A model generated the notes under the pieces. It made no database searches. It saw nothing but the letters and a program-made list of their open reading frames with translations, and was not told the origin of the DNA. Below, in pieces: positions 1-64,000 of a stretch of 64,000 nucleotides of DNA. The stretch lies in IMG/VR virus record IMGVR_UViG_3300032030_000042; one strand, 5' to 3'. Both the position numbers and the translations under genes were made by a program. The DNA is from an uncultured virus (IMG/VR IMGVR_UViG_3300032030_000042). Its lineage: Duplodnaviria; Heunggongvirae; Uroviricota; Caudoviricetes. Position 1 is the first letter of the stretch. Each line of letters begins with the position of its first letter.

Positions 1-422
1 GCAGGTAATTTTTCAACAACGGATTTAATTTCTTTTTCATCCATTTCTGAAAAATCGACATCTGCTAAACTTTCAACCGCTGCAGCCATCTTACTACTTT
101 CACCCATTGCCCGCATAATACGAGGAATGTCGTGGGTACGATTACTGGCGGTTTTAGCAGTTGGTTGCTCAACCTGCTTCCTACCGCCATATTGTTGTCC
201 AACGCGGTTCAAACGACGGTTTTCTGCAGTATCTGCATAAACACCTGAACGTGCCTTTTCAATGCCTTCATTATTATCGTCATCATAGTCAACCCCATCA
301 TCTTCTGGAGTAGCCATGCTTTTTTCAAAGATACGTTCATTTTCTGACTTCAGGAACTGACTGACCATATGAGTGATACGTTGTGCTCTTGCAGCCTGAA
401 TTGCGTCTTTAATTTCGTCCAT
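1..422 (-). CDS. 5' part of a probable virion/head-associated protein (runs off window edge)
   Basis: Manual translation from ATG at 422 is open to the edge: MDEIKDAIQAARAQRITH...EGIEKARSGVYADTAENRRLNRVGQQYGG...; preceded by the CAAGTATTA motif at 455-463. Confidence 0.6.
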   Translation of the reverse strand, partial: MDEIKDAIQAARAQRITHMVSQFLKSENERIFEKSMATPEDDGVDYDDDNNEGIEKARSGVYADTAENRRLNRVGQQYGGRKQVEQPTAKTASNRTHDIPRIMRAMGESSKMAAAVESLADVDFSEMDEKEIKSVVEKLP

Positions 423-471
423 TGTATTAAATTTTTATGTTATACTTTATGGAATAATACTTGCTTGATTA

Positions 472-1440
472 CTACTTAATCATCATTCCATAAAACTGCT
501 CCAACGTAAATTCTTTGTTATATGTATAGGTGTCCTTCAACGTAGGTATTTCGTCAAGCATAGTTTCCAGCAGACTTTTGCCGCTTTCTGTTTGGTAATC
601 TATTTCGTTATATACCGAAACATTTAACCAAGTCACTTTTAAATTGAACAATACCTTACCAAGCACCTCTTCATACGGCTCGTGCATATAATCGGCAAAC
701 AATTGAGCAATCCACGTTGCTGTTGTAATAAGGTCTTTATCCTTTGGAAACTTTTTATTAATCTGAGCGATAAACTTCTCAAATGCCTTTTGACCAAATC
801 CTTTTTTGGCTTGTGGTACATTATCGCTTTTATCGCCCAAGATAACCTTTTGCATCAATATTTTCCAAGGCTCAATCGGTACTACTTGAATATCGGCATC
901 AAGATACTCATTCCAAAACACCTCATTTCCCGGCAAGCAATACATAGTCAGCATCTTGGAATGGTTATTGAAAACTGAAACGTTCTTGGTTATCAACTGA
1001 CGTATATCACTATCTCCTGTGATGATGACGCACGGCTCGTCATTAATATCAAAAAATAAAGACCATATACACATTAAATCATCACCCTCAGCACCGCTAA
1101 CTCGGGTGACTATTAAACCACGCTTACGCAGCAGATTTTCCAGTTGCTTTATCAGGTCTAAGAACTGCGGATAATAAGCGTCACGGACTTTCGTCAACGA
1201 ATACTTATAATCCGCATAAAGGTTGTATCTCCAACTGCTACTGTCGATGGTCACCACTACTTTTTCAACGTCGGTAAATTTATTGACTGCGGCACAAAGG
1301 TCAATAATACACTTGCGGATAAAGACCTGCTGATTTTCCTTTTTCGCTAATACCTCACACATGTCCTGACCACGATAATAGGTACTAAACACGCTGAAGC
1401 ATTTGTGAATTAGAAAATTTCCATCGAATATTATATTCAT
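472..1440 (-). CDS. 5'-3' exonuclease / flap endonuclease (T4 RNase H-like, PIN fold)
   Basis: IIFDGN, EGDDL, TGDSD and ILGDKSDNVP..KGFG motifs. Confidence 0.9.
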   Translation of the reverse strand: MNIIFDGNFLIHKCFSVFSTYYRGQDMCEVLAKKENQQVFIRKCIIDLCAAVNKFTDVEKVVVTIDSSSWRYNLYADYKYSLTKVRDAYYPQFLDLIKQLENLLRKRGLIVTRVSGAEGDDLMCIWSLFFDINDEPCVIITGDSDIRQLITKNVSVFNNHSKMLTMYCLPGNEVFWNEYLDADIQVVPIEPWKILMQKVILGDKSDNVPQAKKGFGQKAFEKFIAQINKKFPKDKDLITTATWIAQLFADYMHEPYEEVLGKVLFNLKVTWLNVSVYNEIDYQTESGKSLLETMLDEIPTLKDTYTYNKEFTLEQFYGMMIK

Positions 1441-1442
1441 AA

Positions 1443-1709
1443 CTACAAGATATTATTGTCCTGATGGACGTAGTTTTTGAAATTAAGATTTATGCAGCGT
1501 ATAAGCGGCAACTGACGTGGTTCAGATTTTCCCTTACTTCGGTTGGAGAGTATCTCACGCTGTAACATGCCGCAGGAAACTAAATTTCCACACGTAGCAC
1601 AGAATTCTTTCTTAACACCATTAGCGTATTCGGGTGCTTCCATTTCGGTCATTATACGACGCATTTCAGCCTTTGTGACCGCAGTACTTTTTACTTCATT
1701 TTTGTTCAT
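1443..1709 (-). CDS. hypothetical protein with four Cys
   Basis: 88-aa ORF abutting the next gene; CATC..C..C. Confidence 0.6.
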   Translation of the reverse strand: MNKNEVKSTAVTKAEMRRIMTEMEAPEYANGVKKEFCATCGNLVSCGMLQREILSNRSKGKSEPRQLPLIRCINLNFKNYVHQDNNIL

Positions 1710-1789
1710 ATTGTCAAATTTTTAAATTATTAAAATAGTAAACCCTGGGGTGGCGGAATTGCTAACCCATGGTCTTAACCTTTATTGAA

Positions 1790-2554
1790 TTAACCAAGCA
1801 AAGCAGTGCTGCGTACCTTGGCGTGAGCATTATCCGCTATCGGTTTGTAAAGTTGAGTTTCACGCCCATCCTTAATTCCCATTCCTGTAGCGGAATCCAT
1901 TGTAGTTTTGTAACCTCTACCGCGACGAACTTGATACTTAGATGCCATGTAAGAATCAATGGCTGCATCGTTACGAACTATCAAAGCAGTAACCTTTGCA
2001 CCAAGGTCAACATCATGTTTATCTTTTCTGCGCTCTTCAGTGAGTTTCTGGTCTAGACCGACGATTGCACCTACTAAATAATGACGCATGAAATGATGGC
2101 GTGTGCAGGGATTTAATGCATATTCAATGGTTTCTTGATACTCTTTCCAACGCTTGAGAGAAAGTTTTAAGAAACGTTCAGACAAAAACTTGCGAAGCCA
2201 TTTCACCATTTCCATATTTTCACTTGTACCAACTACCAGCATACGCTTGTCGCCACTTTTGAAACACTTACAGAAATTATGCTTGCAAATAACGTACACT
2301 AAACGATTTTCCCAGTTACCGCCATGCGTCTTACCGCTATACTCGTATTTGTAAGTTTCTTCAATAATGGTGTTTTTATCAACTTCCTCACCAATTTCCG
2401 ACATGGTGATATTATATTGAGTTAAGATACGCTGAATTGCTGCGGCTGCGGCTGCAGCTTCGCCCTCCGAATTGATTGATTTTGCTCCTTCATAAAGTTT
2501 CTGCAACTTACGGAGTTTCTTTTGGATTGCATCCATATTTACGTTTGTTTCCAT
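1790..2554 (-). CDS. DUF2786-like protein
   Basis: N-terminal IQKKLRKLQKL..S.NSEGEAAAA...IQRILTQYNI signature. Confidence 0.7.
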   Translation of the reverse strand: METNVNMDAIQKKLRKLQKLYEGAKSINSEGEAAAAAAAIQRILTQYNITMSEIGEEVDKNTIIEETYKYEYSGKTHGGNWENRLVYVICKHNFCKCFKSGDKRMLVVGTSENMEMVKWLRKFLSERFLKLSLKRWKEYQETIEYALNPCTRHHFMRHYLVGAIVGLDQKLTEERRKDKHDVDLGAKVTALIVRNDAAIDSYMASKYQVRRGRGYKTTMDSATGMGIKDGRETQLYKPIADNAHAKVRSTALLG

Positions 2555-2584
2555 TTTAGTTTTATTTTACGTTAATTATTAATT

Positions 2585-2773
2585 TCACTTAGAATTCTTG
2601 CGTTCTAAATACAAAGAACCTACAATTAAAGCGGCACCCGCAATCAAGCGACCATTGTAAATCCCGTCATCGCAGTAACAGCAAATAAGGTAAAAACCAA
2701 GTCCAAACATTGCTATTTCAGCAATTTTAGCCAGACTTTTTCTTGAAATTTTCTTCATTTTGTTATTCTCCAT
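2585..2773 (-). CDS. small two-TM membrane protein (start may be 2758)
   Basis: two hydrophobic stretches; first gene after repeat element copy 1. Confidence 0.6.
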   Translation of the reverse strand: MENNKMKKISRKSLAKIAEIAMFGLGFYLICCYCDDGIYNGRLIAGAALIVGSLYLERKNSK

Positions 2774-2775
2774 TT

Positions 2776-2897
2776 TTAATTTACAATTTTATTTTCAATC
2801 AGATACGGCAATTTTTCTTAATTTTTACCATACCTTTCTGCGAGTAAAATTACTAAATATTTTCCAAATAAAAAGAAAAATCTTGGTTTTTACCAAA
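2776..2897 (-). repeat. conserved intergenic element copy 1 (putative early promoter + leader hairpin)
   Basis: plus-strand core TACTAAATATTTTCCAAATAAAAAGAAAAATCTT.GTTTTTACC recurs at ~16128, ~24747 and (diverged) ~43129. Confidence 0.85.
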
Positions 2898-2905
2898 AAA
2901 AAATT

Positions 2906-3931
2906 TTAATCCGGAATTTTGTAATACCGCTTATACCACTCACAAAATCTTTTCAAACCGCTTCTAATAGTAGTATAAGGTCTAAACGCAAAGTCCGTTT
3001 GAAGTGGCTTTGTGTCAGCACAAGTGCAAAAAACATCACCTGGCTGCATTGGGACATATTTTTTATGATTATAGAATTGATAATCTTCTGGTAATACCTT
3101 TGCATTTATCAATTCCTCTTGCAATATCATAATAAAAGTTGCTAAAGATATAGGATTACCGCTGCCGATATTGTAAATACGATAAGGATTTGTTTCAACA
3201 GAAGGAATGGCTAATACTCTAACAATTCCTTCTGTTATATCGGATATATAAGTAAAATCTCTTAAGCAACAACCGTAATTAAATACATTAATCGTTTCGC
3301 CACTTACAAATTTGTTTGTAAAATCAAAATACGCCATATCCGGTCTACCAGCGGGACCATATACAGTAAAAAAGCGTAATCCAGTTGTTGGTATTCCATA
3401 CAACTTTGAATAGCAATAAGCAAATAATTCATTGCTTTTCTTAGTAGCGGCATACAGACTTACTGGTCGGTCAGTTGGGTCGGTTATCTCAAATGCAGAA
3501 TTTTTATTTCCATACACACTACTTGATGAAGCATAAACAAGATGCTTAATATGATAATGACGGCATGCTTCGAGGATATTAAAAAATCCAATGATGTTAC
3601 TTTCAATATATACATCAGGATTTACAATACTATATCTAACGCCAGCCTGGGCAGCAAGATTTACAACTATATCAAATTCATGTTCAGCAAAAAGTTTTTC
3701 TACAAATTCTTTATCGCTAATATCACCGCGAATAAATTTGTAATCTACTAAACTACCAACGCACGCATCGTGTATTTTCGTCAATCTATGCTCTTTTAAC
3801 GACACATCGTAATAATTGTTCATATTGTCAACTCCAACGACAGTAGATGCTAAATTATCCGTAATTAAACGCATCACTAAATTTGCACCAATAAAACCTG
3901 CCGAACCAGTAACTAAAATATTATTTTTCAT
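2906..3931 (-). CDS. NAD-dependent NDP-sugar epimerase (UDP-glucuronate 4-epimerase-like extended SDR)
   Basis: TGSAGFIG, LAAQAGVRYS, YASSSSVYG, YAATK, LRFFTVYGP.GRPDMA, MQPGDV. Confidence 0.9.
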   Translation of the reverse strand: MKNNILVTGSAGFIGANLVMRLITDNLASTVVGVDNMNNYYDVSLKEHRLTKIHDACVGSLVDYKFIRGDISDKEFVEKLFAEHEFDIVVNLAAQAGVRYSIVNPDVYIESNIIGFFNILEACRHYHIKHLVYASSSSVYGNKNSAFEITDPTDRPVSLYAATKKSNELFAYCYSKLYGIPTTGLRFFTVYGPAGRPDMAYFDFTNKFVSGETINVFNYGCCLRDFTYISDITEGIVRVLAIPSVETNPYRIYNIGSGNPISLATFIMILQEELINAKVLPEDYQFYNHKKYVPMQPGDVFCTCADTKPLQTDFAFRPYTTIRSGLKRFCEWYKRYYKIPD

Positions 3932-4449
3932 GATATAGTTTGATAAGAAAGTTTATAATCTAAAACGTTATCTGAAACAAACATGCTATTTTTACGTTGA
4001 TTTTCTAATTCTTCAAAATCCACCTTTTGCATGTCCCACAATTCATGCCAATCTTTTTCAGATGGAACACCATTAGGAAAACATAATGTGCAAAGAAAAC
4101 TAGCGTCTACTTTTTTATCTACACAATCCCTCAATATATACTTAATATAGGCAGCAGCCATTGTAACTTCCCCTGGAGTGTTAAGTATTAAACCCAAAAA
4201 CAAAGCAGCCGTTCTGGTAAGTTCTATATCAACGGACTTACAGCGTCTCATTGCCATGCATACTAAACCACCCTTTGCCGGATTAGTGCAAAGTTCTTCA
4301 ATATCTTTATCATTCTCCATCTTTTCCTCATTCATAAATATTGTAATAAGGTAACTTGACTGAATTTCGGTTAATGGAGTATGGCAACGACTTATAACAT
4401 TTGCCGCCCATTTTTCTGCAGCGTCATTTGTAAGTTTCATTTTATTCAA
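3928..4449 (-). CDS. hypothetical protein
   Basis: 173-aa ORF with ATGA overlap to the epimerase. Confidence 0.7.
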   Translation of the reverse strand: MNKMKLTNDAAEKWAANVISRCHTPLTEIQSSYLITIFMNEEKMENDKDIEELCTNPAKGGLVCMAMRRCKSVDIELTRTAALFLGLILNTPGEVTMAAAYIKYILRDCVDKKVDASFLCTLCFPNGVPSEKDWHELWDMQKVDFEELENQRKNSMFVSDNVLDYKLSYQTIS

Positions 4450-4741
4450 TATTAAGGATTAAATTATTTTCATTCATTAACTTTACTAAACGCTCCTCAG
4501 TTGGCTTCCAACCGCAAACAAAAATTATTTTCACCCTACTATTTTTTGCTATCTTTCCCCATTTCTTTTCAAGAGACTTAAATCTTTCATCATTCATATA
4601 AAGTTCATAATCCGACACACTAATTTCATACCAAGTATTTGAATGGGGTAAATTAGAATTTTGATATCCATAAACAAATAGCGTTGGGTCTAAACGTTCA
4701 ATTTGCTTTATTATCGTTAGTATAAATTTCTGTGCATTCAT
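4442..4741 (-). CDS. hypothetical protein (start moved to MNAQKF at 4741)
   Basis: the longer ORF-track start crosses a hairpin and overlaps nrdJ. Confidence 0.6.
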   Translation of the reverse strand: MNAQKFILTIIKQIERLDPTLFVYGYQNSNLPHSNTWYEISVSDYELYMNDERFKSLEKKWGKIAKNSRVKIIFVCGWKPTEERLVKLMNENNLILNIE

Positions 4742-4761
4742 GTAATTAATAACCTTGGCGG

Positions 4762-4796
4762 AAAGAAAAACGCTGGAGCAATAGCGCCCCAGCGTT
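4762..4796 (-). terminator. intrinsic terminator after nrdJ
   Basis: AACGCTGG/CCAGCGTT stem followed by a U-rich tract on the minus strand. Confidence 0.6.
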
Positions 4797-4818
4797 CTAG
4801 TTATGAAAGAAAACACAT

Positions 4819-6744
4819 TTATTTCAACTCGCACGCACCTCCAGAACAGCCTATGGCTACTAAATCGCTAGCATCTGTATCTGTCTTACGACTCATAATT
4901 TTCAAAAAATTAACATCATTGCTATTAAGGTATTCTGTTATATCGTTGTATTCTTTTTGCGTTTCTTCTGAGGCAAGACGCTGGAATGGAGCATTATCGT
5001 AAATTTGGTCACCTACCTTTGGAAGAAAACTGATTCCTGTAAAAAGATGGTCGTTGGCGTATAATACCGCAGCAACTTCATCCCACTCATTATCCATAAC
5101 TTCTACAGTGGCGCTTACATTATTCGTAATAGTTTGCCCATCGGCAATACCCTTATTAATCCAAAAATGTTTTACCAAAGCGATTTTCTTAAGATGCTCC
5201 ACGGCTGAAATATCATCTTTTAATATCGCTGCCTCATCAACAACAATCGGAAAACTAATTACCGCCTCATCATTGCGTAATAACTTAACGAGAGGTGTGT
5301 TCTGTAATGCTTTGTATTCTGGGCTGTATGTCTTTATCCTGATACGACGGAGGTACTTGTCCGCATGAGCAGGATGAATGCCGGAGCAAGCAAGTCCAAG
5401 GATACTACTAGCAGTGCCGCTTGGCTTAATAGTCGTAGAACGTTTTGAAGCATTAATATTAAACATTTTTGCAAAACGAGCATTGGTAAAGGTAACAAAT
5501 TTTGCTCCTTTTTGAAGCATCTTTGGATTAAACATCCATGGATTACTAAATATTCCAGTAATACTTACACCAATTGCTCGGTCACGTTCTGCTATTTCTT
5601 TGCTGGTGCTAGATAAGTATTTGAAATTAGTATAAAGCGACTGAACTGTAGCAATAAACGCTGCCGCCTGGACTGCTTCAAAAAAGTCTGACGAACATTC
5701 CATACGCTCGGCATTAATTTCAACAAGGTTGCAAAAAGCAAATCCTGTTTTATCTCCAAGCGTCGGTTGCATAACGATTTCACCGCAAGGATTTACAACG
5801 TAGGAATAATCAGGAACATTCACAAAACCAGGCTCACCGAACTGACGAACGACTTGTAATTTTTCCTTGACTTCCTTATACGTTAAAGCATCACCCCTAC
5901 TTATCAACACACTATTATTAGCCATAGCACGTTGAGGATTTTGTTCCCACCAACTTCCTGTTTTGGCGGTCAGCATAAGGTTATCGTCCTTATCGAACAA
6001 CGCTATCATAGCCGACCGACGAACGCCACCGCTGATAACTCCTTCAGCAATATAGCAGATTATATCATGCACCTCCAGCGTAGTAAGTTTTCGCCCAATG
6101 GCAAAATACATTACTTTACGAATATTTTCATGAGCATTACGCAAAGGCATAGGACCAGGAGCAATAAACTTACCATCAATCAAAGAACCTTGTTCCCTAA
6201 TTTTTGAATAATCAAAATTTATCTGCTCTCCAGCAAATAACGCTTCCATAAGTTCGTTAATACTATCAGCCCAACCCTCAATGCTATCATCAATAACATA
6301 GGTGGGTCTGGTAGATAGCGTTGGTTGCTTCACTTCTGGGAGTTTATCAACATACGCTTTATGGAGTGAGTATCCTACACCGCATCCGCAAAGCAAAAGA
6401 TACATAATTTCACTAAAAACCTTTGTTCGGTCTATTAACGTCGAGCAACAATTATACATCTTTGCCTCATGCTTCAAAATACCGCTATTAGGATTTGATG
6501 ACGCAAATTGCCGTCCCCTTTGAGATGAAAGAATTTTCTTTTGATACTCTAATTCCTTACACCGCTGTAACCATCCTCTCACTTCGCTATTCATTAAACC
6601 AAGCGAATGTAATTTAGTTTCGTGCATACTGTAAATTCTATCTACAGTGTCATTCCAGCTCTCCAACTCTCCATCTTCCTTCTTCTGCGAATATTTAGCC
6701 AGGAAAACGTAATCGGCCATTAATTGTAATCCTTTTTTGTCCAT
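4819..6744 (-). CDS. nrdJ: class II (B12-dependent) ribonucleotide reductase, monomeric RTPR type
   Basis: YNCC, GCGVG, GGVRRSAMI, NPCGEI, FCNLVEIN, TTIKPSGT and C-terminal GCSGGACE. Confidence 0.9.
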   Translation of the reverse strand: MDKKGLQLMADYVFLAKYSQKKEDGELESWNDTVDRIYSMHETKLHSLGLMNSEVRGWLQRCKELEYQKKILSSQRGRQFASSNPNSGILKHEAKMYNCCSTLIDRTKVFSEIMYLLLCGCGVGYSLHKAYVDKLPEVKQPTLSTRPTYVIDDSIEGWADSINELMEALFAGEQINFDYSKIREQGSLIDGKFIAPGPMPLRNAHENIRKVMYFAIGRKLTTLEVHDIICYIAEGVISGGVRRSAMIALFDKDDNLMLTAKTGSWWEQNPQRAMANNSVLISRGDALTYKEVKEKLQVVRQFGEPGFVNVPDYSYVVNPCGEIVMQPTLGDKTGFAFCNLVEINAERMECSSDFFEAVQAAAFIATVQSLYTNFKYLSSTSKEIAERDRAIGVSITGIFSNPWMFNPKMLQKGAKFVTFTNARFAKMFNINASKRSTTIKPSGTASSILGLACSGIHPAHADKYLRRIRIKTYSPEYKALQNTPLVKLLRNDEAVISFPIVVDEAAILKDDISAVEHLKKIALVKHFWINKGIADGQTITNNVSATVEVMDNEWDEVAAVLYANDHLFTGISFLPKVGDQIYDNAPFQRLASEETQKEYNDITEYLNSNDVNFLKIMSRKTDTDASDLVAIGCSGGACELK

Positions 6745-6759
6745 ATTATGAATTATTAA

Positions 6760-7206
6760 TCACATTCTGGTATGTCCAAAGCCACCCTCGCCTCGTTTAC
6801 TTTCTCTTTCAAACGCTGTAACGTGCTTGAACTTGGCTTGGTATAAACCTCCTGCTCCGTTAAACACTAACTGAGCCAGACGCTCACCTCTATGAACTAT
6901 AAATGATTCGCTACCTAAATTGATTAATATGATACCGATTTCTCCTTGGTAATCGCTATCTATCGTTCCTAATATAGCCGTAATTCCCTTCTTTAACGCT
7001 AATCCGCTTCGGGGACGCACCTGCGCTTCCGAATCTTCTGGCAATTCAATGCAAACGCCAGTAGGAATTAACTTCCTTTCACCAGGCAAAAGCATTATAT
7101 CAGTAGCATTGGCGGAAAATAAGTCTGCACCTGCTGCATATTCAGTTGCATAGATAGGCGTTTTGCCGTAATGGCGCAAAATTAAAGGTATTTCTCTTTT
7201 ATTCAT
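6760..7206 (-). CDS. dut: trimeric dUTPase
   Basis: AGADL, PRSGLA, GTIDSDYQGEI, RLAQL, RGEGGFGHT. Confidence 0.95.
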   Translation of the reverse strand: MNKREIPLILRHYGKTPIYATEYAAGADLFSANATDIMLLPGERKLIPTGVCIELPEDSEAQVRPRSGLALKKGITAILGTIDSDYQGEIGIILINLGSESFIVHRGERLAQLVFNGAGGLYQAKFKHVTAFERESKRGEGGFGHTRM

Positions 7207-7225
7207 GTTTTATATATTTTAGTGA

Positions 7226-8185
7226 TTATTGTTCCCACGGACGCTTTATTATAATTTTGCTGAGATATCCTTCGTTTCCTACTGCTTTTGTAAACTCAGC
7301 AACTTCTGGAGTTATTTCCTCAAGCGTATCATGTCCAGTCGGGTCAGGTAATAACCCAACCCGCACGGATTGATTAGTGCAACCCATACAAGGCTTGAAA
7401 CTTCGGCTCTTGTTGTAAAGCATTATTCGTGCTGCTTGGAAACGTTCGTTATTCCAAAGGTTGTCGACCTTTTCATAGTCCTTTATATTACCGCAGTTGT
7501 AAGCACCCCTGAAGTCGTCGCAGCATAACGCCACAGAGCCGTTATACCTAAACGACATTTCCCGGAAAGGCATTGTACAACGCTTATGGTTATGTTTATC
7601 GCTTAATGGTGCCGCTGCTCCAGAATGATTTACTAAATTACGAACCAAACCTATATTATCCACATTGATTGGCGGCAAAACAAGAATGTCGTTTTTACGT
7701 TCGGTGCGAAACATTGGCGTTTTATCCTTACCAAAATAGATAATCGGATAACTACTTTGCACCGCCTTAACTATTTTTGACCAATCGCCCTTTGGTGCGT
7801 AATTATCAAGAATGATATGATTAATTCCAGCCTTAAATAACGCTTTCGTGTATTCCAATGGGTCGTTATCGTGCGTAAACCCATAACCATTACTAATTAT
7901 GTAGAACATATTAGAAGGAAGATACTGCCGGAATATACGAATAATCTGAAGCAATTTAGGATTCAAAGTCGGCTCCCCATGCATTGCAAACATTACTTTA
8001 CTTGGCCATCCTGCTTCTGCTATCTTCCTGGCTATATCGGTTGCTGTTTTCAACTTCATGAATTTCCACGGAGTTGTACCCTTTTCTCGCATTCCTCTCA
8101 AACCGCAAAATGAGCAACCAAGATTACAACCCTCAGTTGGTTCTATTTGTATGCTGAAAGGTGAGTGTTGATGATAATATTCCAT
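7226..8185 (-). CDS. radical SAM protein with SPASM/twitch domain
   Basis: CNLGCSFC (CX3CX2C), HGEP, SNG; C-terminal CTMPF...G.V.LCC...GNI...CMGC. Confidence 0.9.
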   Translation of the reverse strand: MEYYHQHSPFSIQIEPTEGCNLGCSFCGLRGMREKGTTPWKFMKLKTATDIARKIAEAGWPSKVMFAMHGEPTLNPKLLQIIRIFRQYLPSNMFYIISNGYGFTHDNDPLEYTKALFKAGINHIILDNYAPKGDWSKIVKAVQSSYPIIYFGKDKTPMFRTERKNDILVLPPINVDNIGLVRNLVNHSGAAAPLSDKHNHKRCTMPFREMSFRYNGSVALCCDDFRGAYNCGNIKDYEKVDNLWNNERFQAARIMLYNKSRSFKPCMGCTNQSVRVGLLPDPTGHDTLEEITPEVAEFTKAVGNEGYLSKIIIKRPWEQ

Positions 8186-8195
8186 TTTCTAAAGA

Positions 8196-8432
8196 TTAAA
8201 ATAAAACACTATTAACTATAACGCTGATAAAACCTCCGAAAGCGGTAAAAAACGCATCTACAACATCTATCTTACCCTTACGAATATACTTATCCACTAA
8301 CTCCTTTCCAATGCCTAACAACACAGAAAGCAGCAATCCTAACCACCATACGTGTACAAACGCTATAATCCAACCGCCGAATGCTAAATGGAGTAACTTA
8401 TCGTTATCGATTTTTCCTCGTAATAACTTCAT
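8196..8432 (-). CDS. small membrane protein (VanZ-like DKxxH motif)
   Basis: DKLLH...GKE..D..D pattern with hydrophobic helices. Confidence 0.6.
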   Translation of the reverse strand: MKLLRGKIDNDKLLHLAFGGWIIAFVHVWWLGLLLSVLLGIGKELVDKYIRKGKIDVVDAFFTAFGGFISVIVNSVLF

Positions 8433-8443
8433 AATTCTTTGTA

Positions 8444-10153
8444 TTAAATGAAACTGAATTTAAACCCAGTAAATAGTTTATTAGCACCAAGCGTAGCAAG
8501 CCAAATAGAAGAACTAATATCATCATGTTCTCCTACACTTTCCAAACCATTATCAGTAAATGCTACCGAACCAAGGTCTGAAAATATAAGGTCTTTTACA
8601 TTACGGCTGTATTCATTTCCAATAGGAATATGTATTTTCCCTCTCTCCATAAGAATTGCTACCCCTGGCCAACCAGTTTTAAGGTCGAATTTTTCAATTC
8701 CTGTAGTATGACCAATGACTGGTAATCCCTGCTTATCGCTCTCTTCTACGAAAATCTGCTGAAAAACGTTTTGCTCTAATACCATAATTTCTGGTTGGAA
8801 ACGTAAATTAATTCCTCTCAGAACTTGCATTTGCTCAAAAAACGTTTTACCTTTATCCCTATACATGTGAAGCAAATACATTTCCCTATCTTCCGTAACA
8901 CCCCAAACTGTGAATACAGTGTAGTCGGCTCCTACATTACTACTTATTGAAAAGTCACAACCGACAACCACTTTTACAAACTTCATAGGAAAATCGTTTC
9001 GATTATTCACCAAAACATAATTTTCCATTCCTACTAAACAACGCTCCAATACCTTTAATGGGAATATAGATGATTCGTTGGTAATAGGACGGCAAAGATT
9101 TTCCCTACTGAAAATAATATTGCCTTGCGTAACACGCTTTTCCATAAGGTCGGCAAATGACCAACGCTGTGGCCAAAGTATTTGTCCGTTCGGGAAAATA
9201 GCTGGATATTCAATTACAAACCAACCCTTATGATTTTTGTTTGCTGTTATACTTTTACTTTTCAAGTCGCCATATAAATCCTGGGCATGGAAGGGAGTTC
9301 CTACAACGATAATTTGCCCACCAGGCACCAACATATTCATAATAACGGAATGAAAATAGTCGATACTCTTTTGGCGTTGTAATGCAGAATAAATTACGTT
9401 ATCTTTTAATCCGTCATCTACTATTATCCAGTATGGGTGAGCACCACGAACCGAAGAACCAAAACCCTTACATGTTAATCGTGCGCCATTTTTACAAACG
9501 ATATTCGTACTTGCCCAAGCACCGCCATTAACCTTACTATCGGGCATTAAACGTTCCCGCAAATCATCAACGCTTTCAATTGTACCTTTTAGGATTTCCA
9601 TAAGGTCAACTGACTGCTGGAGTGAGAACGAGAATAAGTAACCTCTATTGGAATTGCTTTTGCTTGGACGCATTGAAAATGCCTTGCGTTTCGGACGACT
9701 GTAGGTATAAAGTTTCCAAATAGCATATGCGTTGGAAAAGAAATACGACTTTCCGTGGTCACGGGCAGCGTTAATACATAATTTATTGTAATGCATTACC
9801 AAATCAGCCCATTCTATATGATGCCAACTCAACTGAAATTCCGGTAATACACTTGTAATAAAGTACAGCAAACTATTTTGGCGTAATACCTCCTCTATGC
9901 TTTGAGAAAGACGCTCGGTATATTTAGGGGCAAAATCAACATTCATATCGCCAGTGTAAAGCGTATTATAAACGTCCCGACTCATTTCCCTTATTACCCT
10001 ATCAATATCGCCATCTGAACCTTGATAAATTTCCAATAACGCTTTATCATCAAGCGAATCAAAAATTTCGTCCACAACTTGAAGACATTCCTGTTGATGA
10101 AGCGGTGATTGTAGTAAGGTTGTTTGATTGCTATTTAATAACGGAATTTCCAT
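8444..10153 (-). CDS. terL: terminase large subunit
   Basis: ARDHGKS Walker A, VRG..P..IIVDD Walker B, GTP coupling motif, RNase H-like VGCD..DYT..HDD. Confidence 0.92.
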   Translation of the reverse strand: MEIPLLNSNQTTLLQSPLHQQECLQVVDEIFDSLDDKALLEIYQGSDGDIDRVIREMSRDVYNTLYTGDMNVDFAPKYTERLSQSIEEVLRQNSLLYFITSVLPEFQLSWHHIEWADLVMHYNKLCINAARDHGKSYFFSNAYAIWKLYTYSRPKRKAFSMRPSKSNSNRGYLFSFSLQQSVDLMEILKGTIESVDDLRERLMPDSKVNGGAWASTNIVCKNGARLTCKGFGSSVRGAHPYWIIVDDGLKDNVIYSALQRQKSIDYFHSVIMNMLVPGGQIIVVGTPFHAQDLYGDLKSKSITANKNHKGWFVIEYPAIFPNGQILWPQRWSFADLMEKRVTQGNIIFSRENLCRPITNESSIFPLKVLERCLVGMENYVLVNNRNDFPMKFVKVVVGCDFSISSNVGADYTVFTVWGVTEDREMYLLHMYRDKGKTFFEQMQVLRGINLRFQPEIMVLEQNVFQQIFVEESDKQGLPVIGHTTGIEKFDLKTGWPGVAILMERGKIHIPIGNEYSRNVKDLIFSDLGSVAFTDNGLESVGEHDDISSSIWLATLGANKLFTGFKFSFI

Positions 10154-10167
10154 ATAGTTCTTAATTG

Positions 10168-10201
10168 AAAAATGGGACAGTCTATATTACAAGGCTGTCC
10201 C
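10168..10201 (-). terminator. hairpin upstream of terL, loop UUGUAAUAUA
   Basis: GGGACAG/CTGTCCC stem plus U tract; same loop as 32245-32274. Confidence 0.6.
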
Positions 10202-10221
10202 TAGATTGATATACGAAAAAG

Positions 10222-10686
10222 TTACCACTCTTTAATTTTGTCAATAATGTTTTGCTTAAACTCCAAGCGTCTGGCTTCTAACTGTTCGTCGGTCATTTCA
10301 GGTTCCTTTACCAAAGCAGTATAACGCTCAAAGTCTTTCTGCATCTGTTCTAGCATTGCGCCGATTTCCATACTTACTAACTGTAATTTGCGGTCTTGGT
10401 CAAAATTAAACCTAAACTCCATCTTACTAATTTGCTCAACAAAGCCAAACCCCTTTAATACAGTTAGCAACTCACCAACTTGCTTGTGCGACATAGTGGT
10501 TCTATCGTGCAATTGCTTGGTTGTAAATACCTGCTGCTCGATATGGTCAAGCGGTCTTCCTCCGTTAAGAATCATAGCAGCCTTGGTGGCTTGGTCTAAA
10601 GCATTTTTGCGGTTTTCCTCGTTTCCAAAGAACTCTCTTACCTTTTCAGCAGCCGTTGCTGGGTCAATGTTTTCCTTTTTACTCAT
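10222..10686 (-). CDS. hypothetical protein, possible winged helix + coiled coil
   Basis: FTTKQLHDRTTMSHKQVGELLTVLKGFGFVE resembles a wHTH. Confidence 0.55.
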   Translation of the reverse strand: MSKKENIDPATAAEKVREFFGNEENRKNALDQATKAAMILNGGRPLDHIEQQVFTTKQLHDRTTMSHKQVGELLTVLKGFGFVEQISKMEFRFNFDQDRKLQLVSMEIGAMLEQMQKDFERYTALVKEPEMTDEQLEARRLEFKQNIIDKIKEW

Positions 10687-10734
10687 GATTATTACGTTTT
10701 TAATTTACAATATGCTTTTATGTAATACTTGTTT

Positions 10735-11391
10735 TTACTTTACTCCACACCTGAATTCAAAGAACTCTGCTCCCCTTGCTCTAGTGTATGAATCGCTGCC
10801 TGCTCCAGCCTTTGAACGTAATTTCTTCATAAACCAGCGGAAAAGTTCAGCGGTCGCCTCAACATCATTCATTGCTCCATGAGCGTCTGCAAGTTTAATC
10901 TTTGCTCGTTCGCAGCACGCTGTTAAGTTTAATTTCTCGTCTCCTTGTATTCCAAACGCCATTTTACCAAGACCAAACGTATCAATTAAATTAGGATACA
11001 TCCAATCGGTATATGTACCAACACCAACATATTTTAGAGCATAATCAACAAACCCTATATCAAATGGAACATTATGGCCAACTGGTATCAAACGTCCCAT
11101 TTCCTTAATTTTAGTATCAGCCATATTTTGCGACCACCACTCGGTAACTACCTCAACAAAGTTCTTGATTGAAATACCTTTGTTAATATCCGACATACGA
11201 ACTTGGGTGTGTTCCAAGGCTTGTTTTTCTATTACCAAGTTGTTATATGGTTTAATATACGTTTCAAAGCGGTCTACCTCTTTCAAAGAACGTCCATCTA
11301 ACACAACAGCAGCGTATTGCGTCATTGGATTCTTATTAGGGTCTAAACCGCCAGTTTCTACATCAAATACAATGTAATTACTTTTTATCAT
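10735..11391 (-). CDS. dnaQ: DEDDh 3'-5' exonuclease (DnaQ/epsilon-like)
   Basis: FDVETGG, GHNVPFD, HGAMNDV. Confidence 0.88.
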   Translation of the reverse strand: MIKSNYIVFDVETGGLDPNKNPMTQYAAVVLDGRSLKEVDRFETYIKPYNNLVIEKQALEHTQVRMSDINKGISIKNFVEVVTEWWSQNMADTKIKEMGRLIPVGHNVPFDIGFVDYALKYVGVGTYTDWMYPNLIDTFGLGKMAFGIQGDEKLNLTACCERAKIKLADAHGAMNDVEATAELFRWFMKKLRSKAGAGSDSYTRARGAEFFEFRCGVK

Positions 11392-11475
11392 ATCTTCAAA
11401 AGTTTAATAAAAAAAACTCTACTCAGTAAGTAACTTTGTAGAACCTCTTTAAATTAAACATCAATTATCGCGGCA

Positions 11476-11994
11476 CTATTCAGGATTTTCTTGATTTTCC
11501 TGTTGCTCGATATTGTTTTCTGGTTGCTCGTTCGTTTCTTCCTGTTCCTGATTAGTAGTTTCCTGAGTTTCGGCAGTATCGTCACCTGCGTCAGATTTTT
11601 CTTTTTCCGCAATCAATTCCATTGCTGGAGAAATAATGACCTTAAAAAGAACGCACTTATCACGATGAGTGCAATTTTCGCATTCCTTAGGATCTATTAC
11701 TCTAGCACTCTTGATTAATTCGTTTAAAATGTTTTCATGACGTACATCAGTCACCTCATTTTTATCAACGAATTCTTCAATTATGCCATGAACAATTTCT
11801 TCAACTTCTTCTTTTGTCAATGGCTTAGGTTTTGGAGCAAGAAAAGAAGCGACCTCATTCATAACCTTACGAGTAGCAATCGCAGCGGTGCGATGACCGC
11901 GACGCTCATAAGTATGATTAGAAAACGAAAGTGCCTGCCAAAGTATAGCACGCTGATAACGATTAAACAATAATTTTACTAAAATTTTCTTCAT
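11476..11994 (-). CDS. hypothetical protein
   Basis: 172 aa, CxxC..C and an acidic Q/E/N tail. Confidence 0.65.
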   Translation of the reverse strand: MKKILVKLLFNRYQRAILWQALSFSNHTYERRGHRTAAIATRKVMNEVASFLAPKPKPLTKEEVEEIVHGIIEEFVDKNEVTDVRHENILNELIKSARVIDPKECENCTHRDKCVLFKVIISPAMELIAEKEKSDAGDDTAETQETTNQEQEETNEQPENNIEQQENQENPE

Positions 11995-11995
11995 G

Positions 11996-12313
11996 TTATT
12001 TATGCTTTTTAAATGTTAATAAATCAAATCCTTCCCAAGGCATCGTATTTTTAATGCTCCATTTTCCATCTTCATCTTTACGATATATTACAACGTAATG
12101 CTCATGAAACCACTTTGGGTCTTTATTAATTGCAGTTGGACTGAGTACATCGTCAAGCAACGTAGAACGTTTTTGTTCTTCCCAGGGTGCAACCTTTACT
12201 AATTCCCCAACAACATATGGTTTTGGTAAATATTTATTACAACTTTTAGATGGAAGATAACTATTAACCACGAGCATCTTCGGCATCAATTCCTTTTTTG
12301 TTATTGCTTTCAT
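11996..12313 (-). CDS. hypothetical protein
   Basis: 105-aa ORF in operon context. Confidence 0.65.
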   Translation of the reverse strand: MKAITKKELMPKMLVVNSYLPSKSCNKYLPKPYVVGELVKVAPWEEQKRSTLLDDVLSPTAINKDPKWFHEHYVVIYRKDEDGKWSIKNTMPWEGFDLLTFKKHK

Positions 12314-12347
12314 TACCTTTATTCTTTTGTTGTAAATAACTTTGTAA

Positions 12348-12381
12348 TAAAAAGAGCCGTGCGTTTTTTACACGGCTCTTT
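12348..12381 (-). terminator. intrinsic terminator after HU
   Basis: AAAGAGCCGTG/CACGGCTCTTT perfect stem. Confidence 0.8.
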
Positions 12382-12427
12382 ATTCAACCTCAGCAGCGAA
12401 ATGGAGCAACGCTACAATTTGGTTTGA

Positions 12428-12730
12428 TTACTTCTTTGCCTTTTTAGCAGGTTTCTTTTCAACCACTTGCTTCAGGCTGCTGCTAACCTTGAGGGCAAGC
12501 GTATGGCTCTCCGGGACATCCATGGGATTTCCAGTCAGGGGATTCACGCCCTTGCGAGCAGCATTGACCTTTTGCTTGAACTTGCCGAGATTGGGGATAT
12601 TAATCTCGTCACCATTGTCACGGCAGGTCTCGGTAATCACCTCAACGGCTGCATCGATTGTTTTTTCAACCTGGCTCTTGGAAAGGTCAGTTTTCTCGGC
12701 GATTGCCGCAATGAATTCACTTTTTTTCAT
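12428..12730 (-). CDS. hup: HU-family DNA-binding protein
   Basis: MKKSEFIAAIAEK..LSK, LGKF, ARKGVNPLTG..M.VP. Confidence 0.92.
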   Translation of the reverse strand: MKKSEFIAAIAEKTDLSKSQVEKTIDAAVEVITETCRDNGDEINIPNLGKFKQKVNAARKGVNPLTGNPMDVPESHTLALKVSSSLKQVVEKKPAKKAKK

Positions 12731-12780
12731 TTTATTAAATTTGATTAGTTAAACTTGAAATTGTATGTTAATTAACTTTG

Positions 12781-14136
12781 CTACATTTGTACTATCTCCG
12801 CACCCTCTTCCTGGAGTTTATCGATAAGAATATCGTAATACTTATTGCGTCGTTCTTCAGTACCAAACCAAACCGCTATATCTTTCCAGCGATTAAAGAT
12901 AATTCCATATTGCCAATGTGCTTTTGGTTTCTCAATAAACCGCTTATCTTTTTCTATCGCAGTGATTAAAGTGCTTGGTATTAACATGCCTTCTTCTACA
13001 AAGTGTATCCATTTACCGCGCAATATCTTTACTTGCTTTTCTTCTCTATATTCGTTTTGACCTGCCATAACTAATCAATCAAAGTTTCTACTTGTTCTTT
13101 AACAAATTTTTGTAATTTCTCATAGTCTTCACAAAGCGGCATTTCCTTACCCTTAATAATCATCTTGCGAAAACTTTTATCGTAAACGTCAAATTTTTTA
13201 ACAAGTTCCTTTGCGTCGTGTTTAATATTGTGGTGATATAAACCATATTTTTCTAACAACGCAATATTTTCCTCTATATACAAATCGCCAAGCGTGAAGA
13301 GCAGATACGCTATACTGGCGCATTTATTGCTTCGGGCAAGGTCTGGGCTATTGATAAAACGTTCCTTTGGTGTCATTTTCTTACAGTATCGTAATACGTT
13401 TCTTTTAATTCATAGGAAGTAACCTTGTAAACGCTGTATTGGCTATTACTTTCTATGCGTTGCTTATACACTATACTTGTTGGCGACTTACGTTCTAAAC
13501 GACTGCAACTGGAAAATAAGCATGCTACAACGATAGCAGCGAACATTACCGCAAATAGTATTACAATCATACAACCACGACTTACAAGGCGATATAAATC
13601 CTCGTCCTGACGTTGCTGCAATTCCTCGTCACGCCACTGATTTACTTTGCGACGATATTCCTCATCTATTTCTTGATTATTCATTTACTTGGCGAATTTT
13701 AAGGTTATTGACTTTGGCGTACATATTTCGTACCTTACTTTCTACCTCTTCCTGCGAATTGGCTTCAATGTATTCCGTTTGTTTTGTTATTTGACCACGC
13801 TCCTCTTTAGAGCCAAAGAACTTTGCTTTGTATAACATACTATTTTCCTTTTTAGTATAATTCATTTAATTGAGCATTAGTAACCCTAACGCTCGTATCT
13901 GTAAATTCCATAATCAATTTCTTAGCAAACTCTATATGCTCCGTTGCCTCTTTATGTAGGTTTGCCCCTATTAATTCCTCTGCATCGGAGAGGTGGCTCA
14001 TAATAGCCATTCTTACTGATATTTCCATATGGCGATTTTTATATTCTTGTATTACCTTTATACTCTTGAGTGAAGCATTAAGTTCCCTAGCGATTTGCTC
14101 CAGTTCTGGAAGTGCTTCAGTTATCGTCTTGTTCAT
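12781..14136 (-). CDS. five tightly packed small hypothetical ORFs (12781-13068, 13071-13376, 13373-13684, 13677-13865, 13852-14136)
   Basis: abutting or overlapping start/stop codons; 13373-13684 has a TM helix ending LFSSC. Confidence 0.65.
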
Positions 14137-14423
14137 TATTTAATCCTATCTTTTTTACAAAGTAACGCATCACCAACAATATAGTCGGCAGGATAGACAT
14201 AAGTATGATACCATTGAGTGGCTCGCTCATTAAGGTCTTTGTGTTTTAACTTACCCTCCTCGTCAACAATAAGAATATTACCATCATCACCTTGACATAT
14301 TTGTATATACCCTCCAACAATTTCTCGTAATTCTTCTAGTTTATAATCCTTATCGTTTTTGGGAGCAATACGCTCAACCTCGCCATTCGAACGATAAATT
14401 ATATCATAATCTTGATAATCCAT
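14136..14423 (-). CDS. DUF3846-like protein
   Basis: LEELREIVGGYI...VDEEGKLK..LNERAT...IVGD. Confidence 0.75.
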   Translation of the reverse strand: MDYQDYDIIYRSNGEVERIAPKNDKDYKLEELREIVGGYIQICQGDDGNILIVDEEGKLKHKDLNERATQWYHTYVYPADYIVGDALLCKKDRIK

Positions 14424-14428
14424 ATTAA

Positions 14429-14884
14429 TTAATGTTTTATTGACTTTTTAAACTTTGTGAAATATATTCCTCCATAAACACCCCAACGCTCGCAAATAGC
14501 CATAACTTCTGTAACAGCGTATTCACCCAAAGCAACGTATTCTATTTCCTCCGGATTGGAATTTAATACCAGCTCATTTGTGGCGTCAAAATATTTCCCC
14601 TTATACTCGTTCCAAGCGTGCTCTATACTGAAGCCAAATGGCGCAAATTTCCCTTCAATATATTTACATTCCGGGATAGCACAAGATATTAAAGTAGCGT
14701 TTCTATAACATTCCTTCTGGCGTAAGTCAAGGCTGCGTATAATATCAATTTGCGCCTTGGTAAGTACGTCGGTCAACTTTACTACCTTAACGGCATGAGC
14801 ATCCCTTAACATCTGGTCAAAGTAATTTCGCTGACGACCTGATGTAAGAGACGCAAAACCCTTTAATTCTTCTATTATCGACAT
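14429..14884 (-). CDS. hypothetical phage protein with a Cys-His-Asp (papain/transglutaminase-like) pattern
   Basis: ECYRNA...YIEG...EHAWN...YFDAT. Confidence 0.55.
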   Translation of the reverse strand: MSIIEELKGFASLTSGRQRNYFDQMLRDAHAVKVVKLTDVLTKAQIDIIRSLDLRQKECYRNATLISCAIPECKYIEGKFAPFGFSIEHAWNEYKGKYFDATNELVLNSNPEEIEYVALGEYAVTEVMAICERWGVYGGIYFTKFKKSIKH

Positions 14885-14892
14885 AACTCAGT

Positions 14893-15096
14893 TTATAACT
14901 TTATATCGTTTCCCAAATCGTCTTTTTTACGATTAGTTGTAATTGGTATAGCACGCACTATAACGCTTCTTCTAACAACATGCGCCTTTCCGCAATATTG
15001 ACAAGCATAAATATTAGAACCAAATATTTCAGCATTGGCCGCTGCACGACCATCGGTATCCATTTCTTTACCGCAATTTGAACACTTAAAAGACAT
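14893..15096 (-). CDS. small zinc-ribbon protein
   Basis: CSNCG...CQYCG. Confidence 0.65.
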   Translation of the reverse strand: MSFKCSNCGKEMDTDGRAAANAEIFGSNIYACQYCGKAHVVRRSVIVRAIPITTNRKKDDLGNDIKL

Positions 15097-15157
15097 AACT
15101 ACTTATTAAATTTTGTAAATATCAGAACCAACTCTTTGTAATATGTAATCATAATGC

Positions 15158-16033
15158 TTACTTATCAAAGATATTCAAACGACCTGAATCAATGGTAATC
15201 TTACGCATATAGCGGACGAACAGCGCACGTAATACCTTATCATCTGCATTGCCATGATAGTTGCCTTCACCATCTACCCACTGGTGCTTTTCTGGGTCAA
15301 CGCGATATCCCTTTTTCAGATTTTTATACGCCTTTTCCTGGGGTACAGAAAGTTTAGAACCGAGTTTGGTACGTGCGGCAGTGTCAAGAAACATTTCTAC
15401 AGTAATCTTTATTGGTTTTGGCTTTACCTCAACCGCCTTTTCTTTCTTTTCAGGCTTCAGTTCGGCAACCGCTTCAGGCTTGGCGGTCTTATGGTATTTA
15501 CCATTCATGCTCTTCCAGTCGAACATCCCTGGACGCCACTCTGTCCATACCCACTTGCCGTTCGGATGGATGTCGCCCACGTTATGCGTCGTATGAGTCG
15601 TCTTACGTTCCTTCGGCTCACCCTTAACCGCAGCAGGAGGAATATCGTCACCTGCGGCATGTTTAGTAGTTGCCTGACGCTTCTTATTTCCTACTGCGTC
15701 CTGACGTTCTACATTTTCTTCATTAACCTTTTTAATCTGCTGAACAACGAGGTCATTAATGCGGTCGTCAATTACCGCTAAAACCTCTGCGTGTAACTCA
15801 CCCTGAGGTTCTTTTTCTAACTCCCTTAATTCTTGAAGTTTTTCAACCTCCCACCAAATCTCAATAGCACGCTTGGCTACTGGTTTTGCCGCTTTGTAGG
15901 CGATACGCTTTTTGGCGGAAATGCTGGACATCTTCGTGTCAACGATTGCATTGAGTTTTACCAGACGCTCATCTTTGGCGTAGTTGGCTAATTCAGCCTG
16001 ATTTTCCTGAGTTTTTCGATTTTTTTGCTCCAT
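15158..16033 (-). CDS. basic hypothetical protein
   Basis: 291 aa with a Trp-rich module VGDIHPNGKWVWTEWRPGMFDWK; directly after repeat copy 2. Confidence 0.7.
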   Translation of the reverse strand: MEQKNRKTQENQAELANYAKDERLVKLNAIVDTKMSSISAKKRIAYKAAKPVAKRAIEIWWEVEKLQELRELEKEPQGELHAEVLAVIDDRINDLVVQQIKKVNEENVERQDAVGNKKRQATTKHAAGDDIPPAAVKGEPKERKTTHTTHNVGDIHPNGKWVWTEWRPGMFDWKSMNGKYHKTAKPEAVAELKPEKKEKAVEVKPKPIKITVEMFLDTAARTKLGSKLSVPQEKAYKNLKKGYRVDPEKHQWVDGEGNYHGNADDKVLRALFVRYMRKITIDSGRLNIFDK

Positions 16034-16039
16034 TTTGTT

Positions 16040-16175
16040 AATCTCCTATTTTTATTTTATATTTTATTCTACAGATAGATACAGCAGTTTTTACACTGTT
16101 TTTAACCATATCTTTCTGAAGTAAAAATACTAAATATTTTCCAAATAAAAAGAAAAATCTTCGTTTTTACCAAAT
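16040..16175 (-). repeat. conserved intergenic element copy 2
   Basis: TACTAAATATTTTCCAAATAAAAAGAAAAATCTTCGTTTTTACC plus AGATAC...TATCT. Confidence 0.85.
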
Positions 16176-16180
16176 TTTTT

Positions 16181-16435
16181 TTAATTATGGTACCAAGCAT
16201 CTGTACAATCAACTTTCGTTTTTGTAAACTTAATGTTCGATTTCTTTACCCAGAGTTCTTTACCTACCGCAATTTCCGTATTGCTACTGGTAATCCTGAT
16301 ATGGTACTGCGTAGGTGATTCATCAAATACCAAGCATCCTATTTTTACAGGAAGCGAAACTACTTGCCCAAACATGTACTTACGATAGTAGTAAGTTGCT
16401 TGCTGCGGTTGTTCGTATGTAACTTTTTTAGCCAT
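16181..16435 (-). CDS. hypothetical protein (SH3-like beta barrel?)
   Basis: 84 aa, ELWVKKSNI. Confidence 0.55.
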   Translation of the reverse strand: MAKKVTYEQPQQATYYYRKYMFGQVVSLPVKIGCLVFDESPTQYHIRITSSNTEIAVGKELWVKKSNIKFTKTKVDCTDAWYHN

Positions 16436-16473
16436 AAAAACTGATGTTTGTTTTGATAAAAAACTTTGGTAAT

Positions 16474-16522
16474 AAAAAAGTGACCGCCAGGAACGTTCTC
16501 TTTATATATTCCAGGCGGTCAC
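16474..16522 (-). terminator. strong intrinsic terminator
   Basis: GTGACCGCC/GGCGGTCAC stem followed by U6 on the minus strand. Confidence 0.8.
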
Positions 16523-16835
16523 AAGTCAGGATTATTTTATACTTGAAATGTTATATGATGCATAGTCTTAACTATCTCACTAAAATTAAGAGTGCAACTC
16601 AAATAATTATCTAGGTATCATTCCAATAAGCAAGCAAATGCTTAAACCGCTCGACTGCAGCGGCATCTTTTGTACTCCAATCACTGGTCGGCGGAATGAA
16701 ATTATACGTGACGGAGGAGTTAATAAAATAGAGAACATTGAAAGAAACAAATACGACTCCAGCGTCGTCGCTCGGTGCAGATGCCGGAAATAAAAGTGAG
16801 ATACGTCGTATTATGTTTCTTAGGATTTTCATACT
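16477..16835 (-). ncRNA. candidate large structured ncRNA
   Basis: lies between the CAAAGTTA motif (16841-16848) and a terminator; 16-bp stem plus three long-range pairings of 7-9 bp. Confidence 0.55.
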
Positions 16836-16849
16836 GTATATAACTTTGG

Positions 16850-18079
16850 CTACTTTTTTATCTCGCCAGTATAGTAATCTTTATTGCGGTTCTTATATCC
16901 TTTTACCTTACTTTTACTCGGTAAATCCTCGTCATGGAAACGACCTCGTGAATTACGATTTACCGCTTTCTCTCCATCTTCCACTTCATCACGATTAAGG
17001 TTTCCCCTCTGGTCCCAAAAGTTTTGTTTAGCAGCAAGGTTTTCTTTTTGCTGGCGTAACTTATCAAGGAATAATTTCTTAATATTTTGCGCTGACGAAT
17101 GCTGCTCTGAAGTCACATCCTCTGCTTGTACGTCCATAGTATTACTTTCTGCTTCACGTTCAATCTTTGTAAAATCGTACTGCATTGAGGATGGATAAAC
17201 CATTTCTTGGCTTTTATCTAAATCACCGGAAATCTCCATGAATTTAGCATAATAACTATTATGTAATCCGGCAATAAGTTTCTGTGGGTCATAATTCATA
17301 CGAGCCGCAATGCGTCCAAGAACTATTTCCTTCAGATTTATAGTCTTCAATATCTGGGCTTGTATATGTTCCTGAATCGTTACTTCTATATTAACATCCA
17401 ATGCACCATTTATATTGACTATATCGCCCTCGGCTTCCTTCCTTATCTGCTCCAGCGTGCGTAGCATAGCGTTATATGCGTCAATTTGATTGAAAGTGAT
17501 GTAGCGATTTTTCATCTTGGAATACATCCACGCTAATTCCTCCAGGCGTGGACGTTTATTGTAGAGCCGAACATCAGTAACTTTCTGGCGGAATTCATCA
17601 CGTTTCTTTTCAATTTCTACAATATGCTTTTTCAATACCTTTGTAACATCCTCCTCGTTTATGATAATTCCATTATCTTCGCCCATTATACGGACTACCT
17701 CAGGAATTGTAAACATACGCCCTAACAATTCTATGATATCCTCTTCGAATGGCGTTATTTTCCATAATTCCTTTGTATTTTTATCCCTACCGCCTAATCT
17801 ACCTGCCCTGCCGTATGCCTTTGCCTTAGCAGCATTTGCCTTGCAGCGCATCTGATTATGCTCGTGCTTGAGTTCAAAAATATGTTCCTGTTCCGTAGGT
17901 GATAAATGTTCAATATGCTTCCGTAATTTATCTGGAAACATAGTAATGTTAATTTCATCGCCCTGACTGGAGGTATAAATTACGTTGCGTAACGTAGGAT
18001 GGTTTTGTAAAGCATACCATTTCAAATACGCTTTTGGGTCAACAACGTCCTCTGGGATAGCAATTGTGCGTTTTTCCAT
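16850..18079 (-). CDS. hypothetical protein, DUF2280-like / possible terminase small subunit
   Basis: HTH-like FTIPEVVRIM then KRDEF...NKRPRLEEL..MY...LEQIRKEAEG. Confidence 0.45.
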   Translation of the reverse strand: MEKRTIAIPEDVVDPKAYLKWYALQNHPTLRNVIYTSSQGDEINITMFPDKLRKHIEHLSPTEQEHIFELKHEHNQMRCKANAAKAKAYGRAGRLGGRDKNTKELWKITPFEEDIIELLGRMFTIPEVVRIMGEDNGIIINEEDVTKVLKKHIVEIEKKRDEFRQKVTDVRLYNKRPRLEELAWMYSKMKNRYITFNQIDAYNAMLRTLEQIRKEAEGDIVNINGALDVNIEVTIQEHIQAQILKTINLKEIVLGRIAARMNYDPQKLIAGLHNSYYAKFMEISGDLDKSQEMVYPSSMQYDFTKIEREAESNTMDVQAEDVTSEQHSSAQNIKKLFLDKLRQQKENLAAKQNFWDQRGNLNRDEVEDGEKAVNRNSRGRFHDEDLPSKSKVKGYKNRNKDYYTGEIKK

Positions 18080-18171
18080 TTTGATTTACAATATTATTTT
18101 TTACACAATAATAGTTGTTATTATAAAACATATATTGCTATCTTTGTTAATTTACCCTATTTTTAACAAAA

Positions 18172-18202
18172 TAAAAAAGGAGCAAGCGTTTTTGCCTACT
18201 CC
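18172..18202 (-). terminator. probable intrinsic terminator
   Basis: GGAG..../..CTCC imperfect stem with U6 on the minus strand. Confidence 0.45.
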
Positions 18203-18238
18203 CAAACAAAACTATTGGAGATTAACGCAAATGGCGTT

Positions 18239-19208
18239 TTAGGTAATTACTTTTTTATAAATGTTTATCCAATACTCCAAAGAATCTGGACAATTAACAG
18301 TTTCAAGATACCAATGGCTGTATTCAATTATCGCAGTATCTTCATTATCTTCAGAATAGCATCTAATAGCATCTGAAAGTGCATTACGCTCTTTTTCAAC
18401 AATGCTAATACGAGAAATCAATTCATCGTTTTCTTTTCTTGTACTAATACTAAAATTTATCAATTGCCATAATGCTGCACCTATTATGGAATTGATAATA
18501 ATAACTATTATTTTACCTTTCATTTTTCAATCCTCCATTTTCTGTTTTATGAAAACTTGCATTCCTGTAATGCTAAATTTGATATTACCTATACAATGGG
18601 ATAAATTACCAGTTGTAACCTTATCTAAATCTTTTTTAAGATTGTCGCAATCAGAATACAGAGTTTTAAGCAAACCCATATCCAGCTTTTTCTGCCATTG
18701 ACCACCCCATAATGCAGCCTCGACAAATAATTCTCTATCTTCATTATAACATTCTGGAGGTTCATAATCTCCACCGATATTTAATGCAGGACAATTCCTA
18801 TATCTTTTACATGCTTCCTTTGTGGCTGCTTCTTTCAAATCCTCGCTTGGCTGCTCGACTGGAAGAGAATTATTAATGAAATATTCAATGCAATTAAGTG
18901 CATTATTATAACCCTGCTCAAACTCATCGACGTGCTTGCTATTGAACCGAAGCTCGTTTATTTTAGCTAAAATCAATTCTTTTATCATTTCATTTCAAGT
19001 TTTTTTAAGAAGTCTCCTTCTCATAAATAACAATAATATGATTACATTCTGTTTGAGGTACATACGGGTAAGAAATCTTAATCCGCCATCCAGAATTTAT
19101 CATCTCAGTAATGTGCTTCTGTGATTTTGAAATACCCTCACAAAAATAATACGGATAATCAACAAACCTTTGCTCTGTCATTTTTATATTTTTAAGTTGT
19201 TTACTCAA
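18239..19208 (-). CDS. three small hypothetical ORFs (18239-18523 with N-terminal TM, 18527-18988, 19005-19208)
   Basis: closely spaced ORFs on the coding strand. Confidence 0.6.
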
Positions 19209-19741
19209 CCCTTTAATAATTCGGGATTATCCCATTTGTTACCTACAATAGTTAATCCAACAATTCGATAGTCACCTAATTGGAAGTATTGCTTACGTGA
19301 AGGGTGATTTTTTGAACGGGGATTAACGTTGTGTAAACAATAGCCATAATTTCGTTTTGACCATTCTACAACAGCCGTTACAAGGTATTCATTTGGATTA
19401 TTATAAGTTGGATTAGGAATATACTTGAAATTGCAAATATCTCCACTAAAAATCTCATTCATACCGTTTTTATCTTTCAATCCAGTATACTGACAAATAG
19501 TGGCTTGATCTACTAAAAAAATGTTCTCATTAAGCGTATGTAGAATGCCCATTGGAGGCACATCTTTGTTTCCCCTGCCAACCTCCTCGATAGGGCAGAT
19601 ACAAGAGGCAATCCTTCCATTAATAAGCATTTGTACCAATGAGCCATACACCCATTGTCCATCATCTAATCGTTTTCCTCTGAATAAAATTTCGAAATAC
19701 AAAGGCAATAGACTTCCAATTTCATATCTTTTTTTTATCAT
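19205..19741 (-). CDS. YopX-family protein
   Basis: ILFRGKR.D.GQWVYG...QYTGLKDKNG..IFSGDI...IVGNKWDNPELL. Confidence 0.85.
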   Translation of the reverse strand: MIKKRYEIGSLLPLYFEILFRGKRLDDGQWVYGSLVQMLINGRIASCICPIEEVGRGNKDVPPMGILHTLNENIFLVDQATICQYTGLKDKNGMNEIFSGDICNFKYIPNPTYNNPNEYLVTAVVEWSKRNYGYCLHNVNPRSKNHPSRKQYFQLGDYRIVGLTIVGNKWDNPELLKG

Positions 19742-19757
19742 ACAAAATATGTTTCTA

Positions 19758-20809
19758 TTATATTATATCAAATCCTGTTTTAACTTTAACCACCTTTCCA
19801 TTTTCATATATAACCATTGCTGGAATTGAAGAAGTATCGGATAAATCCGCAATAAGTTCCTCTTCATCTTCACACGCTAATTCCTCATCACTTAAATCTT
19901 CAAATTCAACTATACATTGTTTATCATACAACCTTATATATCCATTCAACACAAATTCCAAACCATTTGCATGATGTCTTATTTGTTGTACTTCATCAAC
20001 AGAATAACTTTTTACTTCCTGAAACTTACCGTCCAACCACTTTTTTACAATTATCTTTTTCATAGTTATTTAAGTTTTACAATCTTACTTTCAAGCATTT
20101 CTATTACAAGTTTTGGAAGACTACCACCTACAAAACAATATCTTTTTCCATTTTCAATAACATTCGTTTTTAAACACCAACTCTTATCTTCATACGAAAC
20201 TTTTATGCCGTTATTTTCAAGTATATCTACAATTCTGGTTATTGACCAACAAGGAAGCACTTGTTTGATTTTTGTAGATTCCGCGTATTTAGGAATTATC
20301 CAATCTTTAGCCGGAGTTATTGTTAAAACATATCTTGAATCGTTAAAATCGTATGCATAACTCATATCAGCCGTTTCAATAGATAATCCCTCTTCAGCAA
20401 ACTTTTTACTTTCTTCTAAAGTTGTGTATCCTAATCTGTATTTTCCCATAAATTAATCTCCAATATTGTTTTACAAATCTCTTTTATTTACGCTATAAAT
20501 TTCATCCAAAGCATTTTCTAATGAGTCAATTTTGCTTTCATATTCGTAAAAATGAATTGTATCTCCAAAATTGAAATATAGAATTGCCTTTAACTCTTCA
20601 ATGTATTCTTTTTGGGTGCATATATATTCATTGTAAACGAATGAGGCTCTTTTATAATCTATCTTATCTACCATCTTTTTAGGTATCAAACTATCTAAAA
20701 AGATGATTAAAATGATAGAGAACGCTAAACAAATCCACGACAATATTCCAATTATCTTTGTCTTTTCCTCTTCACTTTTAACCTTACTATATATCATATT
20801 CTTCTTCAT
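19758..20809 (-). CDS. three small hypothetical ORFs (19758-20063, 20066-20449, 20471-20809 with TM)
   Basis: operon-like spacing. Confidence 0.6.
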
Positions 20810-20873
20810 CTGATATCAACATTTTTACAAGTTTTTTAAAAAACAAAATCAAAGCAATAAAAATTATTACTAC

Positions 20874-20890
20874 TGCCAAAATTATAAAAA
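20874..20890 (-). promoter_or_regulatory. possible Bacteroidota-type -7 promoter element
   Basis: intergenic TATAATTTTGGC on the minus strand contains TAnnTTTG. Confidence 0.35.
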
Positions 20891-20899
20891 ATACTTTTT

Positions 20900-21571
20900 T
20901 CATAAACCACTTCTCTTTAGAATTTCTTCTGCAATATTGCACGCCCTAATAGTTATTTCTTTATCACTACCATGTATAATTCCTGTAGAAAGTAATTGGC
21001 AAACTATATCTTTTGCAATAAAGGATTTTTGCATTTTCCTTTTAAGCATTAAATCATTTGCAACACTTTTTTCTTCAACGTTTCCGTTACCCTTATTCTT
21101 CTCTTTAAGAATTGCCTTACATTCTTCTTTGGAAGGCAAAAGATTTTTGGAACGCAATTGATATATCTTTGAACTTATTGCAGTAGTTTTGACACCGATC
21201 TTTTTAGCAATTTCATCGGAAGTGTAACCATCCATCACCATTCTAATAATATCCTCAACCTGCTTATCGGTGAATCTATTTCCTTTCTTTGGTGCTGGTA
21301 AAACTAATTCGGAAAGTTCTTTGAGAAAAGTTTGAAATTCGTCAACAGTTATTTGTTTACGCTTAGAAATAATATGCTTACCAAATGGAGTTTCTTTCCC
21401 TTCGCAGTGTAATGTAAAAATATTAGTTTTGCTTTTCTGGACAAAATAAACTTTTGAAGAATTTTCTCCAATAAGATTCATAGGATTTCTAACACCCTTT
21501 TGCTCAATTTTAGAACAAATTCTTGGTCCTATAACATTATGTCCAAGGAAGAAAAAATCTGTTATCTCCAT
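20900..21571 (-). CDS. HTH-containing protein
   Basis: FTDKQ..IIRMVMDGYTSDEIAKKIGVKTTAISSKIYQLR. Confidence 0.7.
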   Translation of the reverse strand: MEITDFFFLGHNVIGPRICSKIEQKGVRNPMNLIGENSSKVYFVQKSKTNIFTLHCEGKETPFGKHIISKRKQITVDEFQTFLKELSELVLPAPKKGNRFTDKQVEDIIRMVMDGYTSDEIAKKIGVKTTAISSKIYQLRSKNLLPSKEECKAILKEKNKGNGNVEEKSVANDLMLKRKMQKSFIAKDIVCQLLSTGIIHGSDKEITIRACNIAEEILKRSGL

Positions 21572-21600
21572 AACCAGTTTTAATTTACAATTTTTATTAG

Positions 21601-21671
21601 TTGTCCTATGAGGATTCGAACCTCAACTAACAGAACCAAAATCTGGTGTGCTACCATTACACCATAGGACA
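21601..21671 (-). tRNA. tRNA-Gln(TTG)
   Basis: TGTCCTATGGTGTAATGG...CAGA-TTTTGGT-TCTG...GGTTCGAATCC; CCA not encoded. Confidence 0.92.
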
Positions 21672-21677
21672 TTTTTG

Positions 21678-21750
21678 TCGGGCAGAGAGGACTCGAACCT
21701 CCGACCCCTTGCTCCCAAAGCAAGTGCGCTACCAACTGCGCCACTGCCCG
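21678..21750 (-). tRNA. tRNA-Pro(TGG)
   Basis: CGGGCAGTGGCGCAGTTGG...CTTGC-TTTGGGA-GCAAG...GGTTCGAGTCC. Confidence 0.95.
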
Positions 21751-21751
21751 A

Positions 21752-21887
21752 TAAAGACACCGATACACACGTGAGTTTCCCATACCACCTCACGTTCCTT
21801 CGATACACATCCTCAAATTATGGTTTTGAGTAGTAACCATTTTCCCGCTAACCGCTGATGCATACAGCGTCCCTCTCGATGCCTTTA
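21752..21887 (-). ncRNA. candidate structured ncRNA between tRNA-Leu and tRNA-Pro
   Basis: terminal stem AAAGGCAUCGA/UCGGUGUCUUU encloses three hairpins. Confidence 0.55.
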
Positions 21888-21919
21888 ACTTACTACTATT
21901 TCAAATTACTCTTATTTTG

Positions 21920-22002
21920 TACTCCGGACGAGACTTGAACTCGTACGCCCTTACGGGCAAGGGATTTTAAGTCCCTCGTGTCTGCCATTCCACCACCAGA
22001 GC
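21920..22002 (-). tRNA. tRNA-Leu(TAA)
   Basis: GCTCTGGTGGTGGAATGGCAGACAC-AGGGA-CTTAAAA-TCCCT, long variable arm, GTTCAAGTC. Confidence 0.95.
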
Positions 22003-22014
22003 AACCATTAAATA

Positions 22015-22643
22015 TTAACCCTTATTATGTTTAACTTTGGCGTCCTTTTTAGGATGAAACTTTTTCAAAGGACACATTTTGAAGTTACAACCCTCACCAT
22101 TTCTTAACTTACAACTTTGATAAGTAGTTTCATCTTTCTTAATATATGTAACCTCCTTGCACCTTGGACTAAATTTATTGAATAATAACGCAAGTTTGCG
22201 TATATCAATGTCAGCCGTTTTATTGCGTGAAGTTCTCATATTTTACAATTTTCTGAGTTCATTACAACGTAAATAACTTTGTTAACCATATTTTCAAAGT
22301 CATTTTCATAACAAGGCTTGAATAAAGAATTAGTTTTATTCAGAAACGATGCACAGTCTATAATAGAATAAATATTACACATGATGTGCTCAAACTCATC
22401 TGCTTCCTCAGGCTTGAGTAATTTGATATATTCAGCTAGTTTTTCCATTTGCTCGCTCGTGTAATGATTTACTTCAGTAGTAGTTTCCTCACAATCGTCA
22501 AAATCGTCACTATCCACAGTATTTACATCGTAACAATTACATAGACCATTATTATAATAATCATAATATAAACGACTGCTAATTCTAAGAACTTCACCAT
22601 GGTATGTATCAGCATTACCAACTGGCGGTACTAACTCTTCCAA
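22015..22643 (-). CDS. two small hypothetical ORFs (22015-22239 Cys-rich; 22236-22643)
   Basis: overlapping start/stop; 22236-22643 has the phage-typical GEVLR..SRLYYDYYNNG. Confidence 0.6.
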
Positions 22644-23134
22644 AGTCGGTCATATTCTTCTTGATATTTTCCGGTATGATTCCAATATGACTCAGACTTA
22701 GCAAACTCGTATGGGATTACCAAATTAGCAGGCAATGAGCATTCCTCTTCAGGTTTAACAAAATCTACAGCCGTCCAAAAGATACGACGCACCTCACGCA
22801 TACTCCATCCGGCAATTCCTGTTCCTATTTTAGTAAGGTAAAAAATCTTATCTTGATTTTGCTCTACATAACTTACAAAATCAAGTAAACTTTTAAGCAA
22901 ATCAACAGGACTCACCTTAAAACCATCGGGTGTCATAGTAGGTATTGCGTAGGACTGTCCTTGCATACCTACTGCCTGACCCATTACCGCACCAAAACTC
23001 TCAAACGCTACTGCGGCTGCTCCACCTGCGTGCTTTCCTTCAGTATTACTACCGAAAACAAAGACTTCATTACTTTCCAATTTTTTCAGGTTCTCTGGCG
23101 TATAATTGTAACGCTTGTTAAATTTTTGCTCCAT
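22631..23134 (-). CDS. macrodomain-like phage protein (A1S_2505-type)
   Basis: EVFVFGSN.EG.HAGGAA...G.QGQSYAIPT...FYLTKIGTGIAG. Confidence 0.7.
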   Translation of the reverse strand: MEQKFNKRYNYTPENLKKLESNEVFVFGSNTEGKHAGGAAAVAFESFGAVMGQAVGMQGQSYAIPTMTPDGFKVSPVDLLKSLLDFVSYVEQNQDKIFYLTKIGTGIAGWSMREVRRIFWTAVDFVKPEEECSLPANLVIPYEFAKSESYWNHTGKYQEEYDRLWKS

Positions 23135-23160
23135 TTTGTTTAAATATTAAAGATTAATTA

Positions 23161-24651
23161 TTATTTTCTTGCTTTAAAATCCTGGATAAAACCAAGGTGA
23201 TGCTTTGCCCTTGTGAACGCTACATAAACGAGATTCTTTTCCTGCTCAGCCATCCAGGGCACTTTCATACAATGCTTCAAATAAAGTTTATCTTCACAAA
23301 TGATGAATACCCTATCGCTCTCTAGCCCCTTACTCTTATGAATAGTACTGAGGCAAATGCCGTTCTTGGAATCATTGTTAAAAATACCCTCAATACGATT
23401 AATAACGTCGTCGGCAAGGTCAAGTCCCTCAGAAAGTATTTCTATGGCGTTCAACTTATCGAGATACGACTGATATACGTCGTTATCTTTTGCCTCCTCA
23501 GCGGTGCAATGCTGATGCGCTACAATTTTATTAAGTATCTTTTCGGCTTCGTGATTAAGACGCTCTATGACTTGCGGCATACGCTTTTTATTGGTTTTCT
23601 TAATCATGTTAATAAGATTCATTCCAATGTCCTTGCCTTTAACATACGCCTTAACACCACTGGCGATATATTTCATACAAAGGTCAATCAGTGGCGCAGT
23701 AACACGGCAAAGTATCATGTCGCCATCCTTAACATCTTCCATTTTAGCGTTATGGTCAATGACGCCATCAGGAGCATTATCACGCCAGGTGATTTGCGGA
23801 ACTATGGTTTGCGCTAATTCTATTATAGTCTTATCGCAACGATAACAAACACTCAACGGAAGTTTAGCAGTATGCGGTATGGATTTCAAAAGATTAAAAC
23901 TTTCAACGTCCGCTCCACTAAATCCGTATATTGCTTGCCTTGGGTCACCAACCGCTATAAAGCGACCTCCTGGCTTAACACACTTCAAAAATAATTCCCT
24001 TTGGGCTGCATTAAGGTCTTGGCACTCGTCAATAAATACCCAATCATATTGCGGGCAGTTCATACGTTTTACGTTAGGAAAGTAAATCTGGTCGGTATAG
24101 TCGATAACGGCTGTGTTTTGCTCACCCCAGAATATTCCGTTTATAGCATGCTTGACTTCATTATCTATAATATCTAAGCAATGCTTTTCAGCAAGGTTCA
24201 TAAGACCATCAAACGTTCTTACAAGATTCACCCTACCTAACTGGATAAGGCGGTTGATATTATCCTTCCAAGTAGGATACTCCTCTGACTCAAGATTACG
24301 GCTTGGCTGAATCATACCTGATTGAATTTTATCATTTATCCATACTTTGTATTTAGTATCATCCAACTGTACGTTTTTATACGCAGTACGAACGATTTTA
24401 AAACCAAGACTATTTAGCGTTCTAATATCAACGTTTGGAATATTACCGATTTTAATCTTTAACTCCTCAACAATTGATGCGTTGAACGCAAGAAACAAAA
24501 CGCTTTTTGAAGCAGGGATTAACTTCAGGGCATTCACAATAGTCGTACTTTTACCGCTACCAGCAACGGCATCTATCACAGCGTTGCCTTTACCCTTTTG
24601 AATGTAAGTATAAACTGCCTTTTGATACTTACTTGGTACAAAATTTGCCAT
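23161..24651 (-). CDS. SF1 UvrD/Rep-like helicase, paralogue A
   Basis: AVAGSGKST, IDECQD, VGDPRQAIYGF, TIHKSKGLE, NLVYVAFTRAK. Confidence 0.92.
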   Translation of the reverse strand: MANFVPSKYQKAVYTYIQKGKGNAVIDAVAGSGKSTTIVNALKLIPASKSVLFLAFNASIVEELKIKIGNIPNVDIRTLNSLGFKIVRTAYKNVQLDDTKYKVWINDKIQSGMIQPSRNLESEEYPTWKDNINRLIQLGRVNLVRTFDGLMNLAEKHCLDIIDNEVKHAINGIFWGEQNTAVIDYTDQIYFPNVKRMNCPQYDWVFIDECQDLNAAQRELFLKCVKPGGRFIAVGDPRQAIYGFSGADVESFNLLKSIPHTAKLPLSVCYRCDKTIIELAQTIVPQITWRDNAPDGVIDHNAKMEDVKDGDMILCRVTAPLIDLCMKYIASGVKAYVKGKDIGMNLINMIKKTNKKRMPQVIERLNHEAEKILNKIVAHQHCTAEEAKDNDVYQSYLDKLNAIEILSEGLDLADDVINRIEGIFNNDSKNGICLSTIHKSKGLESDRVFIICEDKLYLKHCMKVPWMAEQEKNLVYVAFTRAKHHLGFIQDFKARK

Positions 24652-24659
24652 TTTTATTA

Positions 24660-24810
24660 ATCTCCATTTTTAATTTACAATTTTTATTTACAATTAGATA
24701 CGAAAGTTTTTTTATAAATTTTACCAACCTATCTACGACGCTAAATTACTAAATATTTTCCAAATAAAAAGAAAAATCTTCGTTTTTACCGAAAATTTTT
24801 TTTGCACCAT
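24660..24810 (-). repeat. conserved intergenic element copy 3
   Basis: same core; shares CTACGACGCTAAATTACTAAA and CGTTTTTACCGAAAATTTTTTT..ACCATAAAAAA with copy 4. Confidence 0.85.
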
Positions 24811-24846
24811 AAAAAAAAATAGGGCAAAACCTTTCAGCCTTGCCCC
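24811..24846 (-). terminator. intrinsic terminator between the helicase paralogues
   Basis: AGGGCAA/TTGCCCT-type stem with U9 on the minus strand. Confidence 0.65.
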
Positions 24847-24870
24847 TGGTATAAATGAGAAACTTGCTTA

Positions 24871-26343
24871 TTAATAAACTTTGCGCATTAAATCATAAAG
24901 AAACATATCATTCATTACATATACCAACTCACGTTTCGCTCTTGTTACCGCCACATAATATAAATTACGTTCCTGCTCAAACTCCCAAGGCTGAGTAGCA
25001 AATTTGCTTGGTATTAATTCAGGGCATAAAAAGAATATACGCTCATTTTCTAATCCCTTTGCTTTATGTATAGTAGTAAGTATAATTCCTGTAACGTCGT
25101 CAGAAAATATACTATCAATTAAACGCTTTAACTCTTCTACATCTTTCACTTCACTTGCAAGCGTTTCTATAACGTAAAATTTTTGTCTAAACAAATCCAT
25201 TTTAGGATGCTTTTGCGGTTTTGATACTCCTTTATCCCTCAATTTATTTTCCAAGGCTTCACACTGACGTTCCAATCCAGCCATCATACCGGAAAGCGTA
25301 CTTGCTCCTGTTTTGTTAATCATAGCAATAATCCCTTCCGCTATATCCTTGCCCCTAATTTTTGCCTTGATGTGATTTTTCAATAACCAAAGATAGGTTT
25401 GTATTAAAGGTTTCAAATTTCTACAAACAACCCAGTCGCCATACTTTAATTCAGTCAACGAACCTTGCCGAACTATACCGCTGGGCGAATCAGGATTTGA
25501 TTCTATTTCCGGAACAATATCCTGCACCTCAGCAACAATATTACGAGCGCACCGATAGCAAACACTTAGCGGCATACGAATACTTTTGCCGTTTATCTCC
25601 GACAGACGTTGATAACTATTAGCATCTGCTCCTGCAAATCCATATATTGCTTGCCGTTCATCACCCACTGTAATAATACGTCCATTTCGAGCAATACACC
25701 GCTTTATAAATTCTTGTTGACAAAGTGAAAAATCTTGACTTTCATCGCAAAATACGCAAGCATATTTATCAAACCTAATTGTTGGGTCAACAACTGGGAC
25801 ATAAATCATATCCATGAAGTCAAACTGCTTCTTATCTTTACAAAGTAAATCGAATGCCTGCCGGACGTATTTTACATCTTCCCTATCAATATCTACATTA
25901 TAATAATTAGCGAGTTCTATGATGGTATTTTCATCGTTCTCACACATATTACAACGCATCAGGTCAAGCAGTTTAGGAATTACATAAAAGAAATACCCTT
26001 TCCGCTTCAAAGGTATCTTATTCTTAAGCATCACAACTTCCGCTTTCGCTATACCCTTATTAGGATTCATTTTCACCTTGCCGTAACGACGCAATATACT
26101 ATGCCAACCGCAACTATGGATAGTCATAATCTTAACATCCATCCGCTGCACCCTATTACGCAACTCATCGACAATAGCGTTATTGAAAGCAAGGAACAAC
26201 GTATTCTTATCCTTTGGAACATAATTCAACAATTCCAAAAGAGTTGTAGTCTTACCGCTACCAGCAACGGCAGAAATATTCATATTCTTATTCGTATGCT
26301 GGAAAACAGCGTAAATCCGTTTTTGATACTTTGATGGCGTCAT
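24871..26343 (-). CDS. SF1 UvrD/Rep-like helicase, paralogue B
   Basis: AVAGSGKTT, CDESQD, VGDERQAIYGF, TIHKAKGLE, NLYYVAVTRAK. Confidence 0.92.
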   Translation of the reverse strand: MTPSKYQKRIYAVFQHTNKNMNISAVAGSGKTTTLLELLNYVPKDKNTLFLAFNNAIVDELRNRVQRMDVKIMTIHSCGWHSILRRYGKVKMNPNKGIAKAEVVMLKNKIPLKRKGYFFYVIPKLLDLMRCNMCENDENTIIELANYYNVDIDREDVKYVRQAFDLLCKDKKQFDFMDMIYVPVVDPTIRFDKYACVFCDESQDFSLCQQEFIKRCIARNGRIITVGDERQAIYGFAGADANSYQRLSEINGKSIRMPLSVCYRCARNIVAEVQDIVPEIESNPDSPSGIVRQGSLTELKYGDWVVCRNLKPLIQTYLWLLKNHIKAKIRGKDIAEGIIAMINKTGASTLSGMMAGLERQCEALENKLRDKGVSKPQKHPKMDLFRQKFYVIETLASEVKDVEELKRLIDSIFSDDVTGIILTTIHKAKGLENERIFFLCPELIPSKFATQPWEFEQERNLYYVAVTRAKRELVYVMNDMFLYDLMRKVY

Positions 26344-26684
26344 CGTATCATCTTTGTGCCTTCAGGGGAACTCCACTTATACCACTCCGAATCTTTGTTA
26401 AATTGAAGACGAATTAACATGCCTTCACTCAACGAATTATTCAGACTGGAAATAAACAAGGCGTGGTTAGCATAACCCGCAGCGTTCTTGTTAAGAAAGT
26501 CGGTAATGTTTACACCCTCTAATGTGTTAAAATCAATGCTTTGGGCTGTATTAAAATATCCTTCCTGCCACTTGTAAATTACAAAGAATAAATATTCATC
26601 GCTTTTAGCAGAAGATATTTGTAACACTTCGTATCCTTCGTTAACAATAGATTCAATTGCCTTTTGATATTCATTAAATTTCAT
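26340..26684 (-). CDS. hypothetical protein
   Basis: ATGA-coupled on both sides. Confidence 0.7.
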   Translation of the reverse strand: MKFNEYQKAIESIVNEGYEVLQISSAKSDEYLFFVIYKWQEGYFNTAQSIDFNTLEGVNITDFLNKNAAGYANHALFISSLNNSLSEGMLIRLQFNKDSEWYKWSSPEGTKMIR

Positions 26685-27313
26685 AAGTCACCATTTTCTT
26701 TTGCTTGCTTCAATACCTTTTTGATATGTAGCATAGCATTATTATACTGCGTTGGAGTTATATCCTGATTTTCGTTTAAAAACTCTGTAGCGTGCTGTTG
26801 TAAGATTTTAGAATTACAGATACGACGCTCAACATCGGTGAAGCCTAATGTATCGTATAATAACTCAACGTCATAAACATTAGCACGCTGATGGAATATA
26901 GAATTAGAATTCGTCATAGTTTCGTCTATTTCCTTATCAGTATAGGAATTTATATTGCGTAACTCACGCTGATACTGACGAAAGAAATTACGACTTAACG
27001 ATTTATTAAAGTAGAAATAAAAATTACGACCCTTTTTAGGTTTATACTTTTCAACGCATTTCACAAACACTACATAAGCATCAACTATTAAATCATCCTT
27101 ACTGTATTCGTCTCTTGAAGCAGTGTTGTAAATTAAATTCATATAATTATAGATATTTTTATTCACAATATCTTTCATCATACGAAACAGCAGGTTCTTA
27201 TAACTTTCGACACGTCGTTCATTCTTGCTAAATTTTATTATAGCAATTGCCTTATTCACTAACTTATGGTTAGTATAATAATCTTTAGCAAAATATGTTT
27301 CCTCAATAGTCAT
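26681..27313 (-). CDS. phage sigma-70-like factor 1
   Basis: region-2-like DDLIVDAYVVFVKCVEKYKPKKG.NFYFYF and a region-4-like C-terminus. Confidence 0.65.
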   Translation of the reverse strand: MTIEETYFAKDYYTNHKLVNKAIAIIKFSKNERRVESYKNLLFRMMKDIVNKNIYNYMNLIYNTASRDEYSKDDLIVDAYVVFVKCVEKYKPKKGRNFYFYFNKSLSRNFFRQYQRELRNINSYTDKEIDETMTNSNSIFHQRANVYDVELLYDTLGFTDVERRICNSKILQQHATEFLNENQDITPTQYNNAMLHIKKVLKQAKENGDL

Positions 27314-27654
27314 TAGTTTTTGCTTGCTTCTTTGAAGTTTAATACGGCTTCATTTATCATATGTTCCTTGCGTTCCTTGATATGTTTTTCATAATGTTCG
27401 TGCGAACGTCTTTTTAGCATTTCCCTTTTACTTTCCGCTGACGCACCAGTATATTCACCTATACCAACGTTCTTTTCACCGATAGGTATATTTTCCGATT
27501 CGTTAATTATCGTGCGTTTACAACCACATTTAGGACATTCCTCATGTTCGCTAACTAATCGATGAGCAATTGCTGAATACTTGAAATTATTAGTAAGGTA
27601 TTCATGACGAACTCCATTTTCAGAACAAAGCGGATTATTGCAAATGTATATCAT
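27313..27654 (-). CDS. zinc-ribbon (FmdB-like) protein
   Basis: YIC...C and CPKCG. Confidence 0.6.
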   Translation of the reverse strand: MIYICNNPLCSENGVRHEYLTNNFKYSAIAHRLVSEHEECPKCGCKRTIINESENIPIGEKNVGIGEYTGASAESKREMLKRRSHEHYEKHIKERKEHMINEAVLNFKEASKN

Positions 27655-27655
27655 A

Positions 27656-28153
27656 TTATTTATGTTTTTCTGAAATACGAGCGTATTCTAAAATCAATAA
27701 AGCGTCTGATGTAGCAAGGGTGATTTTGCCTACATTAGGATACAATTGCTGAGCACGTTCACGCAACTTATTTTTCCATTGCGTCGTGCTCATTTTACCC
27801 TTGGTTCCTAATTGAAGTTCCTTTTGCCACTTCTGAGGTGTGACCTCAACAGTCGATATCTTTTTACAAAGCAACGCCATTTCCAATCGCCCAAACCCCT
27901 TACCGAAATTAAACATTGCACTGCCGCCCATCCCTGGAAGTCCTCCGACCTTTTCAAGATAGCAAATGCTATTATTAGCATAACGTGTAAAAACCTCAAG
28001 AATATCTTGAGGCGTTTCAGGCATCTTCATTAAATCAATCACCGCTTCTCTTTCCACTGAATAAACAGCAATACCGCCAGCAGCCCCAGGGTCAATAGCG
28101 ATTATTTTCTTATCTTTTATATATCTAACCCAATTTTCATTCATATATCTCAA
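27656..28153 (-). CDS. ruvC: RuvC-like Holliday junction resolvase
   Basis: IAIDPG..GG, YLEKV, FNFGKGFG, VTPQKWQK, DALLI. Confidence 0.85.
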   Translation of the reverse strand: MRYMNENWVRYIKDKKIIAIDPGAAGGIAVYSVEREAVIDLMKMPETPQDILEVFTRYANNSICYLEKVGGLPGMGGSAMFNFGKGFGRLEMALLCKKISTVEVTPQKWQKELQLGTKGKMSTTQWKNKLRERAQQLYPNVGKITLATSDALLILEYARISEKHK

Positions 28154-28165
28154 ATTTATATATTA

Positions 28166-30034
28166 TTAACTTTGTACATCTACAAATTTACTTACTCCGT
28201 CAACCTTTACCACTTTCAATACATTTTCACTATTAAACTGGTCAGAAACGTTTTGAGTTATAAACATAACAGTTATTCCAAGTTGATTTAGTATCTTAAT
28301 AATTTTTTCCTGACCTCTTGCGTCGATTTCTGAAAGCGTTTCATCAAGTGCTAGAAAATTTAATCCAAGTCCATTAGTGGACATATTGATTAAATGTTGG
28401 ATTCCTAGAATGCCTGCAAGTTTTACCCTACCTCGCTCACCTCCACTTTTAGCCATATACTGCTCAGCGGTAACTCCGTCGTTCATAACAAACACATCTA
28501 TCTTTTCGCGTATCTCTCCACTCTTCAATACCTTAAATCCGTTAATCAATACTGATATATCTGAACCGAACTTGCGTAAATAAGTATTCGTAATTCCCTC
28601 AATCACTTTTACAGATTTATTAGCCAAGTAAGTCATAAAACCGCTGCGACCCATATTAAATCTCCAAAAATTAATCATATTCAAATCATCAGTAATAACG
28701 TCAATTTTCTTCAACGTCTCATCTATCTGGGCAGTAACTTCCTTAATAGCATTCTTATTTTCCTCAATAAGTTTCTTTGTTTTGTTATTCTCATTAAGTT
28801 CTTTCAATGTACTTTCATAACGCTTAATTAACGTAAGATATTGAGATTTATTATCCTTCAAGTCGGAAATATTTTCTTTTATCCTATCAAGTTCTTTTTC
28901 TTTAAGATACACCGCCTCATTATTTTCCTCCGCTTTCAGTATTTGCTCCGAAATTTTTTTACGCTTTTGCCTATTTTCTTCAATCTTACTACCTAAATCT
29001 TCTATACTACTTTCACAAAACTTTATTGCTTCGCGCATTTCATCTGGAGTCATATCATTGTCTTCGCCGTTAATGAAATGATGACCGCATGACGGACATT
29101 CTACTTCACCCTCCAATAAAGAATTTAAATGACGCAAAGTAGAACGTGTTTCATTTTGCTGTTCTTCTAATGCATCAAATTTCTTTTTCAACTTCTTTTT
29201 ACGCTCCTCAAGTAAATCTGTGTTAGCCAACTCCATGACTTTATATTCTTTTGTTTCTTTATCTAAAAAAACCTTTGCTTCTTTTATATCTTTATCAACC
29301 TCACGCAATTTTAATGTCAACTCAACAATTTTATCCTTACACCGCTTTTCCTCATCTGCGTTATCTGCTTGTTCTAATAGTTTCTGCTGTTGCTCGAGCA
29401 ATATTTCCTTTCTGCCCTCTAACTTATTTACAGTTTCCTGTAAATCGTCATAGACGGCAGTTTTTTCTTTTTTGCGTTCATCAAGTGTATTAAGAATAGG
29501 ATTAATAACATCAGCCGACGTAATTCTATTCAACACTTCCTTTTTATCACCATCACTAGCAGTGAAGAATGTGTATTGATTATCTTGGCTAATTATAAAG
29601 TAACGCAACAAATCCTCCTTGCTTATACCTATCAATTCTATAATACGTTTGTTTGCTTCATTGACCGAAACGATTTGCGTATTTTGTACTTCGTTTTCAT
29701 ATAATTCAACAACCGCAGAACGACCGCTCCTATACCAACGACGATATATAGTCAACGTCTTATTCAACGTAGCATTAGACATAAACAAACGAACACTGCA
29801 TTCATTTTCCTCTCGATTAATAAAACTTTCCTTATTTATATTGCGCAAACTTTCGCCAGTCAGGGCAAGACAAATTCCCTCAAATAAAGTAGTTTTGCCT
29901 GCACCATTATGCTCTAAATTTCGGTCTGTTTCATTCTTACCTAAAATCACAGTACAAACTCCCTGCTGAAATTCGTAAAACGTATCTTTGTGAGAAAATA
30001 AATTCTCAATTTTTATACAATCTAAATTCCACAT
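28166..30034 (-). CDS. sbcC: SbcC/Rad50/gp46-like ATPase
   Basis: NGAGKTT, coiled coil with CPSC zinc hook, SGGE signature, LALDE. Confidence 0.92.
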   Translation of the reverse strand: MWNLDCIKIENLFSHKDTFYEFQQGVCTVILGKNETDRNLEHNGAGKTTLFEGICLALTGESLRNINKESFINREENECSVRLFMSNATLNKTLTIYRRWYRSGRSAVVELYENEVQNTQIVSVNEANKRIIELIGISKEDLLRYFIISQDNQYTFFTASDGDKKEVLNRITSADVINPILNTLDERKKEKTAVYDDLQETVNKLEGRKEILLEQQQKLLEQADNADEEKRCKDKIVELTLKLREVDKDIKEAKVFLDKETKEYKVMELANTDLLEERKKKLKKKFDALEEQQNETRSTLRHLNSLLEGEVECPSCGHHFINGEDNDMTPDEMREAIKFCESSIEDLGSKIEENRQKRKKISEQILKAEENNEAVYLKEKELDRIKENISDLKDNKSQYLTLIKRYESTLKELNENNKTKKLIEENKNAIKEVTAQIDETLKKIDVITDDLNMINFWRFNMGRSGFMTYLANKSVKVIEGITNTYLRKFGSDISVLINGFKVLKSGEIREKIDVFVMNDGVTAEQYMAKSGGERGRVKLAGILGIQHLINMSTNGLGLNFLALDETLSEIDARGQEKIIKILNQLGITVMFITQNVSDQFNSENVLKVVKVDGVSKFVDVQS

Positions 30035-30035
30035 A

Positions 30036-31091
30036 TTACAAAAGTTTAAGAAGTGCTAAACCATAACTCATTTTCTCACCCTTAATACTATTATCAGAAC
30101 AATATTTAATAAAATCCTTGCGAATACTTTTAGCATCAAATTCAAAAACACCCTCATCACTTAACTCCATTGCAGCATATTCTTCTGTCGCCTGGAATTT
30201 ACAATCAATGCCGTATTTACCTTGAATTTCAGCAAGATTAACTTTATTTGCTTCATCCTTTTTGCCCTTAAATATAAAACGAATATGGTCATACGTTTCA
30301 CCGCTATACTTTTCCAATAAGTTCTGCAGCGTTTGCTTATCATTAACATCAAGCGTTTCTACAATATATTTTGGAGACTTTAACGGCACATGCGTAATAC
30401 TACCATCTGTATAAATTAAGGTACAACCCTTATCGACGCTATTTTCTCCAAAGTCATTAGGATAAGCAGAACCAGTATAAATTACATTATCTGCTAATTG
30501 GCTTGCATTATGGTAATGACCAATAAGAACGTTTGTAAAATTAGCAAACATTGATGGCTTAATTGCGGACTCAACTTTACTACCATCATTATTCACAACC
30601 CCATCAAAACCTGAATGAGTGATAAGAATTGTTGGAATGCCTTTACTTTGTAACTTTTTTATCTTACTTTGTACATCTTCCCTATTATATTCCTCTAACC
30701 ACTTATCATCTTTAAAATACGGAATGAATAGAAAACCTATATTGTCTAAACACATCACCTGAGCATGGCGAAACAAGCATATATTCTCCATGCTGGTATA
30801 AATATCAAGATAACTGCGTTCATCGTTGCTATCGGTCTTATCATGATTCCCGGGAATTGTATAAAAAGTAATATCCTCTTCCTGCAACCGCATTATGATT
30901 TCTTTGAAGTCAGTAAGACATTGTAACGGCTGACCTGAACGGGAAGTAAATATGTCACCACCGCAAAAAATATTATTAGTATTATACTTCTTGCAAAGAA
31001 CAATCAATTGCTCAAAAATATCCTTCACTAATTCACCCTTATCTTTATCGAGGTGAATATCATTAACCAGTATTCCAACAATTCTTTTCAT
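30036..31091 (-). CDS. sbcD: SbcD/Mre11/gp47-like nuclease (start likely 31091)
   Basis: DIH, GDIF, GNHD, GHYH, YTGS. Confidence 0.9.
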   Translation of the reverse strand: MKRIVGILVNDIHLDKDKGELVKDIFEQLIVLCKKYNTNNIFCGGDIFTSRSGQPLQCLTDFKEIIMRLQEEDITFYTIPGNHDKTDSNDERSYLDIYTSMENICLFRHAQVMCLDNIGFLFIPYFKDDKWLEEYNREDVQSKIKKLQSKGIPTILITHSGFDGVVNNDGSKVESAIKPSMFANFTNVLIGHYHNASQLADNVIYTGSAYPNDFGENSVDKGCTLIYTDGSITHVPLKSPKYIVETLDVNDKQTLQNLLEKYSGETYDHIRFIFKGKKDEANKVNLAEIQGKYGIDCKFQATEEYAAMELSDEGVFEFDAKSIRKDFIKYCSDNSIKGEKMSYGLALLKLL

Positions 31092-31107
31092 ATTATAAAT
31101 AACGCTG

Positions 31108-32223
31108 TTAATCTTCCTCAATTCCATTAGACAAACGACGCTTCAATTCCATAAGGTCGTCTTGCATAGAATTTCGGATTTTACGTTGGAGAACGGGCAG
31201 TAACTTATTGTGCTCCTGATACAACCTAAATAATTCCCTTGGGCTGCTCCAAGATAACTTTCCGTTCATAAAAGTAACTTTTTTAGCACCCTCTTTTTTC
31301 AAGATACCATTTTCCAAGGCATACTGAATATCTTCGTCAGAAAGTATAATTCCATAGCCAAGTAGAATACGAATTTCAGTTTTACGACGACTACCAAAAT
31401 CGTTCTTGACTACCTTTACTTCGGTAATCTGAGCAACTTCAACGTCATCTAACTTTTCATGCTTAATTAACTTCAACGAAAGACGAACGGAAGGCAAAAG
31501 TTCTATCCATTCACCGCCAGTAGATTTACGAGTAGTGACACCCATAGTACTTTGTTCATATTGATGATTCAGAATTACAAAATGAATAGTGTGACTATAC
31601 ATTTCAGCAAGTAAACTTTTAGCAAACTTTTTTGCTTCCTTTGCAAACGCCATCATCTTTTCATTCTTCAATTCTATATCTTCTACCTCCGTTCCACGCT
31701 GCAATTCCTTTTCCATACGCTTAGTATTTTCTTCCATAGTATCGAGTTCGGACTTTGAAAGCGTAGCACCAAGGCTGTCCCAAAGGAAAAAGAATTTAGG
31801 CTTAATCTTTTCCTCTTTTAAAATTTCATCCGCATCCATAATAAGTTTCTTAACCTGCATAAACATTGCTTCAACATATTTTACTTTAACAATGATAATG
31901 CGGTCAACTGGAATACCTAATTGCAATGCGTAATCTTTGTTATCGCGATTTTCACTGGAAAGTATAACGGCAACACCATCGTCAGGATTTTCCTTCAAAA
32001 AGGATTTCATTGCCATAAGACCAAGCGTAGTTTTACCAGAACGTGAACGACCAGCAATCTCTATGATTCCTGTTGGTAAACCAAATGTGTGTAAGTTATA
32101 ATTCAGCGACGGACTTCCGGTATCGCACCAACTTTTAATTTCACTAAACCCATCTTTGTCAGAAAACTTAATTACATCCTCCGAATTAAATCTTTCAACA
32201 ATTTTATCAACAAAAGTCTTCAT
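31108..32223 (-). CDS. recA: RecA/UvsX-like recombinase
   Basis: DTGS..LN, IIEIAG.SRSGKTT, FLWDSLGA, STGG, VKVVKN. Confidence 0.88.
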   Translation of the reverse strand: MKTFVDKIVERFNSEDVIKFSDKDGFSEIKSWCDTGSPSLNYNLHTFGLPTGIIEIAGRSRSGKTTLGLMAMKSFLKENPDDGVAVILSSENRDNKDYALQLGIPVDRIIIVKVKYVEAMFMQVKKLIMDADEILKEEKIKPKFFFLWDSLGATLSKSELDTMEENTKRMEKELQRGTEVEDIELKNEKMMAFAKEAKKFAKSLLAEMYSHTIHFVILNHQYEQSTMGVTTRKSTGGEWIELLPSVRLSLKLIKHEKLDDVEVAQITEVKVVKNDFGSRRKTEIRILLGYGIILSDEDIQYALENGILKKEGAKKVTFMNGKLSWSSPRELFRLYQEHNKLLPVLQRKIRNSMQDDLMELKRRLSNGIEED

Positions 32224-32240
32224 ATTTCTTAATTTTATAA

Positions 32241-32274
32241 TAAAAGCCAGTGACTATATTACAAGCCACTGGCT
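32241..32274 (-). terminator. hairpin upstream of recA, loop UUGUAAUAUA
   Basis: AGCCAGTG/CACTGGCT stem plus U tract. Confidence 0.65.
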
Positions 32275-32297
32275 CAACATTATGTCAAACTTTCAAT

Positions 32298-33551
32298 TTA
32301 CTTCTTACCGAGTTTACGTTTGATGTCTTCCAAGGTTACTTTGGCGGGAGCATCGTTCTCGTCATCCTCATCTTCATCATCGTCCTCTGTTTCATCAGCA
32401 TTCTTCAACGCCTTACGGATAGCATCACGGATTTCGTCATCATCCATAGATTTCTTAACGCTTATTTCAAGTTCATTCTCACGAATGTACTTTTTCAACG
32501 CATTTCTGTCCATGTCATCAAACTCATCGCCGTCAGCAGGTTCTTCTTCCTCCTCGTCATCGTCGTCCTCTTCTTCGGGTTCAGGCTCAACTTTCTTTGA
32601 CTTCTTTGCGGTCTTCTTAGCAGGCTTGCTTTCCTCCTCTTCGTCATCGTCGTCATCCTGATTCTTACTTGACTTTTTCACAGTTTTACGTTTTGGCTCG
32701 TCATCATCGTCCTTGGCGTCATACTGCGACTTGATTTCCTCAACGTGCTCCATCCAGTCGTCGTCGTCAAACAAACCAATTTCATTTTCCTCGTCAAAGT
32801 ATTGAAGTCCTTGCAAGGCACGCTCAAAATCGGTAATACTATAAGTCGGGATAACCTCACTCAGCGGTTTCAGACTCATGAAATACTCAATTTCCTCATC
32901 GCTCAAAGGCAAAGCAGTAGGTTTCTTGCCTAGCGAAACATCGTAGAAGTTTTCACCCTTTTTCTTGTTTGGATTCTTCAAATACTTAACGAACACGGGC
33001 ATACCCTCATCTGGGTCGGTGAATGGGTCAACCTCAATTACATCTTCCTCATCCTCGCTCATAGCAAGTTTATTGAGGGCATCGCGGACTTGCTTCTTAA
33101 ACTCCCAAATCTTTGCACGCATCTGCTCATCCTTATTAACGATAGCAGCATAGCAAAGCCAAGAATATGAGGGAGACAAGCCGTCACGTCCGTTAATAGC
33201 ATCAATCTTGGTGCTATCGCCAGAACATTTTTTCTTCGCCCATTTAACGTATTCAGCGACAACGTCAAGTTTAGTTCCGCCATGGACAACTGAATCGTTG
33301 ACACGCATACGCTTCACCTCGCCCTCGTCATTAAGGTACGAAAGCCAATAGCACTTTTGCGGCACATAAAAATCGTCCTGACCTGGATGGGCTGGGAAAA
33401 TACGAATTTTCAAAGTTTTGCCGTCCTCAAGATTGAGATACTCATTTGAACCGCTTGCACCGAGGATATTGTTATCCTCATCGACACGCTTGCGCAGGCT
33501 CTTAATACTCGTCGCTTTCAATTGCGACCTCATGGAATTTTCTTTAGCCAT
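32298..33551 (-). CDS. gp32-like single-stranded DNA-binding protein
   Basis: KIRIFP, DPFTDPDEG, long acidic tail; lies between uvsY and recA. Confidence 0.75.
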   Translation of the reverse strand: MAKENSMRSQLKATSIKSLRKRVDEDNNILGASGSNEYLNLEDGKTLKIRIFPAHPGQDDFYVPQKCYWLSYLNDEGEVKRMRVNDSVVHGGTKLDVVAEYVKWAKKKCSGDSTKIDAINGRDGLSPSYSWLCYAAIVNKDEQMRAKIWEFKKQVRDALNKLAMSEDEEDVIEVDPFTDPDEGMPVFVKYLKNPNKKKGENFYDVSLGKKPTALPLSDEEIEYFMSLKPLSEVIPTYSITDFERALQGLQYFDEENEIGLFDDDDWMEHVEEIKSQYDAKDDDDEPKRKTVKKSSKNQDDDDDEEEESKPAKKTAKKSKKVEPEPEEEDDDDEEEEEPADGDEFDDMDRNALKKYIRENELEISVKKSMDDDEIRDAIRKALKNADETEDDDEDEDDENDAPAKVTLEDIKRKLGKK

Positions 33552-33569
33552 AAATTAAATGATTTGATG

Positions 33570-34091
33570 TTATTTAATAAGTTTCTTACCTTTTTTTACT
33601 AAAACGTTGTTGACCTTTCCTTCCACTAATGATTCAGATAAATCTCCTGGCTGAATAGTTAATGAAAGTTTATTCAACTTTTCGTCTTTTGCTTTCATAG
33701 CCCAGAAAACGCTGTTAAGATAATCACGTGTCTTAACAGTTTCAAAATACTTTTTCTTAATGGTTTGGTAAGCAGGTGAACTAACCATAGCATTATTTAA
33801 AGCATCAACAGTAGGAGCCTTGCCGCCATTTTGTTCTGCAAGTGTAACACGTAATTTTTCCTTTGTTTTTGCCTCAAATACATCCAAAGTAAGTTTTGCT
33901 TCGGAAACGGCTGATTCGGCATCAGCAAGTAGCAAACCAAACTTATTAAGGACTACTGGAAATGTAACCATTTCGCCGATTAAGTTACTGTAATCTATTT
34001 TAAGCAAGTCGTCGAGTTGAATATCCTCGTCAAACTGCTCAAATGATAGACTATAAGTTTCCTTGCCAATATTTACCACGACTTTTGACAT
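33570..34091 (-). CDS. UvsY-like recombination mediator
   Basis: LLKID.SNL...coiled coil...AMKAKDEKL.KLS; synteny with ssb/recA. Confidence 0.6.
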   Translation of the reverse strand: MSKVVVNIGKETYSLSFEQFDEDIQLDDLLKIDYSNLIGEMVTFPVVLNKFGLLLADAESAVSEAKLTLDVFEAKTKEKLRVTLAEQNGGKAPTVDALNNAMVSSPAYQTIKKKYFETVKTRDYLNSVFWAMKAKDEKLNKLSLTIQPGDLSESLVEGKVNNVLVKKGKKLIK

Positions 34092-34708
34092 ACTTCTTCT
34101 ATAATTTGTTTAGTGATTATTTCTCGATGTTTAATATCTTGGTCAACGAACAATTGCGCTAATTTTTCAGTTTCATGCACTTCAACTCCCTTTGGAGCAT
34201 GATTAAAGTTACAGAATATAAAGTCAATAGCGCAATCAAATTCTCTTGCTGATTTCAATAACTCTGCGGCTTCATAATAGAACCTCACACTACCAACTAA
34301 AATTAATACGCTACTATCGTCATTAACACTTTTTAAGAACTCACGCACCTTATAAACAGTATATTTCGCCCAAATTCTTTCACCAAATAGTTCTTTCGCT
34401 CCCTCTCCAATACGAATTAACAAATCACGACCTGTGGCGATATGTGGATAGGCATCATTAGACGTATTCCAATCCTTAATCTTAAAAACATCTTTTTCTT
34501 TCCAATCACGATACTGCTGGCTATTAACATCAACGGAAATACTTTTATCTACTTGACCAAAAGTTAGTATCCTAACAAAATCCCTAATACCGTCGCTGAA
34601 ATCAACGGAAAGCATAGCATCAACGCCATTGGCGGAATTCTTAAATTGCTCTAGAGCGTAATCCTTACCACCATTTTTAGGACCAACAAATGCAATAATT
34701 TTTCTCAT
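34073..34708 (-). CDS. deoxynucleoside monophosphate kinase (T4 gp1-like)
   Basis: IIAFVGPKNGGKD, FSDGIRD, GRDLLIRIGE, IW, SVRFYYE, HETE. Confidence 0.8.
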   Translation of the reverse strand: MRKIIAFVGPKNGGKDYALEQFKNSANGVDAMLSVDFSDGIRDFVRILTFGQVDKSISVDVNSQQYRDWKEKDVFKIKDWNTSNDAYPHIATGRDLLIRIGEGAKELFGERIWAKYTVYKVREFLKSVNDDSSVLILVGSVRFYYEAAELLKSAREFDCAIDFIFCNFNHAPKGVEVHETEKLAQLFVDQDIKHREIITKQIIEEVCQKSW

Positions 34709-34709
34709 A

Positions 34710-35363
34710 TTATAAAGTTCTTACAAAACCTACTAATTCATCTAAGAAAGAATAATTTACTAAATTAGATAACGTTGCCGATTTTTGTAAATCTTGTTTC
34801 AATAAACCAATAGCGTCAATGAGTTTTTCAGTACAATACTCATCGCGTTCCTGGAAAGCGTGGTTTCCTAAACGAACTTCTTCTTTGATAAAAAATAAAA
34901 GTGCAAACCAGTCGCAAACCTTTACAAATTTATGCACTTCTTCACACATACTTCCGGTAACACACGCAAAAAACCTATATTCCTTTTGTGAGTTTTGTAT
35001 ATTATATCCCGTAATTTCTTCTTGTAACTGATGGTCAACATAACTATTTACTATATTACGCAACTTAACGCCATTGAAATCATTGTACTTTGTTTCGTGC
35101 GATAAATCACGTAAAAGAATTGCCTCATCAAAGTCATGCAACAAAGCGGTTTCAATGCAATCTAAACGAAAACGCAATGCCTCATAATCATTAGTATTAC
35201 TTTCTTTAAATAGATAATAAAGTAACAACTGAGCAAACACCGATACTTTGTAAGAATGTTGAGCAACACTTTCCTTCTGAAAAGTAAATCTGTCTTGCCA
35301 TTGATGAATATTATCCAGGCGGTGTAAATATTGCCCATTGTATATTGTACGAAATATTTTCAT
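34710..35363 (-). CDS. HD-domain deoxynucleotide phosphohydrolase (YfbR/DatZ-like)
   Basis: ESVAQHS, ALLHDFDE...D, VKVCD. Confidence 0.85.
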   Translation of the reverse strand: MKIFRTIYNGQYLHRLDNIHQWQDRFTFQKESVAQHSYKVSVFAQLLLYYLFKESNTNDYEALRFRLDCIETALLHDFDEAILLRDLSHETKYNDFNGVKLRNIVNSYVDHQLQEEITGYNIQNSQKEYRFFACVTGSMCEEVHKFVKVCDWFALLFFIKEEVRLGNHAFQERDEYCTEKLIDAIGLLKQDLQKSATLSNLVNYSFLDELVGFVRTL

Positions 35364-37447
35364 TTTTTACGTTCCTCCATTTTTGTAATTTTTTCCTTAT
35401 AATCTGATATTATGTATAACTTTGTAAAATCATCTGAAAACAGAGCGTTTTGATTTCTGAATTTATCCTTTTTGATAACACCACTCACCGCTACTGTATA
35501 TCCCTTTAATTTCTCTACATCATCAATACGTTCATAGGCGTCAGGCCAAAGCGTTACATTCAAAATCGTACTATTACACTCAACGTGTAAACTACACATT
35601 GTGCCATTCTTAATTTTACGTTCCTGGTAATATATCAACTTGCCTGCTATGGTCGCCTTACGTCCTTCTTTTGCTTTACCAAACTCAACATCATCAATAT
35701 ACATTTCAGCAAGTTTCTTATTTGGTATAGCATCACGTAACATATTTTCATAATCAATGTCTCCAAAACCAGTAAGCAATTTTTGCTCTATAATCCAAAA
35801 CGAATTACTGTTTGTAGCCATACCCTGATACTCTGCAGGAAAAACATCGCCCTTACTTTCCAAATAACGTTTCAATAATTGCTTGCGGTCACGTGGATAC
35901 TCAATTCCTTCAATAAGGTCAAACGCTCCAGCAATAATCAACGATTTTACTACAGTTTTATTTACCTTACTAGGAACACGGCTACAGAATTCCTCAAGAG
36001 AAAAGAATTTTCCACCATTTCTGCGTGTTTCAAGTATGTTTTTAACCGCTACCTCTCCACACCGCTTAATATTCCGTAAACTAAAGAATATACGACGCTC
36101 CTTCGGGTCGCAGGTAACATACTCATCTGAGAAGTTGATATCTGGAGGACGTATTTCTATTGGCAAACCTATTTTCTTCATTTCAGCCAGGCGATATGGC
36201 ACCTCGCTTTCCTTACTAAATTGTAATGCCGTTGTCCAAAATTCAAGAGGATAATTTACTTTGAACCACTGGCTCCAATAACTAATCAATGAATATGCAG
36301 CAGCATGTGATTTATTGAAACCATAACCACTGAATGAAAGCAACTTACTCCAAACCGAATCAGCGTACTTTTCAGGCTCTTTAATTCCGTTTTCGGTCAA
36401 TAGTTTTATATATCCTTGCTTAAACTTATCACCAAACGATGAAAGCGTTTTAATATCTTTCTTCTTAATAGTAGTACGCAAAACATCACTTTCTACAGGA
36501 GTTAAACCTCCAACGATAACCGCTTTCATGATTTGTTCCTGATACACATATAAACCCATCGTCGCTTCAGTAATATCTTCCATACCAAAATCGTACTTTG
36601 GTTTCTTTTTTCCTCGCTTCATATCAGCAAAATCCTGATGAGCACCTATATCCATAGGACCAGGACGAAATAAAGCAGTCATAGCAATAAGGTCATCAAG
36701 ACATTCTGGCTTAACTTGCTTGCAGTAATTCATCAATCCTGTAGTGCCAAATTGGAATACATCCTCGCACCAACCCTTACGGAAGAACTTAAATACGTTA
36801 TCGTCGTCCAGCGGTATCTTATTCACATCAATATTTATACCCTCGTCATCATGAATTAACTTTATAATGTTAGCAAATTTATCTAACTGCGAAAGTCCAA
36901 GTATATCTTCTTTAAGAAAACCGCCTTTATCAATATACTTTCCTTCCCACTGCGATACCACCATTCCATCAATCTGCTTTGTAGGCATCCACTCCCAAAT
37001 ATCTATATCTCCATTAGTACCATCAACCTTATGTCGTGGAACAATAACAACCGCCGACGGATGTATGCTTTCCGCTTTCGGCTGCATCATTCCATACTTG
37101 GTTAGCATTATGATTTCAGGATTTTCCTGGACGAACTTATAAAGCGTTTTTGATTCGCAAGCATACCTAAATAAATCACCCCAAGTGTATTCTATCTGGT
37201 CGTCAATTTCTTTTGTAACTTTATTAGTAGTATCGAAGGGAATACCCTTAATTTTACCAAAGTCTTTTATACAAGTCTTCGGCTTCATAGTAGTATAAGT
37301 AGCAATGTTACAAAAGTAATCATAACCATACTTTTGTTGAATATAGTTTTTTACAGCATCACGATGTATTGTCGGGAAATCGCAATCGATATCCGGCATT
37401 TGGTCGCCACGGGAAACTTCTATCTTTTTTATATTCTTTATTTTCAT
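35360..37447 (-). CDS. dnaE: DNA polymerase III alpha (family C), C-terminal part
   Basis: MPDIDCDF, SIHPSAVVI, KEDILGL, VFQF, ALFRPGP, VYQEQIM, YGFNKSHAAAY, OB fold; ATG at 37447 overlaps the endonuclease stop (ATGA). Confidence 0.92.
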   Translation of the reverse strand: MKIKNIKKIEVSRGDQMPDIDCDFPTIHRDAVKNYIQQKYGYDYFCNIATYTTMKPKTCIKDFGKIKGIPFDTTNKVTKEIDDQIEYTWGDLFRYACESKTLYKFVQENPEIIMLTKYGMMQPKAESIHPSAVVIVPRHKVDGTNGDIDIWEWMPTKQIDGMVVSQWEGKYIDKGGFLKEDILGLSQLDKFANIIKLIHDDEGINIDVNKIPLDDDNVFKFFRKGWCEDVFQFGTTGLMNYCKQVKPECLDDLIAMTALFRPGPMDIGAHQDFADMKRGKKKPKYDFGMEDITEATMGLYVYQEQIMKAVIVGGLTPVESDVLRTTIKKKDIKTLSSFGDKFKQGYIKLLTENGIKEPEKYADSVWSKLLSFSGYGFNKSHAAAYSLISYWSQWFKVNYPLEFWTTALQFSKESEVPYRLAEMKKIGLPIEIRPPDINFSDEYVTCDPKERRIFFSLRNIKRCGEVAVKNILETRRNGGKFFSLEEFCSRVPSKVNKTVVKSLIIAGAFDLIEGIEYPRDRKQLLKRYLESKGDVFPAEYQGMATNSNSFWIIEQKLLTGFGDIDYENMLRDAIPNKKLAEMYIDDVEFGKAKEGRKATIAGKLIYYQERKIKNGTMCSLHVECNSTILNVTLWPDAYERIDDVEKLKGYTVAVSGVIKKDKFRNQNALFSDDFTKLYIISDYKEKITKMEERKK

Positions 37448-38220
37448 CTTTTCCTTCTTTTCATTCCATACCAAAATCCTTCTGGCAAAGGACTATCTTT
37501 TAATATAACAGTGTTTATAATTCCGTTAGTTATTCTAACCTTGCCTGTCATTGGATTAACATAATCTCCATTTTTAACATTTTCGAGCATTCGTTTAGAC
37601 ATTCTTTCCTTTTGCTCAGTAGTCCACTTTTTACCATAATTAGGATTTTTCTCGCCATTATACCTACCAGTCATTTTATTAGACAAATTCTTCCTTTGTT
37701 CATCTGTCCAATAATTTCCATAATTAGGATTTTTCTTTCCACTATACCTACCTTTCAACGTCTTTGAAATTCTTTCTTTATAATCTGTATTTTCAAGCAA
37801 CCATTTACGTTTTTCTCTCATTCTTTCCATAATTTCAGGATGCTCACGATACGTCTTTTTCAATGTTTGAACTTGCCTTCTTACAATATCCTTATCAAGC
37901 ATAGGACTACCAGCACCAAATTTATTCGCAGTACCCTTTAATATATTACAACCACCAGCATTTTCTTTATAATACGCTTTTTCCTTACGAATATAAACCT
38001 CTTCTAATTTATCAATTGTAAATTGAGTGCAGTTACCTTGATATAAAATTTCTCTCTTTATTAACTTTTTCCAACATTTAGGATACTTATTTTTTAAAGA
38101 ATTCAAATGATTATTCCAAATAGTACCGCTACCCCAATATCTATCGAAATGATTGCCACTGAATTGACCTACATAAAAAATTCCTGAAGTAAGGATTGTA
38201 AATTTGTATATAATTCTCAT
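37444..38220 (-). CDS. GIY-YIG homing endonuclease with NUMOD3-like repeats
   Basis: IIYKFT....FYVGQ...YWGSG..W; repeated G.KNPNYG..WT.EQ...S. Confidence 0.85.
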
Positions 38221-39890
38221 TGCATTAATTTTAATTTATCTACATCAACGTCTATAACTGACATATCTAAATCGCAATCAATGTCTATTTCATCACCATT
38301 TATCAACGGCAATTTTTTACCTACCTTTATTTTATATTTTTCTCCGTTTTGTAGTTCAATTTCCCAAAATTTTTCTGGCATAACACGAGTTTCATTCAAA
38401 AAACGCTCAAACAGCAAACCATATTTTATTGGGTCAACATCTGTTATGTAAAGCAAATATGCTACTAAACTACCGCAAACCGAACCACGCCCAGGACCAG
38501 TATTAATATTATTTTCTCTACACCAACGCATAATGTCCCAAAGGATTAAAAAGTAATCACTCAAACCTGCTGGAACAATAACGGAACATTCGGTGCTTAA
38601 ACGCTCCATATATAGATTCATCTTCTTTTTTGAAAAACCCTTCAAGCGTTCTTTAATGCCTATCTCAATTTGCTCAAAGAATAATGCATCTGAATCTGCG
38701 GTATCAAATTTTGGTAACTTACGATTTCCGGCAGGTATCTTGAAATCTACCTTGCTACCAAAATTGTAAGCATTTTCTATGCCCTTTAATATAGTAGCAT
38801 ACAGCGGTTCAACATCCATGAATTCTTCATACGCTTTCATAGTATCATCGAACGACTTGTAATACTGATTCAAACCCTCTGACTCAGCCTTACCTGAAAT
38901 CTTATTCAAAGCAGATTTCAACTCCACCTCTTCAGCATCAAGATAATACGAATCATTTATCAGAATTGGCTTTACTAACTTTTTGTAATCGCAAATATAT
39001 GTATCTAGTTGATGAAGATGTTCTTTAAATACTTTTTGTGAAGCGTACTCAACTGTATCGATTTGGTAATATACCTCATCAAATACATGTTTATACTTCG
39101 CTAACAACTTCACCGCCTCATTACGCTCATCTATAATGTAGTTGAAATAACTTTCTCGTGGTATTACACAGCATAAACCCTCACCGATGGTATAAAGTTC
39201 TTCAGCAGGTATTAAACCATCATACGTGACGTTTATTGCCTTGCTAACTAACAGAAGATTTTTCCACCCCTGATAATTCATCACATACAACTTCAATTCA
39301 AACGTTTCAGGGATTTCTACCTCTGGCGTATAATTTACAGCGACTGTGGCGGTCATTCCTATAATAGGTTTGATGCCTGCCTTTTCACAAGCGGTTTGAA
39401 AACAAAGCGAACCAGCAAGATTATTCTTATCACATATACCAAGTATCGTATGACGCAAAAACTTTGCTTTCTTTACCCAAAGTTCGCAATCACCACTACC
39501 ATTAAGAATTTCATATTCTGAGTGGACGCCTAAATGAGCGAACGGCATAACATCTTCTTCGGTACTGGTACCGATGTACTTGAAGTCATTAAATTCAGGC
39601 TTGAATATAACTTCATTATACTTACTTTTATCTTGCTTAATCGATGAATAATAAAACCGCTTACCAAACTCAAACAAAATATAATCCACTTTCTTTTCAT
39701 CAAGTAAATCAAATTCATCGTCGTTCACAATAAACGAAAAATCACCATCAATGATTTTACCATCAGTTGGTTTAAGATATAGCATCTTACCTAAACCATC
39801 AACATGAATGATATCGGAGCCGTTTATACTTTCCAGCTCCGATACACTCATTTTATTTTCAAATAGCCAACGCTGTAAACTTTCAGTCAT
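38217..39890 (-). CDS. dnaE: DNA polymerase III alpha, N-terminal part (PHP + start of palm)
   Basis: [63 protein letters not shown]. Confidence 0.92.
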
Positions 39891-41125
39891 AATTTACCAA
39901 GATAAGGATGAGAAAAATCTTTCATTCTTATAGCAAAAAAGTTTTGCGCCATTACCTTAACATCCCAAGGAAGTCCGCGATTAACACCCTCGGCATTAGG
40001 AGCAATAACAGTTTCTATAAGATTAATTGCATTCAAACGAATTTCATCCTTCTCCCTAATAGTTTTAACGTTGTGAATTTTACGTTTCACATCCAAATAC
40101 AGCCTGAGTATAAAGTAAACATAATAGAAATATTCAGAATACATAGTTAGTTCCTCAATTTCCTTTTCGTTATCAGTTCCTTCCTTAGCGTACTGAATTA
40201 AATTATCAATAATAATATTCAAAACACTTTCTAATTCACGAAAACGATTAACAGGAACTTCATGGTTAGTAAATACCTCCATGCGCATCGGTTCAGCAAC
40301 GTCATAAATAGTCTGCAATTCATTAACGTTAGAAACTGCTTTCATAGCAGCATACATCTTATCAGCAACGTCATTTAAGTTAGTATAAAGATGAAGCGAC
40401 TGAGAATTATGAGTTTGCGTACCAAGTTCTATACCTAAACACAACGCCATTACTTCAGTAAGAAAACTGAACTGGAAGATATTCGTAGGAAGACCCCAAT
40501 GTAAATCATTGCTGCGATTTGCAATAGTAGTAATTAACTTTCCATTACGTATCTTCAGCATCACAATATCGTTACAAGGTAAATCCTTTGTTTTGTATCC
40601 TAAATCAAAACTCGGATTCCAAATACTCATAACCACTTGGCGTGAATTAGGATTTTCAGTCAAAAGTTTAATTGCATCAAGAACCTGGTCATAACCAGCG
40701 GCAGCGTTCAAACCACTTGCTTCAAAATTATCCTCCGACCTAATACCCCAGTGACGCAAACGAAAACCATATGGAGCGTGAAATACCTTACCATCGTCAC
40801 TATAATCAGACATACGACTATTAAACAATTTAAGAAATTCTACATCTTTACGACCAGTAACAATCCACATTGCTTCAGCAAGGCAAAAGAATACATTCAT
40901 ATTCCTACCTACTACTCCAACGCATCGCTTATATGGGTCGGTAAGAATTGTTTTGAAATCAAGCAATTCCTTTACCTCACCATTACGGCTGTCTGCTGTT
41001 GCGCAATAATCATAAATGTATTGATTCAACCTAGGATATATCTTACTGAAATTATCAGCACGTACTACACCCAATTGCGGCAAACCAATATTTTTGCCCC
41101 TCAAGAATTCACAAATTTCATCCAT
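39887..41125 (-). CDS. thymidylate synthase family protein, probably dUMP hydroxymethylase
   Basis: AEAMWI.TG, YGFRLR, SRQ...[28 protein letters not shown]. Confidence 0.75.
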
Positions 41126-41180
41126 ATTACGTTATTTTTAATTGTTTTCTTTATATATAAAGTAACTTTGTACCCCTATA

Positions 41181-41210
41181 AAAAAGAAAAGGGGAGAACT
41201 TTGTCTCCCC
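41181..41210 (-). terminator. intrinsic terminator
   Basis: GGGGAGA/TCTCCCC with U tract on the minus strand. Confidence 0.75.
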
Positions 41211-41234
41211 AATTGCAGAACATGAAAACTTTAC

Positions 41235-42353
41235 TTACTTTTTGCCTTTCTTAGCGGATTTGGCCGCAGGTTTCTTTTCAGCCTTTTTCTTGGGTTCAGG
41301 CTTTTCCTCTTCATCCTCTTCCTCCTCTTCCTCTTCATCGTCTTCGGGTTCAGGTTCAGGCTCAACTTTCTTCTTAGCAGTTGCCTTTTTGGCGTTGTCC
41401 TTATTCTTTTTCTCAAGTTCCTTCTCCATCTTTTGACGGTTCTCTCCAAGTTTCTTGTCCATCTTGGTAAGGTTAGCAACCATATCGTCATGGATATTCT
41501 CAAGGATTTCCAGCATATCGTCAAGCGTAATACGCTTTGCTAATGGAGCGCCAGACCAACAAATAACGTATTCAACGTCGGCGGCATCAAGAACTTCGGT
41601 GCGCTTACCCATGTTCAAGAAATACAAGTTACCAACATAGGTACCATCTGCTTGGAGCGACAAATTGTCAACACTAATAACACCACGATTGGAGTTAGCA
41701 CCTTTGTGCTTAATGGTCAGACCGCTGACAATCCAAGCATATTCATACTGGTTTTCAGGGAAGAGTTTCTTAAATACATCAAACACCTTGCGGTCTTCAG
41801 GATTGTTTTTCGGGTCAAGACGAGTAGAACGTTTAGCAGGCGTTTCCTTTTTGGAAGAATCAACTTTTTTGTCAGCCTTTTTAGCAGGCTTGGCGGCAGG
41901 TTTCTTTGCGGTCTTAGGTTCAGGCTTTTCCTCTTCTTCCTCTTCCTCCTCTTCCTCTTCGTCATCTTCGTGTTCAGGTTCAGGCTCAACCTTTTTAGCA
42001 GACTTAGCCGACTTAACATTCTTTGCCGCAACTTTCTTCTTAGGTGCAGGTTCTTCTTCCTCTTCCTCCTCGTCATCGTCGTCTGTTTCGTCGTCCTTGT
42101 CCTCTTCTTCTACTTCACTAGCAAGGTCTTCTGCATCGTCATCATCGCTGGACTTAGACTCAGATTCAGACTCAGGCTCAACAAACGATTCAGCGATGTC
42201 GATAAGAGTATCGGTATCTTCGTCCTCCATGCCCTTGATGCCATTTTCCTCCAATATTCCAAGAAGTTTTTCACGTGCTGCATCTTCGGTCTTTGCGTTA
42301 ATGTTCAACGCTTTCAGTCTTTTTGCCATTTCGGCATCCACTTTCTTTGCCAT
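41235..42353 (-). CDS. low-complexity acidic/Lys-Ala-Pro-rich protein
   Basis: alternating poly-D/E and KKPAAK blocks around a central globular segment. Confidence 0.8.
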   Translation of the reverse strand: MAKKVDAEMAKRLKALNINAKTEDAAREKLLGILEENGIKGMEDEDTDTLIDIAESFVEPESESESKSSDDDDAEDLASEVEEEDKDDETDDDDEEEEEEEPAPKKKVAAKNVKSAKSAKKVEPEPEHEDDEEEEEEEEEEEKPEPKTAKKPAAKPAKKADKKVDSSKKETPAKRSTRLDPKNNPEDRKVFDVFKKLFPENQYEYAWIVSGLTIKHKGANSNRGVISVDNLSLQADGTYVGNLYFLNMGKRTEVLDAADVEYVICWSGAPLAKRITLDDMLEILENIHDDMVANLTKMDKKLGENRQKMEKELEKKNKDNAKKATAKKKVEPEPEPEDDEEEEEEEDEEEKPEPKKKAEKKPAAKSAKKGKK

Positions 42354-42400
42354 AATTTTTTTAAATTTTAAATGTTAATACTTTATTTATTTACAATTTG

Positions 42401-43042
42401 TTAATCTTCATCAAAATTATAGGTTTGAAATACCTGGGCAGAACGTAGTAAGTCATTTCCGTAGTTTTCTATCAAATACCTTTTCTGCATCTCAATTATA
42501 TCATTTGGCGTTATTGGCGTGTCGCCATTTTTCACTACTTCATTTCTTTGCCGCTTTTCTGCTTTGTTACCATAATAAACTTTGGTAAGCAATTTTCCTT
42601 TGTAACCTCTCAAATAAAGTGAGAATATTGCTCGCTCTTTTCCGGTTAATCCTTCTAAAAGATTCACTCCATTCACTATAAACAAATTCCTTTCTGGAAT
42701 AATTGCGGTTTCATTGGCTACACCATAATCAAAATTTATTTCATCAATACTCACTTTATTTTCCCTGGAAATGTACTTTATAAAGTCATGTACCTTATTA
42801 GCACAAGCGCATTCTAAATAATACTTAATATGCACTGGCTTTGAGGCTTCGCCACGTGAATATTTAGCATATCTGCGTCCATACGCTTTTATCGAGGTGA
42901 AAATCTTAATACGAAATTCTTGAACCAAGTCCTCAAATTCATATGAAAGACGCTCATATGAAAATACCTTGTTCGCATATTTTTTTGCCAGATATTCGTA
43001 CTTAAAGTACAGTTTTTCCGACGTTTTTTGTGCAGTTTTCAT
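42401..43042 (-). CDS. phage sigma-70-like factor 2
   Basis: LY.KYE.LAKKYA...FEDLVQEF.IKIF and LEGLTGKERAIFSLYLRGY. Confidence 0.7.
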   Translation of the reverse strand: MKTAQKTSEKLYFKYEYLAKKYANKVFSYERLSYEFEDLVQEFRIKIFTSIKAYGRRYAKYSRGEASKPVHIKYYLECACANKVHDFIKYISRENKVSIDEINFDYGVANETAIIPERNLFIVNGVNLLEGLTGKERAIFSLYLRGYKGKLLTKVYYGNKAEKRQRNEVVKNGDTPITPNDIIEMQKRYLIENYGNDLLRSAQVFQTYNFDED

Positions 43043-43054
43043 TTATACCAATAT

Positions 43055-43197
43055 TATTTACAATTTTAATTTTCAGTTAGATACACAGATTTTTGATTAT
43101 TTTTCTTTGTATCTCTACGACGCTAAATTACTAAAAATTTTTGAATAAAAAAGAAAAATCTTCGTTTTTACCGAAAATTTTTTTACACCATAAAAAA
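43055..43197 (-). repeat. conserved intergenic element copy 4
   Basis: AGATACA...TGTATCT hairpin plus CTACGACGCTAAATTACTAAA...AAAGAAAAATCTTCGTTTTTACCG. Confidence 0.85.
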
Positions 43198-43217
43198 AGT
43201 CCTCCAAAAGGAGGACT
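43192..43217 (-). terminator. intrinsic terminator
   Basis: AGTCCTCC/GGAGGACT with U tract on the minus strand. Confidence 0.8.
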
Positions 43218-43242
43218 GAAATATACTGAATTTTTAATCCTA

Positions 43243-43674
43243 CTAAAATACCCTATTCACCTCAGATTTTTCTACCCTTTCATATTGCTCCAACGAAATA
43301 GAATATAAAGTCAGAGTACCATCGTGATTAACGCTATCTAAAATCCAAACATCGCCTCGATACGAAAACTCATTTCCGACAGCGTAATAATTTTGCAGGT
43401 CAACCTTATTCATTTCAAATATCGGACGACCCAAACGGTCAAATAATTCGGCTTGTATAGCGTGTTTCTTACTTTCACTCGTAAATATACTATCTAGTCT
43501 ATTGCGGTTCGCTATATCGTCAATTCTCGCCTTTTTATAGTCCATTACACGCCCATAATATGCTTTATCCTTAGGGTTGTAATAAATCTTACGACGAAAA
43601 TCTGCAATCATGTATTCACGTTGCAGTACATCAAAATATTCAGCAATAGACAAGTTGCGTGTCTTTTTTTTCAT
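43243..43674 (-). CDS. hypothetical protein
   Basis: coupled to primase. Confidence 0.7.
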   Translation of the reverse strand: MKKKTRNLSIAEYFDVLQREYMIADFRRKIYYNPKDKAYYGRVMDYKKARIDDIANRNRLDSIFTSESKKHAIQAELFDRLGRPIFEMNKVDLQNYYAVGNEFSYRGDVWILDSVNHDGTLTLYSISLEQYERVEKSEVNRVF

Positions 43675-44633
43675 TTCCTTTTCAATTTTCCTATTACATC
43701 AATATTAAACTCATGCGGCTTGCGTAAATTATTGAATACCTCCAATGCTTCAGCGTGCGTGCATTCGTCAATATCCTTTCTATTTGTAAAAGTTATACTT
43801 GTAACGAAATTCTGTTCCAATAACAAACCATATTTCTTGATTTCTTTAATAGCATCATAATCGTATAGTAAAACAATATTAACTACTTTGCGGTCTAATA
43901 GTTTTTGCTGTTGCTCCTTACTTATTTTCTTACCAAACGTAGCAATACACTTTATACTTTCATCATCCCAAAGACTTAAATGCCTATCAACGCTGATTTT
44001 ATCAAATACACCCTCAACTAATATTACAGTTCTGGTATTATCGGTTATTTCATCATAACCATATAACAATGCACCAAAATCTGTATTGCGACTATTCTGA
44101 TAACGTAACTTATCATCCGGCACCTGCTTTGCGCCATAGCGACCTAAATAACCACGCACCTTGCCGTTATCATATACAGGAATTATAACGTAATTATCAA
44201 ACCGCTTTACCAGAGCAGTAGAACCAATTTTATACCGACGACAAATATCTGCAGTAACATTACGATTAATAAGATACTTGTTTGAATGTTCAAGAACCTT
44301 AAATCCTACTGGTAATTTAATTTCAGGCAACAATTGTAACTTCGTTTCTTGCTCCTTCTTTTCTTGTATCTGCGTTCGTAAACTACTTATTTCATCACGC
44401 ACCTCAATTGTTGCTCCATCAAGCAAATACGTTTTATCAAGAAAGCGTAAAAGTTTGTATATATTACCACCCTCCCAACATTTTTTACAACTAAACAACT
44501 GGGTGTGTTTATCAATGTAAAAGTGCGATTCTTTACCGCAGAAAGGACAATCCGCAACTAATTGTCCAGTAGTAGTTTCCTTAGTAACATGCAATATATC
44601 CCTCAGGTCTGTTTCGCTTATAGTTTTCATCAA
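43671..44633 (-). CDS. DNA primase (zinc finger + TOPRIM)
   Basis: CPFC..H..CKKC, LVEGVFD, YDYD, KDID. Confidence 0.9.
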   Translation of the reverse strand: MMKTISETDLRDILHVTKETTTGQLVADCPFCGKESHFYIDKHTQLFSCKKCWEGGNIYKLLRFLDKTYLLDGATIEVRDEISSLRTQIQEKKEQETKLQLLPEIKLPVGFKVLEHSNKYLINRNVTADICRRYKIGSTALVKRFDNYVIIPVYDNGKVRGYLGRYGAKQVPDDKLRYQNSRNTDFGALLYGYDEITDNTRTVILVEGVFDKISVDRHLSLWDDESIKCIATFGKKISKEQQQKLLDRKVVNIVLLYDYDAIKEIKKYGLLLEQNFVTSITFTNRKDIDECTHAEALEVFNNLRKPHEFNIDVIGKLKRK

Positions 44634-45988
44634 TTTTCCTCCTCTTCCTCCCAGTCCATATTCAGGGTGCGTTTGCGGTCGTAGAAACGGCTATGTGAAA
44701 AGTCGTTACAAATGTAAATAACATCGCCAGCCTTATACTCACGTAATTTATCAGTATATAAACGCATTATTCCATTATCACGCTCATCTGGAGTTTGATT
44801 CATAGTAATACAAGCATCAAACGGACGAATTTTACCCTTATCCTCGTTCAAATACGCACGCGATATAACAAAGTCCTTATCCTTTTTCAACTCATCTGGA
44901 ACATTTGAAGTCTGCGTCGCTGTATGTACTACCGCATTAAACTCCATAGCAAGCATTTTCATTGACTTTGCTAACTTACTCTGACGAAAGCGTTCCTCTC
45001 CTGGAGAATAGTTATGTCCATCACCAGGTTCCGACAATTCCATATAATCAATAAGTATAACGTGTATCTTACCATACTTCTTTTCCATTTCACGCAATTC
45101 CTTACGAATAGCAGGAATTGTTTTAGCATTGAACGTTTCCTCGGTACTTACTATAATATCATTACGACGCAACTTTTTAATAACCATCTTTGTTGCATCA
45201 AGTTTATTACTACTGATATTACCAACTTTCATATCTTGATACAACGTACCAGTCCAAGCGGAGTCATACCTATTCAAACATTGCTCCCTTGTACCCTCAA
45301 GTGAGAAATGTGCACAACGAAATCCATGACGTGCTGCTGTAATACCTAAATGAACTAGAACCTGGGATTTACCCATACCGCTTTCACCTACCCATAAAAC
45401 AGCCTCACCGCTTTCCGGACCACCATTTTCACCACCCATCTTAAAATCGAGTTCTTCAATTCCAGTAGGTACTTTAAAACGCTTTTGCCAATCCTCGCTC
45501 AAACGACGCTGCATACGAGATTCAAACCCTCCAAACACAGTTTCAAACTGGGCGTCATGAATAGAAAAATTAGCAAAATCTTCAGCGTACTTTACAAACA
45601 AGTCCCACGCTTGCTCTTTCTTTCCTTGGTTATATTTTTCTGTGATTTGGTCGTTAGCATCTAAGAATTTCATTTTCTTACAGAAATACTCAAACGAATT
45701 CACAACCTCATCAAAGTCACCAACATCTTCTTTATTTACTTCTCGTATATTCTCAAGTAATTCAAGAACCTTATCATCCTCAACAAAGTTCTGCTGTATT
45801 TGACCCATCGTAGGTATCTTTCCAGTCAGATTATAACGCTTAGTAACCCACTGCCAAAGACGCTTCTGCGATTCATCCTGCAAATAAGAATATTTCAAAT
45901 ATTGCAGGACTATATCAAATATGTTTTTATTATTGAATGCTGCCGAAAATAACTCGACAACAAAATCATTGGTTAATTTATCAGCCAT
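44630..45988 (-). CDS. DnaB-like replicative helicase
   Basis: PTGIEELD, GESGMGKS, SLE, LIDY, TATQ, K.R. Confidence 0.9.
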   Translation of the reverse strand: MADKLTNDFVVELFSAAFNNKNIFDIVLQYLKYSYLQDESQKRLWQWVTKRYNLTGKIPTMGQIQQNFVEDDKVLELLENIREVNKEDVGDFDEVVNSFEYFCKKMKFLDANDQITEKYNQGKKEQAWDLFVKYAEDFANFSIHDAQFETVFGGFESRMQRRLSEDWQKRFKVPTGIEELDFKMGGENGGPESGEAVLWVGESGMGKSQVLVHLGITAARHGFRCAHFSLEGTREQCLNRYDSAWTGTLYQDMKVGNISSNKLDATKMVIKKLRRNDIIVSTEETFNAKTIPAIRKELREMEKKYGKIHVILIDYMELSEPGDGHNYSPGEERFRQSKLAKSMKMLAMEFNAVVHTATQTSNVPDELKKDKDFVISRAYLNEDKGKIRPFDACITMNQTPDERDNGIMRLYTDKLREYKAGDVIYICNDFSHSRFYDRKRTLNMDWEEEEEN

Positions 45989-46604
45989 CGTAACCTCTCA
46001 ATTTATACACTTTTTTATATTCTTGTTTCAAAAGTCGTTTACAATCAAGACGAAACTTACATGTTGCGCAATAAGATGATTTATGATAATAAAGCGTAGT
46101 ATTCGCAATGCACCATAGAAAACCCCTTTTCGTTTGAAAATACATTGCTTTTACATTTTCTTCTTCCTGACGTAAACTTACCACTACAGTAGATAGAACG
46201 CTCGTTACGTGACGCATTTTCACGTTGCGTTCATCCTTCATACGTTTCTGCACTAAACGCCTTGTATTAGCAGAACCATATTTTTCAAAACGATTAATAG
46301 CATTCTTTCCAAATATCCAGGTAAACCTCACCTGATAATTATAGTTATCTGGACTATCCTCAGTGAACCAACTTTGAACTCCATACAACACAAAATCCGT
46401 AACAAATTCTTCACCTACTGATTCATCGCCAAAATAATCCATCCACTTATGCCAACAAGCAACATCGCTATCTGTAGCACGATACGGCACGTGTCTTTTA
46501 GTAACCTGCTCCATCGCTGAAATAAAAGTATCAACGGCAAAACGAAATAATTTCATTCTCCGTCGAACCACTTTCTTATCCAATTGTCGAGCGTTTGTTT
46601 CCAT
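45981..46604 (-). CDS. hypothetical protein (helicase-loader position)
   Basis: lies between two helicases; C...CATC...C. Confidence 0.6.
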   Translation of the reverse strand: METNARQLDKKVVRRRMKLFRFAVDTFISAMEQVTKRHVPYRATDSDVACWHKWMDYFGDESVGEEFVTDFVLYGVQSWFTEDSPDNYNYQVRFTWIFGKNAINRFEKYGSANTRRLVQKRMKDERNVKMRHVTSVLSTVVVSLRQEEENVKAMYFQTKRGFLWCIANTTLYYHKSSYCATCKFRLDCKRLLKQEYKKVYKLRGYDG

Positions 46605-48037
46605 GACACTACAGTTGTATCTAAAATACCAACATTATTTTCACCTATTGAATATACATAAGTGTTTAACCTTGCCTCACTATGGGTAGAAAAATACTGC
46701 TCAAATAGGTCAAAAATATCGATAATCAGACTTCTTTTTTTAGTTTTTGTTGCACCAAGCACCCTACCTTTGCGCTGAATAACATTAGCACTTTCTAACG
46801 CATCATCGGCATTTATCAACACCTGAACCTCAGGCAGCGTAACGCCTTTCTTGAAAATATTACTTGCCATAAGTACACCGCCATCTTCCGCAAGAAACGC
46901 TTTCTTAACAACCTCACGTTCCTCACCACTTGTCTCACCGCTAATAAAACGAAAACCGCTTTCACTCTGAAGCATCTTGCCATGTTCTACTGACTGGAAT
47001 AATACTAGTGTCTTCAATTTATAGTGATTACAAATTTCTATAATATCAAGCAAAATCTTATTACGAAATTCATTTTCATAAATCAATTCTGTTCTTAAAC
47101 CAGCAAAGTCCCTATTCTTAATCTTCGTCAAATTACTATTGTGGTCAATCATCATCATAAATACCTTGTAATTCGACAAAACACCTCTTTGTCGTAGCGT
47201 ATCTTCACTAATGTTATAAACTATATCTCCACTCCAGTCTTGAAGTTTCAAATTCTGAACATAGGCACCGCTGCGGTATGGCGTGGCTGAAAGACAAAGT
47301 TGAAAATCTAAATTCTTACACATTTTGTAAATTTTCAACTTACTATCAGAACAATTATCGTGTATCTCATCCACACAAAGTAAACGTAAATCTTTCAAAT
47401 ACGCTTTCATCCGCTTTTGACGCACTTTATCACTCCTTTTCGATAACGTACTTTGTATTGTTTGTATCATTGCAACAGTAATACGTTTTGAAAAGTCTAT
47501 ACTACCTGCTTTTATTTCACCAACCTCCACTCCACCATACCTACCGAAAAACGTTTTTATTTCATCAACTGCCTGAGTAAATAACGTCGTATTATCCACT
47601 ATAAACAAGGCATTGCCTTTTTCAGTCATAGTAAATATACGCAATATTTCAGAAGCAATAAAAGTCTTACCACCCCTGGTTGGTATAACGATGATACCGA
47701 AGCGACGCTTGAAAAACGCTTCAACCGCATAACGCTGATGAATGTAATTACCCTCCAGTCGGTCATCAATAGTAACGTCAGGCATTTCATACACCCAGTC
47801 GTTCACCTCATAACTTATATCTTCATCCTCACAATATTGAACGACATTAGAAAGCATGCCAATATGAAAAGTCAAATCACGACGATTAAATTTAGTAATA
47901 ACGTCAGAATACGCAAAGGGATTAGGATTGCGAAAAGTCAACGCCTGACTAACCGCACGAATGCCGAAACGTTGACTTTTTGCAAAACTATAATCTGTTT
48001 TACTTACACGTTCAATTATCACAGTACTTTTCTTCAT
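46553..48037 (-). CDS. SF2 helicase (UvsW-like; start likely 48037)
   Basis: PTRGGKT, VDEIH, SATP, KGVTLP, IQRKGRVL. Confidence 0.88.
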   Translation of the reverse strand: MKKSTVIIERVSKTDYSFAKSQRFGIRAVSQALTFRNPNPFAYSDVITKFNRRDLTFHIGMLSNVVQYCEDEDISYEVNDWVYEMPDVTIDDRLEGNYIHQRYAVEAFFKRRFGIIVIPTRGGKTFIASEILRIFTMTEKGNALFIVDNTTLFTQAVDEIKTFFGRYGGVEVGEIKAGSIDFSKRITVAMIQTIQSTLSKRSDKVRQKRMKAYLKDLRLLCVDEIHDNCSDSKLKIYKMCKNLDFQLCLSATPYRSGAYVQNLKLQDWSGDIVYNISEDTLRQRGVLSNYKVFMMMIDHNSNLTKIKNRDFAGLRTELIYENEFRNKILLDIIEICNHYKLKTLVLFQSVEHGKMLQSESGFRFISGETSGEEREVVKKAFLAEDGGVLMASNIFKKGVTLPEVQVLINADDALESANVIQRKGRVLGATKTKKRSLIIDIFDLFEQYFSTHSEARLNTYVYSIGENNVGILDTTVVSWKQTLDNWIRKWFDGE

Positions 48038-48784
48038 ACACCTTATTTGCTTCTGGACTTTCACAAGCGAGCATATATTCGCATATTTCAATATCGCGTT
48101 CCGTTCTATCTTTTTCGTCTTTATTAACTATATCGCAAACCGCATTCCACATTTTCTTATATTCATCACTCCTGGGATATAGCAAGTGATTACCGCTGTG
48201 CCTATCAGAAACGATTTGACACAATAATCTTTTTTCTTCTGTTGTTAATTGTGTTTTCATTTTGTATAGTTTAAAAGTCCTGTTTCTTTTGCTACATTAA
48301 CCGCAGAAACACCAAACTCCATTATACGATAAAAACTTTCATCATCAATTTCACGAATACCTGCTTGATATAAATCGTAAACATAACTTTTCACATCAAT
48401 ACACATTCCCATGATACTTGCGTGAAAAGTATCCTCACGATGCGGAATATTAACTAACATCTTTAACGGCTCAATTTCTATCGTAACATGATGCCCTATA
48501 ATAAACTCACGAACTACTAAACGAAAGCGACCATTAACGCTAGTACAAAGTGCAGTTCCTTCCTTCATGAATGCTTTCATAGGTTCACGCACTGCCTGAT
48601 TTGGGTCTGGGAGTAAATTAATAATCCCGGCAATAATACTTTTACCAAGCAACACTTCTTGTTTACCAAAGTAATTTTCACGCAGGCTTTTTATTTCATT
48701 AGCCAATGCGTCCTGACGCTTTTCCGCTTCATGAATTTCATTACGGAGTATGCGTCGTGCAATCTTTTTTACAATCTGTTTCAT
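48012..48784 (-). CDS. two hypothetical ORFs (48012-48260, 48257-48784)
   Basis: first genes of the replication operon. Confidence 0.6.
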
Positions 48785-49290
48785 ATCAAAACAATAAAAT
48801 TTTTATTAGTAACTTTGGCCGTTTGCGTCAAAAACATTTTTCTTTTTCGCTTTCGCGTGTATGTACGTGCGTTTTGTAATACTATTAACGTTTATGACGT
48901 CGTTAGACGTACAGTCTTTGAGGCAAGACACGTTTAGGAAGAAAATCACCCCTAACCCCTAAAAGAAACAAAGTAACAAAAGTTACTTATTTTCTACCCA
49001 GAATTACTGGTGGAGTTAGGGAGTTTGATTTTTTCGTAATACTAAAACTTTAAGGATTTTCCCGTCGGCAAGCATACGTTACCAGGTCGTCAAACTCCAC
49101 CCCTAACAAACTCACGGAGCCTGGATGATTACGCACTATTAAACTTTGAATGCAGAATACTTATATTTGATTAAATCTAAATATATTTAAATGCCGATAG
49201 CAATCGTTTCATTCATATTGTATAAACTTATATCGTTACACATAGTATAATTAAAAAGCAATGGTTGTTAGTGTATAAAACAAGCATAAT

Positions 49291-49329
49291 AAAAAAGTTC
49301 TATTCGTAAATAAAATACGAATAGAACTT
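49291..49329 (-). terminator. terminator closing the tail module
   Basis: AAGTTCTATTCGTA/TACGAATAGAACTT 14-bp stem with U tract. Confidence 0.8.
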
Positions 49330-49453
49330 AAAAGAATGTTTTAGTCTATTTTCGGTATGCAACCGACGCTGTTGTTTAGACTTTTACCTTTTTCATATAG
49401 AATAACAGAGCAGCAATTTTTATAATTAACGTCGGTATTTTATTTTAATCTTA

Positions 49454-52327
49454 TTACAATGCTGAAATGAATCCAGCTAAAAATTCACCTAAATATTGAT
49501 GACCAATTTCATTTGGATGAACCCCGTCTGGGATTAAAGGATTATAATATCCTTTATATCCGCTTGCACTGTTATGCCAATTCCCTGCTAAATGTGTTGC
49601 TAAAAGTCCAGAATGATAAAAGTCGCATACTGGTATTCCATAATACCCACATACCTCCATGAATGCATCTACCCACTCATCCATTCCTGTATAGATACTT
49701 CCTACTCCGTTAGCTTCCGACACGGGACTATTAATCATCTTTGGAGGTGTAATACCAACTAACTTTATTTTTTTACCCGAACTAAGAATATATTTACGAT
49801 ACAATCCTTCAGCTAATTTATGCACACCAGCATAATATGTGTAGGTAGATGAATCCCCAGCAATAACCCTGTCATTCATCGTTCCCAGCATCAGTGAACT
49901 TCTGATATCATTAGTACCACCCATAAATGTCACGACATCTGCATCATCCGGCATATTAACATATCTGTTACACATAGCAGATTCGAGACATTGCGGACCT
50001 ATCAGATAATTTCCACTTATACCATAATTCGTAAAATTCATATTAAGAATTGCAGCAGCCATCTTAGCATAACTGGATAATTGCCCGACAGGATTTGCTG
50101 TTATCGCCGTATTTCCATCCATCCCATGAGGAATATAACCATAAGTAATACTGTCACCCAACGACAACATTGTTCCTTTTCTCACACTATAATTAATAAC
50201 AGTATATTTAACATCTGTAAGATATGTTGAAGTATTTGAAGTTGTGTAGTACTGATAACTAATAGCCAAATATCCACTTATTTCAACGTCTATAATTTTT
50301 CTTACACGTATATCTCCCTTTTCTAACGGCATTGCAACAAATTTTAGAGTCCCTGAAATACACGTATCCCCAACATTTGGAGAAGAAGTAAACATCGCCA
50401 TTCGTACTGTTTTAAATTCAGTACTTGACTTATGATGTATAATACACTCCATTACCACCCTGTCATTGGCTTTCACAGGTATTCTATCCGTTCTCATTAA
50501 TCCCGAAGTAGAATAACTTGTTATAACACCGCTTGGTGATATATAAGTATTTTCTAATGCATCACCGCCATCTTGCAACTTACCCACAGGCATTGGCATT
50601 ACAAATATGTTTTTTACAGGAGTCACAGTCTTAACAAAAACCACATCTCTTAAATATGAAGCGGTGGAACTTGCGTACACAAACGACATATTTAAATATC
50701 CAGTTATCGGTGATTCAATAATCTCTGTTTTGTTATATATTCCTTTAGTACCTTTATAACTAAAAAAACCATATCCTGTAACACTGTTTCCAACAACAGG
50801 TGCGTTCTGAGTAAAACCATACCGAATATTATTTACTTCACCATTTCCTAATTTATGTAATTCAAAAGTTATCTTTATCATATCTCCTTCTGTCACTGGC
50901 ACGGATAACATATTCAATATCCCAAGTGTTTCATATTGAGTTATAACTCCTTCTGTAGAAATATACACAGCATCATATTGAACAGCCGAAAGTATAACAT
51001 CAGTAGGTTGAGTAGATTGTGCCACGCCTGCTAAAACATCCTCGATACCACTACATTCAGGAGATTCACTTTTATTCAACTTAACCTCATTCAATTGCTT
51101 CCCAGCCTCCGCACTCAGAACATTAGAAGGTCCAGTAACCTCTTCACCGACCGTATTCGTAATCTTCACGGTATTCAGCTTCTGACCTGACAAAAATCTA
51201 TCAACACTATCCCAATTACTTTCGATATTCCAACCAGATAAATCGCTACTAACGTACTGCTTTGTAACCCATTCAGTATTTACAGTATCGTACCAAGTAA
51301 CCTTTAACCCAATTCTTCTTAAATTACTTGGAACAAAACTAAAAGCATTTGTTGCAGAACTTTGACTTCCAACATTAACACTTTCTATTAAACTGTATAA
51401 GAGTTTATCTTTTATAGAAATTGACTGATAATTTGTTCCATTATAGTAGATGTCAAGAATTTCGCCAGCATCCCATGTATTAACATCAGTAGCAACCGCA
51501 CCATTATACCAAATAGACTTTGCTCCTGTGTTATTAATATTTAATTTAGGAGTTGGATGAGTATTAGCGTTTGTCATTTTCACTAACAAACGCATATGCG
51601 TACTTAAACTAAAATAAATGTCTGAAATTATTTTAATTTCATCCTCGGCATTTTGAGAACATTCTATATAATTTACATTAGCATTAACTTGATTAAACAT
51701 TCCAGATACATCTAATGCTGGAAGAGTTGCTTGTTCTTGCCAATAATAAACTCCATTTGATGTAACACGTAAACTATAAACTGCATTTTCAGAAGGATTA
51801 GAAGTGTTATTAACCGATACTGTTTCACCAACTCGTATTGGCGTACCATCATCTGCAATATGAGAATCAGCATCTGCATTCATTGCGGCAACTGAAGCGT
51901 ATGTTTTTCTAATATTCAGAAAATATTGAAAGTTTGCATTTTCAGCAGCACTAATAATATTAGCATTTGTAACTTGGTAAGTCCAATAAGCGGTATTCCA
52001 GAGTAATATTACAAATACAGCCTCCATTTCACCAGTAGTAATACTGATTGGCTGTCCGTTTATATCATGGAAATTAACAAAAGTTACAGTCCGTTCTTGT
52101 GCAACGCCTGCAATATATGCAACTCGAGCATTATCAGGTTGAATAGGAGTTGTATCTCCTTCGGCAATTCCTATTAAGGTACTTGCAGAAGACATTTCTA
52201 CACTCCGTATGTAATCCAACATATTTAGCGCAAACGCCTGATGATTTTCTGGCATAATTTCAGTGCCAGGGTCACGACCCATAAGGGTGTCTATAATCAT
52301 CCTTTTTGTATCTTCATAACCAGCCAT
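49454..52327 (-). CDS. tail fibre/receptor-binding protein with C-terminal SGNH esterase
   Basis: last gene of the baseplate cluster; LGDSITYG, GISG, GGTND, DGVHPN blocks I/II/III/V. Confidence 0.75.
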   Translation of the reverse strand: MAGYEDTKRMIIDTLMGRDPGTEIMPENHQAFALNMLDYIRSVEMSSASTLIGIAEGDTTPIQPDNARVAYIAGVAQERTVTFVNFHDINGQPISITTGEMEAVFVILLWNTAYWTYQVTNANIISAAENANFQYFLNIRKTYASVAAMNADADSHIADDGTPIRVGETVSVNNTSNPSENAVYSLRVTSNGVYYWQEQATLPALDVSGMFNQVNANVNYIECSQNAEDEIKIISDIYFSLSTHMRLLVKMTNANTHPTPKLNINNTGAKSIWYNGAVATDVNTWDAGEILDIYYNGTNYQSISIKDKLLYSLIESVNVGSQSSATNAFSFVPSNLRRIGLKVTWYDTVNTEWVTKQYVSSDLSGWNIESNWDSVDRFLSGQKLNTVKITNTVGEEVTGPSNVLSAEAGKQLNEVKLNKSESPECSGIEDVLAGVAQSTQPTDVILSAVQYDAVYISTEGVITQYETLGILNMLSVPVTEGDMIKITFELHKLGNGEVNNIRYGFTQNAPVVGNSVTGYGFFSYKGTKGIYNKTEIIESPITGYLNMSFVYASSTASYLRDVVFVKTVTPVKNIFVMPMPVGKLQDGGDALENTYISPSGVITSYSTSGLMRTDRIPVKANDRVVMECIIHHKSSTEFKTVRMAMFTSSPNVGDTCISGTLKFVAMPLEKGDIRVRKIIDVEISGYLAISYQYYTTSNTSTYLTDVKYTVINYSVRKGTMLSLGDSITYGYIPHGMDGNTAITANPVGQLSSYAKMAAAILNMNFTNYGISGNYLIGPQCLESAMCNRYVNMPDDADVVTFMGGTNDIRSSLMLGTMNDRVIAGDSSTYTYYAGVHKLAEGLYRKYILSSGKKIKLVGITPPKMINSPVSEANGVGSIYTGMDEWVDAFMEVCGYYGIPVCDFYHSGLLATHLAGNWHNSASGYKGYYNPLIPDGVHPNEIGHQYLGEFLAGFISAL

Positions 52328-52344
52328 AATTTGTTTTATTTAAT

Positions 52345-53226
52345 TTATGAATATTTTTCTTGATTGTAATTATCGTTATAGTTATCTTCTTCGTATTCTA
52401 TTACGACATCAAAAGATTCTACTTGTAATGGTTCATAATGCTCATTGTAACGTCTTAAAATTTCTTCATTAGTTAATGCATGAGTATGCTTGAAAGAACG
52501 CTGCAACCATAATCCTATTCCCTTTCCTGGTAATAAGAAATCGTTAAGTCTAACAGAATTAATTGCATTATTCTTTAACTCGCCTTTAAATACGCCTGAA
52601 AAATTATCAGTAGATATGTAAGTACATGTTTGTGGCGTTTCAACTATTTCTTCATCACGTCTAACGATTCTAAAACGTCGGTCGGTTAGTTTTACCATAC
52701 GCCATGTAGAATCGTTGCTAAACGCATATTCTAAAGCATCCCACGTTCCCTGCTCACCGCTTTCTTCAACCTCAACTGTAACGCCCATGGGTTGAAAAAG
52801 AATTTCCTCTCCTTTATCAGCCCAAGAAGTTATTTCAAATTCAACAGCGGCACGTTCAAAAGTAGCATCATAAAATTCACCAATAAACGGCTTTTGATAA
52901 CGATTAGCAATATGCTCCATAGCATATTTACTATCTAATGCAACTGCTGCTACTTTAAATATTGCCTCATTTTCAGGTTGAGTTACGATGCGTAAAGTTA
53001 TATTTTTGACTTCATAATTAAATTTGTTTATTAAAGCAATAGCAATGCATTCAGGTTGGTGTTTTTCTAGAGTATATGATGAAATTAAGTCAAACAATGA
53101 ATTTATTGCGGCATTAGGTACTACAGTAGAACTAACGTAACCACCCAAAGATTTACTTGGGTCAGTTTGACTATTTTCACTCGTTTTCGCTAATGAACTA
53201 TTTGCTCCTGTTAGATATAACAACAT
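52345..53226 (-). CDS. probable baseplate/tail structural protein
   Basis: position; SLGGYVSS...LFD, GLWLQR. Confidence 0.55.
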   Translation of the reverse strand: MLLYLTGANSSLAKTSENSQTDPSKSLGGYVSSTVVPNAAINSLFDLISSYTLEKHQPECIAIALINKFNYEVKNITLRIVTQPENEAIFKVAAVALDSKYAMEHIANRYQKPFIGEFYDATFERAAVEFEITSWADKGEEILFQPMGVTVEVEESGEQGTWDALEYAFSNDSTWRMVKLTDRRFRIVRRDEEIVETPQTCTYISTDNFSGVFKGELKNNAINSVRLNDFLLPGKGIGLWLQRSFKHTHALTNEEILRRYNEHYEPLQVESFDVVIEYEEDNYNDNYNQEKYS

Positions 53227-53237
53227 AATTTATCAAA

Positions 53238-54677
53238 TTAACTATAATTACGAATAGTGATTTCAGGTTCAATTTCGCTCATATTAACATCAATATCACT
53301 ATGCCCCATAACTACATTTTCACCATTAATGTCAATAAATTCAGCGACTGCAAGATTATAGAAACAATTTAAATTATCTGTTTTGCTAATCAATCTATAT
53401 CGTAGTTTCATATTCACAACATCAACGAAAGTTTCATTAACACTGGGATAGAAAACTGAAAGGTGTACTCGATTGCGTATATTTTCAACATCAAACTTGA
53501 AACGGAAAGGTACACTTGGTGAATTAACGTTATTATTTAACGTAATTTCGTATTCCACACCATTGCAGTTAGGCACTACAACTAAATCAATAATTCCGCC
53601 ACTCATTAATTCTGGGTCGTATTCGGCAATATGCAGAACTTTATTCAATTGCTCTGTAATTACTACATAACGCATATTAGTACGATTAAGCAATAACCAT
53701 CTATCAAACATATGGTCTGGAATATCGCCACTGCCAAGGAAATTACAACTACCACTTTGAATAGTTACAATATTATCATCTGCCGTTTGCTGTACTGTAG
53801 AATTGATAATCTTATAACCATGTTCAAATATAAGTTCAAACGTAGCAGCCATGCTGTGTTCAACATTACCACCAATAACGCTAATACCAAGAAAACTACA
53901 TATAGGATTTTCTAATTCTGCGCTATTTTCAAATGTTTGATAGTCGGTATTAAACATAGAATAAATACGCTCATCCTCAACTACCAAAGCACCATTTTCA
54001 TAATACATTTTAGCAATAATAAATTGCGTTTGCGGTAAATTTGGACGACTATCTGAATCAATGATACTTATTTCGCAATCATCGTATTCATAAATCATCT
54101 TATTTCCTTCATCAACTTGAAATCCTGGAGTAAAAGTGCCTACAACTGCGTATTGAACTTTATTTTCCGCAACTAATTCACCACTAATCAAAGCAGAAGT
54201 ATCGTTAGTGACATTCACTACCTCATATTCATCAGGATTTTGACTTGAATTGAATTTTACCTTTACTGGGAAATTAGGTTGTCCACGCAAGACTTCCGTA
54301 AACATTGTTCCGACACCACTAATACTACCATCAGCAGCAATATTTACCTTTCCTGTTTCGTAATTAGTAACAGCGTGGTTAATAACTAACCAGCGATTTT
54401 GATTTGTATTATTAATTTGGAATTGCTTATCTTCAGCAAGAACTATTGCATTCAGGTTACTATCAAAAGCAAGACCTGCATTAATAGTAATGACATTTGC
54501 CGTTCCTGAATTCTTTGTTACCTTAAAATAGGTATTATTTTCATCACAGACAATACCATACTTGGTAATCAAATGACGCAATATACGCTTATAACCATCA
54601 TCTTCTAAAGATTTAACAAGTCGATTCAACTCATTAACCTCAAGAAACAGATTTTTGCTTATTTTTACTTTACTCAT
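53238..54677 (-). CDS. probable baseplate wedge/fibre-attachment protein
   Basis: position; FLEVNELNRL start; beta-rich. Confidence 0.55.
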   Translation of the reverse strand: MSKVKISKNLFLEVNELNRLVKSLEDDGYKRILRHLITKYGIVCDENNTYFKVTKNSGTANVITINAGLAFDSNLNAIVLAEDKQFQINNTNQNRWLVINHAVTNYETGKVNIAADGSISGVGTMFTEVLRGQPNFPVKVKFNSSQNPDEYEVVNVTNDTSALISGELVAENKVQYAVVGTFTPGFQVDEGNKMIYEYDDCEISIIDSDSRPNLPQTQFIIAKMYYENGALVVEDERIYSMFNTDYQTFENSAELENPICSFLGISVIGGNVEHSMAATFELIFEHGYKIINSTVQQTADDNIVTIQSGSCNFLGSGDIPDHMFDRWLLLNRTNMRYVVITEQLNKVLHIAEYDPELMSGGIIDLVVVPNCNGVEYEITLNNNVNSPSVPFRFKFDVENIRNRVHLSVFYPSVNETFVDVVNMKLRYRLISKTDNLNCFYNLAVAEFIDINGENVVMGHSDIDVNMSEIEPEITIRNYS

Positions 54678-54682
54678 ATTTC

Positions 54683-56344
54683 TTAACGTATAAACATTAA
54701 CATAGTAGTACTGTTATAAGGTAACAAATACCTTTCTATAATACTTGTAATTTGTTGCTCAGAGTAGTTATTATTTTTGTTGCGAAGATACGCATATAGT
54801 ATGCGGCTGCTTTCAATAAAACCAAGACTGTGACTATTATCAACACCAGTACCTATCTTTGGTAATATATTAGTTCCTCTTACAAGCGGACGAATTTTAT
54901 AATCCCATAATTCAACAGAAGTTGAACTGCCGATAACTAATATGCGTGGAAGAATATAAGTAAGGAATTTGTTGTTGAAATAAAAATTAGTTCCGATTCC
55001 TATATTAGTTTTGCTCTGAGGATAATGTTCACTTGAATAAGCGTGAATAATTCCCCTCACATAATACCACTCATTCAACTTGAAATACATCAGAGGAATG
55101 CTGAAAAAGTTTTCGTCTGTAGTATATCCGTTAGGAAGTGTAAAAGCGTCAAGCAACTTGCGTTTATTGATATCAAACCCTTCAACGCCGAACATTATTT
55201 TTGAATTAGTATTTCTTCGCGTAACTTTTATTGCAAATGTAATTTCATAGTCCATACCACTATCCGCCACATATAGATTTTCGCTTACATCGGCATTATC
55301 ATTACGACCTAGACCTGCCCAAACAGAATTAGAAGTAGGATTTATGCACAAAACCATACGGTCGCCATCAGGTTGGATTGAAAGCATTGACTGGTTAGTA
55401 GTAAAGAAATCGTCAAGACTTTGGAAGTCCTGAGTATCTTCCTCTGTTTTATTCAACGCTGCTGAAGCACAAGTTCCTCGATACATAGGACTACACTGAC
55501 CTAAACACCAACCGATTTTATCAAGTTGAATGTTTTCATACAAGGCTTCGTTTTCACGCTTATTGCGTAACAGACGAACCAGTTCTCCATCTATTTCAGC
55601 AATCCCACCTCCAGGCAACGTATCACCTTTATGATTAAATATCATTGCAGTGCCTCTGCGTCGAATTTCATCATAGTAATGTGAAGCAAGATATTGTAAT
55701 TCATTCAGCGTAATAGTATTTTCGTCAAAATAAATTCCATATTCACGAACATACTCACGCATCAGGTTGAAATCGTCTTTGAAATCCTCAAAACGTTTTC
55801 CAAATGCAATCATCATTGCAAAGAAACGAGCAACGCTGTAGAATAAATCAATAAAATCTCTATCTTCACTTTCCTCAACATTTTCTGCTCTTGTTATATA
55901 AGTAGGCAAGATTCCGCGGAAATAAAGTTTCTTAAAAAGATTATCGGAAACATCATGGAAAAATTGCGTACCAAAAACGTCAGCAAAAATACTAGAATTA
56001 ACAATAGGCATTGGTGTTGTATCGGCAAGCCGCACGCCTTGTATTTGTATATCCTGAAATTCAATTACACCGCTTGCATCACTACCAGTTCTGGTATATC
56101 GTACTTGAAGTGTAATAGTATTATCAACGTAATACGTTTGCGCACTCAGATTAGCGTTTGTAAGAGATTTCCATTCACTCCAAAATACTGAATTATTAAG
56201 AATACGAAATTCCCTTTCAACAGTACGATTAGCGGTCAAACCAATAAGATTTTCCGTAAATGAATTGAATTGAATCGTTCCATTTATTTGCGGACTCACG
56301 TTCACTAAAAGAGCGTCGCCTATATTTTGTAGAACATTAGTCAT
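54683..56344 (-). CDS. probable baseplate wedge protein (gpI/gp7-like)
   Basis: downstream of baseplate J; ILPTYI...YYDEIRRRGT...IERYLLPY. Confidence 0.55.
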   Translation of the reverse strand: MTNVLQNIGDALLVNVSPQINGTIQFNSFTENLIGLTANRTVEREFRILNNSVFWSEWKSLTNANLSAQTYYVDNTITLQVRYTRTGSDASGVIEFQDIQIQGVRLADTTPMPIVNSSIFADVFGTQFFHDVSDNLFKKLYFRGILPTYITRAENVEESEDRDFIDLFYSVARFFAMMIAFGKRFEDFKDDFNLMREYVREYGIYFDENTITLNELQYLASHYYDEIRRRGTAMIFNHKGDTLPGGGIAEIDGELVRLLRNKRENEALYENIQLDKIGWCLGQCSPMYRGTCASAALNKTEEDTQDFQSLDDFFTTNQSMLSIQPDGDRMVLCINPTSNSVWAGLGRNDNADVSENLYVADSGMDYEITFAIKVTRRNTNSKIMFGVEGFDINKRKLLDAFTLPNGYTTDENFFSIPLMYFKLNEWYYVRGIIHAYSSEHYPQSKTNIGIGTNFYFNNKFLTYILPRILVIGSSTSVELWDYKIRPLVRGTNILPKIGTGVDNSHSLGFIESSRILYAYLRNKNNNYSEQQITSIIERYLLPYNSTTMLMFIR

Positions 56345-56648
56345 ACAATAAATCGTTTTGCGGTTTTGTATAAAGATTTATATCATCGTCGTCAGGAACA
56401 CTAATAACTAATTCACCATTTTCCGTCATACTACCTGGGTTCATGCCGTCTCTGTTATATGAAAGTGCAAGTTCTCCTTCCTTGACTGGGACGTTATCAA
56501 TTAAACTATCAAACGCAGGCATTGTTGTAGAAAATATAGTAGGTAATACCGAACCATTCTCATAAAGACTATTTTCAGCCTTGATATTGAATACACCAGT
56601 TTCAGTATTACAAATTGTTTGTACGTTTATTGCAGCAGTAGTTACCAT
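56337..56648 (-). CDS. hypothetical structural-module protein
   Basis: operon context. Confidence 0.55.
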   Translation of the reverse strand: MVTTAAINVQTICNTETGVFNIKAENSLYENGSVLPTIFSTTMPAFDSLIDNVPVKEGELALSYNRDGMNPGSMTENGELVISVPDDDDINLYTKPQNDLLYD

Positions 56649-56649
56649 A

Positions 56650-57846
56650 TTATAAAGTCATTAATACGCTACTTTGATAAGCAACGTCTTCTGTGTTAGG
56701 ATAAAAAATGTCACTCAGTACTCCGTTATTATCGTCAATGACATTACCATCTAAATCACGCATAACATACCCTCTAATTCTTGGAATACGATAGCGTGGT
56801 ATATTTATGTCGTTCTGTGGATAAAAGTGCGTATCCGGCACATAACGTACACCGCTCACATTCTTTGCGGAATACAGCATATCCTCCCATTCAACTTTAT
56901 CGCCATCTTTCCAATAGCGATAGTCAAATAGTTTAGACATTTGTATTTGTATATCTCGGCGAACTTGGTCATAATCAAACGCTGGGTCAATATCGACCCT
57001 AAAATCAACGTCTATGAAATACCAATCCACGTTATTTAGTTTCAATGTATATTCAGTATCAGTACGCAAAATGTCAGACAACGAAAGATATTCCGCACTG
57101 CGGTTTAACATTTCATTGAATTCTGCTTCTGTAAAATTTTGACCATTAACTGAAACGACTATAAGGTTTAAACGACCGCTCGCATCAATTGCGCCTTTAT
57201 AAACACGTAAAACATTAGAATTGATTTTCATGAAAATCTGTTCTATGTATGAAAGTGTTGTACGAGAAAGTTGGTTTACACTATCCTTAATTCTCTGTCT
57301 GAATAATTCGTCGTCTTCAACATCACGACCGCCAGTGGCTCGATATTCATTTGTAACCGCAATATGTCCTGTTGGTATAGGATTAATGGTATTAATAGAT
57401 AATGGGTCAACGTTGGTATTTAAACCGCTTTGCTGGCTGAGTACCAAAGCATATGCATAACCATTAGCACCTATCGTAACATCTTCAGCAAGTTCAAATG
57501 TAATGCCGCTAATACTAGTCAATGTAGTTCCCTGGCTAAAATAAACAGTTCCTTCATTTGCCATAAGACGAACATATGTAGAACTTGGTGATGCCCCAAA
57601 ACGAGGAGCAACTCCACGTATTTGAGCCAAGCGGTCTAAATAACTTCCATACGCTATATCAGGGAATATATGACCCTCAACAATGCTTTGATTTACTAAA
57701 CATTTCTGACCTAATTTAGCACAACCATAAGCAATGCCGTTCAATACGCTTTCAGCACCAACATCATTAATCTTGTCGGTCTTATTAAGCAATATTTCCA
57801 GGAACATGTTTTTTAGTTCCTCTACTGGTGTTATCTGTGTTATCAT
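56650..57846 (-). CDS. baseplate J-like protein
   Basis: AYGSYLDRLA...GV..R, G..TNV, ATGGRDVEDDELFRQRI, VSGV. Confidence 0.9.
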   Translation of the reverse strand: MITQITPVEELKNMFLEILLNKTDKINDVGAESVLNGIAYGCAKLGQKCLVNQSIVEGHIFPDIAYGSYLDRLAQIRGVAPRFGASPSSTYVRLMANEGTVYFSQGTTLTSISGITFELAEDVTIGANGYAYALVLSQQSGLNTNVDPLSINTINPIPTGHIAVTNEYRATGGRDVEDDELFRQRIKDSVNQLSRTTLSYIEQIFMKINSNVLRVYKGAIDASGRLNLIVVSVNGQNFTEAEFNEMLNRSAEYLSLSDILRTDTEYTLKLNNVDWYFIDVDFRVDIDPAFDYDQVRRDIQIQMSKLFDYRYWKDGDKVEWEDMLYSAKNVSGVRYVPDTHFYPQNDINIPRYRIPRIRGYVMRDLDGNVIDDNNGVLSDIFYPNTEDVAYQSSVLMTL

Positions 57847-58757
57847 ATTACTACCTTTTTCTCTGTCTTATAATCATATTTTGTTTTGATATCCACTGTA
57901 ACGTTCAGGTCGCCGTTACTTAATGAAATATCGGTAACATTAACATATTGGAACAAATCATTCTGCATAAACGTACTTTGTATTTCGTTGACCAACATAG
58001 GATAGGAAAATTGGTTAATGTCTGAAATACCAATATTCTTACCCATTAGCGGATATTCTGGAATATCGCGTCGAGTTAATTCAAGTAATATATCACACTT
58101 TTGCTCAACGTTATCTTGGTATTCAACCAATTTCAGGTCATTATCGCTAATAGTTATTTTACGCAAAATATCACGCCCATAAACACGCTTTCCGATTGGT
58201 TGGTCTAATATTGTACTAACTACTACCTCAGTACGATTATTCACAAAAATATTCAAAGATGTTAATTCATCAATCTCCCAATCATATTCGTGCATATCAT
58301 TTCCATGCATCAAGTCAACCCATTGTGTGTTATCGCGATTGACTTCACGCACAGCATCTGCAACATCTTCCATAGTACGATTATTGCCAACCGATGATGA
58401 AACTTGTATATAAGGTTTATATCCTCTTTTAGTTAATGATGTACGAAAGAATTTTGGCAGTTTTTTAGTTTTTTCAATAGCAATTTGTATGTCATTTATG
58501 TACTCCATCAATTCCCAGTAACCGCAAGAATTGAGTTTGTTGGAAAAATTTTTGAATTGAGCAAGTAAATCTTTACAATCTTTATCAATTTCATCCAGTA
58601 ACGTTAAATGCTCATTGTCTATGGTTTCTGAAATACCGCCATAATACTTTTGAACTTCTGGGTATGAATTGTTAAAGAACGAAACAACCTTTTGAAAAAA
58701 ATTCGTAATAGGATATTTCGTTACACGCTCAAATTCTATAACAAGTGTTTCAATCAT
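57843..58757 (-). CDS. baseplate protein with LysM-like and gp25/gpW-like regions
   Basis: RTMEDVA....W..L..N; C-terminal DL.LV...NVEQ...IPEYP..G. Confidence 0.6.
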   Translation of the reverse strand: MIETLVIEFERVTKYPITNFFQKVVSFFNNSYPEVQKYYGGISETIDNEHLTLLDEIDKDCKDLLAQFKNFSNKLNSCGYWELMEYINDIQIAIEKTKKLPKFFRTSLTKRGYKPYIQVSSSVGNNRTMEDVADAVREVNRDNTQWVDLMHGNDMHEYDWEIDELTSLNIFVNNRTEVVVSTILDQPIGKRVYGRDILRKITISDNDLKLVEYQDNVEQKCDILLELTRRDIPEYPLMGKNIGISDINQFSYPMLVNEIQSTFMQNDLFQYVNVTDISLSNGDLNVTVDIKTKYDYKTEKKVVI

Positions 58758-59548
58758 ATTCCCAAATTTAATGACCCAAGTGTTGCTCTACTAATATCTT
58801 GTAAAATATTTTGTGTACTATTTACTATCGCCCGACTACTCACTTTTGTCAAGAACGCTAATGTAGTCATATGGTCTTCATTGTTTCGTACAAGGTCTGC
58901 AGGAGACACCGCTTTCATTTCAAGTGAATAATACCATAAACAATTATTTTCCAAAGACTGACTATACGAATCTTGCATCACCTCAACAATATAATGCGTA
59001 TTAAGAGCATAGTTGTAAAACACTAACACGTATGGTTTATAGTAAGTATCGAGTTGCTGAGATTTTTGCACTATCTTCTGTAATATCTTGATAAGACCAT
59101 ATCCAGTACGAATATCAACTTTATTTGGTGTAAACATATCAAGTGCTGGCGCACCGATATTAAATAAAGAAATACCTCTTTCGTCATCAGGCGCATAAGC
59201 ACCTGAAACTAGACGTAATTTACGACCAAACGTTCCTTGAATACTAATATCTCTTGGATTAAATGTAGAATTAAATTGCGTTACAACACCATAATTGGTT
59301 TTAGTAATAGTAGCAATTTGAGTCTTATTTTCCATAATGTTATTAGGCATTATTGGAAAATTTATATATGCGCGAGTATTACCTTGACTATCTATCAATT
59401 CCAAAGCGCACATATAATATTCAAAATCGTCTGGAACAAGCGCATGCAATGCCGCCTTTCCCATCGTACTCATAACACCCAACGTGTTCTGATATGCAGA
59501 TGTAAGGCTGCTTTTACCAATCCTACCTAATTCAGACAATACAGACAT
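58754..59548 (-). CDS. probable tail tube initiator/baseplate protein
   Basis: FPIMP.NI...ITKT..G......DISIQGTFG...YYSLEMKA. Confidence 0.55.
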   Translation of the reverse strand: MSVLSELGRIGKSSLTSAYQNTLGVMSTMGKAALHALVPDDFEYYMCALELIDSQGNTRAYINFPIMPNNIMENKTQIATITKTNYGVVTQFNSTFNPRDISIQGTFGRKLRLVSGAYAPDDERGISLFNIGAPALDMFTPNKVDIRTGYGLIKILQKIVQKSQQLDTYYKPYVLVFYNYALNTHYIVEVMQDSYSQSLENNCLWYYSLEMKAVSPADLVRNNEDHMTTLAFLTKVSSRAIVNSTQNILQDISRATLGSLNLGI

Positions 59549-59584
59549 AATACTTATTTTATTTTGTAAATAATACTTGTTTGT

Positions 59585-59815
59585 TTATGAAAGCGAACCA
59601 ACACCTGGGGATGTAGTGGAACCTGGTCCTGCTGGAGTTGTGACTGCTTGCCCTGGCTGAATAGTTACAGTTGCTGTTTTAATAAACGTATCTACAGCCG
59701 TCGATATTACCTCAGCAAAAGCATTAATTGCTCCATTTGGGTCATCTTTATCTGGAGTAATATTTTGTAAACCGATAATTATTTGTTGCTTTAAAGCGTC
59801 CTTTACAAGTGCCAT
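59585..59815 (-). CDS. probable spike-tip / small baseplate protein
   Basis: follows the spike gene; TTPAGPGST. Confidence 0.45.
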   Translation of the reverse strand: MALVKDALKQQIIIGLQNITPDKDDPNGAINAFAEVISTAVDTFIKTATVTIQPGQAVTTPAGPGSTTSPGVGSLS

Positions 59816-59816
59816 A

Positions 59817-60710
59817 TTATTCTAAATTTGAAATTTTACTCAATATAGTGTCAAGTTGTCCTTTAATAGCAGTAAATTGCGCAGCATTTGATGGAGGACT
59901 TGTTGGTCCAGATGGACTAACTACTGTAATAGCCATAATAGCATCTATGAGGTCTGAAAGAATTCCTTTTAAGGTATCGCCCAAAACCATTGGTTCTTTA
60001 CCCTTATTATGATTAATTTTCTTTGAAATAATGTCAATTTCTCCATCCTTTGTTATTATTTCATTTTCAAATTCATCCTTATAGTGAAAACCTTTTTCGG
60101 CTTCATACTGTATTTCAGTTTTAGTTTCTCCGTCCTTAGTGACGTTCACAGCCACTTTCCCACTTGTTATGACGTTTAATGCCGACTCAGGATATAAGTT
60201 TACCTCATTATCGCATTCAAGATTTATAGACGAATCTTTATTGACCGACGTAACCTTAATATTCAAATTTGCGGCTTCCTGGTCATCTCCAATGATATTG
60301 ATATTTAAATTAGAAGTATTGGCATCAAAGAATACTTCAACAACTTTACCCTCAAATTCGCATTTATGATAGCGTTGATATTGACTTAGAGGAAAATACT
60401 CATCTTGATTTCTTAATACCGCCACAATAACTGGACGTTGAGATATACTATCTTTAACCCACACTACAGCGGTGCCTCTGGTATCATTATCTACATTCGT
60501 TGGAAAGCGTAATTGCTGCATAACATCAATATCTACAGCAACGCCACTGAAATAGCCATAACCAAGACCACCATTAATGGTTACTGTATTTGTTCGATAG
60601 CAATCTTCTATATATTGCTCTCTATCTACTTCATTTGGTACAACAATAAAACCAATACCACCACTACCAATATCTTGAAATATATTTCGTATGCCTAAAT
60701 GTTCTTCCAT
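59817..60710 (-). CDS. baseplate central spike (gpV/gp5-like)
   Basis: OB-like N-terminus, beta repeats, EPMVLGD...PSGPTSPP C-terminus. Confidence 0.65.
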   Translation of the reverse strand: MEEHLGIRNIFQDIGSGGIGFIVVPNEVDREQYIEDCYRTNTVTINGGLGYGYFSGVAVDIDVMQQLRFPTNVDNDTRGTAVVWVKDSISQRPVIVAVLRNQDEYFPLSQYQRYHKCEFEGKVVEVFFDANTSNLNINIIGDDQEAANLNIKVTSVNKDSSINLECDNEVNLYPESALNVITSGKVAVNVTKDGETKTEIQYEAEKGFHYKDEFENEIITKDGEIDIISKKINHNKGKEPMVLGDTLKGILSDLIDAIMAITVVSPSGPTSPPSNAAQFTAIKGQLDTILSKISNLE

Positions 60711-60714
60711 GTCA

Positions 60715-62406
60715 TTATCTTAATTTAACATCAACTTGACTTTTCCCAGGCTCAGAATCATAACCACTCCATTGCAAATTAATAGGTTCCTCTTTATTGT
60801 CAAAATTAAAAAAGTCGATACTTTGATTCTTTGCCATGAAAAATCCAAAATTATCTCTATCAACTTTAAATTTACTAACTACTTCAAGCCAATTTTTCTT
60901 CGTTACTTTATTGGGGTCAAAACCTCCAAAATCAATAATATTAAAATAACTATATGTCTTGTTAATCTTATTGTCATGCACTCCTTCAATATAACTATAC
61001 ACCATGCCTCTGGATACTTGAAGCGTAGTAATACGATGAGTCCCTCCTGAAGAAACTTCAAATGAATTCTGTACCGAATCAACATAAAAGTATTCTTGCG
61101 TAGGACTGAAATAAATCCATGTACCACGCTTAAATCTTCTATCGCCTTTTATAGTAATTGTACCACGTCTAGTAAAAGCGTTGTATGCGTTACTTTCAAT
61201 TAAGTATTTTAAATCATTTACCGCATTTTGAATATTACGTTCACCATTACTACCAGGAGCACTTTGAGATTCATCATGAGAACCAGATAAAACCTTATTC
61301 CAATAATTACTTTCTATACATAATGGTTTACTACCATATAATGCAGCAAATTCAGGGAAAAATACCGCTGGAATGAATAATTCAGTTTGTTTAACATTCA
61401 TCATTTCAGCAGTCGGAATATACCTATACCATGAATAAATATTTTGCGTATTCCATTCTAATTGCGTAGAAATAACGTTAGCATTAGAAATAATACCAAC
61501 CCACGATTGTTTAATATGACGCATTATACTTTCCTTATCAAAAGGAGGTTTGCGTATAATCCAATAATATTGACTTCCATATGTATCGCCCATAAATTCT
61601 ACCATAGGTTCTTGACAAACATTTTTAAAAAAATTAATCAGCGAACCTTGCAATGTAGAAATAGCATATGTGGATAATTGCCGTCCTTCTACACTACTAT
61701 CAATCAATACTTTAATAATTTGCCAAATACCTGGAGCAAGTTTTTCTGTAGTGGTATAGGTGACTCTCGGTTTTCTTTTCTTTTTTGCTTCTGTAGCATT
61801 AGTTTTTATTTCCTTCTGAATAGCAGGATTATATTTACTCTTAGATTGAGACTTTAAATCCGCATCAGAAAAATATTTCATATCTGGGAAAGTGGCGCAA
61901 ACTAATTTGCCGCTCTTAGCATAACGCAATTCGTAATTTGCTAAAAAGAAAAATTTAGGGTCAACAGCATTACCGCCACTGTTACCGCCTTTTCGTATTT
62001 CAAGATGAAGATGCGGACCAGTAGAAGCACCACAGTTAGGTTTATCGTTTGTTGCTCCTCCGGAATACGCTAATGGTTGTCCAGCAGTATAAGTTCTACC
62101 AACCTGAATACCATTGAAAATTCTACTCAAATGATGAAACAAAATATAAAAATCAATGCCATTAACATTACGTTTTAAAATAATGTGTAATCCAGCACCA
62201 TTAGCTTGCACTCCTATTGAAAAAACAGTAGCAGTCCATGGAAAACATAATAATGTACCAGATGGAATATCTATATCAATTCCATTATGATTTTTTATTG
62301 TTCCGCTACCAAATGGGTCTTTTCTTTTACCAAAATCTGAAGTGATTATCAGCCTTGTATTATACCCATAGATAAATTTACTGAAAGTTGGTATATTAAT
62401 CATCAT
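60715..62406 (-). CDS. M23 peptidase fused to the C-terminal half of a baseplate hub
   Basis: ITSDFGKR.DP...HNGID, STGPHLHLEIR, VDP; then EP..EF, RKPPFD, GTITIKG.RRFKRG, FYVDSV. Confidence 0.75.
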   Translation of the reverse strand: MMINIPTFSKFIYGYNTRLIITSDFGKRKDPFGSGTIKNHNGIDIDIPSGTLLCFPWTATVFSIGVQANGAGLHIILKRNVNGIDFYILFHHLSRIFNGIQVGRTYTAGQPLAYSGGATNDKPNCGASTGPHLHLEIRKGGNSGGNAVDPKFFFLANYELRYAKSGKLVCATFPDMKYFSDADLKSQSKSKYNPAIQKEIKTNATEAKKKRKPRVTYTTTEKLAPGIWQIIKVLIDSSVEGRQLSTYAISTLQGSLINFFKNVCQEPMVEFMGDTYGSQYYWIIRKPPFDKESIMRHIKQSWVGIISNANVISTQLEWNTQNIYSWYRYIPTAEMMNVKQTELFIPAVFFPEFAALYGSKPLCIESNYWNKVLSGSHDESQSAPGSNGERNIQNAVNDLKYLIESNAYNAFTRRGTITIKGDRRFKRGTWIYFSPTQEYFYVDSVQNSFEVSSGGTHRITTLQVSRGMVYSYIEGVHDNKINKTYSYFNIIDFGGFDPNKVTKKNWLEVVSKFKVDRDNFGFFMAKNQSIDFFNFDNKEEPINLQWSGYDSEPGKSQVDVKLR

Positions 62407-63781
62407 TTTGTTTCTTTTTAGGTTCTAAATGAGTGAATTTTGTTCGTTCGTCTCCCCATGAATCAAATAAACTTCCTGGAACAACTTCAATGTTTGATAA
62501 TTGCGAAAGAATGCCCTTTATTACAAAATCAATATCTTTATTAATAGCATTAGCAAACACATCAATTTCTCCTCCAAGACGACGCAAACGACGCATAGGA
62601 TTAGCGGTAAATCCTCTTAAATAGTCAACACCCTGCATATCGCCTTGAACAGAATCGTTATAATTAGCAAATAACTTATTTGATTCATAGGCAGTTGAAA
62701 TATTAAAGAAGAAAGAACCATCATCGAGTAAAAGTTTCATTAAATCACGACCAGTAATCTCAACATATGCAGAGGCATTTTCTTCATTAGTCACAACCCT
62801 TACTGAATCAACTAATCCAATCATATCATAAACTCCATAATGTAAATTACGTTCATAATTCTTAAATTCGTTTGATTTACCCCACGAACTTTTACCAGCA
62901 GTACCATCTTCTCGCTCAAACCATTCATAAGTTGCTTCCATTTCCAATCTTTCCATTGAAAGTAAAAGTAAATCATTATTGCTTATTAACCAAGAAAAAT
63001 AGTCTTTTAAATAAGGTATATTTTGATTCGTCTTTGCGTAATATTGACTTTCGCCGTATTTATCGGCTTCATAAGAAACGCTTATGCTTGACAAATTTTC
63101 TGGGTCAGATTCTTGATACCAGTTTCCTGCTTTAAAGTTTTTGCGTCTTATTATAGGTAATTTTATCGTAAACGTCCCGCCATTAGGAGTAACAGAAATA
63201 TTCATGGCAATAACATACTCACTAATATCATGCCATTGTAATGAATCGGGACTTGCATTAATACTATTAGTCCTCCCTTTTGAACCAGTGCCAAAATTAT
63301 ACGAACTTTTAAACCACCCAATAACTGTACAATCAGGACGTTGTTTTGATACATTTCCCTCATTTCCTTCTGCTACATAACCCTCGTCCTGCATTATATT
63401 CTGAATCTTTTCATCCAAAAATGCAACATAATCATTAGTGTTTACCTGCAAATTACTTTGAATAATGGCTATTTCAGCCTTAATGTCGTTTGGATTTACC
63501 TTTAATGCAGATGGATATGGTAAATATGAATAAATAGTTAAATCATCGGCAGAATTTGGATATTTACCACTCCTTTTTTCTTCAGATTTTTTATCGTTAA
63601 TGGTATATTGACTCCAAATGAAAGTTCTATTTACATCAAGTAAATTTTTAGCAACATCATTCTGACTTCTATCAGGATTTTGTGCATCATATATGTAATT
63701 TAACTTAACAAAATCAACTATCGTAATATCCTTTCTTCTTACAGGAAGGATAATGATATCGTTATTATTTTCTTGTGCCAT
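62396..63781 (-). CDS. baseplate hub-like protein, N-terminal half
   Basis: GTFTIKL, ISNNDL, MIGLVDSV...VEITGRDLMKLLLD. Confidence 0.6.
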   Translation of the reverse strand: MAQENNNDIIILPVRRKDITIVDFVKLNYIYDAQNPDRSQNDVAKNLLDVNRTFIWSQYTINDKKSEEKRSGKYPNSADDLTIYSYLPYPSALKVNPNDIKAEIAIIQSNLQVNTNDYVAFLDEKIQNIMQDEGYVAEGNEGNVSKQRPDCTVIGWFKSSYNFGTGSKGRTNSINASPDSLQWHDISEYVIAMNISVTPNGGTFTIKLPIIRRKNFKAGNWYQESDPENLSSISVSYEADKYGESQYYAKTNQNIPYLKDYFSWLISNNDLLLLSMERLEMEATYEWFEREDGTAGKSSWGKSNEFKNYERNLHYGVYDMIGLVDSVRVVTNEENASAYVEITGRDLMKLLLDDGSFFFNISTAYESNKLFANYNDSVQGDMQGVDYLRGFTANPMRRLRRLGGEIDVFANAINKDIDFVIKGILSQLSNIEVVPGSLFDSWGDERTKFTHLEPKKKQNDD

Positions 63782-64000
63782 TATCTATTTCCTCCTCCTG
63801 AAGCAATTGGTGGTGTAGCATTCCCCCAAACCCTACCATTTGTTCCTGTAACACCATCACGTATTTCAGTCAATAAAATTTTAATATCATTTACCGCACG
63901 TGTCCAACCAGCCGTCATTTCAGTAGCATCTCTAAACGCTTGTTCACCCCAACCGGAAGTCCAATCTCGTTTATTTGGGTCACCACCGCCCTTTGTATAA
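63781..64000 (-). CDS. 3' end of an upstream tail gene (possibly tape measure)
   Basis: open frame YTKGGGDPNKRDW...GGGNR* whose TAA overlaps the hub ATG. Confidence 0.5.
   Translation of the reverse strand, partial: YTKGGGDPNKRDWTSGWGEQAFRDATEMTAGWTRAVNDIKILLTEIRDGVTGTNGRVWGNATPPIASGGGNR

Follow-up and report, generated by a model that had tools for sequence, protein, structure and literature searches.

An orphan 73-codon gene with a candidate loop contact between its 3' untranslated region and coding region in an uncultured ruminant-gut phage

Introduction

Does a compact, strongly self-complementary transcription unit in a phage genome produce a structured RNA that acts by itself, or the message of a small protein? 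The question is raised by some 350 nt in a 64,000-nucleotide stretch of DNA, here called the window (IMG/VR record IMGVR_UViG_3300032030_000042), which belongs to a contig of ~101 kb from an uncultured phage of the ruminant gut. The initial annotation took the unit for a stand-alone noncoding RNA (ncRNA) with an ornate fold, set its only open reading frame (ORF) aside as unconvincing and placed it behind a possible packaging gene. Based on the comparisons described here, we conclude that the RNA is most likely the mRNA of a small accessory phage protein.

The phage carries a T4-like replication and recombination set and three tRNAs. The 409-aa upstream neighbour of the unit, which had been read as the packaging gene, gave sub-threshold matches only (DUF2280, E 0.051; phrog_546, E 0.0047), and the large terminase gene lies elsewhere, at 8444-10153. 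The host is probably a member of the Bacteroidales, because, among cultured phages, only six Bacteroides phages (32% identity) have a relative of the 409-aa neighbour and because one related contig fell into the genome bin of an uncultured Bacteroidales. Bacteroidales hosts depend on unfolded start regions and should be especially sensitive to mRNA folding. No Shine-Dalgarno-like sequence was found before the 73-aa gene or the following 84-aa gene, and three repeated leaders elsewhere in the window have GGAG before the ATG.

Several other features of the phage were recorded along the way. An upstream region of ~160 nt is present in three copies on the minus strand (16020-16200, 24640-24820 and 2745-2925) with 84% mean column identity and an exact 23-mer core, each copy ending in ...GGAGATTAACAAAATG at a gene start. 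The genes behind these copies are a 291-aa gene, a Dda-like helicase gene and a small ORF at ~2760, and short metagenome contigs pile up over the repeat region at ~7-fold depth; the repeat is likely a strong repeated promoter and leader. Two paralogous Dda-like/phrog_1967 helicase genes stand in tandem on the minus strand (23161-24651 and 24871-26343), the second of them preceded by the repeated ~160-nt leader. The family-B DNA polymerase is split in two ORFs (35360-39890, minus strand), one of 557 aa that corresponds to the N-terminal third of phrog_405 and one of 704 aa that corresponds to the remainder, with a 258-aa ORF (37444-38220), possibly an inserted mobile gene, between them.

Results

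Layout and boundaries of the unit

The transcription unit lies on the minus strand, as does every sizeable gene or ORF of the 64-kb window. Its features, together with the copies of the motif that precedes it, are as follows.

16841-16848, minus strand: CAAAGTTA, a gene-start (promoter-like) motif, 8 nt 5' of the ATG
16611-16832, minus strand: ORF of 73 aa (P0001), stop included; ATG at 16832, stop at 16611-16613
16742-16821, minus strand: long stem of 8+8 bp with one bulge; arms 16805-21 and 16742-57
16795-16803, minus strand: 5' arm of a long-range pairing; ORF nt 30-38, codons 10-13
16647-16663, minus strand: small hairpin CCGC(N9)GCGG, within codons 57-62
16523-16610, minus strand: 3' untranslated region (3'UTR) of 88 nt, between the stop and the terminator stem
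16565-16592, minus strand: 3'UTR hairpin CTCTTAAT...TTAAGAC, whose loop (16572-16585) contains the 3' arm of the long-range pairing (16573-81)
16474-16522, minus strand: intrinsic terminator with a 9+5-bp GC-rich stem, a 13-nt loop and a T6 run
16462-16469, minus strand: second motif copy, CCAAAGTT, at the start of the next unit (84-aa gene, 16181-16435)
11431-38, 12337-44, 12773-80, 16841-48, 22032-39 and 22274-81, minus strand: copies of CAAAGTTA
28167-74, 35417-24, 41163-70 and 48810-17, minus strand: further copies of CAAAGTTA
16462-68 and 42578-84, minus strand: examples of CAAAGTT variants of CAAAGTTA

The unit had been described as bounded by a gene-start motif and a strong terminator, and this description holds, with CAAAGTTA at 16841-48 on one side and the terminator at 16474-16522 on the other. 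Judged by its placement, CAAAGTTA is probably a phage promoter element. The window has 10 copies against 4.8 expected on both strands, every one of them on the gene strand, and most precede a gene start or tRNA-Leu by 10-55 nt, often right behind the T run of a terminator. The motif is the reverse complement of TAnnTTTG, which we take to be the consensus of the Bacteroides -7 box.

In the strain sequence X6 (introduced below), a 1-nt deletion in a homopolymer falls just before the stop of the 409-aa gene (16850-16862), so the lysine-rich C-terminal tail of the 409-aa protein varies between strains.

A small-protein family in few relatives

Relatives of the unit were sought by a six-frame and profile screen of 60 loci on uncultured phage contigs that carry homologues of the 409-aa gene. 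Among these 60 loci the ORF was found only in the window's own contig (L011), in L009 (the same as L055) and in L025; by source, 32 viral loci yielded it once, 16 metagenome loci twice (the window's contig included) and the single genome locus not at all. The homologues in L009 and L025 are 79 aa long and syntenic, standing directly after the homologue of the 409-aa gene, while the other relatives have unrelated small ORFs in this slot. The genome locus, the one relative returned by a scan of genome contigs, lacks the unit. Two further 79-aa homologues, P0002 and P0031, known as proteins only and 73-74% identical to the L009 product, were found by a profile search of 1.84 billion representative proteins; two long repetitive proteins from the same search were taken as spurious. 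A related-locus search with the peptide alignment found nothing. The single locus from a search with P0002, L027, was a chance match on the strand opposite a 333-aa gene and was discarded.

The organization of the unit recurs in L009 and L025. Both show the same order of terminator followed by ACAAAGTTA, with a different terminator in the same place, and their 3'UTRs are similar in size (~110 nt); upstream of its ORF L009 has a degenerate version only of CAAAGTTA. At the DNA level no real blastn match was found between the window unit and its 10 first relatives, nor any similarity to cultured phages. At the protein level the window product is ~34% identical to the 79-aa homologues (BLASTP E 8e-7) and has in common with all of them the stop position and the C-terminal motif K.A.V.R[WF]K..L[AS]YW[DN]D. 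By these searches the family is an orphan, found in two or three phage lineages only.

The composition of the ORF sets it apart in both lineages, with a GC content of 0.42 against 0.36 in the window and of 0.51 against 0.37-0.39 for the homologous ORF in L009 and L025.

Evidence for and against a coding role of the ORF

Contrary to its earlier dismissal, the 73-aa ORF behaves as a real gene: it has homologues, it accumulates frame-keeping indels and its dN/dS is below 1. The peptide is conserved among the homologues, an outcome that the initial annotation itself had named as speaking against an ncRNA. An open ORF ending at the same stop is found in each of the 7 sequences available, namely the window, L009, L025, P0002, P0031 and the sequences X2 and X6, which together with X16 are close strains or sequences from public runs. 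X6 carries five indel events within the ORF: it has lost 9 nt and 3 nt at two places, gained 12 nt by tandem duplication, and shows a -1 and a +1 change 4 nt from each other. Its frame is still open over 73 codons. The X6 indels in the 3'UTR and terminator region, at 16474, 16510, 16524 and 16527, are all of single bases.

Substitution patterns point the same way. Among X2, X6 and X16 the ORF shows three synonymous (16614, 16779, 16803) and two non-synonymous (16813, 16818) substitutions, and dN/dS for the ORF is ~0.5, only moderately below 1. Nei-Gojobori estimates for the window against L009 are pN 0.47 and pS 0.65, and for the C-terminal 19 codons pN 0.29 and pS 0.60; in this conserved C-terminus identical residues are often encoded by different codons. 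L009 and L025 differ by 7 non-synonymous and 4 synonymous changes. Additionally, the in-frame codon score is the highest among the six frames.

The 12-nt tract duplicated in X6, GAAAGAAACAAA (16740-16751), belongs to the 3' arm of the long stem. With the tandem duplication the protein gains four codons (a repeat of FVSF) and the 5' arm a possible second pairing partner.

On the other side stands the codon usage. The score of the ORF, -0.097 per codon, is below those of every one of 209 in-frame chunks from the long genes of the phage and of all 9 small neighbouring genes, and spurious plus-strand ORFs equal or exceed it in 4 of 40 cases. Furthermore, the exact 73-aa protein is absent from a 15-billion-protein collection in which both neighbours from the same contig are present, so the gene was not called there. 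A word-index protein search with the product gave no candidate, PHROGs, Pfam, NCBIfam, PADLOC, PDB sequences and the ESM Atlas returned nothing usable for it, and P0002 had no tblastn match among cultured phages. The AlphaFold2 model from the 5-sequence alignment reached a mean pLDDT of 48.8, too poor for use. Two matches to P0002, ICE2 (E 0.0016) and Csn2 (E 0.0078), were sub-threshold and were disregarded. The atypical codon usage, the missing gene call and the lack of a family or fold match fit a recently acquired gene of foreign composition, and gene callers miss the family because of this odd composition.

The homologues in L009 and L025 and P0002 have a basic N-terminus followed by a hydrophobic stretch, with a 19-aa Kyte-Doolittle maximum of 1.66-1.91 and a net charge of +5 to +7. 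The window protein is less hydrophobic and less basic (maximum 1.46, net charge +1). These profiles would be compatible with a possible membrane-associated role. It is a guess that an accessory protein with these properties, small, basic and partly hydrophobic, might serve host take-over or exclusion.

Self-complementarity of the unit

All complementary segments named by the initial annotation are present in the sequence. Three of the pairs are exact, TATCTCACT (16573-81) with AGTGAGATA (16795-803) over 9 nt, CGGCATCT (16661-68) with AGATGCCG (16779-86), and TCATTCC (16618-24) with GGAATGA (16693-99). The pair 16742-57 and 16805-21 forms 8+8 bp around the bulged base 16813; this long stem closes an 80-nt hairpin that begins 12 nt past the A of the ATG. 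The pair 16674-84 and 16708-20 is imperfect, with 5 and 4 bp flanking an internal loop.

Inverted repeats of at least 8 nt (exact) number 5 in 16521-16840 against 0.84 in dinucleotide shuffles, and none of 500 shuffles reached 5; for repeats of at least 7 nt the count is 7 against 3.15 (17 of 500 shuffles). The genome background is less forgiving. Across the 64 kb, 320-nt segments hold on average 1.19 repeats of at least 8 nt, and 13 of 796 have at least 5. The minimum free energy (MFE) z-score of -4.17 obtained with the terminator is largely the terminator's contribution. Without the terminator the z-score is -2.10 (ORF part -2.21, UTR +0.74), to be set against a genome background of -0.83 +/- 1.24 over 56 segments, at least 8 of which are more negative than -2.10. 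The pairings of the unit are real and somewhat enriched, but they are not exceptional for the genome of this phage.

Among 59 genes of the window, this one has the most structured start region (-10..+25), with an unpaired probability of 0.315 against 0.53 +/- 0.11. The same region is not unusually structured in L009 and L025 (0.53 and 0.60). Occlusion of the start is absent from these two loci and is therefore not claimed as conserved.

Conservation of the helices

The window helices were mapped onto L009 and L025 through the protein alignment, a comparison that covers two lineages with DNA plus two strains. Of the 9 helices tested, 7 keep under half of their pairs at the homologous columns of L009 and L025, and two 5-bp helices were scorable at 2 columns only. 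The two halves of the 16-bp stem keep 3/8 and 3/8 pairs, CGGCATCT/AGATGCCG keeps 1-2 of 6, TCATTCC/GGAATGA keeps 2-3 of 7, and another four predicted helices each retain 2 pairs or fewer. Among close strains, the 16-bp stem is kept in X6 with a changed bulge base, and one of its pairs is broken in X2 (16818 T>A). Position 16779 is G in all 3 runs that cover it, which removes the terminal pair of CGGCATCT/AGATGCCG. By contrast with these helices, the small hairpin at 16647-16663 keeps all 6 pairs in L009, where one has changed on both sides from U-A to C-G, and 5 of the 6 in L025. The RNAalifold covariation term over three poorly aligned units was +1.71, unfavourable and without net support.

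Together these results leave little of the ornate conserved fold that had been proposed for a stand-alone ncRNA: the unit contains a conserved ORF, its helices are not kept overall and there is no net covariation. What the comparison does support is one small hairpin and one of the three long-range pairings, while the 16-bp stem, the global fold and the other two long-range pairings are not conserved in the homologues. The surviving elements are the hairpin at 16647-16663, the 3'UTR hairpin and the pairing of the latter's loop with codons 10-13; by this comparison, most of the unit's self-complementarity is specific to this lineage.

The view that the unit belongs to no known RNA family was borne out. 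A cmscan of the whole window at gathering score returned the 3 tRNAs only, the region itself gave two snoRNA chance matches and nothing else against Rfam 15 at E up to 10, and the L009 homologue had nothing near gathering score.

A candidate loop contact between the 3'UTR and codons 10-13

The stem of the 3'UTR hairpin, CTCTTAAT...TTAAGAC, is the same in the window, L009 and L025, and lies ~21 nt past the stop. The motif occurs only in ORF-carrying loci (60 loci, 299 kb searched) and once in the window, where 0.02 occurrences are expected. The loops differ completely, with lengths of about 13, 43 and 45 nt in the window, L009 and L025. In the window the loop pairing is TATCTCACT/AGTGAGATA, 9 bp with its target at ORF nt 30-38. 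L009 has a loop pairing at the same ORF position with a different sequence, CCTTGTCG/CGACAAGG, of 8 bp (10 with G-U). In L025 the pairing is 5+2 bp, weakened by an internal mismatch, and the loop pairs better elsewhere in the ORF.

When the loops were matched against every 12-mer of leader plus ORF, that site gave the best duplex in the window (rank 1/228) and in L009 (1/246), and ranked 5/246 in L025. Shuffled loops reached the observed energy at the site in 6 of 3000 trials for the window, a figure that is no independent test because the window is the discovery case, in 107 of 3000 for L009 (P 0.036) and in 455 of 3000 for L025. A second line of evidence comes from X6, where 16573 T>C is accompanied by 16803 A>G and the terminal U-A pair becomes C-G; the window, X2 and X16 carry the U-A combination at 16573/16803. 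In a simulation, the probability of at least one compensated pair among all inverted repeats of at least 7 nt was P = 0.024. We conclude that the hairpin loop probably pairs with codons 10-13, as far as sequence comparison can indicate. A pairing that covers the ribosome binding site or start codon was not seen: the target is ORF nt 30-38, and a site 30-38 nt into the ORF lies outside the initiation footprint of the ribosome.

Transcript evidence

One RNA-library contig of 276 nt, X16 (16532-16807), covers only this unit out of 1.2 kb compared, and another RNA run, X13, covers the neighbouring genes and not the unit. These contigs are no more than a hint of a separate transcript, as they show neither strand, ends nor level and may stem from DNA carry-over. 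A scan of the 5' region for an antisense promoter or terminator found none that was convincing, with a consensus that does not extend to Bacteroidales promoters.

Discussion

In the present study, a unit first described as an RNA of its own is best read as a small gene. We favor a moron-type accessory unit: an orphan 73-aa gene whose mRNA has a partly conserved structure that includes the loop contact, a reading to which we give a probability of roughly 45%. The gene-start motif would act as promoter for a message consisting of the 73-aa gene and the 88-nt 3'UTR and ending at the intrinsic terminator. The first 100 nt of the window's ORF are predicted to fold as a long hairpin, and codons 10-13 would sit in an internal loop of this 5' hairpin, giving a loop-loop geometry. 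The loop of the 3'UTR hairpin could then make a 'kissing' contact with these codons in vivo. By analogy with icaR mRNA, such a 5'-3' contact may close the message and tune its translation or decay.

How much of this structure matters is the point on which the explanations divide. It is quite possible, if tentative, that the unit is a plain small accessory gene in which all pairings beyond the terminator are incidental products of composition, of a duplication-prone 12-nt tract and of chance, and in which the 3'UTR hairpin is merely a conserved flank of the cassette. The z-score without the terminator (-2.1) lies inside the genome spread, 13/796 segments are equally repeat-rich, conservation is lacking for the main stem and for two of the long-range pairs, and the RNAalifold term is +1.71; moreover, L025 breaks the loop pairing, and each comparative support has a P of only ~0.02-0.04. 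Against pure coincidence stand two independent observations on the same helix, the same position with a different sequence in L009 and the two-sided change in X6, and the conservation of the hairpin stem where the remaining UTR is not alignable. A further reading is a dual-purpose RNA that would encode a small basic, membrane-leaning peptide and whose message would be closed by the kissing contact, a hok-like or new post-transcriptional switch. We consider this unlikely; if true, it would place a dual-purpose switch in phages of Bacteroidales, hosts without Shine-Dalgarno-led initiation. A type-I-toxin-like (hok-like) module with a membrane-active peptide and an mRNA kept inert by 5' structure and 3' fold-back until activated by processing, or else controlled by antisense RNA is less probable still. 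The basic N-terminus and hydrophobic stretch of the homologues, the 5'-3' complementarity and the occluded start in the window all suit such a module. However, the protein of the window has a lower hydrophobicity (1.46, net charge +1), the start occlusion is not shared by L009 and L025, the pairing leaves the start codon uncovered, and a scan of the 5' region with a consensus that does not cover Bacteroidales promoters turned up no convincing antisense promoter or terminator. Type I toxins are also typically shorter than 73-79 aa.

That the RNA is a stand-alone structured ncRNA, with the ORF incidental or a by-product of RNA constraints, we regard as improbable, at about the level of the toxin-like module or marginally above it. 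Its best arguments are the atypical codon usage, the missing gene call and the raised GC in both lineages, along with the excess of inverted repeats over shuffles, a start region that is the most structured of 59 genes, the unit's own terminator and the one RNA-library contig confined to the unit. These are outweighed by an ORF that is open with the same stop in 7/7 sequences, by frame-keeping indels found only inside the ORF, by peptide similarity that is detectable where DNA similarity is not, and by the failure to find an Rfam match even at E 10 or a conserved global fold. Finally, the 9-bp inverted repeats might act as DNA, for example as the ends of an invertible segment, in which case the two-sided change would be repeat homogenisation; copies 213 bp apart did change together in X6. 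This we hold to be very improbable, since the arms are only 8-9 bp long, no recombinase was recognised among the scanned neighbours, no joints were seen in the 4 runs compared (contigs can miss rare forms), and one arm lies exactly within a hairpin loop, as fits an RNA contact.

The claim of a new ncRNA is not sustained, and work on a false lead is thereby spared. What remains is modest but real, an orphan small-protein family plus a candidate 3'UTR-to-coding-region loop contact with some covariation. To our knowledge, bacterial mRNAs with a documented 5'-3' contact are few, and those of phages fewer still. If confirmed, the contact would be a useful example of accessory-gene tuning in gut Bacteroidales phages.

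The accessory-unit reading draws on phage morons. According to PMC4378225, a moron is a single gene with its own promoter and terminator, inserted between genes of related phages, and the unit matches this definition by its own terminator, gene-start motif, composition and spotty distribution. Like the morons of that text, it has a single small coding region with a terminator directly behind and a gene-start motif before it, deviates from its neighbours in composition and codon usage, and is present in few relatives while others have different small ORFs in the slot. Unlike them, its promoter is a motif only (predicted), and unlike the typical context of a moron, the window shows no sign of a temperate phage.

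Two comparisons with structured RNAs are less close. GOLLD and ROOL are large ornate phage-associated ncRNAs. The unit resembles them in phage context, raised GC and many predicted helices, and differs in having a conserved ORF, helices that are not conserved overall and no Rfam match at gathering score or at E 10. The mRNAs of hok/sok-type type I toxins have a 3' fold-back element. Similar to these, the unit combines a small basic and hydrophobic peptide (in the homologues) with a highly folded mRNA and a putative 5'-3' contact; in contrast to them, no sign of an antisense RNA was found, the peptide exceeds theirs in length and is weakly hydrophobic in the window, and the start codon is left uncovered by the 3' element.

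The pairing of the icaR 3'UTR reportedly covers the Shine-Dalgarno region. According to PMC3868564, icaR mRNA of Staphylococcus aureus controls its translation by 3'UTR-5'UTR pairing. The predicted target in the phage message differs from that 5'UTR target, as it consists of codons 10-13 in a loop. As in the same account of icaR (PMC3868564), a 3'UTR of ~100 nt is complementary to the 5' part of its own mRNA.
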